DNA of 40,101 nucleotides from Flavobacteriales bacterium (GTDB lineage Bacteria > Bacteroidota > Bacteroidia > Palsa-965). Positions 1 through 40,101 of the stretch are shown in pieces; positions within the stretch are counted from its first letter, which is position 1, and each line of letters opens with the position of its first letter. The stretch lies in the NCBI GenBank assembly GCA_040377305.1, contig JBEIPA010000040.1, positions 1 through 40,101 on the forward strand, in the 5' to 3' direction. The translations under genes were made by a program, and so were the position numbers. Below the pieces are notes generated by a model. That model was not told the origin of the DNA and ran no database searches. It saw nothing but the letters and a program-made list of their open reading frames with translations.

Positions 1-1
1 G

Positions 2-316
2 TTAGCTGTGGTACCTTGTCAGACTGAGCGTATCCCGATAGCTATCGGGAGAAGGGTGACAAGGGAACGCGGATTTTCTTTTTCGTTGTTTGCTAGCGGC
101 TCGATGGATGACTACGGTAAACGACAAAATTTGGTAATTGGATTTTATGAGATAAGCCCTTTAGCTGTGGTACCTTGTCAGACTGAGCGTATCCCGATAG
201 CTATCGGGAGATGGGTGACAAGGGAACGCGGATTTTCTTTTTCGTTGGTGTTAGATGCTTTTATGGATGAGTTAAGTAAACGACGATATTCGGTAATTGG
301 ATTTAATGAAATAAAC
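2..316. repeat. Tandem repeat with a 159-bp period (two units visible, may extend upstream). Each unit carries a REP-like hairpin with an 18-bp perfect palindrome.
   Basis: TTAGCTGTGGTACCTTGTCAGACTGAGCG starts at 2 and 161. The first ~86 bp differ at one position and the remainder is more diverged. TCCCGATAGCTATCGGGA lies at 33-50 and 192-209, inside CCTTGTCA...TGACAAGG arms. Confidence 0.95.
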
Positions 317-472
317 TTGAAACTTGATCACTGCGGCAACGGTTCAACCTGAAGCAATGCTGATGCGGAATGGACTACGGCAAATAAAGTGAGACTGTTA
401 TTTATTCCATTGCTGATCATTGGTGATATAATTGCTAAGTTGCAGTTTGCTAAATAGATTTCGAAAGTAGAT

Positions 473-991
473 ATGCATCGAGACTTTTACCTTGAACTAA
501 AATCATCCCTCGACTCCTCCACAGGTGAGGACAGAAAAAAATGGGCTCTCACCATCATCTCCCAAAACATTCCCATCACTTCTCTCGCTGCGCTACTTTC
601 TTCCGGTGGAAAGACTGCTTCTCATTTTCTCTGGCTCGTAAGTGATGTCGCCCTTCAGAATCCGAACAGATTCTTAGCCGAACTTCCCACGTTGTTCGAT
701 TTCATGGAGAAGAATCATCCCTCCTGCTTGTCTTCCTTTGCGTCCTGGTGGCATTATTGTGGAGTACCAGAAGTGAATGAAGCGAAGGCAATTGATTATC
801 TATTCAAATGGTTTTTGTCGGCAGAGACGGCGGTTTATATCAAGACACGGGCGTTGTGGGTGTTGGTTGAGTTGAGCAAGAAGTATCCGGAGTTGAAGCA
901 GGAGTTAAGAATTTGTGTTGGAGAGGAGATGGATAAATATTCTGCTGAGTTTAGAAAGCGCGCGGTGAAAGTATTGCATGAGTTGAAATAG
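473..991 (+). CDS. Hypothetical all-helical (HEAT/ARM-like) protein
   Basis: 172-aa ORF with an amphipathic helix pattern; the C-terminal ...KKYPELKQEL... resembles Bacteroidota HEAT-like hypothetical proteins. Confidence 0.75.
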   Translation: MHRDFYLELKSSLDSSTGEDRKKWALTIISQNIPITSLAALLSSGGKTASHFLWLVSDVALQNPNRFLAELPTLFDFMEKNHPSCLSSFASWWHYCGVPEVNEAKAIDYLFKWFLSAETAVYIKTRALWVLVELSKKYPELKQELRICVGEEMDKYSAEFRKRAVKVLHELK

Positions 992-1009
992 CGGCTTGTG
1001 TTCGGTTGC

Positions 1010-1208
1010 CATCCCTCGGTACGCCTGAACAAACGATCCGAGTCCGTCCGCCTTCGACTCCGCTCAGTCTGACAAACTACCACGAACAGCATTTACGAAT
1101 TTCAATGCGAGTACATTGTCAGACTGAGCGTAGTCGAAGGGTGACAAGGAGAAAAACTGCTTCATCAGAAATGTTTTAGCCGAACCGAGGGTAGACAAGG
1201 GAACGGGA
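1010..1208. repeat. Inverted REP doublet (REPIN/BIME-like)
   Basis: CCTTCGACTCCGCTCAGTCTGACAA (1051-1075) is the inverse of TTGTCAGACTGAGCGTAGTCGAAGG (1116-1140) with 1 mismatch. An outer inverted repeat is CCCTCGGTACG (1013-1023) / CGAACCGAGGG (1181-1191). The core is the same as in the 159-bp repeat. Confidence 0.9.
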
Positions 1209-1238
1209 ATTTGTATTTTGGACCTCGAAACCATCTAC

Positions 1239-1820
1239 ATGAATAATTCGATTTGCACCATTCTGATTTTGCTCGTTCTCATTTTCGCAAACTGCTCAGA
1301 TGCAACCTCAGGCGATGAAGATTCTGCAGACTCCTCGCCGGCTAACGATACAAGCCTGTTGCGAATGAATAGCCTTCGCGAAAACAATGTTGCACCATTG
1401 GACGAACCGGATTTAACGGTATTGCGAGCAATTGGAGATTGGAAAACCTCCGACTTCATCATCAACGAAAAAGATAAATCCTCCGCTTCAGTACGCAGTA
1501 CCATCGAAAATGAAATTGAACTATGGAAAAATGTTGAACACCCATTCACCGCAACTTATAAGGGCTGCGATATGGGCGACTATTTTCACCTCATCTTCGA
1601 AGACAGCAACGGGAAGAATTATGATTTCGGTTTTGGAAACAATCAGTTCGGTGAATATGATTTGTGTTCCAAAGACATTACTGATAATCCCAAGTATCTC
1701 GGAAAATCGTTCGTCATATACTGGAATTGGGAGATTTCATCTTTTCCGTGTTGCGATGGAGAATATGATCTGGTGGAAGCGTATATGCCTTCGATTACGA
1801 AATTGGAATTGAAAGAGTAA
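1239..1820 (+). CDS. Putative lipoprotein, hypothetical
   Basis: ATG at 1239, hydrophobic signal ending in the lipobox-like FANC, followed by an acidic low-complexity linker. Confidence 0.75.
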   Translation: MNNSICTILILLVLIFANCSDATSGDEDSADSSPANDTSLLRMNSLRENNVAPLDEPDLTVLRAIGDWKTSDFIINEKDKSSASVRSTIENEIELWKNVEHPFTATYKGCDMGDYFHLIFEDSNGKNYDFGFGNNQFGEYDLCSKDITDNPKYLGKSFVIYWNWEISSFPCCDGEYDLVEAYMPSITKLELKE

Positions 1821-1836
1821 ATCGCTAACCTTGAAT

Positions 1837-2217
1837 ATGGACAACACAAGTAAAATCAAAGAGTGCTACCAGTCGGCAAAGAGCTATCCGGACCTTGCAC
1901 AACGACTGCACAAAATTGGCATGGAGTCATACACAGTCGACACAGCAACGAGCACCATTCTTTATCGGTTTTCTCAAGGGGAAAATGTAATTCAGGATGG
2001 AAATGCGCAGCGACAGATTGCAACATCGTTTGATAAAGAGAAAACAATTCAGGCAGTGCGCGATAACCAACAAGGTAAATCGGACTACGCAGGTTTCATG
2101 CAGGAAATTGCCGATGCTGGTGTACGTTTTTATGAAGCGACTCTTATCGGTGAGAATAAAAGAGTGACGTACATAGGAACTGGTGGTTTTTATGAAGAGA
2201 TGATTCCTTGGGCGTAA
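1837..2217 (+). CDS. DUF1398 (YbcV-like) family protein
   Basis: YPDLAQRL..IG.ESYTVD and Q.GKSDY..F..EIA.AGV..Y motifs; a TAACCTTG -7-like box lies just before ATG 1837. Confidence 0.8.
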   Translation: MDNTSKIKECYQSAKSYPDLAQRLHKIGMESYTVDTATSTILYRFSQGENVIQDGNAQRQIATSFDKEKTIQAVRDNQQGKSDYAGFMQEIADAGVRFYEATLIGENKRVTYIGTGGFYEEMIPWA

Positions 2218-2344
2218 TTCCATAGCAGCCATAAATGATTTCGTGCTCCGTTAGGAGCATAACGTGTGTTGCACGAAGTGCAGCACACCCCTCCCTCCCG
2301 GTCCACCGCAGGTGGACCGAACACTCGATTCACCCCGAGTATCC

Positions 2345-2394
2345 GTTTACAAACGTTTACAAACACTTACAAACGACTATAAACGTTTAAAAAC
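2345..2394. repeat. Five imperfect 10-bp tandem repeats (GTTTACAAAC)
   Basis: gtttacaaac gtttacaaac acttacaaac gactataaac gtttaaaaac, upstream of tnpA. Confidence 0.85.
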
Positions 2395-2459
2395 GGTTAT
2401 TCTCAGATTCCCGCTTTATGTTTGCCGAAAGAAGTCTAACCTTATCATATGCACGCATC

Positions 2460-2930
2460 ATGGCAAACACGTATTCCAAAATCTACTTTCATCTTGTTTT
2501 CGCAGTCAGAAACAGACAGTCTTTGCTCAAAGAATCATTCCGCGAGAAGTTGTTTCAATACATGTCTGGAGTAATCACCAATCAGAAACAAAAATTACTC
2601 ATCGTAAACGGGCATGTCGATCATGTCCACATTTTTATCGGTTGCAAAACAAATGTTCGACTTGATGAACTAGTAAAAGAAGTAAAGGAGCATTCCACTA
2701 AATACATTAATAGCAATCGGCTCGTTGCAGGCAAATTTCAATGGCAGGAAGGCTATGCTGCCTTTTCAGTATCCAGATGGGATCACGACAAAATATTCAA
2801 TTACATACGCAATCAGGAAGAACATCACCGCAAGAAAACTTTCCGGGAGGAGTATGTGAATATGTTGAAGGCTCATGACGTTGAATTTGATGAGCGATAC
2901 ATCTTCCAAGATCCCTGCGAGGTGGAATGA
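2460..2930 (+). CDS. tnpA: IS200/IS605-family Y1 (HUH) transposase TnpA, RAYT-like
   Basis: MANTYSKIYFHLVFAV start, HUH motif DHVHIF, FQWQEGY, catalytic Tyr in YIRNQEEHH; no adjacent tnpB. Confidence 0.93.
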   Translation: MANTYSKIYFHLVFAVRNRQSLLKESFREKLFQYMSGVITNQKQKLLIVNGHVDHVHIFIGCKTNVRLDELVKEVKEHSTKYINSNRLVAGKFQWQEGYAAFSVSRWDHDKIFNYIRNQEEHHRKKTFREEYVNMLKAHDVEFDERYIFQDPCEVE

Positions 2931-3109
2931 TAGGAGGTTTTGGCCCCACGGGGCAATTGGGGTGTGTTGCTTATTCTAAGCAACACACATTTTGCTCCTA
3001 ACGGAGCATTGCAGGGCTGTCGATTATGGCAAAGAATTTGTGTAAACGAAACACTCGCACAATAGGCGAAAATTTCCGTTATTGTATACATCATTTTTAT
3101 GCACTCACA

Positions 3110-4090
3110 ATGAAGCACCTCTTCGCATCAACCGCTCTCCTTCTACTCTTCCTTGGCAACACCGCCTCTGCACAAGACGTAACCATCGGAAAACAAAAGT
3201 GGAATCAGAAAAATCTGAATGTGACTACGTTCAGAAATGGATCTGTAATTCCGCAAGTACAGGATGCCGATGACTGGATTGTTGCAGGATTGTTTCGTGA
3301 ACCGGCTTGGTGTTATTACCAAACTCCTAATGGAATTGACTCCAGTTGCGGTATGCTTTACAATTGGTATGCAGTAAATGACGCGCGCGGACTAGCACCG
3401 AAAGGTTGGCACATTGCAACGAAAGAAGAATGGGCAACACTGAATAAATCTATTAAGGGGAAAGATGCTGCTGCTAAAATGAAAAGTTCTACTGGTTGGA
3501 AAACAGCGGGAACTAATGCAAGCGGATTCTCTGCAAAGGCTGGTGGAAATCGTAACTACGGCAACGGACGTTTCTTTGATTTAGGCTCGAGCGCATTCTG
3601 GTGGACTGCAACCGATTTAGGTTTGGGCAAAGCTGCTTCAGTTTCATTGCTCGATGCGGGCGAAGAGCTTTCTCTTGAATTGAACGAAAACAAATCAGCA
3701 GGTCTTTCAGTAAGATGTGTTCAAGGAGAACCGGAAGTTCCGTTGAAAAACAAACTGAAGGATTTCAAAGATTCAATTGTTGGCATCACCGCCAAGATTG
3801 GTAACCTGGAAGTTGCACGCAATGATTTTCCGGGAACATGGAGCTTAACTGTTGCGACACGCGCATGTACGAAACTGGGTGAAGGTTGGAGATTGCCGAC
3901 GAAAGAAGAAATGGATATTGTTTTCAGTAATCGTCGTGACATTGGCGGATTCGGAACCGAATTTTATTGGTACAATGACGCGAAGGTGAAAGACTCTTAC
4001 GGATTCCTCAATTTCAAGGATGGCGAAACAGGCTATGTGGATGAAAAAGGAACGGGGAAAATTCGCGCAGTGCGGACCATTCCAAAATAG
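3110..4090 (+). CDS. Secreted FISUMP (Fibrobacter succinogenes major paralogous) domain plus DUF1566/Lcl-like C-terminal domain protein
   Basis: Signal peptide MKHLF...ASAQ; IGKQKWNQKNLNV, GMLYNWYAV, PKGWHIAT.EEW, GLSVRCV; second domain GWRLPTKEE...IRAVR. Confidence 0.85.
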   Translation: MKHLFASTALLLLFLGNTASAQDVTIGKQKWNQKNLNVTTFRNGSVIPQVQDADDWIVAGLFREPAWCYYQTPNGIDSSCGMLYNWYAVNDARGLAPKGWHIATKEEWATLNKSIKGKDAAAKMKSSTGWKTAGTNASGFSAKAGGNRNYGNGRFFDLGSSAFWWTATDLGLGKAASVSLLDAGEELSLELNENKSAGLSVRCVQGEPEVPLKNKLKDFKDSIVGITAKIGNLEVARNDFPGTWSLTVATRACTKLGEGWRLPTKEEMDIVFSNRRDIGGFGTEFYWYNDAKVKDSYGFLNFKDGETGYVDEKGTGKIRAVRTIPK

Positions 4091-4296
4091 TAAGGATTAC
4101 TCCCGGGCTCAATGGATTGGGCCAATAGTTGATTTTTAAGCTGGATTGCGGTTCATCCCCAATCTCCATCCCCATTTTCACCTCGTCAATCGTCTAGTAT
4201 ACCGCGCTGGGCTAAAATTGGCTATTTTGCTCGAAAAATCGCCGTATCTTTATATTCCTGCTCAGAAGAGAAAAGTAAACTAAGATATCAGCCGTC

Positions 4297-4656
4297 ATGG
4301 AAACAAAGAAAGCAAAGCCATCTATCCCTGCAAAGAAATTGGAGATTTACTCGGAGCTTTTAAAGGGCTTTCCGGATATCGAAGTTAAAGGCGCAGATAT
4401 GCCTTACACTTCGCATAACGGAAATATGTTTTCTTTCCTGAACGAGAATGGTGAGCTTGCATTGCGTTTATCAGAAAGCGATCGCGCTACATTCATTTCA
4501 CGTTTCGATACAAAACTTTCTGAGCGTTACGGAACTGTTCTTAAAGAATACGTACACGTACCAGACAGCGTTTTCATCGATCCGCAAATCATGCGCAAGT
4601 ACATGATCATGAGCACTGCTTATGCACGTACATTGAAGCGTAAGACAATGAAGTAA
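4297..4656 (+). CDS. TfoX N-terminal-like hypothetical protein
   Basis: MPYTSHNGNMFSFL...LALRL...YGTVLKEYVHVP pattern. Confidence 0.6.
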   Translation: METKKAKPSIPAKKLEIYSELLKGFPDIEVKGADMPYTSHNGNMFSFLNENGELALRLSESDRATFISRFDTKLSERYGTVLKEYVHVPDSVFIDPQIMRKYMIMSTAYARTLKRKTMK

Positions 4657-4685
4657 TTCACGAACTTTCTTCACATTGAATATAT

Positions 4686-4715
4686 AATCCGTCTCACGAC
4701 GGATTTCTTTTTTTT
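4686..4715 (+). terminator. Intrinsic terminator
   Basis: AATCCGTC-TCAC-GACGGATT followed by a T-tract. Confidence 0.75.
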
Positions 4716-4737
4716 CCAAAACCCAACAACCAAACCC

Positions 4738-5172
4738 ATGACAACAGTCAACATCTACCTCACATTCAATGGCAACTGTGAAGAGGCATTCACATTCTAT
4801 AAATCAGTTTTGGGCGGAGAATTTCCGTACGTAGGTCGCTTTGGTGAAATGCCACCGGGAGAAACACCGGTTGATGCTGCCTCTGCAAACAAGATCATGC
4901 ATATTTCACTTCCGATCAGTAAAGAAACAATGCTTCTTGGTAGCGATACAGGTGGTGAATGGGCTGCATCTTTCAAACAAGGAACCAACTTCTCCATTTC
5001 TTTGAACGCGGATACAGTTGAAGAAGCAACGCGCATCTATAATGGACTTTCTGCAGGCGGACAACAAACAATGCCTATCGCAAAAACATTCTGGAGTGAA
5101 GCATTCGGTATGCTCGTAGATAAATATGGAATTGCCTGGATGGTGAGCCTGAATAAACCAATCGAGCTCTAA
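4738..5172 (+). CDS. VOC family protein, PhnB-like
   Basis: YLTFNGNCEEAFTFYKSVLGG, IMHISL, MPIAKTFW..AFGMLVDKYGIAWMV. Confidence 0.9.
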   Translation: MTTVNIYLTFNGNCEEAFTFYKSVLGGEFPYVGRFGEMPPGETPVDAASANKIMHISLPISKETMLLGSDTGGEWAASFKQGTNFSISLNADTVEEATRIYNGLSAGGQQTMPIAKTFWSEAFGMLVDKYGIAWMVSLNKPIEL

Positions 5173-5306
5173 ACAGAACGAGTCAATTTTGAAAGAGGAA
5201 AGAGTCTATGATTCTTTCCTCTTTTACTTTCTTGAGCACTCAACAAATACGACAATTGCCTTATGGAAAACCGTGTAACGCCGAATGAACTTCGCGTTAT
5301 ACTTCC

Positions 5307-5828
5307 ATGAAGCAAATCATCATTCTCCTTGTTGTTCTCAATGCTGCTTTGTCGTGGAGCTTTGTCCGCAAAGAGGAAGGTCCGGTAGCCGTTGCATTTT
5401 CGCATTACTACGACAGCATTTACGTGGGCGATACGATCATCATTCCGTACCGATTGCAGCCACTCGACAAATTGCAGGATACCCTGGAGAAATACCTTCG
5501 CGGCAGAGGAGAAAATGTACAACTGCTGATGTTCGCTCAACCCACTTACATGATCGATTCGCTCGATCTTTCAGTAGTTCCGAATGTAGAAATTCTCGAA
5601 TTTTCCGGCGATGTTGATGTCATTGAGAACAGAAAGTACGCGTTTATGCAACTGAAAAATCTTAAAGTAATTCGTTGCTGGGGCATGCTCGCCCAATTGG
5701 AGAATCCACCTGATGTTTACACGCACGGAGGCAATAATGAAGTAAGAGCATTATTCAACCGATATTGCCCTGATGTGCGCGTCAGGTTTCCACGGAGAGA
5801 ACCACCGGAAATTATAAATGCGTACTAA
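5307..5828 (+). CDS. Hypothetical secreted protein
   Basis: 173-aa ORF with an N-terminal signal-like stretch MKQIIILLVVLNAALS. Confidence 0.65.
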   Translation: MKQIIILLVVLNAALSWSFVRKEEGPVAVAFSHYYDSIYVGDTIIIPYRLQPLDKLQDTLEKYLRGRGENVQLLMFAQPTYMIDSLDLSVVPNVEILEFSGDVDVIENRKYAFMQLKNLKVIRCWGMLAQLENPPDVYTHGGNNEVRALFNRYCPDVRVRFPRREPPEIINAY

Positions 5829-5836
5829 GCGGTTTT

Positions 5837-6325
5837 CTATTTCCAATCATCATCCGGTTCAATGATCGAAGACACATTTCCTTCTGAATCTTTGAACGAC
5901 ACAAATGTTCCATAACCAGAAATCGGATCGGGTTTGCCGATAATTTTTCCGCCGGCCTTTTCAATCTTCTTCATGGCTTCTATAATGTCCATCACTGCGA
6001 TTACCACAGAAGGATGTTTCGGTTGTTTGCGCGCTTTTTTGGTGAAGAATCCTCCGTTGATGACGCCTTTGTCTTTGAGCATGCCTTCGGAATCTGTTTC
6101 ACCCGTGTGTGCAATCAGATAACCGCCATGCTCTTCTCCGGGCGAAATGAAATTCCAACCGAATGCTTCCTGATAAAACTTCGCTGCACGTTTAGGCTTC
6201 TTCATCGGAAACTCAAAATGTACTACCGGATTTCTTACGGCTTCGTTAGTAGGAGTTGTCTTCTTCGCTGCTCGTTCAGTGGATTTCGCGGTGCTGCGGG
6301 CACGCTTTGCTGCTTTCTTAGCCAT
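5837..6325 (-). CDS. VOC/glyoxalase family protein with a basic N-terminal tail
   Basis: NPVVHFE...AAKFYQEAFGW, INGG, IEKAGGKI, F.DSEGN. Confidence 0.9.
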   Translation of the reverse strand: MAKKAAKRARSTAKSTERAAKKTTPTNEAVRNPVVHFEFPMKKPKRAAKFYQEAFGWNFISPGEEHGGYLIAHTGETDSEGMLKDKGVINGGFFTKKARKQPKHPSVVIAVMDIIEAMKKIEKAGGKIIGKPDPISGYGTFVSFKDSEGNVSSIIEPDDDWK

Positions 6326-6474
6326 AGGTGTATAGTTTTTACTCTATCACCAATTTAGGTGCCGCAATCGAATGATCCAAATTCATCGCAGATTGGGCGA
6401 TAACACGATTTCATTTCATCCCAATGTGCAATATTTTCTACTAGACCTCTTAACTTTATTGACTACCATTCATT

Positions 6475-7479
6475 ATGAGTCACGAAAACGGCTTTCCGAT
6501 TAACTCACAATCCTTCACCTGGGGAATTCCGTTTTCCGCAATCAAAGATCAACTTGCATCACAACCTCAACTCAATCCGTATCCTACAGGTTGGGCGAAT
6601 CTACGTATGCGCGGCAATATGCAATTCGGATTGCAGGTAAGTGAAATTGATATTCGTGCACCGTTTCCGGAGCGACCGGTTTTGCAGGTTCATTATCACC
6701 TCGCTCCACTTCCACCCGCTTCGGAAGGAGAATGGCACTCTGCATACGTGAAGATTCTCGAAACGCATTTCGGTCCGGCGAAGAAGAAAGACTATTACTA
6801 CAACAGTAATATTTACAAAGGAGCAATTTCATCTGCCGGAGTTGTGTTTACCTGCAACTGGGACACGCGCGATGTTCACATTGGAATTTCAGTTTTCGGA
6901 GGAACGCGCAAAACTGAGTTTGGCGATCACGCGGCAACACTTTACATCCAGTGGAAAGACGAAGTTTCGGCTGCTAAATCGTTGGTGCATGAATCGGAGC
7001 AATTTGTTTCGAAGGTGCTGGAGCTTAGCCAAAGTTCCGGGCTCCACAAATTTTCGCTGGCGCATGCTCAGTTTCCGTTTTTCGATTTCAACAATAAGAA
7101 AACTGATCCGCGCGCTCCCGAATATCAGCATGAACTACGCTGCGCACGAATTGCGTTGTACAAACGAAACAACTTCGCCACTCCCGATCAAATTGCAAAT
7201 GCACTGGCGGAAAATGAAATTGCCCTCTTTCATGTTGCAGAATTGCACAGCACGTTCATCGCTAACAAGTGGGATATGACATTCGTGAAAGACAAGGAAG
7301 AAGCTCCACCGCAATTTTCTGAAATTCTTCCTGCTCGCGGTTCCGGTGGTCGTGAACTGGACATCAAAGGCTGGGTTGCGCGCGACACACGTGAAAGCAA
7401 CAAGCTTCTTGACGCAGTACAATGGATTGAACGGCTTTCAGGTGTAAAAGCAAGCATGCTTCAATACTATGATGATTAG
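6475..7479 (+). CDS. Hypothetical protein
   Basis: 334-aa ORF with host-like codon usage and a TAACTTTA box at 6451; no family recognised. Confidence 0.75.
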   Translation: MSHENGFPINSQSFTWGIPFSAIKDQLASQPQLNPYPTGWANLRMRGNMQFGLQVSEIDIRAPFPERPVLQVHYHLAPLPPASEGEWHSAYVKILETHFGPAKKKDYYYNSNIYKGAISSAGVVFTCNWDTRDVHIGISVFGGTRKTEFGDHAATLYIQWKDEVSAAKSLVHESEQFVSKVLELSQSSGLHKFSLAHAQFPFFDFNNKKTDPRAPEYQHELRCARIALYKRNNFATPDQIANALAENEIALFHVAELHSTFIANKWDMTFVKDKEEAPPQFSEILPARGSGGRELDIKGWVARDTRESNKLLDAVQWIERLSGVKASMLQYYDD

Positions 7480-7531
7480 TTCGAATGCGTAACTTTAAAC
7501 AATCAGCGAATAATAAAATAAGCTACTTATT

Positions 7532-7906
7532 ATGGCATTCCTAAACGACCAAACCGTACAACAACTCGCAGATGCACTCAATGGAAACGATCGCGCACAG
7601 GAATGGCTGCAGCGTCAAGGTCGCCAGGAGCTGGTGATGTTACACGATGCAATCCGCTTTGATGATGAATCCGCAATGGAGTGGCTACACGAATACGGTC
7701 ACGACGAACTGGGGTTGTTTGCAACCGCTATTGAAGGAGATCCGTATGCTGTTCAGGCTTTGTACGATGGAAAACAATCGCGCTTAGCTTCTGTGGCCGG
7801 TGCTGTAATTGGCGATGAACGTTCCATGCAGTATTTGCAGAAGAATGGTATGAAGCAATGGATTAACCTGGTGAATGCGATAAAGAAGTGTCAGGCGGAT
7901 GAATGA
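7532..7906 (+). CDS. Small alpha-helical ~25-aa-repeat protein (paralogue of 9256-9675)
   Basis: Four repeats approximating A[IV]xGDxxAxxWLxxxGxxEL. Confidence 0.8.
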   Translation: MAFLNDQTVQQLADALNGNDRAQEWLQRQGRQELVMLHDAIRFDDESAMEWLHEYGHDELGLFATAIEGDPYAVQALYDGKQSRLASVAGAVIGDERSMQYLQKNGMKQWINLVNAIKKCQADE

Positions 7907-7912
7907 TCTCAT

Positions 7913-8057
7913 CATCCCTCGGTACGCCGGTACTTCTGGCTTCACTGCTCCGCAGATATTGTCGGCTACTCGGTCTGACAATACAATTTCTTGTCAGACC
8001 GAGTAATCGCCTAAGATTGCGGAGCAACGTGCAAGAAAATCATGGATGTACGGAGGG
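7913..8057. repeat. Long REPIN-like hairpin between convergent genes
   Basis: TACTCGGTCTGACAA (7967-7981)/TTGTCAGACCGAGTA (7991-8005); TGCTCCGCA/TGCGGAGCA; CCCTCGGTAC/GTACGGAGGG. CATCCCTCGGTACGCC is identical to 1010-1025. Confidence 0.88.
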
Positions 8058-8061
8058 CTGA

Positions 8062-8991
8062 TCAGAAACCACCACGTGCAATCGCCGCAAACAACTCCAT
8101 CGCAAATGCAATTCCAACGTGAATAATCACGCCTCCCCAAATTGATCTGGTTTCAAGTACAAGAACGCCCATTGCAATTCCACCAAAGAATGAGCTGATG
8201 GTTTCTCCTAGCGGTTTCCCAAAGTGAATGGACACGTAGAATGCGGCTACAGGAAGAATTGCTCCGTATCCCAACCAGCGCGACAAAACAAGAATCAGAA
8301 ATCCGCGGAAGAAGAATTCGGTGTTGACGTAACCCAAGCCGTAGAAGAATTCGAAAAGCGCTGCGTATCCCATTCGCCCCTCTTCTATTTTCGCCACATT
8401 GAGACAACGCGTTGCCTGCGGATACATTTTCAAAAAATCGGGAGTGAATGACGCGATGAAAATGAACGGCAGGAGAATCGCAAGCAACCACAAGTAAGGT
8501 TTTACATTCGTCTGCTTGAATCCGTACAACGGTTGATTGTTACGATCGTGTAAAAACCAGAATACGCTTACGGGAATTCCGAGAATGAGAATGTTGCCGA
8601 TATCGCGCGCGCAACGTAACCAGAATATTTCAGCGGGACCATCAGTCCATTGCTTCAGCAGTTCTTTGTGCCAGTAGAAATAAACCGCAAATGCATACAA
8701 ACACACCGCGAACAGAACAGTGAACCAGAAACCAGGTTTTCGGATCCACGATTTGTCTTTTGCGAATGGAATGTAGAGTAGAATTGCACCAATGAGCATT
8801 CCCCCATACAACGCGAGATTAGTGAAATACCGAAACGGATCATTCGCACCGCCACCGATGAGCTGGAAATGCTGTTTATCCGAATAGAACCACGCAGTTA
8901 CACTTGCAAGCAGTGCGACGAGTATGCCGAAGTAAACCCAGTTGATCTGGTGCTTGACGTAATCGCGAACGAAGCCGTAGAGGGTTTTCAC
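8062..8991 (-). CDS. CPBP (CAAX/Abi) family intramembrane metalloprotease
   Basis: Multiple TM helices; TEFFFRG, FYVSIHFGKP and IIHVGIA motifs. The likely GTG start at 8991 follows a TACCTTCG box. Confidence 0.88.
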   Translation of the reverse strand: MKTLYGFVRDYVKHQINWVYFGILVALLASVTAWFYSDKQHFQLIGGGANDPFRYFTNLALYGGMLIGAILLYIPFAKDKSWIRKPGFWFTVLFAVCLYAFAVYFYWHKELLKQWTDGPAEIFWLRCARDIGNILILGIPVSVFWFLHDRNNQPLYGFKQTNVKPYLWLLAILLPFIFIASFTPDFLKMYPQATRCLNVAKIEEGRMGYAALFEFFYGLGYVNTEFFFRGFLILVLSRWLGYGAILPVAAFYVSIHFGKPLGETISSFFGGIAMGVLVLETRSIWGGVIIHVGIAFAMELFAAIARGGF

Positions 8992-9068
8992 GGGTGCGAA
9001 GGTAATAGATGCGACCGACACAAAAAGCCTGTGCGCAACGTGCATGATTCTTCAACTGATCTATTTAG

Positions 9069-9206
9069 AGTGGTCAATTTCATGGAACGGATTCTTTTAG
9101 AATCGTTTGTAGATCCGACCTCAGCGAGGTCGCATGTTCCAAGAAATTACCCACCCCAGATTATTTTTAAGGGCGGCCATCGTGGCAACGATGAGCCGAA
9201 GAACCC
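9069..9206. other. Multi-stem structured intergenic element (REP-derived or candidate ncRNA)
   Basis: AATTTCATGGAAC/GTTCCAAGAAATT enclose the hairpins GATTCT-TTT-AGAATC and CGACCTC-AGC-GAGGTCG; a further stem is CATCGT-GGCA-ACGATG. Confidence 0.5.
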
Positions 9207-9255
9207 TGCACCGGTACGTTAGCACACCAGCACATTTTTTCCCGATCTTTGATTC

Positions 9256-9675
9256 ATGTCCTCCAAGGTCTATAACGGTGAAGCCATCCGAAGAATGACG
9301 TTGCTCTTTCAGCCTCGTCCTACGGAGCATTTTAATTGGCTCATTGAAAAAGGTCACCGCGAACTGGTCGAAGTTGTGGAGTTCATCAAAAACGGGAAAG
9401 AAATTTCTTTCAAGTGGATGATCGAGAATCAGCACTTCGAAGTTGCGGCATTCGGTAATGCGGTGCGTGGCGACAAGAACGCATTCCGTTGGCTGATGCA
9501 GAACAAATCGGTTTTCTGGGCTGCCACTTCTAATGCAGCGAACAAAGACAAAGATGCAATGGCCTGGCTGCGCGCACACAATTTTATCGTTTATGCAGAA
9601 TTAGCGGCAGCAATAATCGAATGGGAAAAATTCGATAACGACGATTTCAGCGGATACTACAAATCACCGGTATAA
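9256..9675 (+). CDS. Small alpha-helical ~25-aa-repeat protein (paralogue of 7532-7906)
   Basis: Repeats NAVRGDKNAFRWLMQN and NAANKDKDAMAWLRAHN; the stop codon overlaps the next ATG. Confidence 0.8.
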   Translation: MSSKVYNGEAIRRMTLLFQPRPTEHFNWLIEKGHRELVEVVEFIKNGKEISFKWMIENQHFEVAAFGNAVRGDKNAFRWLMQNKSVFWAATSNAANKDKDAMAWLRAHNFIVYAELAAAIIEWEKFDNDDFSGYYKSPV

Positions 9676-9917
9676 TGAAAATTGTTGGCAACATTCCGCA
9701 CCCGCAAATGACGATTACGGTTTTCATCATGAATGAGAAATTCATTGTGAAATTCGAAGCCGGTCCGATGGAACAAGTGTACAAACTCTCGCAAGGAAAA
9801 GTTGCTGGCATGGAACACGTTCAGAAAATTGTGGATGAACAATTTCAGAGTGAAGTGCTCAAGAAATTCGGAGAAATGTTTGAGTCTATGCGCGGATCGC
9901 TGGATAGAAACTCATAA
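9675..9917 (+). CDS. Conserved Bacteroidota hypothetical protein
   Basis: MKIVGNIPHP..TIT.F.MN.KFIVKFEAG..EQ.YK pattern; TAATG coupling to the upstream gene. Confidence 0.75.
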   Translation: MKIVGNIPHPQMTITVFIMNEKFIVKFEAGPMEQVYKLSQGKVAGMEHVQKIVDEQFQSEVLKKFGEMFESMRGSLDRNS

Positions 9918-9920
9918 AGT

Positions 9921-9971
9921 AAAAAAGCCCCGATCCCGACTGTAAAAGTCGGGATCGGGGCTTTTGTTTTT
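9921..9971. terminator. Bidirectional intrinsic terminator with a 19-bp stem
   Basis: AAAAGCCCCGATCCCGACT-GTAAA-AGTCGGGATCGGGGCTTTT between convergent genes. Confidence 0.9.
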
Positions 9972-9982
9972 AATGAGTAAGA

Positions 9983-11680
9983 TTATTCAATCACCAATTT
10001 CCCGGTTGCCAGTTCTCCACCGTTATTTATCAACGTGAAGAAATACACGCCTGCTGAAAGCCCGTCGCGATCTAAAGTCACAACATTCGAAGTAATGGAC
10101 GAAATGCTTCTTACCAAAGCACCATTTACATCATACAACGATAGCTGAGCATCAACCAGAATTACGCTGTTGTCGATCTGAAGAATTGCACTTTCGTTCA
10201 TTGGATTCGGATAAACTGAAACTGCATTTGTAGCAACGTTCGCAGCGACATCCAAACACAAATCGATTGTGATTGAAGCAGTATCCATGTTCGCACACCC
10301 AAGTGAATCTGTAAACGTGTACGTTATTACATGCGTTCCTGCACCTGCAACTGAAGGATACAAAGAATCTACATTCACACCGGGACCAGAATACGTTCCG
10401 CCAATAGGAGACGCGCCGCTGAGTATAACGGTATTGTCATCGAGACACCATGTTCCGAATGAAGAAACAGAAATTACGGGAAGTTGATTGACTACGACGT
10501 CTGTATTTGTTGTATCTGTGCAACCGTTCCCGTCAGTTCCTACAATGGTGTAAGTAGTAGTCGTTAAGGGTGAATCGTTAACGACATTTCCAGTGAGTGA
10601 ACCCGGCATCCAGTTATACAGGAATGCGGTTCCGGTAACGAACATGTTTGCCGTTTCGCCTGCACAAATAGTATCTCCGAGAGCAGCAATGAACGGTTGT
10701 GGGTGCATCATGACCGTCAATGAATCTGCATCTGAACACCCATTAATGTCTGTGACAGTAACACAATACATGCCAGCAGAACTTACAGCAACGGTTTGTG
10801 TAGTTTGTCCGCCACACCACATGTAGGTTGAACCCGGATATCCTGCATCAAGCAACGTATTAAACCCGGGACAAAGAGAGGTGTCATTGCCGAGTGCAAT
10901 CACCGGAAGAGGATTTACGGTGACACTAATTGTATCCTCATCTACACATGCCATTGCCGTGTATGTAACCTGGCATGAGTAATCCATTGTAGTTGCCGGT
11001 GCTACCATGATTGCACTTGAAGTTGCACCCGTGTTCCACAAAAACGACGGCGCTTTTTCGTAAATCACATTTCCTTCCCAGGGACGCGCGTTAAAGAACG
11101 TTCCGAATGGATAAGCTCCACCTGTTCCTTCGAAAACAGTCAGGTCTGAATTGGTTGCAAGCGGAGTTCCTGTTGCAGTACCATTGTGATAACGATTGTT
11201 ATTTGATATCGCGGAAGTGTTCGTCAGGTAAAACGCGTATGTCTGTCCTGCCGGAATTGTAATGTTGATTGGAACCGGGATGCGTGTAAGCGTGTTCGGT
11301 GTATTCGGATTGAATTGAACCGGACCGGCTATTAACGTCCAGGCAGCAGCGTTGTTTTCTGATCCAACGTGTGTGCCGATTTTGTAATAGATATAATAAT
11401 CCGTAGTTGCATTCGGTGTATTTGCAATGTTTCCTTCGAACCAACGGATTGTAATTGCATTGGTCGCTGTAATATCGAACATGTTGCCATCCTGACCGTT
11501 GTTATTCACCAATGGAGTTGGAACAATTACAGAATCGGGAACGGAACTCATCGTGAGCAAGGTTGAATCGCCGGCGCACAATACAGAATCAGCGGTGGTA
11601 ATTTGTCCGGTATACGCACACTGCGCATTTGCCTGAAGTGTGAGCAGGAAAAGTACCGGAACGAGTAATAGTTTTTTCAT
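9983..11680 (-). CDS. T9SS type-A sorting domain protein with Ig/PKD-like Cys-containing stalk repeats
   Basis: Signal MKKLLL...ANAQ; repeats C.G...L.A....Y.W...VTD.NGC; CTD VYPNP...LSAGVYF...KLVIE. A TATTTTTG box lies at 11705-11712 on the minus strand. Confidence 0.9.
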   Translation of the reverse strand: MKKLLLVPVLFLLTLQANAQCAYTGQITTADSVLCAGDSTLLTMSSVPDSVIVPTPLVNNNGQDGNMFDITATNAITIRWFEGNIANTPNATTDYYIYYKIGTHVGSENNAAAWTLIAGPVQFNPNTPNTLTRIPVPINITIPAGQTYAFYLTNTSAISNNNRYHNGTATGTPLATNSDLTVFEGTGGAYPFGTFFNARPWEGNVIYEKAPSFLWNTGATSSAIMVAPATTMDYSCQVTYTAMACVDEDTISVTVNPLPVIALGNDTSLCPGFNTLLDAGYPGSTYMWCGGQTTQTVAVSSAGMYCVTVTDINGCSDADSLTVMMHPQPFIAALGDTICAGETANMFVTGTAFLYNWMPGSLTGNVVNDSPLTTTTYTIVGTDGNGCTDTTNTDVVVNQLPVISVSSFGTWCLDDNTVILSGASPIGGTYSGPGVNVDSLYPSVAGAGTHVITYTFTDSLGCANMDTASITIDLCLDVAANVATNAVSVYPNPMNESAILQIDNSVILVDAQLSLYDVNGALVRSISSITSNVVTLDRDGLSAGVYFFTLINNGGELATGKLVIE

Positions 11681-11758
11681 GGGATGGTTTGTTGTTTGAT
11701 GCGGCAAAAATAGTCAAACAAACATACCGCCGAAGTAACTGCGATGAACGGATGAAAA

Positions 11759-12607
11759 TCAGAGGTTTTGACGGAAAAATGCAGTCGTTGCAACCACCGC
11801 TTTCATGGTGTCATCCGGTAAGCTTTTTTCTTCCCAGGGGTGCTTTCCGCCGAATGTGTGATTGGCGCCGTGCAACTCAACAAACTCGGCAAACGGATTC
11901 CAGATTTTCAATGCTTCAGCTTCGAACAATGGAACGGGTTCGTCATCCGTGCCATGCACAATCAACTGAGGAATCTGAATGAGTTTTGCAGCGGCTTGTA
12001 TATCGAGCTTTGCTTTGTTCGCATAAAAGTCATCGCGAATATCAATGTAAAGCGGAAGCTTTTGTCCGGTGCGCGTGTTCACGATTTCGGCAACACCGGT
12101 TTTCTTCCACTCTTCCAACGTCGGTGGATTCATGTGCTTTTCGAAATCGCTCACTGCACCCCACGTTGCAACGGCTTTAATGCGTGGATCGCTGGATGCT
12201 TTGAGAATGGACGTACCTCCTCCTCTGCTGTGTCCAAACAAACCGAGTCGGGCCGGATCGATTCTGCTTTGCATGGAAATGGTCCACCAGAGATTCTCAA
12301 TGACTAAATCAAGGTCATCCAACTCGCGCGAGAATGTATTTCTCCCGAACAATTCCGGTTCGCACATTTCAGTTGGATTCTCCGGACTGGTGCCGTTCCA
12401 CGAGAAATTGAATCGCGCAACTGCGAATCCGCTACGCGACATGAGCTCACACACGAGCGGAAATGTTCCCCAGTCTTTGAAGCCCTTGAATCCGTGAAGA
12501 AAAATAATTACAGGTACGCGATCATTCCCAACTTCGGGTAAGTGCAGATCGACAGGAATTTTTCTGCCGTCTGTTCCTTCAATCAGGTATGATGCGTGTT
12601 TGGTCAT
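11759..12607 (-). CDS. Alpha/beta hydrolase family protein
   Basis: HGFKGFKDWG, nucleophile elbow GHSRGG, HGTDDE, GANHTF. Confidence 0.9.
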   Translation of the reverse strand: MTKHASYLIEGTDGRKIPVDLHLPEVGNDRVPVIIFLHGFKGFKDWGTFPLVCELMSRSGFAVARFNFSWNGTSPENPTEMCEPELFGRNTFSRELDDLDLVIENLWWTISMQSRIDPARLGLFGHSRGGGTSILKASSDPRIKAVATWGAVSDFEKHMNPPTLEEWKKTGVAEIVNTRTGQKLPLYIDIRDDFYANKAKLDIQAAAKLIQIPQLIVHGTDDEPVPLFEAEALKIWNPFAEFVELHGANHTFGGKHPWEEKSLPDDTMKAVVATTAFFRQNL

Positions 12608-13260
12608 TGCTCGATGAATGCGTCAGGTTCCACAAACGTTTCCATGAGGACACATTTGTCGCCCACAAATTTGTATTGCGCCCAGTACTGTGTATGCGAA
12701 TACCGTTTGTAATGCGATTTATCTTTGGCCGGTGGAACAAATTTCAGATAGGTTGTATCACCCTTGATCCATCGATCCATTGCCTGGCCTTTGTAAATAC
12801 TTTGCACGTAATCGGGAGGCATGCCAATGTAGATTCCTGCGCTGGTGAGGAAGTTTCTGTCGAGTGAATAATTGGAAGCGGGAGGAGAATTCTTATCGCG
12901 AACATTTTTCTTCACGCGAAATCCGTACACAACTGTAGTGCTCTTTCCTACAATCTGGAAAACAGTAAGCTGCTCAGTCTCTAAGGCATTCACATAAACC
13001 ATTTCACTGCGACCGGAAGACTCTGCACCTTCATTGCCGTTAAGACGTTTCCAGTTTGTTAAAGAAGTTGCATCACCGATCAGCAAATCGTTGATCATTG
13101 TATCTGGCTTGTACGCCCAGTTGGCTTCTTTACCCAGAACTACACGTTGCGGAACTGAATCGGGAATCTTTGCTGAATCGGCATCGTCTCCTGATCCGGA
13201 TGTGCCGCTGCAGGAAACAAACACGAGTGCAGTCAATGAAATAAAAACATATCGCTTCAT
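12604..13260 (-). CDS. Hypothetical lipoprotein
   Basis: Lipobox FVSC; 4-bp overlap with the hydrolase gene. Confidence 0.8.
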   Translation of the reverse strand: MKRYVFISLTALVFVSCSGTSGSGDDADSAKIPDSVPQRVVLGKEANWAYKPDTMINDLLIGDATSLTNWKRLNGNEGAESSGRSEMVYVNALETEQLTVFQIVGKSTTVVYGFRVKKNVRDKNSPPASNYSLDRNFLTSAGIYIGMPPDYVQSIYKGQAMDRWIKGDTTYLKFVPPAKDKSHYKRYSHTQYWAQYKFVGDKCVLMETFVEPDAFIEQ

Positions 13261-13264
13261 TGGA

Positions 13265-13368
13265 CAAAGTTAGAGAAGTTATTAAGGTTTTAAGTAGGCA
13301 AGTGCTTTCATACTTGCCTACTTAAAAACATAAAACCTTAAAGCCTTCTCACGAAACAGCTAACTTTG
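13265..13368. promoter_or_regulatory. Back-to-back Bacteroidota -7 boxes with a central 16-bp inverted repeat
   Basis: TAACTTTG on minus (13265-13272) and on plus (13361-13368); TTTTAAGTAGGCAAGT (13288-13303)/ACTTGCCTACTTAAAA (13312-13327). Confidence 0.75.
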
Positions 13369-13376
13369 TGTATCCT

Positions 13377-14642
13377 GTGAGCGACCTGTCTCCCCAACCT
13401 AAAGATACATTTGCCGCTCTACGCGTGAAGGATTTCACCGTGTATCTCTCTGCCCGCTTTTTCCTTTCACTAGGCGTTCAGATTCAGAGTGTAGTTGTTG
13501 GAATTCAGATTTACAAAATCACACACGATCCGTATCAGATTGGCATGATTGGCCTGGCAGAAGCTATTCCATTCATTGGACTCGCATTGTTCGGCGGACA
13601 AGTTGCGGACACTGTAAGGAGAAAGAAAATATTGCTTTGGGCAACGTTGTTTCTTCTAATAGCATCGTGGGCATTGTTTTCTGTTGCGATGAACGGAGAT
13701 TTTCTCAAACAGGCTGGAACCTGGCCGATTTTCGGAATCATCTTCTGCACCGGCATCGCACGTGGATTTTTGAGTCCGGTGTTTCCTGCATACATGGCAC
13801 AACTTGTCCCGCGGAAACTCTATGCGAATGCATCAACCTGGCAGAGCAACTCCTGGCATGCAACTGCGGTTCTCGGTCCGGCGATCGGTGGAATACTCAT
13901 TGGATGGATCAGTACAGAATTCGCTTACGGAACATGTTCGGTTCTGATCTTACTCGGATTTTTGCTGATGTTCTTCATCACAGATCATCCTTTACCACCG
14001 CGGGAGCTGTCGAACGAATCCATGTTTAAAAAACTCACTGCAGGCTTCCGGTTTGTATTCAGCAACCAGGTCATGTTGAGCGCACTCACACTCGATTTAT
14101 TTGCCGTGCTGTTTGGTGGTGCTGTTGCAATGATTCCGGTATTCGCTGCAGAAGTTCTGAAAGCCGGTGCGGATGCAGATTTTGTCACCGGGCTTTTACG
14201 GGCAGCACCTGCGGGTGGAGCAATAATCATGGGCCTAATCATGGCGAAATATCCACCAACAAAGCGCGCCGGCAGAAATCTGATCCTCGCCGTTGTTGGA
14301 TTCGGATTGTGCATTGTTGCTTTCGCGTTGTCGCGCAACGTTTGGCTCTCATTCGGAATCCTTTTTCTCAGTGGAGCGTTCGACAACGTGAGTGTCATCA
14401 TACGTCACACGATACTGCAACTCCTCACACCCGATAATATGCGTGGACGGGTTGCAGCAGTGAACGGAGTTTTCATCGGCTCATCGAATGAAATCGGCGA
14501 ATATGAATCGGGAGTTGCAGCCAGAAATCTGGGAAATGTTCCGTCCGTAATTTTCGGAGGGTGTATGACGATTTTGGTTGTGGGGTTGGTGGCTGTGCTT
14601 GCGCCTAAATTGAGGAAGTTGAATTTGGAAAAGTTGGTGTAA
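13377..14642 (+). CDS. MFS transporter (EntS/H+ antiporter-like)
   Basis: About 12 TM segments; GQVADTVRRKK motif A and TPDNMRGRV. The start is probably GTG 13377, because 13368 overlaps the -7 box. Confidence 0.92.
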   Translation: MSDLSPQPKDTFAALRVKDFTVYLSARFFLSLGVQIQSVVVGIQIYKITHDPYQIGMIGLAEAIPFIGLALFGGQVADTVRRKKILLWATLFLLIASWALFSVAMNGDFLKQAGTWPIFGIIFCTGIARGFLSPVFPAYMAQLVPRKLYANASTWQSNSWHATAVLGPAIGGILIGWISTEFAYGTCSVLILLGFLLMFFITDHPLPPRELSNESMFKKLTAGFRFVFSNQVMLSALTLDLFAVLFGGAVAMIPVFAAEVLKAGADADFVTGLLRAAPAGGAIIMGLIMAKYPPTKRAGRNLILAVVGFGLCIVAFALSRNVWLSFGILFLSGAFDNVSVIIRHTILQLLTPDNMRGRVAAVNGVFIGSSNEIGEYESGVAARNLGNVPSVIFGGCMTILVVGLVAVLAPKLRKLNLEKLV

Positions 14643-14651
14643 GGTCACGCC

Positions 14652-15428
14652 TTATTTAACTTTCACTATCCAATCCGAGGTCCGGTACTCACGAACTTTT
14701 AATTCGCGAATATTGGTAATCATCGCGACCGTCAGATAGATTCCTATTGTCTCAAATCCAATTAAGACAGACCAGGAAAATTTTGGCTCTTGGCTGGCTG
14801 CAATCGGTCCGCCTATAACTCCGGCCAAAGCCATCAATGGAGTTCCGAGATCAAACGTTGAACAGGTGCTGGCTTCCGGAAAAGTAAAAGATGCAATGCT
14901 GTCAATTGGAATTTTCAGTCGATCATAGTCTATTACTACCGCAAAGATCAACAAGCTATTATCGGTCACGCTATCTTCATAAGGTAACATATCGATGTAA
15001 TAATAGTCAGTGCTCTTCTTCATCGATTTGTAGTATTTACCCACACGATTGATGTCGACTGTATCAAACCGATACTTTGTGGAATCAGCAGAAAAGCGTC
15101 TCAATACAATGTAATTCTGTTCTACGCTGTCTAATACCCATCGATTTGCATAACAGGCTGAGTCGCCACAAGCGCGATCATAATAATATAAACTATCCCA
15201 ATACAATTTGCGGTTATACGTTGAATCGATACATCCTTCCAGATAACATCCCGAACAAATATTCTTCCAGTTTCGGTAGTAATATGCTTCACCAGTCTTC
15301 GTTACACCAATTTCTTTTCCCGGTTTTATAACTGCACGTTTTACGCCATCACGAAACACAATTTTGCGCTGAGCATTCGCTCCAAACGCCAGTAGGAGAC
15401 AAACAAAAAGTAACCACGTCCGAATCAT
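14652..15428 (-). CDS. Hypothetical secreted/membrane protein
   Basis: Signal peptide ending ANAQ and two C-terminal hydrophobic segments. Confidence 0.7.
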   Translation of the reverse strand: MIRTWLLFVCLLLAFGANAQRKIVFRDGVKRAVIKPGKEIGVTKTGEAYYYRNWKNICSGCYLEGCIDSTYNRKLYWDSLYYYDRACGDSACYANRWVLDSVEQNYIVLRRFSADSTKYRFDTVDINRVGKYYKSMKKSTDYYYIDMLPYEDSVTDNSLLIFAVVIDYDRLKIPIDSIASFTFPEASTCSTFDLGTPLMALAGVIGGPIAASQEPKFSWSVLIGFETIGIYLTVAMITNIRELKVREYRTSDWIVKVK

Positions 15429-16073
15429 CTATAGTCCTGTAAAATGCATTAACACAATTGACCCGAGCAGAATATTCACCACCAAACACAAAGCCCACAG
15501 CCTCATCCACTTTTTATAACGCGCATCAATTTCACCCGAATTGATTTTGCCAAATGCAACTGCCGCGGCAATCAAAGAGATCAAGAGAAAAAATGGAATC
15601 CCGATCATTGGCACGATTGTAAACCAAATCAAATCAGGATTTGCAATTGTAGCCAGGCCTCCAACAGTGCCCAATCCAACCATGGCCTGACTTGAAAGCG
15701 CTGTAATAATTACTTCGGGCAGACTGTCGGTTCTCCACGTTGAATCTTTCCGAAGTTCCCGTGCAAATGCCGAATCAATTTTCTCTGCAATCATCGGATA
15801 GTTTGTACTCAGCATCGCCGATGGATTTGCACTGATGTCTGTAATATTCAACTCTTCCAATGATGGAAGAAGAGATTCTTTCACCTTAGAAAGCAAAGAC
15901 GTTGGTGCTGAAGTTGTCATTGAATCAACACTGGTGTGCTTTTCAGACTTTTCCCGGTGAAAATTGAAGTCACGGTAAGTACCAGCAGTGTATTTGCGTT
16001 TTGTTAGGTCGTGCGGAGATCGGCAGGAGACAAATGCAAGACAGACAACCGTGAAATAAACTATGTTTGTCAT
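15429..16073 (-). CDS. Hypothetical lipoprotein with C-terminal TM helices
   Basis: ATG 16073, lipobox FVSC, KRKY..G.Y motif, three hydrophobic C-terminal segments. Confidence 0.7.
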   Translation of the reverse strand: MTNIVYFTVVCLAFVSCRSPHDLTKRKYTAGTYRDFNFHREKSEKHTSVDSMTTSAPTSLLSKVKESLLPSLEELNITDISANPSAMLSTNYPMIAEKIDSAFARELRKDSTWRTDSLPEVIITALSSQAMVGLGTVGGLATIANPDLIWFTIVPMIGIPFFLLISLIAAAVAFGKINSGEIDARYKKWMRLWALCLVVNILLGSIVLMHFTGL

Positions 16074-16089
16074 AGACCTCGAGGATTTT

Positions 16090-16196
16090 GATTTGCAGAT
16101 ATGCTGAATAGTTGATTTGCAGATTGCGGCCAATGTTGTCATCAAGGGAATCATGGCTTTTGATTTGCAGATATGCTGATTAGTTGATTTGCTGAT
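16090..16196. repeat. Two blocks of 8-bp periodic repeats downstream of the four-helix-bundle gene
   Basis: gatttgca gatatgct gaatagtt gatttgca (16090-16121) and gatttgca gatatgct gattagtt gatttgct (16162-16193). Confidence 0.9.
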
Positions 16197-16203
16197 GCCG
16201 TTG

Positions 16204-16581
16204 TTAGTTATTCGATGATTTGAAATGTGTTGTATTGTTCTTCGAAGAAGAAATGATCTTTGTTAATACGCGACATATAGATGCAATTTCTTTTTTTAGT
16301 TCTGTTGGATCAGGCAACAATGGAGATCGCTCACAGATTTGCAGCCAATATTCCGTTTCATCAGCCTCCTTGGCAGCAATTTTCATCTTGTGTACAAAGT
16401 CATTTTTACTTTCCGCATTCTGAGCTTCGCGCACGTTTGCTCCAATCGAAGTTCCTGAACGGAACAATTGTGTCGCCATTGGTGCAACTCCTGCCTTCTT
16501 CACCTTAAAGTGAAATGCTACAACTTTTACAGCAAATTCAGTTGATAACTGTACAATCAAATTCTCTCTTTTCGTATCCAT
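16204..16581 (-). CDS. Four helix bundle protein (TIGR02436 / 23S rRNA IVP-like)
   Basis: QLFRSGTSIGANVREAQNAESKNDFVHKMKIAAKEADETEYWL signature. Confidence 0.93.
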   Translation of the reverse strand: MDTKRENLIVQLSTEFAVKVVAFHFKVKKAGVAPMATQLFRSGTSIGANVREAQNAESKNDFVHKMKIAAKEADETEYWLQICERSPLLPDPTELKKEIASICRVLTKIISSSKNNTTHFKSSNN

Positions 16582-16630
16582 CTTTTCTATTTGTTTGTTC
16601 TTTTTTCCTTCATATATAGTTTACTATCAC

Positions 16631-16821
16631 AATCTGCAAATCAGCATATCTGCAAATCAGCTAATCATTTTTTCGGCTCCGTTAGAAGTGGTGTCATTCC
16701 AAAGTCAACCAATCATTATCGAAAGTCCGACAAAGACATCAGTTACTAAACTGTAATTCAGCAAATCATTCTACCGCGTTACTTCCATATCTAGTGTCAT
16801 CGAAAATCAACTAATCATTTT
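16631..16821. repeat. Inverted 8-bp periodic block plus ~50-bp-spaced degenerate motifs upstream of the four-helix-bundle gene
   Basis: tgcaaatc agcatatc tgcaaatc agctaatc (16635-16666); TCANCNAATCATT-like motifs near 16657, 16705, 16758 and 16807. Confidence 0.75.
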
Positions 16822-16825
16822 TCAG

Positions 16826-16856
16826 TAAAGCCCGACGAGCACACCACTCGTCGGGC
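16826..16856 (-). terminator. Intrinsic terminator-like hairpin
   Basis: Minus strand GCCCGACGAG-N7-CTCGTCGGGC followed by TTTA (a short U-tract). Confidence 0.6.
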
Positions 16857-16948
16857 CGTGAAAGGCATACGACCTTTCTATAACCTCCGGGCAGAACGTG
16901 CTCCAGAGTGAACCACCATTTGGTCGTGGTCTGACCATACCATTATTC

Positions 16949-18163
16949 TTACTTCGCCTTATACCAATTCCGCGCATTGTACCCAAACGAAATTCCAACT
17001 CTCCATCCATCGCGTCCCGGTACTCCATAAACGTTAACAGGAATATTCATGTTCCCCGAACGGAATGTTTTTCCGACTGCAAAAATGAATGCTGAGTTTA
17101 GATAAAGATCACCTCGACTGTCTAACCGATTAATGAAGTTTGGATTTGCACCGTGCATGGTTGCATCATAATCGGAGCGACGAACCCATTCGTTGTTCAC
17201 ATAAAATCCTTCTTCGCGTGTGATGAGCGTAAACGTAGGACCAAATCCAACTTCCCATCCGTGACGATTCATTCGCATACCGTTCATGACCGTGAAACTT
17301 GGGATGAAAATCCCCTGATCAAGACCGGTTACCATTGGGATGAATTCGAACAAAGCCTGGAAGTCACCTGCTGCGAGATATTGCTTCTCGAATTGATAAC
17401 CAAACTGGAACATAATCGGTGCGGCATCAAATCCACCCTGATTTTTCGGTGCACTGATGATAGCTGCAGTTTTGTCCGTGAACACAGTCGCACCCATACG
17501 CGGTCCATCCAAACGAACACGTTCCGTTACCGGCACTCGTGCACGTGCATCATACGAATCGGGCTTGATCAGTTGCGATTTCACGTTCACATCAACGGGA
17601 CGACCAAACATTTCACGCAACATCACAGAAGTCATGGTTTGAATTTCATTCTGCATGTTTAAGAACTCAGTGACTTGAGTGATCTCAATTACTTCTGATT
17701 TCACATCAATCCAACGCATGGTGTAAATGATTGCATCGCCATATACTTCGATACTTCCGGTAAGCATTTTATCTGCGCTAAGCTGCTTGCCCAATTCCAC
17801 CAGACAGATCTTTCCGTAACAGTTGTTGATCTGAAGACCATTCTTCTGCAGGAGATAAGTAACATCATAGCGATCCATTACATCAAAAGTGTCGAGCTTT
17901 TCGAGCTCAAGCCGCACGAGATTTCCCATTTGCGTTGGATCATAGCCGACATTCTTCGCATCGAAATTGAGAACAACTGCTTTTTGCTTCGCCACATTTC
18001 CTTGTGGAGGAGTCTGTGGAGCTTGCGCATGCAACTTATTGAATGAAATAAATACCAATAAACAACCGAGTATAATAGCGATTAGCTTACCACCGATTCC
18101 ATCATCTGTTTTCATTTTGACTGAAGGATGAGCAGGTTGAGTATTTCTGTCTGTAGTTTTCAT
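16949..18163 (-). CDS. Hypothetical exported protein: CsgG/TolB-N-like domain plus a probable beta-barrel C-terminus
   Basis: Hydrophobic signal ending LHAQ; VLNFD...DVMDR...C...C.VELGKQL.ADKMLTGSI; alternating beta-strands ending VGISFGYN. Confidence 0.7.
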   Translation of the reverse strand: MKTTDRNTQPAHPSVKMKTDDGIGGKLIAIILGCLLVFISFNKLHAQAPQTPPQGNVAKQKAVVLNFDAKNVGYDPTQMGNLVRLELEKLDTFDVMDRYDVTYLLQKNGLQINNCYGKICLVELGKQLSADKMLTGSIEVYGDAIIYTMRWIDVKSEVIEITQVTEFLNMQNEIQTMTSVMLREMFGRPVDVNVKSQLIKPDSYDARARVPVTERVRLDGPRMGATVFTDKTAAIISAPKNQGGFDAAPIMFQFGYQFEKQYLAAGDFQALFEFIPMVTGLDQGIFIPSFTVMNGMRMNRHGWEVGFGPTFTLITREEGFYVNNEWVRRSDYDATMHGANPNFINRLDSRGDLYLNSAFIFAVGKTFRSGNMNIPVNVYGVPGRDGWRVGISFGYNARNWYKAK

Positions 18164-18216
18164 TTTGTTGATTATTTAGTGTGAATGGTTTTCTGTCCTG
18201 ATACTTTTTGAGATGA

Positions 18217-19284
18217 TTAAAGCTTAGTGTTTGAAAAGCGGTAAGCATAACCGAGAAATGGAACTGCAAAGAAATCCCCTTCTGAAATGTTGCCCATGGT
18301 CATTGCGGCAATGTCCCAGGAATGTTTTCCGCCACCAACGCGCATCCCCAGTGAAAGTTGTGGGTAATAGTAATCGCTTGTAGTTGATTCTCCGTTAGCG
18401 TATAAGTTGGTTTTCTGAATCGGGAATAAATAGTTCTCACTGATCACCGAGAAGTTGTCGCTGATACGCGCCATACCGCTAAAATTGATTATTGGTCGAC
18501 GTGTTGCTTCCCAACTATGATCATTCGAAACTGCTCCGTACCCAAGTGTCATTGTTGCATTCGTGTAACGATCACCGAATGTGATTGAACCAAAACCACA
18601 GCCTACACCAAGTCCAAGATCAAAGAATGTAGTGACGAACATTCCGCCTGCCGCAACGTGAACTTTATCGCTGATTTCGCGACCATATTTCAATGTGCCG
18701 TACATGCCAATCGGAAAAATGACACCACCGCCAATAGACCAGCGATCTGTGAGACCGTAGTGTGCACCGTTCATCAGGAAGTATACGTTCTGATAATAAC
18801 CTTCCCCTTTTTTCAATGGTAGAGCTGAAGGAGCAAAGAAGTAACGTGAACCGTGATCTGTACGTGCGAGAATTACTTCATTTTGTCCGTTGGAAAAATC
18901 GGCGATGTTTACATTCGTCAACGTGATGTTACCCAGTGTAGATGTGCGAACAACAATTGAAGTGGTGTTCTGCGCTTCAACTACACCGCGGTACTTCTTA
19001 CCCGATGTCATTGTAAACTGATATTCCAATCCCGTAACAACTACACGCAACACTTCAATGTTGGACTTAAGGATTGTAAGATCTCCCAAAACAGGGTCAG
19101 CCACTTTAACGGATTCATCATTCTGTGAAGTCAACATTCCGGATACACGCGTACCGTTAGTTAGTGTCACAATACAGAACTGCGATTCCATTACACTTGT
19201 CGTGTCTTGTGCATAGAACACGTGCGATGTGAGAATCAACACGAGTGTAAAGACTGCCTTGCTGATGATGTTCGACTTATTCAT
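18217..19284 (-). CDS. Hypothetical outer-membrane protein with two N-terminal Sm-like repeats
   Basis: Signal peptide; duplicated VTLTNGTRVSG...LGDLTI..SNI / FTMTSGKKYRG...LGNITL..VNI; beta-rich C-terminus ending FLGYAYRF. Confidence 0.7.
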   Translation of the reverse strand: MNKSNIISKAVFTLVLILTSHVFYAQDTTSVMESQFCIVTLTNGTRVSGMLTSQNDESVKVADPVLGDLTILKSNIEVLRVVVTGLEYQFTMTSGKKYRGVVEAQNTTSIVVRTSTLGNITLTNVNIADFSNGQNEVILARTDHGSRYFFAPSALPLKKGEGYYQNVYFLMNGAHYGLTDRWSIGGGVIFPIGMYGTLKYGREISDKVHVAAGGMFVTTFFDLGLGVGCGFGSITFGDRYTNATMTLGYGAVSNDHSWEATRRPIINFSGMARISDNFSVISENYLFPIQKTNLYANGESTTSDYYYPQLSLGMRVGGGKHSWDIAAMTMGNISEGDFFAVPFLGYAYRFSNTKL

Positions 19285-19312
19285 GGTGTTAGTTATTTAT
19301 TTGGTTCGGGAA

Positions 19313-19441
19313 CAAACATAGACCCATCAAAAGCGGGCGTGAAACGACAATTTGCGGCATAGCACCCTTTACACGCATGCAACGCCAAAACAGGTACTCC
19401 GCGATTAGGATATGATGGGGTTATTTGCGATTTTCGCAAAT
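19313..19441. promoter_or_regulatory. -7 box for the 19284 operon and a perfect palindromic operator candidate
   Basis: TATGTTTG on minus (19313-19320); ATTTGCGA-TTT-TCGCAAAT at 19423-19441. Confidence 0.6.
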
Positions 19442-19506
19442 GCCCGCTTGCTGACGGGACATATTGCAAGTATTAGAGACCCTATTAGCATAATCAATCA
19501 ATCGCC

Positions 19507-20523
19507 ATGAGTAACCCCGAACGCACTGTACAACAGGAGTTTATAACCAGATTGAAAGAAACGTTGCCAGCCAACAAATCGCTGGTCGACGAGCTTTCCG
19601 ACATTCTAAAGGTTAGTAACGACAGTGCTTATCGTCGTATTCGCGGGGAAACAGCGTTGACGATTGATGAAGTAAGCAGATTGTGTGCGCACTACAGAAT
19701 TCCTTTTGATCATTTCGCGCAAGGCGAGAGCGGAAAGAGTTCTGTTACGTTTCAGTACAATCACTTGTCTTCTGATTTTGTTCGCTTCGAAGAATATCTC
19801 TCCGGATTGATCGCACACATGGATGCGATCCGCAAAACAGAACCGAAAGAAATTATCTGGTGCGCAGAAGACGTTCCGATTTTTCACCATTTCCGTTTTC
19901 CGAAATTGTCTGCATTCAAATTGTTCTACTGGTCAAAATCAATTCTGAATGCACCGGAATACGAAGAGCATAAATTCAATCCGAATCTTATGCCGACTAC
20001 GGCTATGGAGAAAGTGAAAAAGATTTACGAGCTCTATACCAAGATTCCTTCAATCGAAATCTGGACCGAAGACACACTCAACAGTACGTTGAAACAAGTG
20101 GAGTACTATTCCGAATCCGGGTTGTTTGCTTCTGTGCACGACGCGAAAGACGTAGTTGACGAAATTGAAGCAATGATCAAGAGTCTTGAACGTCAGGTTG
20201 CAAAGAGTGTCAAGTTCAGCGGAGAAGCTCCCGCTGCAGGCGATAACGTTGAATTCAAATTGTACTATTCCGATCTCATGGTTGGAACCAACACGATACT
20301 CATCACTGCCGGCTCAAGCAAAGTGTGTTACTTGTCTATCAACACATTTAACTCCATGGCAACAACGAATCCCGGGTTTCACGAAGAGAACGATCGCTGG
20401 GTGAAAAACATTATGCGCAAGTCTATGCTCATTAGTGGAGTTTCGGAAAAGCAGCGCATGAAATTTTTCAAGTTGCTTTACGATAAAATTGCACAGACAC
20501 GTGCCAGGATCGAAGCGAACTAG
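19507..20523 (+). CDS. BetR/XRE-like HTH transcriptional regulator with a large C-terminal domain
   Basis: LVDELSDILKVSNDSAYRRIRGETALTIDEVSRLCAHYRIPFD N-terminal HTH. Confidence 0.82.
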   Translation: MSNPERTVQQEFITRLKETLPANKSLVDELSDILKVSNDSAYRRIRGETALTIDEVSRLCAHYRIPFDHFAQGESGKSSVTFQYNHLSSDFVRFEEYLSGLIAHMDAIRKTEPKEIIWCAEDVPIFHHFRFPKLSAFKLFYWSKSILNAPEYEEHKFNPNLMPTTAMEKVKKIYELYTKIPSIEIWTEDTLNSTLKQVEYYSESGLFASVHDAKDVVDEIEAMIKSLERQVAKSVKFSGEAPAAGDNVEFKLYYSDLMVGTNTILITAGSSKVCYLSINTFNSMATTNPGFHEENDRWVKNIMRKSMLISGVSEKQRMKFFKLLYDKIAQTRARIEAN

Positions 20524-20524
20524 C

Positions 20525-21295
20525 TTGAACGCAGATGACGTCCGGGATTTTCTCGAACGCAAGACCATTGAATTCAATCGGCCCGAATTTATTGCCGACG
20601 ATCCCATTTCCGTTCCGCATCTCTTTACACGAAAAGAAGATATAGAGATTGCAGGTTTTCTCGCAGCGACCATTGCGTGGGGACAACGTCCGACCATTGT
20701 AAAAAACGGGATGCGCATGATGCACGCCATGAGTCACTCCCCCTATGAATTTGTGATGAATGCCGGACAAAAAGATTTAAACAGAATTTCCTCTTTTGTA
20801 CATCGTACATTCAACGGCAAGGATTTTACAACCTTCATTCGCTGCTTGCGAAACCTATATACGAAACACGATGGAATGGAATCCGTTTTCACAAAAGCAC
20901 TGAAGCAGGAAAACAACATGATGGATGCGATTTCAGAATTCAAGCGCGCATTCTTCTCCGTACGACATGAACAGCGGACAGAAAAGCACGTTTCTGATCC
21001 GAAGAAGAATTCATCTGCAAAGCGAATCAATATGTTTCTGCGATGGATGGTGCGTAAAGATTCCAACGGCGTTGATTTTGGAATATGGAAATCGATCCCG
21101 ACTGCAGCGCTCATGATTCCGCTCGATGTGCATGTAGGCAACGTTGCACGCGAACTTCAGCTTTTACACCGAGCACAAGACGACCGAAAGGCGGTTGAAG
21201 AACTCACGAAAACGCTACGGCAATTTGATCCGCTCGACCCGGTTAAATACGACTTCGCCCTGTTTGGCGTGGGCATTTCATCAAACAAAAAGTAA
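20525..21295 (+). CDS. TIGR02757 (DUF2400) family protein
   Basis: FI.DDPISVPH, IAWGQR, FVHRTFN, SAKRINMFLRWMVR, PLDVH, DPVKYDFALFG; likely TTG start at 20525. Confidence 0.92.
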   Translation: MNADDVRDFLERKTIEFNRPEFIADDPISVPHLFTRKEDIEIAGFLAATIAWGQRPTIVKNGMRMMHAMSHSPYEFVMNAGQKDLNRISSFVHRTFNGKDFTTFIRCLRNLYTKHDGMESVFTKALKQENNMMDAISEFKRAFFSVRHEQRTEKHVSDPKKNSSAKRINMFLRWMVRKDSNGVDFGIWKSIPTAALMIPLDVHVGNVARELQLLHRAQDDRKAVEELTKTLRQFDPLDPVKYDFALFGVGISSNKK

Positions 21296-21304
21296 TTTCA
21301 CACA

Positions 21305-24220
21305 ATGAAGAACATTCTACTCTCCTGCTCTATTCTTTTATCCGCAGCATTGATTGCACAAAAACCTGTGCCCTCGGCGAAGGAACCTGTCGCAACAACT
21401 GCAGCAGAACGCACCAACGGACAGAAAGTGAAAAAAGAATCGGAAGCGAGATCGATTGTTGATGATCTTGAATTCCGCAACATTGGTCCAACAATTATGA
21501 GCGGTCGTGTTGTAGACATTGATGTGAATCCAATTGATCCAACTCACTTCTATGTTGCCTATGCGTCCGGAGGAGTTTGGTTCACAAACAACAATGGAAC
21601 AAGCTTTGAGCCGGTGTTTGATAATATGCACGAAGTAAACATTGGCGACATTGCCGTGGACTGGTCTGCGAAGCCAAATCCAACAATCTGGGTCGGAACA
21701 GGAGAATGTAATTCGTCGCGTTCATCGTATGCGGGAACCGGAATTTACAAAAGCACGAATGGTGGAAAATTCTGGGAATACAAAGGTCTTCCGGAATCAC
21801 ATCACATCGGGCAGATTCTCATTGACAAAAATGATCCGAATACCGTTTATTGCGCCGTGATCGGTCACTTGTTTTCGTTTAACCGCGATCGTGGACTTTA
21901 CAAAACAACAGACGGCGGTGCAACATGGAAACAAACGCTGTTCATTGACGAATCAACCGGTGTAATTGACGTTGTGCAGGATCTGAACGACAGCAAAATC
22001 ATCTATGCAATTGCCTGGCATCGTGAACGAAAAATTTTTGATTTCGTAGAGGGCGGCAAGAAATCCGGCATTTATAAAAGCACAAACGCCGGGGAAACTT
22101 TCACCCTACTCACCACTGCTGAAAGTGGATTCCCTGTGAACGACAACATCGGCAGAATTGGCCTCGCTATTTTTCCGGGCAACAGTAATGTGATGTACAC
22201 TATTGTCGATAATCAAGGACAAAAGGAAGTAAAGAAGACGGATGAAGGATTGTCGCCGAAGAATTTCCGTTCTATGACGACTGCCGAATTCCAGAAACTG
22301 GCCGATGAAGATTTGCAGAAGTATCTGAACGGTTTTGACTTTCCAAAAAAACACACGGCTGCGTCGGTAAAAAGTGATGTGCAAGCCGGAAAGTATTTAC
22401 CCGTTGCTCTTGCTGATTTCGTGGAAGATGGAAATGCTAATTTGTTTAACCGTCCCATTTTTGGCGCGCAAGTCTGGGCTTCAACTGATGGTGGTGCAAC
22501 CTGGAAACTGAACAGCGATGAAAAAATCAGTTCACTGTTTTATTCCTACGGTTATTACTTCGGAAAAATCTGGATTTCACCTTTCGATCAGAATGAACTT
22601 TTTATTGCCGGTGTTGGATTGCTGAATAGCAAAGACTCAGGCAAAACATGGAAAGCAATTGATGGAGATAATCAGCACGGAGATCATCATGCCATGTGGG
22701 TTTCTCCAACACGACGCGGACATTTGATCAACGGCAATGATGGCGGCATGAATATCAGCTGGGACAATGGAGCGCATTGGATCAAATGTAATACACCATC
22801 AGTCGGACAGTTTTACGGAATTGCCGTAGACAACGCGTCTCCATACAATGTATACGGTGGATTGCAGGACAACGGAGTTTGGTTTGGCCCAAGCAACGCT
22901 TACGAATCAACCGAGTGGCATGGAAGTGGTCAATATCCATGGAAGTTTATTCTTGGCGGAGATGGCATGCAGGTGCAAGTTGACACACGCGACAATAAAA
23001 CAGTTTACACCGGTTACCAGTTCGGACATTACTACCGCTTGAATACTGAAACCGGTGAAGAAAATTATGTACGTCCGCAAATGGAATTGGGCGACAAACC
23101 ACTTCGCTTCAGCTGGCAAACGCCAATCTGGTTGTCGAGTCACAACATGGATGTGCTGTACATGGGTTCAGAACGATTATTCCGCAGCATGGATCAGGGA
23201 ACTACGTTCACACCTATTTCCGGTGATCTTACTCGCGGTGGAAGAGTTGGTGATGTTCCATACGGTTGTCTTTCCACCATCAACGAATCGTCATTGAAGT
23301 TTGGCTTGATCTACACCGGCAGCGACGATGGATTGATTCACGTTACAAAAGACGGCGGTGCAACGTGGACAAGAATCTCCGACAATCTTCCTCAGCACAT
23401 GCGTGTAAGTCGCGTAATTGCATCTTCTCATGTTGAAGGACGCGTGTATGCAACGCTTTCAGGTTGTCAGTGGGATCATTTTAAACCATACGTGTACGTT
23501 TCAGAAAACTACGGCGCAACATGGAAACAGATTTTCACTGATTTGCCATGTGAAGCAGTGAACGTTGTTCGTGAAGATCCCGAAAATGAAAACCTGCTAT
23601 TCGTTGGAACAGACAACGGATTGTACTGCACAGTCAATCGCGGCACAACTTCCATGCGTATGTCGAATGGAATTCCTGCAGTTGCAGTTCACGATGTTGT
23701 GATTCAGTCGCGAGAACATGAACTTGTAGTTGGAACGCACGGTCGTTCAATTTACGTGGTTGACATTGAGGCGTTGGAGCTACTCAATGATCCGAATGCA
23801 ACTTTCTACGCCTACGAGCCGGGCTCCGCGAAAATCATGACACGTCCTGAAATAAATGAAGATGGTGACTACCGGGTTTACAACATTGCTTCCGTTCCAT
23901 TTGCGTGGTATGCAAAAGAACCAGGCACCGTAGAAATCCGGATTTCCACGAGCGATGATCTTGTGATCCAGACGAAAATGGATTCCTGCAAGAAAGGTGT
24001 GAACACATTTGAATTTGGAATCGCAATTGATTCCGCGAATGTGGCCGCGTATGAAAACTCGTTGGGCGATTCCAAAACCAAACCTCAGCCTTATGAGAAC
24101 GGAAAGAAACTTCCGCTTCCCGGAAAATACACAGTCACATTCACGTACAAATCACTAAGTGGTGCTGTTGCTGAAACGGAAACGAAGGAATTAACCCTCG
24201 TAAAAGGCGAATGGCGTTAA
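21305..24220 (+). CDS. VPS10/BNR-repeat beta-propeller protein (glycosyl hydrolase-like)
   Basis: FRNIGPTIMSGRV, repeated Asp-box (S/T)xDGGxTW motifs, GGLQDNG, GTHGRS, Ig-like C-terminus. Confidence 0.9.
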   Translation: MKNILLSCSILLSAALIAQKPVPSAKEPVATTAAERTNGQKVKKESEARSIVDDLEFRNIGPTIMSGRVVDIDVNPIDPTHFYVAYASGGVWFTNNNGTSFEPVFDNMHEVNIGDIAVDWSAKPNPTIWVGTGECNSSRSSYAGTGIYKSTNGGKFWEYKGLPESHHIGQILIDKNDPNTVYCAVIGHLFSFNRDRGLYKTTDGGATWKQTLFIDESTGVIDVVQDLNDSKIIYAIAWHRERKIFDFVEGGKKSGIYKSTNAGETFTLLTTAESGFPVNDNIGRIGLAIFPGNSNVMYTIVDNQGQKEVKKTDEGLSPKNFRSMTTAEFQKLADEDLQKYLNGFDFPKKHTAASVKSDVQAGKYLPVALADFVEDGNANLFNRPIFGAQVWASTDGGATWKLNSDEKISSLFYSYGYYFGKIWISPFDQNELFIAGVGLLNSKDSGKTWKAIDGDNQHGDHHAMWVSPTRRGHLINGNDGGMNISWDNGAHWIKCNTPSVGQFYGIAVDNASPYNVYGGLQDNGVWFGPSNAYESTEWHGSGQYPWKFILGGDGMQVQVDTRDNKTVYTGYQFGHYYRLNTETGEENYVRPQMELGDKPLRFSWQTPIWLSSHNMDVLYMGSERLFRSMDQGTTFTPISGDLTRGGRVGDVPYGCLSTINESSLKFGLIYTGSDDGLIHVTKDGGATWTRISDNLPQHMRVSRVIASSHVEGRVYATLSGCQWDHFKPYVYVSENYGATWKQIFTDLPCEAVNVVREDPENENLLFVGTDNGLYCTVNRGTTSMRMSNGIPAVAVHDVVIQSREHELVVGTHGRSIYVVDIEALELLNDPNATFYAYEPGSAKIMTRPEINEDGDYRVYNIASVPFAWYAKEPGTVEIRISTSDDLVIQTKMDSCKKGVNTFEFGIAIDSANVAAYENSLGDSKTKPQPYENGKKLPLPGKYTVTFTYKSLSGAVAETETKELTLVKGEWR

Positions 24221-24303
24221 CCTGAAATACTGCCGAAGGAAAAAGATTGACATGGAAGTCGTTTTGGTTTATATTCGTTAGGACAAACACTTAACGAAAA
24301 CCT

Positions 24304-24696
24304 ATGAACAGACTTTTACAACTTAGCCTTCTCGTGCTTTTCATTTTCAGCGCTTCATTACGCGCAGAAGAAGTACCGAAATTCATTTCAAAAATTCTTC
24401 CACCCGTTCCGGTTCTGATGACTGAGTCAGGCGGTGTGAAGGTTTCCTACATTACAGGAACCGTAAATGAGAACAATTCGTTCAGCCTGTGTTTTGAAAA
24501 CAAAACCGACAAGGCAATCAGCTTCACGTGGACGATCACAAACAAGGATGGAGATATGCTCGGAACCGCCCGAATGACGCTTGCACCTAAAAGCACGATC
24601 GATTATTCCAATGCGGGAGAAATGACTGAACTCCTGATCTATTCTGTCGATAATGATGGCAATCCGGCAGATTGTAACGTCGCTCTTGAATTCTAA
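24304..24696 (+). CDS. Hypothetical secreted protein
   Basis: Signal peptide, 130 aa; directly upstream of the Gly-rich T9SS gene. Confidence 0.7.
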   Translation: MNRLLQLSLLVLFIFSASLRAEEVPKFISKILPPVPVLMTESGGVKVSYITGTVNENNSFSLCFENKTDKAISFTWTITNKDGDMLGTARMTLAPKSTIDYSNAGEMTELLIYSVDNDGNPADCNVALEF

Positions 24697-24714
24697 CCCG
24701 CAAATATTCCAGTC

Positions 24715-26667
24715 ATGAAGAAACTTATACTTTCAATTGGTGCTGCTGGTTTAATGATCACTCAACTGCAGGCACAGTTAACCACACAAACTTTCAGTTA
24801 TACAGGCGCTGTACAAACCTTTGTTGTTCCTCCTTGTGTAGATTCTATTTCTTTCGTTTGCAGAGGCGCTGAAGGAGGCGGCAACTCTTCTATTGGTGCT
24901 GGTGGCGGATTAGGCGGATATGTTCAGGGGACAATACCTGTAACAACCGGTCAGACACTTTACATTTATGTTGGCGGCATGGGCGATCCTGCAGGCACAC
25001 CCGGTTACAACGGTGGTGGATTAGGAGTTGGAGGAACTTTGGCCAATCCTGGAAGCGGCGGTGGTGGAGCCTCTGATATTCGCGTGAACGGTACAACACT
25101 TAACGATAGAATTGTAGTCGCTGGTGGCGGTGGTGGCGGAACAGAAAACGGAGGAAATGCTCCCGGTGGTCATGGTGGCGGTCTCGTAGGTGGATCAGGT
25201 TCTCCCGGAACAAACGTTTGGGGTTGTAGTTCACCAACGGATGCAACCGGAGGAACGCAGAGCGCTGGCGGACTTGGAGGAACTTCCGTTAGTTGCGCAT
25301 GGAACGGTACTGACGGTACGTTCGGAATTGGTGGAGATGCATATCCCGTTTATCGCACTTCAGGTGGCGGTGGTGGTTGGTATGGTGGCGGTGGAGCGCA
25401 CAATGGTTGTGGTGGCGGTGGCGGAAGCAGCTATACAGCTCCAACTGTAACCAGTGTCATTCATCAGCAAGGTATTCACACCGGAAATGGCGAAGTTGTG
25501 TTGCAGTACACGCCGGGAACTCCAATAGGTAGCATCTTGGGTCAAGCTTCATTTTGCGCCGGTTCAAGTGAAACGTACAGCGTTACATCACTTCCTGGAA
25601 CATACACGTGGTTCGTCTCTGGTGGTTTAACCATTAATTCAGGTCAAGGAACAAATTCTATAAATGTGACCGGAACAACAGGCGGAACAATCGGAGTTAT
25701 ATATGCAGGCCCTTGCAATTCCGATACATCTTCAACCACAATCATCGTTAATCCAATTCCTGTTGTAAACATTGGTCCAGACACAGCACTTTGTTCGGGA
25801 AACTATTTGCTCGATGCGCAAAATCCCGGCTCAACATATTTGTGGAGCGACAATACAACAGCCCAAACGCTTTCAGTTTCAGCAGCAGGTACATATAGCG
25901 TTGTTGTAACGGATGTAGCAGGATGTTCGGCTTCCGATGCAGTTGCATTTTCATACCATACACTTCCAACAGTTTCTTTAGGTCCCGACCTAACAGTTTG
26001 CGACACTGCTTGTTTGAATGCAGGCAATCCCGGTTCTTCTTATTCATGGAACAACGGAGATACCACGCAAAGCAGTTGTGTGACTTCGAGCGGAGCCTAC
26101 TTCGTTCACGTAATTGATATAAACGGTTGCGATGGTTACGACACGATTACCGTTACTGTTACAGGTTCTCCTTCCGTGTTGTTCACGATGCCAATGACTA
26201 TGGCTTGTGCAGATGACGATTCAATCGCAATAAGTGCAACACCAGCGGGCGGATTGTTCACAGGCACAGGAGTATTTGGAAATATGTTCAGTCCAAGCAA
26301 CGCAGGACCCGGAACGCACATTCTCACGTATTCCTTTACAGATTCTCTCGGCTGTACCGGTATGGACACGTCATCAATTGTTGTCGATCTCTGTTTAGGT
26401 GTAGCGCAGTATTCAGCGCAGCTATACACGATTTATCCGAACCCGGGCGATGGTGTGTTCAACTTAACCGTTGGTAAATCATCAGCGGAAATGAGCATCA
26501 ACGTTATCGATCTCACCGGAAGAATTGTTTTGACACTAAAAGAAAACAATTGCGCCGCAGGATCCACCCGATCAATTGATCTCAGTCAGGTTGAATCGGG
26601 AACTTACGTGATGTTGATTGAATCAGACGGTATTCTCTCCACAGAGAAAGTGGTCATTCAACACTAA
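24715..26667 (+). CDS. T9SS type-A cargo with a glycine-rich (ALK/LTK-like Gly_rich) domain and Ig/PKD-like stalk
   Basis: FSYTGAVQTFVVP, GGGASDIR...RIVVAGGGGG, GGGGWYGGG, GGGGSSY; CTD IYPNP...SGTY...EKVVIQH. Confidence 0.9.
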   Translation: MKKLILSIGAAGLMITQLQAQLTTQTFSYTGAVQTFVVPPCVDSISFVCRGAEGGGNSSIGAGGGLGGYVQGTIPVTTGQTLYIYVGGMGDPAGTPGYNGGGLGVGGTLANPGSGGGGASDIRVNGTTLNDRIVVAGGGGGGTENGGNAPGGHGGGLVGGSGSPGTNVWGCSSPTDATGGTQSAGGLGGTSVSCAWNGTDGTFGIGGDAYPVYRTSGGGGGWYGGGGAHNGCGGGGGSSYTAPTVTSVIHQQGIHTGNGEVVLQYTPGTPIGSILGQASFCAGSSETYSVTSLPGTYTWFVSGGLTINSGQGTNSINVTGTTGGTIGVIYAGPCNSDTSSTTIIVNPIPVVNIGPDTALCSGNYLLDAQNPGSTYLWSDNTTAQTLSVSAAGTYSVVVTDVAGCSASDAVAFSYHTLPTVSLGPDLTVCDTACLNAGNPGSSYSWNNGDTTQSSCVTSSGAYFVHVIDINGCDGYDTITVTVTGSPSVLFTMPMTMACADDDSIAISATPAGGLFTGTGVFGNMFSPSNAGPGTHILTYSFTDSLGCTGMDTSSIVVDLCLGVAQYSAQLYTIYPNPGDGVFNLTVGKSSAEMSINVIDLTGRIVLTLKENNCAAGSTRSIDLSQVESGTYVMLIESDGILSTEKVVIQH

Positions 26668-26683
26668 GAAATAATCGTAGCGT

Positions 26684-26720
26684 AAACGTCCCGACAGCGA
26701 AGCTCGTCGGGACGTTTTTT
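26684..26720. terminator. Intrinsic terminator between convergent genes
   Basis: AAACGTCCCGAC-N10-GTCGGGACGTTTTTT. Confidence 0.85.
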
Positions 26721-27675
26721 ATTTGAATACCGACAGCCAGTGATCGTGCTCCCATTCGAATGGTTGAACTTCCATACGCTGAACCTCACGTGCTATGTTC
26801 TCCGGTGTTTTAAACATCTGAGCGATGGTTCTATAACCAATGTTCGTGTATTTGTAAACATCACCTTCGAAGCATCGCAGAAAAAATGTTTGTTCTACAC
26901 CCACTGGAAATCCAGTCTGAACCGGAGGAACATAAAACATCGTTCCCATTTTCCCGCGCAATGTTTTATCAAACGCAAACCAACCCAGATCAATGGAGTC
27001 GCGTTCATTCTTCGCATAGAGCACCGGACAAATCGCTACAATACCGAAAAGTCCCATTTGCTTTTTTGCATCGTAATACCAGTCTTCCTTCAGACGATAA
27101 CCGATTACATGATGCTGCGGATTGCATTTATTCAGCCGTGTCTCAAACTCAGAATACGAGGATAGTACTCTCATCTCATCGTCTTCTCCGCAGGCAATTA
27201 CTCCGCGATTTTTCATTGCAAGCATAGTGTCCAACAACGCATTCTTCGCGAAAATCGGATTGAACTCGCGGTATGGAACAAATCTCCAAAGTCGTGCTGA
27301 ATGAATTACGGAGTCGGGTTTAATCTCAACATACACACTAAATCTATCGCCAAACCAACCTTTAGAAGTGCTTTGAACAAACTCAATCGGATATAACTGC
27401 GTCCAGGCGTAACCTGTTTCGTAATTCCTCGCCAACACGAGTTTGCCCGTGGAGTCACGAAGATTCCACACGCCATAACGCATATTTCCACTCATCGTTC
27501 CATCCGCTTTCAGCTGACCGTTGGGCCAATAGCTCTTGTACGATCCATTCAGCAAGCCGCGTTCCTTAACGTACTCGACATGAATGCCGTCTTGCTTATA
27601 AATGAGAGGAGTTACTTCACTGAGCGTGAATGAAAAAAGGCCCACGGCCAGAACGATAAATACCAGAATGCGCAT
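26719..27675 (-). CDS. GldN/PorN-like protein with N-terminal MORN-variant repeats
   Basis: NGSYKSYWPNGQLKADG...GVW (MORN_2-like); YRLKEDWYYD...IVAICPV and R.F...VYK.TN...R.I...E..R.E...FEWEHDHW (GldN-like). Confidence 0.72.
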   Translation of the reverse strand: MRILVFIVLAVGLFSFTLSEVTPLIYKQDGIHVEYVKERGLLNGSYKSYWPNGQLKADGTMSGNMRYGVWNLRDSTGKLVLARNYETGYAWTQLYPIEFVQSTSKGWFGDRFSVYVEIKPDSVIHSARLWRFVPYREFNPIFAKNALLDTMLAMKNRGVIACGEDDEMRVLSSYSEFETRLNKCNPQHHVIGYRLKEDWYYDAKKQMGLFGIVAICPVLYAKNERDSIDLGWFAFDKTLRGKMGTMFYVPPVQTGFPVGVEQTFFLRCFEGDVYKYTNIGYRTIAQMFKTPENIAREVQRMEVQPFEWEHDHWLSVFK

Positions 27676-27814
27676 ATAGAAATAACCAGTTAAGACTCAA
27701 AAGATACGACCAACGTCTCAATTCTGTTAATAACCCACAAATCTCGTTCCACAACCCCCGTTTACTCCCGTCTTACGGCTGTCGTCTGGAGTCTTTTTCT
27801 AACTTTGACGTTTA

Positions 27815-29929
27815 ATGAATTTCGCCAATCCAACCTTCCTCTTTGCTCTCGCAGCACTGGCGATTCCAATCCTCATTCACCTCTTCAACTTCCGGAAATT
27901 CCGCCGCGTGATGTTCACGAATGTGCGTTTTCTGAAAGAAGTCCGCCACGACACCAAAGCACGCAACAAACTCAAAAATCTACTGATTCTTGCCTGTCGC
28001 TTGCTCGCTGTTGCATTCCTGGTGTTTGCGTTTGCTCAACCGTTCATTCCTCAGGACAACGCAACGGTTAAGAAGGGCGATAAAGCAATCAGCATCTGGA
28101 TCGACAATTCATTCAGCATGGATGCCGTTGGTACAAACGGAACATTGCTCGACGAAATCAAAAAAGACGCACGCGAAATTGTAGCCGCGTATAACTCAAC
28201 CGATCGTTTTCAATTGCTTACAAACGATTTCGAAGGTCGTCATCAACGCTTAGTGAGCAAGGAAGAATTCCTCGAACTGCTCGAAGAAGTAAAACCTTCT
28301 CCGTCGGTGCGAACTATTTCTGAAGTGGTGCGTCGCCAGCAGGACTTGCTGAACAATACCGCTGATATTGATCCGGCAAACAAAGAAGCTTTCCTCCTCT
28401 CCGACTTTCAGAAAACCATTTCCGACTTCGGGCGAATTGACGCCGACACGGCCATTCAGTTCCGCGAGATTATCGCTTCTGCACAAAACCGAAATAACTT
28501 ATTCATCGATTCAGTTTGGTTTGAATCTCCGGTTCGGAAAATTGATCAGCCCGAAGCCATGCACGTTCGAATTCGTTCCCGTTCCACAGAAGACATGGTG
28601 AACGTTCCGATGCGTTTATACATCAACGGCGCGGCAAAGACACCGGCTAGTTTCTCTGTACCTGCTGGGGGTGTAACAGATACAATTTTGTACTTCTCTG
28701 TTCACGAACCGGGATTGCAACAGGGCATGATCGAGATCAACGATTATCCGGTAACGTTCGACGATCGCTTCTACTTCTCATTCACCGTTCTCAAAAACAT
28801 TCCGGTGTTGTCTATCGAACCTGCAGATGCCATGCTGCCCACGTTCCCGGAAGATCATTACCTCAAGAAACTCTTCGCAACAGATTCTGCTTTCATTTTT
28901 GCGGAGATGGATGAAGGCAAAATTGATTACGCTGCGTTCGCGAATTACCGGTTCATCATCCTGAATAGTCTGACCACAATTTCATCCGGACTGTCAACAG
29001 AACTGAAGAAGTTTGTCGACAACGGCGGAAGCTTGCTCGTGTTGCCGGGAAGAAACGCGCAAGTTGATACGTACAATGCATTGTTGAATCCATTCGGGCT
29101 TGCAGGTTACGGTCCTGCTGTTGTTGATACAGGCTTGCGTCCCGTTACACATCTGAACTTCAATCACGCTTTGTATCAGGGTGTGTTTGAATCAACAAAC
29201 GGAAGAATGGACATGCCGGCAACATCGAAACCATTTCCGATCAAAACCAATTCACAATCGCGTGAAGATGAATTGATGCGTTTGCAGGACGGAAATCTAT
29301 TCCTGGCGAGCTATCGTGTCGGAAAAGGAAATGTTTATCTCTCCGCAGTTGGTTTGTATGGCGGATTCGGCAACTTCCCGCATCACGCGCTCTTTGTTCC
29401 GACCTTGTATCAAATGGCTTTGTTCTCACAGCCACAAAGTGATTTGTATTACACCATCAGCGAAAGCAAACCTGTTGATCTCGGAAACGTGGGTGCGATC
29501 GGAGAGAATCCTTTTCATCTCATCGACATGGAGAAGAAATACGATGTGATTCCGGCTCACGTTGTGCAGGACGGAAAAACTTTGCTCGATGTTCAGCGAC
29601 TCGTTGTTGAACCCGGAAATTATCTGGTGAATCTGGATGCGAAACAAATCACCGGAATTTCATTCAACTACGATCGTACAGAATCAGACATGACGGTTCT
29701 TGTGAAAGACGAATTGCTTGCACAACATGCTGCTGCAGGATTACAGAACTTCACCATTCTTGAAAAAGGTCCGCAAGGACTTACCGACATTCTTTCAGAA
29801 AAAGATTATGGCGTGCGCTTGTGGAAAGTCTGCATCTGGATTGTCCTCGCCTGCCTGCTCGCTGAAATTCTGATTATCCGATTCTGGAAAAACGCTACAC
29901 CAGTCACCATACCAACACCTGCTGCCTGA
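27815..29929 (+). CDS. BatA N-terminal domain / VWA-domain membrane protein
   Basis: MNFANPTFLFAL...IPILIHLFNFRKFR, AFAQP, IDNSFSM, LSDFQ, C-terminal LWK.C...L..LLAEI; TAACTTTG box at 27800-27807. Confidence 0.9.
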   Translation: MNFANPTFLFALAALAIPILIHLFNFRKFRRVMFTNVRFLKEVRHDTKARNKLKNLLILACRLLAVAFLVFAFAQPFIPQDNATVKKGDKAISIWIDNSFSMDAVGTNGTLLDEIKKDAREIVAAYNSTDRFQLLTNDFEGRHQRLVSKEEFLELLEEVKPSPSVRTISEVVRRQQDLLNNTADIDPANKEAFLLSDFQKTISDFGRIDADTAIQFREIIASAQNRNNLFIDSVWFESPVRKIDQPEAMHVRIRSRSTEDMVNVPMRLYINGAAKTPASFSVPAGGVTDTILYFSVHEPGLQQGMIEINDYPVTFDDRFYFSFTVLKNIPVLSIEPADAMLPTFPEDHYLKKLFATDSAFIFAEMDEGKIDYAAFANYRFIILNSLTTISSGLSTELKKFVDNGGSLLVLPGRNAQVDTYNALLNPFGLAGYGPAVVDTGLRPVTHLNFNHALYQGVFESTNGRMDMPATSKPFPIKTNSQSREDELMRLQDGNLFLASYRVGKGNVYLSAVGLYGGFGNFPHHALFVPTLYQMALFSQPQSDLYYTISESKPVDLGNVGAIGENPFHLIDMEKKYDVIPAHVVQDGKTLLDVQRLVVEPGNYLVNLDAKQITGISFNYDRTESDMTVLVKDELLAQHAAAGLQNFTILEKGPQGLTDILSEKDYGVRLWKVCIWIVLACLLAEILIIRFWKNATPVTIPTPAA

Positions 29930-29930
29930 T

Positions 29931-31157
29931 ATGAAAGTTTTACTCCGCAATGCAACCATCACCGACCCAAACTCATCGCACAACGGGAAACAAGCTGATG
30001 TGATCATTGAAGACAATGTCATTACACGAATCAGTTCTGCGTTGCGTGCTGATGGAGCGAAAGAAATCAATTCAGAAAATATTCACATTGCTCCGGCCTT
30101 CGTCGATCTGCACGCGCATGTTTGCGATCCGGGAATGGAACACAAAGAAACGTTAGAGACTGCGGCTGCTTGCGCGAAAGCGGGCGGTTACTCTGCAATA
30201 CTCGCGATGCCCGACACACATCCGGTAATCGACAACAAAGCACAGGTGGAATATGTTCGTCGTCGTTCACAAGGATTGCCGGTCGACATTCTGCCTGCGG
30301 GTGCACTCTCTGCCGGAATCGAAGGCAAAGACATGGCTGAATTATTCGACATGTATTCTGCTGGCGCACGGGTTTTCTGCGATGGCAATAAACCCATCAC
30401 GCACGCAGGTTTACTTGTACGTGCGATGATGTACGCGCATCAGTTCGGCGGAAAAATATTTGCCCGTTGCGACGACAAAACAATTTCTTCCGGCGGACAA
30501 ATGAATGAAGGTCCGACGAGCACCATGCTTGGATTGAAGGGCCTCCCTTCTCTGTCTGAAGATCTGATGGTGGCACGCAATATTTATCTCGCAGAGTTTG
30601 CAAACGCACCGATTCACTTCATGGCTATCAGTACAGCTCGTAGTGTAGAATTAATCCGCGATGCAAAACACCGTGGTCTTCCAATCACAGCCGCAGTACA
30701 CGCGTACAATCTCTACTGGAACGACGAAGTGTTGACCGAGTTCGACACCAACTTCAAAGTGCAACCACCTTTTCGTGGAGAATCGGATCGTCAGGCTTTG
30801 CTCGCAGGAGTTGCCGACGGAACAATTGATTGCATCACCAGCGGACACTTACCTGAAGATGCAGAAAGCAAAGTCGTTGAATTCGACCTCGCTGGTTTCG
30901 GAATGATTGGATTAGAAACTTGTTTTACTCTTGCAAATGCCGCAGGAAATCTTTCCCCCGAACAACTGGTGAAAGCAATGTCAGTTAATCCACGAAAAAT
31001 TCTTGGACTCAATCAACCCAAGATTGAAGAAGGATTAAAAGGCAACTTCGTTGTATTCGATACGAAAGCGAAGTGGAATTATACGAAGACGAAAAGTTTG
31101 AGCAGGAACAGTCCGTTGTTGGGAAGTGAGATGAGTGGTGGGGTGTTGGCGCTGTAG
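29931..31157 (+). CDS. pyrC: Dihydroorotase homologue, probably a catalytically inactive PyrC'-type protein
   Basis: PAFVDLHAH..DPG..HKET, MPDT.PVIDN, FKVQPP.R, GMIGLET; several metal/catalytic positions are substituted. Confidence 0.85.
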   Translation: MKVLLRNATITDPNSSHNGKQADVIIEDNVITRISSALRADGAKEINSENIHIAPAFVDLHAHVCDPGMEHKETLETAAACAKAGGYSAILAMPDTHPVIDNKAQVEYVRRRSQGLPVDILPAGALSAGIEGKDMAELFDMYSAGARVFCDGNKPITHAGLLVRAMMYAHQFGGKIFARCDDKTISSGGQMNEGPTSTMLGLKGLPSLSEDLMVARNIYLAEFANAPIHFMAISTARSVELIRDAKHRGLPITAAVHAYNLYWNDEVLTEFDTNFKVQPPFRGESDRQALLAGVADGTIDCITSGHLPEDAESKVVEFDLAGFGMIGLETCFTLANAAGNLSPEQLVKAMSVNPRKILGLNQPKIEEGLKGNFVVFDTKAKWNYTKTKSLSRNSPLLGSEMSGGVLAL

Positions 31158-31398
31158 GTAAGTTTAAATCCGACCCCACATTCCAACAGGATAACAACCT
31201 CAAAAGCAGAGGGGAATCACTAGTTTTAACTGCTACTAATTAAGGGAAGCTTTCAAGTGGACCACGAATTTATAGAGGGTTCTAATAATTTTCTTTTTAA
31301 AATTTGTGGTTGGCTCACGAACTCATGCAAAAGCCGGTGCACGCACAGTGAATTTATTTCACTTTGCCAATCGGTGCTTAATCATCACAATCAACTAA

Positions 31399-32247
31399 AT
31401 GCTCTCATCACTAAATAACAGGGAATTTGCCGGATTAATCTGGTTAACATTATTTGTTCTCTGGGCTTTCTCATATAAACCCGTAAGAAAAGGTATTCCG
31501 GGCCTGTTTCGCGCGTTCTTGGTGAGAGACATATTAATCTCCATTGTGTTAATGTCTATTTATGTTCTTGGTATCATATTCGTTCTTTACAAGTGTAATT
31601 TCTGGGACGCGAGTTTGATTAAGGATTCAATTGCTTGGTTTGTGGTAGTTGGTTTAATCATGTTGATGACTGCTAACAAGGCACTTGATAATCCAAAGCA
31701 TTTCCGAAAAGTGATTTGGGAGAACGTTAAGTTCACAATCTACTTAGAGTTTATTATCAATCTCTATGTTTTTAGCTTGCCTATGGAGCTGGTTCTCTCC
31801 TTTGTAATTATTCTGTTCAGTATTCTTTCGCTTGTAGGTAGCAGAGTTCCCAAAAGTGAAGGGGTAGTTAAGTTCTTGAACGGAACTTTGGCATTACTAG
31901 GATTTGGGTTGCTTGGTTGGGTTATCTATAAAGTAGCTTCCGATTACAACAACTTTGCTACACTTGAGAACCTCAGGGATTTCCTCTATCCAGTTCTCTT
32001 AGGGCTTGCCTATATTCCGTTCCTGTACCTTTACGCGCTATTTATGTACTATCAGTATTATTACAAAGTGAGAATTAGCTATGGTTTTCAAAAAGATGAA
32101 GAAGTCATACGATATGCGAAACTTAAAATATTTAGAACGGCTCGGTTTAATATGAGCAAACTCCGTTGCATTGATAAGAATCTAAACATTTTCTTAGTCG
32201 AGTCGAAGGCGGAATTAGACCACAAATTAAAGGAGATCTGCAGTTAA
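31399..32247 (+). CDS. Hypothetical integral membrane protein
   Basis: 282 aa with about 6-7 hydrophobic segments. Confidence 0.8.
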   Translation: MLSSLNNREFAGLIWLTLFVLWAFSYKPVRKGIPGLFRAFLVRDILISIVLMSIYVLGIIFVLYKCNFWDASLIKDSIAWFVVVGLIMLMTANKALDNPKHFRKVIWENVKFTIYLEFIINLYVFSLPMELVLSFVIILFSILSLVGSRVPKSEGVVKFLNGTLALLGFGLLGWVIYKVASDYNNFATLENLRDFLYPVLLGLAYIPFLYLYALFMYYQYYYKVRISYGFQKDEEVIRYAKLKIFRTARFNMSKLRCIDKNLNIFLVESKAELDHKLKEICS

Positions 32248-32248
32248 A

Positions 32249-32494
32249 ATGAAAATCGTAGTTACAAAGTTGGCAGCTGCGCATGTCGAAATTGAAATTG
32301 ATACGCCAATCACCATTTCCATAAGTGATGTTTGCGAATTAAGACCTGCGCCTGTAGAGGCCGAGGTTGGCGCATCAATATTGTATTTCATGGATGGCTC
32401 GACGGTCAACGTTGTTGAATCACCAGGCGAAGTTCGGGCTATGTTGCAACGGAGTAAAAGACATTACTTTCAACGGGGCTTTAGTAGAAATTAA
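32249..32494 (+). CDS. Small FlbD-like hypothetical protein
   Basis: I...DG....V.ES..EV...L pattern typical of the FlbD family. Confidence 0.5.
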   Translation: MKIVVTKLAAAHVEIEIDTPITISISDVCELRPAPVEAEVGASILYFMDGSTVNVVESPGEVRAMLQRSKRHYFQRGFSRN

Positions 32495-32624
32495 ATTCTG
32501 TTTGTTAGTGATTGCGCTTTAAAAAGGCACTTCAGTGTCGACTTATCGAAAATTCGTCGAATTGCTACTCTTAGTTACCAACAGGTCTTGACTGGAATAT
32601 GCTCCGTTTTGTACATTTGATTAT

Positions 32625-32822
32625 ATGAGAAACTTTTTACTATTTCTATTTGTAATATTTGTTGTAATTGTAGCTGTATTATGGTCGAAGGATGATTCGA
32701 GTGCTAGTTCATGCGATGATAATGATAACAACAATCAAGCACCAAAATCCTTAAATCCTCAAGCCTTACTTTCGCTGACGTTGACGAAAATATATTCGAG
32801 CAACGTGATACGACTTTCGTAA
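32625..32822 (+). CDS. Possible small membrane protein
   Basis: TACATTTG box 5 nt before the ATG and an N-terminal TM segment; short and low complexity. Confidence 0.35.
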   Translation: MRNFLLFLFVIFVVIVAVLWSKDDSSASSCDDNDNNNQAPKSLNPQALLSLTLTKIYSSNVIRLS

Positions 32823-32848
32823 AGCATTCTGATTATTCTCTTTGAGCT

Positions 32849-33703
32849 ATGGGCATCACGCGAGATACCATGTTTAGCACTTTCGTGGCCATTGGAATTT
32901 TCATCCTTGGTTACATAGCTAACCGTATTTATGAAAATTGGAAGAAAAGGCAGGAACTAGAGGAGATACGCAAGTACTTCTATATACTTGTTAAGTTACT
33001 TTCCGAACCGATTGATAAGCAAATCAAAGGCTTTCTCGAGTTTTGTGACGTATTGAAAAAACCTCCTGGCGGTAGATACGCATTTACGGCAGTTGCAAGT
33101 TTCAGCTTAGAGACACTAAAGCAAGTTCAACACTTCGATCTGTACCAAATATTTTTGAAAGGAAAATCTAAAGTGAATCATGCTAAGACATTGGAATTCG
33201 AAAACAAAGTAAAGTCGTTCCAAAAAATTCACGATAGCATCCATGTTCTTGAGAGTATTGAAGGACAGTACCTCAATACATATTCAGACTTTATCGAAGG
33301 AAAGAAGATATATGAAAAGTTGTGGGTTGAGAGTGCGACTGCGTTACAAACATTTTTGCTTGAACAATCTGGAATTCTAACAGCTAAAAAGTCAAATACT
33401 GACGAGGAACCATTCTTTCATGAATTAACACAGCACACCATTTCTTTCCAAGAGAGAGAGGATAAAGATGCCATCCATATTATGGTTGAACATTACATCC
33501 GACCTGCCCAAGATATATGTGAAAAACATATCGTTGATGAAAGAGCAGTTCTTTTCTTAACTAGGTTGATTGCCTGTATGGATGCTTATGATGCAATTGT
33601 AAGAATGCATCACACGACACGAACCCAGTTTCTATTGTACGCTCGGAGAACGCAGACGGCAAAAATAGATTTGGAGAAAGGGTTGAATGAATTGAAAGCG
33701 TAG
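32849..33703 (+). CDS. Hypothetical protein with an N-terminal TM anchor and a helical body
   Basis: 284-aa ORF; FVAIGIFILGYI followed by a charged helix. Confidence 0.75.
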   Translation: MGITRDTMFSTFVAIGIFILGYIANRIYENWKKRQELEEIRKYFYILVKLLSEPIDKQIKGFLEFCDVLKKPPGGRYAFTAVASFSLETLKQVQHFDLYQIFLKGKSKVNHAKTLEFENKVKSFQKIHDSIHVLESIEGQYLNTYSDFIEGKKIYEKLWVESATALQTFLLEQSGILTAKKSNTDEEPFFHELTQHTISFQEREDKDAIHIMVEHYIRPAQDICEKHIVDERAVLFLTRLIACMDAYDAIVRMHHTTRTQFLLYARRTQTAKIDLEKGLNELKA

Positions 33704-33705
33704 AA

Positions 33706-34464
33706 TTATGTTCGCTTCTCTTTATCAAGCTTATTCGCGTGCGCTTCTAACTCCTTTATTCTGCTTGTGATTTTTTCCGATTGTTGAATTTCAGTTGCAC
33801 GTTTGTCCACGCAAATTCCGAGACCGTGGTGTTCTGAAATATGGCGACCTGTTGGTTGAGTAATCTGAACATATATTACGCCAACATCTGGGTGAAGGTC
33901 TGCATGCCAAGGCACGTTGTACACCTCTTCAAGAGTTTCACCATCAGCATGGCGAAACAGAGTATTTACACCAGTCTTATTCCTTCCATCCGTTAGAATT
34001 AGAAATAGAAGGTATGTTTTGTGAAAGTTGTGTAGTCTAAGTTGTGTGGCTTGCTTTATGCCTTTCTCTATCTGAGTAAGCTTGTTCACTTTTTCTTTGC
34101 CCGTATTTTCCACAGTCACTTTTACACGTTTACATTCAATGGCAACCGCATGTTGATGTTCACCGTCTTCCCAAATGACAATATCAACATCTCCAGGCAA
34201 CTCACCTTTTTCAATTATCGGTTCCGCAATCTGTCTTGCAACTCTATGATTTTTCGACTTGCCAACAATTTCTCCAATAATGTGCTGCCTTGAAAATTCG
34301 TCGTCAAGAATCCATTTGATTATTTCATGTTCACCCCATTCGCCAATGCTATTTCCTTCTTCCTCCTTTCCGTTATCCTGAAAAAAATCAAAGTTTGATT
34401 GTCCCGGAATTAATTTCTGGAGGTGTGCGTGAATCTGATGAAAAATTAGTCTTCGTGATGCCAT
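33706..34464 (-). CDS. PD-(D/E)xK nuclease-like hypothetical protein
   Basis: PGDVDIV...AIECKR...KG..Q pattern; ATG at 34464. Confidence 0.6.
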   Translation of the reverse strand: MASRRLIFHQIHAHLQKLIPGQSNFDFFQDNGKEEEGNSIGEWGEHEIIKWILDDEFSRQHIIGEIVGKSKNHRVARQIAEPIIEKGELPGDVDIVIWEDGEHQHAVAIECKRVKVTVENTGKEKVNKLTQIEKGIKQATQLRLHNFHKTYLLFLILTDGRNKTGVNTLFRHADGETLEEVYNVPWHADLHPDVGVIYVQITQPTGRHISEHHGLGICVDKRATEIQQSEKITSRIKELEAHANKLDKEKRT

Positions 34465-34471
34465 AATCAAT

Positions 34472-34506
34472 AAAAAAGCAGCTCACCCGGAACGGGTAAA
34501 CTGCTT
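34472..34506 (-). terminator. Intrinsic terminator ending just upstream of the nuclease-like ATG
   Basis: Minus strand AAGCAGTTTACCCG-TTC-CGGGTGAGCTGCTTTTTT. Confidence 0.75.
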
Positions 34507-34559
34507 CATTTTATATTCTTAGTGTAGTTGTAGTAGTTCTGCGTAATTAATGATTCATC

Positions 34560-34958
34560 TTAAACCAATTTCGCGGGAACGCGATAGTGACTATAATAAA
34601 ACTCCACTTTAAAATCTTTCACTTCGTCAAAGTTGTGTCCTTCTTCGCACAATTTCACAAAACCAGTCTGGGTCATTACACCAAACAGTACGTGGACAAA
34701 GCAACCTTCGGGATATTCCAAGTGTGGCTTTCTTCCGTTGAGAAAGTTAGACTCAAATTTTTTATATGGCATTGTGCTTGACCACAACACTTGTCCCCAA
34801 TTGTGTACAGCAATGCAAACATGTAATTCGTCTACATTTCCTTCAATAACGTTAAGCCGCTGCAGTTGGACAAGGTTTGCGTCATCTGCATACATCACCT
34901 TAAATGAAACGCAATCTCTTTTGGAAATCAAAGCATAATCACCTTTTATAGCTTTCAT
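34560..34958 (-). CDS. Hypothetical protein
   Basis: 132-aa ATG ORF preceded by a TATCTTTA box. Confidence 0.6.
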   Translation of the reverse strand: MKAIKGDYALISKRDCVSFKVMYADDANLVQLQRLNVIEGNVDELHVCIAVHNWGQVLWSSTMPYKKFESNFLNGRKPHLEYPEGCFVHVLFGVMTQTGFVKLCEEGHNFDEVKDFKVEFYYSHYRVPAKLV

Positions 34959-35140
34959 CTTCGTATCTGTTTTAATTAAAGATACGCTGAACAGTCTGCT
35001 TTTGTTCTGATTGCTGTCTCCGCGTTATTAACATCACAGAAATTCGAGGAAAAACGCCGCTATTCTTGTGCAATTTGGATTTATTTAGCTGTTGACTTTG
35101 ATATTAATCAGGGTAATTTTAATGAACTAATATTTCAAAT

Positions 35141-36031
35141 GTGAATCAGGAAACAAAAGATATAGGGGACCCTACTGTAGAATTTAATAAGCTGACCAAA
35201 CGATTTCAATCATTGCATGACCGATTTCTCGCAATTGCCATGGATTACAAACACTATATCCATGATGAGATAAATGACCATGAAATTTACAATTTGAGAG
35301 ATAATGTCTTGTATCGATTGTATAGTGCGCGATTTCATTTTCAACTTTTACTAGAACACCATGGCCGAGTCGAATTAAGATTTCAGGAATTATATAGCAG
35401 GAATCCTTCCGAAATATTTCAAGGTGGATTCGAAGTATCCGGAATTTAGGACCAATCCATTAAGGAGATTTATTCCCTGTTTGATAGCATGGTTTACCAT
35501 TTGTGTTCGATTTACGATTATCTATGTCGCTTAATTAACTTTTGCCATGGAAAGGAGATACTCGATAACCCCAAATGGAACATACTTATTCAGAAAAAGA
35601 ATGTCCGGGACAGTTGTTTCTGCAGTGCAGAGTTAATTCCCAAACTCCAAAAAATCGATGCTGAATTCGTTTATCCATTAATACATCATCGCTCTCAGCT
35701 GATACACACTCAAAAGGATACTGGGGACTTCGTTCTAAACTTCAATGTGGGTGGAGATAAGTTCTCTTCCCGTTTTCGAGCAACTAAAATGTTTAAGGAG
35801 AATTTTCCTGAAATTACCATTGGAAATGAAGGTCAAGAATTGAGTATTAAGTTCGCCGCATTGTGGTTAATAGACAAAACGTTAAAAACCACCACGGACG
35901 TTCTCTTTGAGTTGAGCGACGACATGAAAAAGAATAAGAAAATTGAACATGGAATGTTTGTTCTATTGGGACCAGGAAATACGATTTTACCAGCTTCAGG
36001 TCCAATGTGGGGTGATAGAAACGTCACTTAA
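35141..36031 (+). pseudogene. Cthe_2314-like HEPN-domain gene interrupted by one in-frame TAG (35447-35449)
   Basis: The ORFs at 35141 and 35489 share a frame with 13 sense codons between the stop and the ATG; FDSMVYHLCSIYDYL..LIN and an RSQLIH (RxxxxH) motif. Confidence 0.7.
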
Positions 36032-36043
36032 CAACATACTGTG

Positions 36044-36436
36044 TTACCGTCGGAAAGCAACATTATACTCTTCGAGAGTTTCGTTTACCCGATACCTTGG
36101 CATTCGAAATCCATCCAACAATTCTGATTCGCGCCGAATTCTTTCATTCTCAATAATGTATTTCAGCATGTGAACACGATGCTGGTTTATATACAACAGA
36201 AGATAGATTTCATTTCGCGGCATATGTTGAGCGTGGAGGACTTTTATCCATTCATAATATCGTTCTCTGGAGTAGTACGAATACTTCGCATTCTGTCCGA
36301 GCTGCCATAAAAAGCCATAGTAACCGCAACTCTCATGAATAACAACTGCCGCTGGAATTATCCCAATCGCATGATTAAATTCACCAATAGCGTAATCTAG
36401 GTAACGCTGAAGTCTCACTTCGTACATCATCTGCAT
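36044..36436 (-). CDS. Hypothetical protein
   Basis: 130-aa Tyr-rich ORF; no family recognised. Confidence 0.5.
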   Translation of the reverse strand: MQMMYEVRLQRYLDYAIGEFNHAIGIIPAAVVIHESCGYYGFLWQLGQNAKYSYYSRERYYEWIKVLHAQHMPRNEIYLLLYINQHRVHMLKYIIENERIRRESELLDGFRMPRYRVNETLEEYNVAFRR

Positions 36437-36629
36437 GGCCGTGAATGTACCCTTCGATGAAAGCCGATGTCAAGCCTTTTAACAGCTAGCTAAGTTTCTT
36501 AGTCGAGCTATAACATTATTCCCTTACGTTCATTCATTTTAGGGTGTTCATCCTTATGTGTTCATTCATATGAAGTCCTTGGAATGTTAGAGAATTCGAT
36601 TTTACTTTGATTTTCTAAAAACAAACTCA

Positions 36630-36884
36630 ATGAATCATTCCAATTTTATTCCATACCACAATCGTCACATTCAATTCAGCGTAAACAACGGACCAGTCCA
36701 ATCTGGTGTAGTTGTAGATATGGCTCAGTTCAGAACAGACGGTGTCATGACTACTGAGTATACATTTATACCAACGGGGAACATGATTGAATTTAAAAAG
36801 ACATCTGACCCTGAAAAACGAAAGTCGCTTTCTGGTAAAGTTGATATTGCTCAGATAACCTGGGTGGAGCCGTTGAACTGGTAA
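36630..36884 (+). CDS. Hypothetical small protein
   Basis: 84-aa ATG ORF after a TACTTTG-type box and an A-rich leader. Confidence 0.6.
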   Translation: MNHSNFIPYHNRHIQFSVNNGPVQSGVVVDMAQFRTDGVMTTEYTFIPTGNMIEFKKTSDPEKRKSLSGKVDIAQITWVEPLNW

Positions 36885-36902
36885 TTACCCTTCAACTGAA
36901 AT

Positions 36903-37298
36903 ATGAATAAAAACTTTAAGCATCAAAATAGTAACAAGATGAATGTTCATTTAGAAATAGAGCAAATTTCTGAATTGAAATGGATAGGTAAAATAGGTAA
37001 TAGCCTTGTGTGCGAATTTGAATATTTCAAGGACGAGACGGGAAGAATATGGATGAATGATATTGGAACTCACCAAGTCAAAAAAAAAGGCTACGGAACT
37101 CCAATGGTAATTCGAGCTTTGGAAGTGTATAAAATCGTATACGTTTCAACCGCTACGCAACGCGATATTAAAGAAAGGGACTTACCAGATGATGGCCGAT
37201 ATTCGAATGAGCCTGATTTTTGGATATTTATCAAGAAGTGTGTTGATAGAGGAATATTGAAACCTGAGTGGATAAAACATCCTTTTAAGAATGATTAA
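36903..37298 (+). CDS. GNAT-like acetyltransferase-fold hypothetical protein
   Basis: IWMNDIGT..VKKKGYGTPMV resembles the acetyl-CoA-binding motif A. Confidence 0.5.
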   Translation: MNKNFKHQNSNKMNVHLEIEQISELKWIGKIGNSLVCEFEYFKDETGRIWMNDIGTHQVKKKGYGTPMVIRALEVYKIVYVSTATQRDIKERDLPDDGRYSNEPDFWIFIKKCVDRGILKPEWIKHPFKND

Positions 37299-37309
37299 TT
37301 AGGTGTACG

Positions 37310-37564
37310 TCACCGAGTGTTTTGGGTGCGTTTCAGGGATAATCCCCCGAAATCGATGGGTTTAAAATTTGGATTGTTCATTTGTTCCCAAATTCCGCAG
37401 AATTCAATGGCGTTTCTTGTTCTTAGCCAGTTTTGAATGATATAGTCGCTTCGTTCTTTATCTCTGAAACGAGCCATGTCAGTAAGGGAGATAAAGTCTT
37501 GTTTGTTTTTGTCAACGACAACAATTTCAATCTCTCCAATCTTTAAATTCTTCTTCGTTTTCAT
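37310..37564 (-). pseudogene. Truncated KilA-N domain DNA-binding protein
   Basis: DFISLTDMAR...IIQNWLRTRNAIEF.GIWE..NNPNFKPIDF matches the N-terminus of a normally much longer family; the ORF ends after 84 aa. Confidence 0.75.
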
Positions 37565-37700
37565 AAGCGTTCATCTAAGTTGATTCGCGCAAATTACTTC
37601 GCCTAAAAACCAGATGCTTAGAAAACTACATTTCTTAGTCTTATCCGTTTTTAAACGTTTGCTACCGACTAGTACCGAGAAATTGTGGTACGCGCGCGCA

Positions 37701-37755
37701 TAACCCTGCTCCGAAGGAGCTCCTTTGCAGCAGGAGTTAAACGCTTGCAGGGTTA
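37701..37755. repeat. REP-like palindrome with a nested second palindrome
   Basis: TAACCCTGC (37701-37709)/GCAGGGTTA (37747-37755) enclose GCTCCGAAGGAGCTCCTTTGCAGC. Confidence 0.7.
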
Positions 37756-37871
37756 ATACATCCCCCAGAAATCCCCCAATTCCTCCAAATTCCCCACCTT
37801 TTCAGCCTACATTTTATCTAAATTTGTCCCGTTCATTCCAATGAACCTCTTAACTCAAAAACTCTCTCTTT

Positions 37872-39259
37872 ATGTCATATGATGTAGTAATTATCGGCAG
37901 CGGTCCTGGTGGATATGTAACCGCAATCCGAGCTTCACAACTCGGGTTGAAAACTGCCGTAATTGAAAAAGCTGAACTCGGTGGAATTTGTCTGAACTGG
38001 GGATGTATTCCAACCAAAGCATTGCTCAAGAGCGCACAAGTATTTGAATACCTGAAGCACGCGGGTGACTACGGAATTCAGGCGGGAGATGCGAAAGCAG
38101 ATTTCGGTGCAGTTGTAAAACGTAGCCGCGATGTTGCTGGTGGAATGAGCAAAGGCGTTCAATTCCTTATGAAGAAAAATAAGATCGATGTTATTGCAGG
38201 AACTGGAAAAGTGAAGCCGGGCAAGAAAGTGAAGTGACTGGTGCTGATGGAAAAACCCAAATGATTGAAGGGAAACACATCATCATTGCAACTGGTGCAC
38301 GTTCACGTGAGCTTCCTAATCTGAAGCAAGACGGAAAGAAAGTTATCGGATATCGTGAGGCAATGACTCTTCCTTCGCAGCCAAAGTCAATGGTTGTGGT
38401 TGGTTCAGGTGCAATCGGTGTTGAGTTCGCTTACTTCTATGCGTCGATGGGAACGAAAGTTACAATCGTGGAATTCCTTCCGAATGTTGTTCCGGTAGAA
38501 GACGAGGAAGTTTCAAAACAACTCGAACGTTCATTCAAGAAAATCGGAATTGACATCATGACCGAAGCTTCTGTTGAATCGGTTGATGCTTCTGGTACTG
38601 GATGCAAAGTGAAAATCAAATCAGCAAAAGGCGAATCAACAATTGAAGCGGATATTGTTCTGTCAGCTGTGGGAATCACGCCGAACATTGAAAATATCGG
38701 ACTTGAAGACGTTGGAATTGCAACCGACAAAGGAAGAATCCTCGTTGGAAAATATTACGAGACAAACATCCCGGGCTATTATGCCATTGGTGATGTTCTT
38801 CCAACACAAGCTCTCGCTCACGTTGCATCTGCAGAAGGAATTACCTGCGTAGAGAAAATCGCAGGCATGCATGTTGAAGCAATCGACTATAACAACATTC
38901 CGGGATGTACGTATTGCCAACCGGAAATTGCTTCTGTTGGTTACACAGAAAAGAAAGCAAAAGAAGCTGGCTTTGAAATCAAAGTCGGAAAGTTTCCATT
39001 CTCTGCATCGGGGAAAGCGAAAGCTGGAGGAAATTCAGACGGATTCATCAAACTTATTTTCGACGCAAAATATGGCGAACTACTCGGTGCGCACATGATT
39101 GGGGCAAACGTTACGGAGATGATTGCTGAAATTGTTGTAGCTCGTAAACTCGAAACAACAGGACACGAAATGATCAAGTCTGTTCACCCGCATCCAACAA
39201 TGAGTGAAGCAATCATGGAAGCTGCCGCAGCTGCTTATGGTGAAGTGATTCACTTGTAA
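37872..39259 (+). CDS. lpdA: Dihydrolipoyl dehydrogenase, split by a 1-bp frameshift near 38230
   Basis: [36 protein letters not shown]; the two ORFs join if one base is added at AAA GT- GAA GTG. Confidence 0.95.
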
Positions 39260-39275
39260 AAACCCAATTCTGAAA

Positions 39276-39313
39276 ATTAAAAAAGGGAATCAGAAATGGT
39301 TCCCTTTTTTAAT
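39276..39313. terminator. Bidirectional intrinsic terminator
   Basis: ATTAAAAAAGGGAA...TTCCCTTTTTTAAT between convergent genes. Confidence 0.85.
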
Positions 39314-39339
39314 GTCATTTCCGTCCGCAAAGAGCATTC

Positions 39340-40101
39340 TCAATGGGCGACTACTATCATTTTCGTATCCGTCACACCGTCTCTCGTCACCTGTACGTTA
39401 TAAACTCCATTTGGCAATCCTGAAAGATCAAGTTGGATTCTCTTGGTAAAACCCTGATCGGTCTGTAAAACATTCCCTCCCATATCCGACACTTTCCAGT
39501 AATAGTTGTCAGCGACATTCAACTCAATAGTGGTTTCACCTGCAGTTGGATTCGGATACATTTTTACAAAGAAAGGTTCCAATTTAGCGGCTTGCAGTGG
39601 ATCCCGTAAGGCAATTTCCGTTGTGATGATGATCGGATAAAAATTCATGTGCACTCCATTCTCTTTCGATTTAGTCACAACATCTTCCAATGTATTTTTC
39701 GATTTGGGACCAACCAGTGCGGGCGCATCTCCAATTAATAAAATCATTTTCGGCGACTCCTTTCTCCACGACATGGTGTCGAGTGTGAGACAAGCACCAT
39801 CGTAAACCGACTCTGCCCAATCAAGGCTTCCGCAACAAGGATGTATTGCATTTACGAAGTCAATCACCGAATCGAAGTTTGTAGTCAGCTGGAAATAATC
39901 AAACGACGGCGCACCCGGATCCGCAACATCGCGATAGATGGCAATACCTACGCGCACATTCTCACGCAAGCGAACGTGTTCAATAATTGTTACCACTCCG
40001 CTCTTCACATTAGCGATGTCGTCCATCATACTCGCCGTTGCGTCAATCAGAAATATGAGATCGGTATTATCTACTAAGTGAGTGTCGAGAACGCCAATGC
40101 A
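39340..40101 (-). CDS. VWA-domain T9SS type-A cargo protein (5' end lies outside the window)
   Basis: The frame is open to the window edge; MIDAS-like DLIFLIDATASM, VGIAIYRD, LIGDAP; CTD MYPNP...LPNGVY...KMIVVAH. Confidence 0.88.
   Translation of the reverse strand, partial: CIGVLDTHLVDNTDLIFLIDATASMMDDIANVKSGVVTIIEHVRLRENVRVGIAIYRDVADPGAPSFDYFQLTTNFDSVIDFVNAIHPCCGSLDWAESVYDGACLTLDTMSWRKESPKMILLIGDAPALVGPKSKNTLEDVVTKSKENGVHMNFYPIIITTEIALRDPLQAAKLEPFFVKMYPNPTAGETTIELNVADNYYWKVSDMGGNVLQTDQGFTKRIQLDLSGLPNGVYNVQVTRDGVTDTKMIVVAH

Follow-up and report, generated by a model that had tools for sequence, protein, structure and literature searches.

The Nostocaceae reportedly carry several families of small dispersed repeats (SDR), 21-27 nt in length and lying inside other repeats, which Elhai et al. 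are said to have described in 2008 (Genome Res 18:1484); we know of no enzyme for them. Insertion sequences (IS) that target REPs were reportedly noted by Tobes and Pareja in 2006. According to PMC5861425, SDR5 may use HIP1 as its insertion site. REPs and REPINs are many-copy extragenic hairpins, and their movement in trans is ascribed to a nuclease whose gene is present once and has a cognate hairpin alongside (PMC3116915, PMC6006769). REPs inserted within small or long palindromes are described for three species by Di Nocera et al. 2013 (PMC3733652), and SegB of phage T4 is a free-standing GIY-YIG homing endonuclease in a tRNA gene cluster (PMC2330249).

We describe here an 18-bp perfect palindrome, P (TCCCGATAGCTATCGGGA), found near the beginning of a 40,101-nt stretch of Flavobacteriales DNA (contig JBEIPA010000040.1 of assembly GCA_040377305.1, positions 1 to 40,101), which is called the window throughout, together with a 14-bp palindrome, Q (TCCGCCGCGGCGGA), from the same genome (G000). 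We lean towards the interpretation that P is a dispersed palindromic repeat of the Bacteroidota and a non-autonomous mobile hairpin that depends for its movement on small GIY-YIG nucleases, supplied in trans from genes lodged at tRNA genes. Taken by itself, the statement that P is a mobile unit is likely to be correct; that a GIY-YIG nuclease is the mover is a more tentative proposal, drawn from adjacency, co-occurrence and a subfamily test.

Like the SDR of the Nostocaceae, P and Q are very short, belong to several families and are nested in other repeats, short tandem repeats included; the likeness is one of behaviour only. They differ from the SDR in phylum and, it seems, in sequence, in being perfect palindromes of 14-18 bp, in replacing 3 nt (RNY) of the target, and in their link to tRNA and GIY-YIG genes. 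P shares with the REP/RAYT REPtron the character of a many-copy extragenic palindrome (33 copies in G000), but it has half the usual length, sits within REPs, adjoins GIY-YIG rather than Y1 genes and, as does Q, lacks the GTAG or CGTC end tag given for REPs in PMC3733652. The REPs found in palindromes and the IS found in REPs resemble P in that one repeat is nested in the hairpin of another; there, however, an entire REP is inserted, or an IS that brings its transposase along, whereas here it is a bare palindrome of 14-18 bp replacing 3 nt. Compared with a MITE, which has terminal inverted repeats, a body of 70-300 bp and a target-site duplication, P is 18 bp in total and target bases are lost. 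T4 SegB and the Bacteroidota cassettes discussed below both place a GIY-YIG gene among tRNA genes as selfish DNA; the cassettes are distinguished by minimal proteins (about 85-95 amino acids), duplicated tRNA fragments and a genome-wide cognate mini-palindrome. We know of no dispersed palindrome of such a kind for the Seg genes. Neither the 18-mer nor its inner 16-mer occurred in the literature searched, and neither P nor any Bacteroidota cassette of GIY-YIG gene, tRNA and palindrome was found to be described there, subscription journals and supplements lying outside the scope of the search. Very small mobile repeats are already known; P would add one with a testable candidate enzyme.

The palindrome and its REP hosts in the window

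P occurs twice in the window, at 33-50 (no strand assigned; sequence reading, shuffle test and fold) and at 192-209 (likewise without strand; sequence reading and self-comparison), the latter being a tandem duplicate of the former, and matches with up to two mismatches appeared in none of 100 dinucleotide-preserving shuffles. As single-stranded DNA it forms a hairpin whose 7-bp stem closes a 4-nt loop (-5.9 kcal/mol). Each copy replaces GTC in a REP on the forward strand, at 16-65 (sequence reading and a census of the REP family) and at 175-224 (sequence reading). The two filled REPs read TTGTCAGACTGAGCGTA-TCCCGATAGCTATCGGGA-GA(A/T)GGGTGACAAGG, with a single A/T difference at position 212. A plain, that is empty, REP at 1116-1149 of the same strand (sequence reading, REP census and empty-paralogue search) has GTC at the position of P and reads TTGTCAGACTGAGCGTA-GTC-GAAGGGTGACAAGG. 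All three are exactly as an earlier, sequence-only reading of the window had given them. When the plain REP folds, this GTC pairs as one side of a short inner stem (GACT/AGTC) and does not lie in a loop. An inverted partner REP on the reverse strand at 1046-1080 pairs with 1111-1145 (35-nt inverted repeat, 86% complementary, -29.7 kcal/mol), the two forming a REPIN-like pair. No Rfam family was found within the window at the gathering threshold.

The filled REPs are carried by two units of a 159-bp tandem repeat (2-319, forward strand, from self-comparison of the window), in which 2-88 and 161-247 are 99% identical, and 104-155 and 263-314 are 83% identical. Since both lie inside this one duplication, they represent one filled REP that was copied, a single event and not two insertions. 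The start of the window is the start, and thus an end, of contig C38; the tandem array continues past this edge of the contig, and contig C42 terminates in the same 159-bp unit.

Two further observations concern reading frames of the window. An ORF at 8-352 (114 amino acids, no Pfam hit) runs across the tandem repeat and both copies of P and is probably spurious. At 37872-39256 a pyridine-nucleotide disulphide oxidoreductase lies in two adjoining ORFs, of which the first (121 amino acids) corresponds to profile positions 1-89 and the second (341 amino acids) to positions 92-291 plus the dimerisation domain; this split may be a frameshift or a sequencing error.

Copies of P in the genome

The genome of the window comprises 5.18 Mb in 60 contigs with 45% G+C. 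P is its most frequent perfect 18-bp palindrome, with 15 of the 47 occurrences; 25 sites fit TCCCGAT-N4-ATCGGGA, 33 match with at most one mismatch and 52 with at most three. Allowing up to two mismatches, the core of the REP is matched 105 times. GTC is replaced by P or a variant at five independent REP loci (C10, the C38/C42 tandem, C45, C49 and C58), a decayed copy of the same kind is present at C19:56864, and GAC, the other strand of the REP inner stem, is replaced at C19:56802, C19:151767 and C43:85875. These filled REPs fall in different REP subtypes.

That P is merely a REP subfamily variant with no independent existence is scarcely tenable. P does stand at the same position in several REP copies, and the 159-bp tandem repeat has amplified the filled REP of the window as a whole; against this, a repeated flank accompanies just 18 of the 61 P and Q sites of G000, most P copies lie outside REPs, and P is present in orders with different REPs as well as in tRNA fragments, terminators and tandem repeats. 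The sequence-only reading had named confinement to this REP context as the mark of a mere variant, and by that standard the outcome favours mobility. On inspection all 61 sites look extragenic, the 12 that fall inside long stop-to-stop frames lying either before the probable start codon or among the final residues.

Insertion sites and the junction

Well over 150 unrelated contexts of P were collected from many genomes. Their flanks are extremely diverse, and the sites range from short tandem repeats and unique intergenic DNA to dead tRNA fragments, REP interiors, terminators and P itself. Flanks were tested at 201 to 216 non-redundant P sites, with positions 90-150 nt away as controls. A perfect adjacent stem of at least 5 bp was found at 10% of the P sites and 2% of the controls, and the flanks folded to a dG of -5 or lower at 24 of 201 P sites (12%) compared with 18 of 804 controls (2%; Mann-Whitney p = 4e-10). 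Hairpin tips are enriched about 5-fold among P sites, yet they are a minority, and hairpin-loop targeting was dropped as a general rule in view of these two proportions. Position -1, immediately next to P, shows a deficit of T (6%; background 32%), and the flanks are otherwise variable.

An automated search for empty paralogues (identical 8-9 nt on both sides, 0-9 nt between) returned 31 sites with exact flanks. At 19 of them the palindrome corresponds to precisely 3 nt in the empty copy, and 16 of these 19 triplets are RNY; the reverse complement of an RNY triplet is again RNY, which suits a palindromic insert. The P at C10:93257 has five empty copies with GTC, and that at C6:35692 has four with GAC. 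The other 12 sites have 2 nt (one site), 4 nt (two), 5 nt (three), 6 nt (three), 7 nt (one) or 9 nt (two), and at four of these exceptions the flanks are themselves pieces of P. To the eye, L033:476 looks like a P in which a second P replaces ATC; the automated search shows 7 nt there and lends this reading no support. A phase test flagged ten P sites in tandem repeats, of which seven lack 3 nt, two gave 6 nt and one gave 5 nt. The seven belong to repeats with periods of 6, 7 and 8, for which a target duplication would need to be of 3, 4 and 5 bp; the change therefore fits a loss of 3 nt and not a duplication of the target.

The sequence-only reading had proposed that an ultra-short palindrome inserts into other hairpin repeats as a parasite of REPs, and had named many copies in unrelated contexts, empty sites and a consistent junction as what would support mobility. 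An inserted and copy-propagated unit agrees well with the many unrelated contexts, with the 33 copies in unrelated extragenic positions of G000, and with the 31 sites that have empty paralogues, 19 of which show the replacement of 3 nt, mostly RNY. The restriction to REPs, or to hairpins in general, proved too narrow, given that only 24 of 201 P sites have flanks that fold as hairpins.

Distribution among genomes

With at most one mismatch P was found in 23 of 41 relatives in 0 to 88 copies, a span also seen between species of a single genus; a reversed control pattern was found in 0 of 41. Of 301 genomes sampled evenly from the class to which the window belongs, 144, in 91 of 168 genera, contain TCCCGAT-N4-ATCGGGA, as compared with two for the control, and 64 have at least five copies and are hereafter called P-rich. 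A prokaryote-wide scan with one genome per species gave at least 127 P loci. Among the matches listed, 124 of 127 carry Bacteroidota names, from the orders Flavobacteriales, Chitinophagales, Sphingobacteriales, Cytophagales and Bacteroidales, and the remaining three are an "uncultured bacterium", a "metagenome" and a "Variovorax" MAG which may be mis-binned. P is also present in 52 stretches of IMG/VR viral contigs. Unpublished genomes were counted in both samples (G012 among the 41, G641 and G717 among the 301), and no single claim depends on them. All correlations and counts across genomes given below are to be read as coming from related genomes, which are not independent samples.

tRNA genes and small GIY-YIG nucleases

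An all-against-all comparison of the ORFs around 167 P sites gave a sole recurrent neighbour, small GIY-YIG proteins beside tRNA genes. Among the 127 listed P loci a GIY-YIG ORF is present in four, against about 0.12 expected (binomial 7.5e-6, the expectation being rough), and an intact tRNA gene in nine, against 0.98 expected at the tRNA density of G000 (7.8e-7). The GIY-YIG profile was built from four seeds, two of them from these same P loci; its hits in L053 and L094 are not seeds and were also recognised by eye. The four P-adjacent proteins among the listed loci resemble one another. The layout of P, tRNA and GIY-YIG gene was seen in other genomes at L037, L053, L094, L124, L241, L242 and L234; the window itself has no GIY-YIG gene, and hence not this layout.

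At the cassette loci P lies in a loop of a partial, duplicated tRNA copy, and the adjoining intact tRNA is untouched; P or Q was found in D-, T- or anticodon loops of partial tRNAs next to intact tRNAs and GIY-YIG genes. GTT is replaced in a D-loop at L053 and AGT at L087; L094 has ATAAT replaced in the anticodon loop of a 5' and of a 3' tRNA fragment alike, and whole P copies flank its cassette. GAC in the T-loop is replaced three times in G691, and an empty paralogue in G768 has AAC. Around one GIY-YIG gene of G833, GCT is exchanged for P in a tRNA-Val 5' fragment and GTT for Q in the 3' fragment, and a P variant lies inside a duplicated terminator loop of the same locus. In G782 an intact tRNA-Met is followed by three tandem units, each made up of a tRNA-Met 3' fragment with P in the T-loop, a terminator and a GIY-YIG gene. 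Six tandem units of 66 bp (L232, G820:C1:779500-782500, at 955-1363) stand directly upstream of an intact tRNA-Trp; in each, a leader accompanies a 5' fragment of tRNA-Trp whose D-loop contains P. The even spacing of this array is CRISPR-like; it was rejected as a CRISPR and is rather a tRNA-fragment minisatellite.

Across the 301 genomes of the class, the number of P copies correlates with the count of PF01541 hits (Spearman 0.48; partial 0.41 given Y1), although larger or more repeat-laden genomes may have more GIY-YIG genes, Y1 genes and P copies alike, and genome size was controlled in the 41-genome set only and not at class level. All 64 P-rich genomes have at least two PF01541 hits and therefore something beyond UvrC. 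Homologues of the P-adjacent subfamily (one protein as query, E <= 1e-15) are present in 36 of the 301 genomes, of which 35 have P, as against 109 of the 265 others (odds ratio 50). At E <= 1e-8 no match with this subfamily was found in 32 of the 64 P-rich genomes, G000 among them. The nuclease subfamily predicts P, and the reverse does not hold. At least 90% of P sites are far from any tRNA or GIY-YIG gene, and in G015, the nearest relative of G000, P copies far outnumber cassettes (88 vs 7). A short-BLAST comparison of P flanks with the tRNAs of G000 returned noisy matches of 11-12 nt.

Several loci of related structure were noted in passing. At L239 (G015:C160:8700-9900) and L240 (G015:C15:26700-27900) the REP family of the window brackets a small GIY-YIG gene in inverted orientation, an arrangement like a REPtron in which a GIY-YIG gene takes the place of the RAYT; no such gene was seen in G000. 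In G000:C49:161205-162804 a tRNA-Arg is split in its D-loop by a cassette with GC-rich inverted ends which contains a new tRNA-Arg and a GIY-YIG gene, and in G000:C21:1-1014 a tRNA 3' fragment with a 29-nt GC-rich hairpin in the T-loop lies near a GIY-YIG gene. L238 (G030:C2:45800-47500) is a pseudo-tRNA-Arg with a 20-bp perfect palindrome (CCTGCCTGCCGGCAGGCAGG) in the D-loop, where no base is lost, and a 40-nt nested hairpin in the T-loop; it adjoins a GIY-YIG gene, an intact tRNA-Arg and a P variant.

Such cassettes bear on the view of P as a footprint, namely the fused ends left after loss of a larger IS or of a nuclease cassette with ends TCCCGATAG and CTATCGGGA. A perfect palindrome without a loop is the expected product of the fusion of two 9-bp terminal inverted repeats, and the split tRNA-Arg of contig C49 supplies a cassette with inverted ends. 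A search of G000 for longer elements with a P half at either end was negative, however; the half-site is not abundant there alone, and solitary halves are scattered and unpaired. The copies that flank the L094 cassette are whole and not halves, the disproportion between palindromes and cassettes in G015 is large, and neither P nested in P nor the loss of three target bases is predicted by a footprint, which we regard as quite improbable.

The Y1 gene of the window

The sequence-only reading had suggested that the palindrome is possibly mobilised by an HUH/Y1 enzyme such as the neighbouring TnpA. This gene, at 2418-2927 on the forward strand, encodes an IS200-like HUH protein (Y1_Tnp, Pfam PF01797, E 4.8e-23) whose motifs DHVH, WQ and NYIRNQEEHH fit subclass 1.2 in the table of PMC6006769. 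That paper describes subclass 1.2 as low-copy, devoid of typical IS200 ends and centred on Cyanobacteria and Bacteroidetes, and its table gives no known REP partner. A 21-nt inverted repeat (2252-2272 and 2980-3000) brackets the gene, and ahead of it lie TACAAACGTT-like tandem repeats of 10 bp (2348-2399), in an upstream stretch that recurs in many copies in G000 and its relatives. A similar motif, AAACGTTTGTAAA, is found ahead of small GIY-YIG genes in G015 and G000, and motifs of this kind may be a shared promoter or operator.

Mobilisation of P on single-stranded hairpins by a transposase of the IS200/RAYT kind, for example this one, has some circumstances in its favour. The gene lies 2.2 kb from the filled REPs and is one of seven good Y1 genes in G000, and the distribution and the lack of a known REP partner given for its subclass would suit such a role. 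P copies correlate with Y1 matches in the 41 relatives (Spearman 0.65; partial 0.53 given genome size and GIY-YIG count) and in the 301 genomes of the class (0.40), and Y1 is present in 50 of the 64 P-rich genomes as opposed to 124 of the 237 others. The class-level partial correlation is only 0.30 once the GIY-YIG count is given, however, and 14 of the P-rich genomes, two of them with 38 and 34 copies, have no match with the Y1 query, while P is absent from six genomes with at least four Y1 genes. Neither P nor Q lies within 450 nt of any of the seven Y1 genes of G000, which are adjoined by other palindromes, and a Y1 ORF was present in none of 179 blindly collected P loci. The ends of IS200/IS605 elements use guide and cleavage-site flanks, for which P is too short. 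The proposed part of the neighbouring TnpA is thus left without support by the P loci and by the surroundings of the Y1 genes, and movement of P by such an enzyme is improbable; the small GIY-YIG genes are the better-supported partner of P.

A second palindrome

Q, the 14-bp palindrome, has 28 copies in G000 with at most one mismatch (C33:44443, C9:80106, C10:139482, C45:118405 and 24 more, all outside the window), located at hairpin tips, in tandem repeats and in REPs from which AGC has been replaced. It behaves like P in replacing 3 nt: for one of its sites 27 empty paralogues were found, with GTT, and for another 13, with AAA. The two palindromes have the ends TCC...GGA in common. Within the set of 41 genomes Q scarcely occurs outside the genus, and it reaches bursts of 86-94 copies in G001, G008 and G023; it is present in another family as well (G833). 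The bursts of Q and P fall in different genomes, G023 having 94 Q and 2 P, and G015 having 1 Q and 88 P. One and the same host repeat 3' of orthologous GIY-YIG genes contains P in G015 and a variant of Q in G000, at different offsets, which indicates that the locus was hit by separate events. G030 and G000 have further palindromes, GC-rich ones, in the same role.

Orthologous sites

No clean orthologous pair of filled and empty sites differing by P alone was found in the comparisons of G015 with G000, within Algoriphagus or within Flavobacterium; in all three the entire host unit, be it a hairpin, a REP or a MITE-like repeat, is gained or missing along with P. Between G015 and G000 (15 loci fetched, three aligned) P and the entire host hairpin or REP are missing together; in Algoriphagus the closest relative is without an entire repeat cluster of about 400 nt, P included; and in Flavobacterium G044, compared with G266 and G466, P lies within an insert of about 130 nt that is missing from G266. 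One orthologous P is common to two Flavobacterium genomes at 87% identity, so that some copies are old. An empty allele of the terminator site G000:C30:123746 was sought in metagenomes and not found. A read search turned up the probable source run and one metagenome sharing 17% of the words, and the reads of four runs over G000:C19:55500-71500 gave only short contigs, broken at P sites.

The conserved site in Flavobacterium is among the points in favour of regarding P as a selected functional hairpin, be it a site for a host protein, an RNA structure or a patch that breaks up a duplicated tRNA target or homology next to a nuclease cassette, which has spread by gene conversion. The same 18 bases recur across several orders and vary in the central 2 to 4, as would be the case for a constrained stem, and the palindromes of the cassettes lie in spare tRNA pieces and not in the working tRNA. 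We consider this explanation unlikely: the copy number swings between 0 and 88 among species of one genus, P sits in tandem repeats, in REP interiors and in P itself, the 167 loci share no recurrent neighbour besides GIY-YIG and tRNA genes, and an exact 18-mer at dozens of sites still requires a copying mechanism. A transcription-factor operator was rejected on the same absence of other recurrent neighbours and the same range of copies in one genus, and on the P sites inside REPs, tandem repeats and tRNA fragments. The SOS operator motifs of Bacteroidetes in PMC8565304, GGA-N5-TCC and CTAA-N5-TTAG, do not match P, and this candidate was likewise set aside.

Proposed mechanism and significance

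If P is a mobile hairpin served in trans by the tRNA-associated nucleases, the following course of events may be imagined. A small GIY-YIG nuclease acting as a symmetric dimer would bind or cut the palindrome and an exposed or structured target, remove the target triplet and join P in its place. The preferred target would be single-stranded or extruded structured DNA, such as hairpin arms and slipped tandem repeats. After loss of the nuclease, as has apparently happened in G000, copies of P would persist as relics and multiply only with their hosts. Since G000 is without a close homologue of the P-linked GIY-YIG subfamily, the copies in the window are probably relics, which at present increase solely by ordinary duplication, the 159-bp tandem repeat being an example.

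A bolder and frankly speculative extension would rank P, Q and related palindromes with the smallest mobile DNAs known, as bare hairpins of 14-20 bp which a GIY-YIG nuclease of about 90 residues puts in for an RNY triplet. Under the same extension the hairpins would be copied or cut and pasted with loss rather than duplication of the target, in parallel with the homing of the nuclease to tRNA genes, across the phylum and beyond.

How very short dispersed repeats such as REPs, SDRs and organellar mini-palindromes are copied is a long-standing question, mostly without a known enzyme. P supplies an exact 18-mer, hundreds of natural insertion sites, a sharp junction rule, sister families and a candidate enzyme of about 90 residues. 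If the link with the nuclease holds, it would provide a GIY-YIG counterpart to the REP/RAYT pair, and it would explain the nested hairpins that litter the intergenic and tRNA loci of Bacteroidota and break their assemblies, the window itself beginning at such a break.
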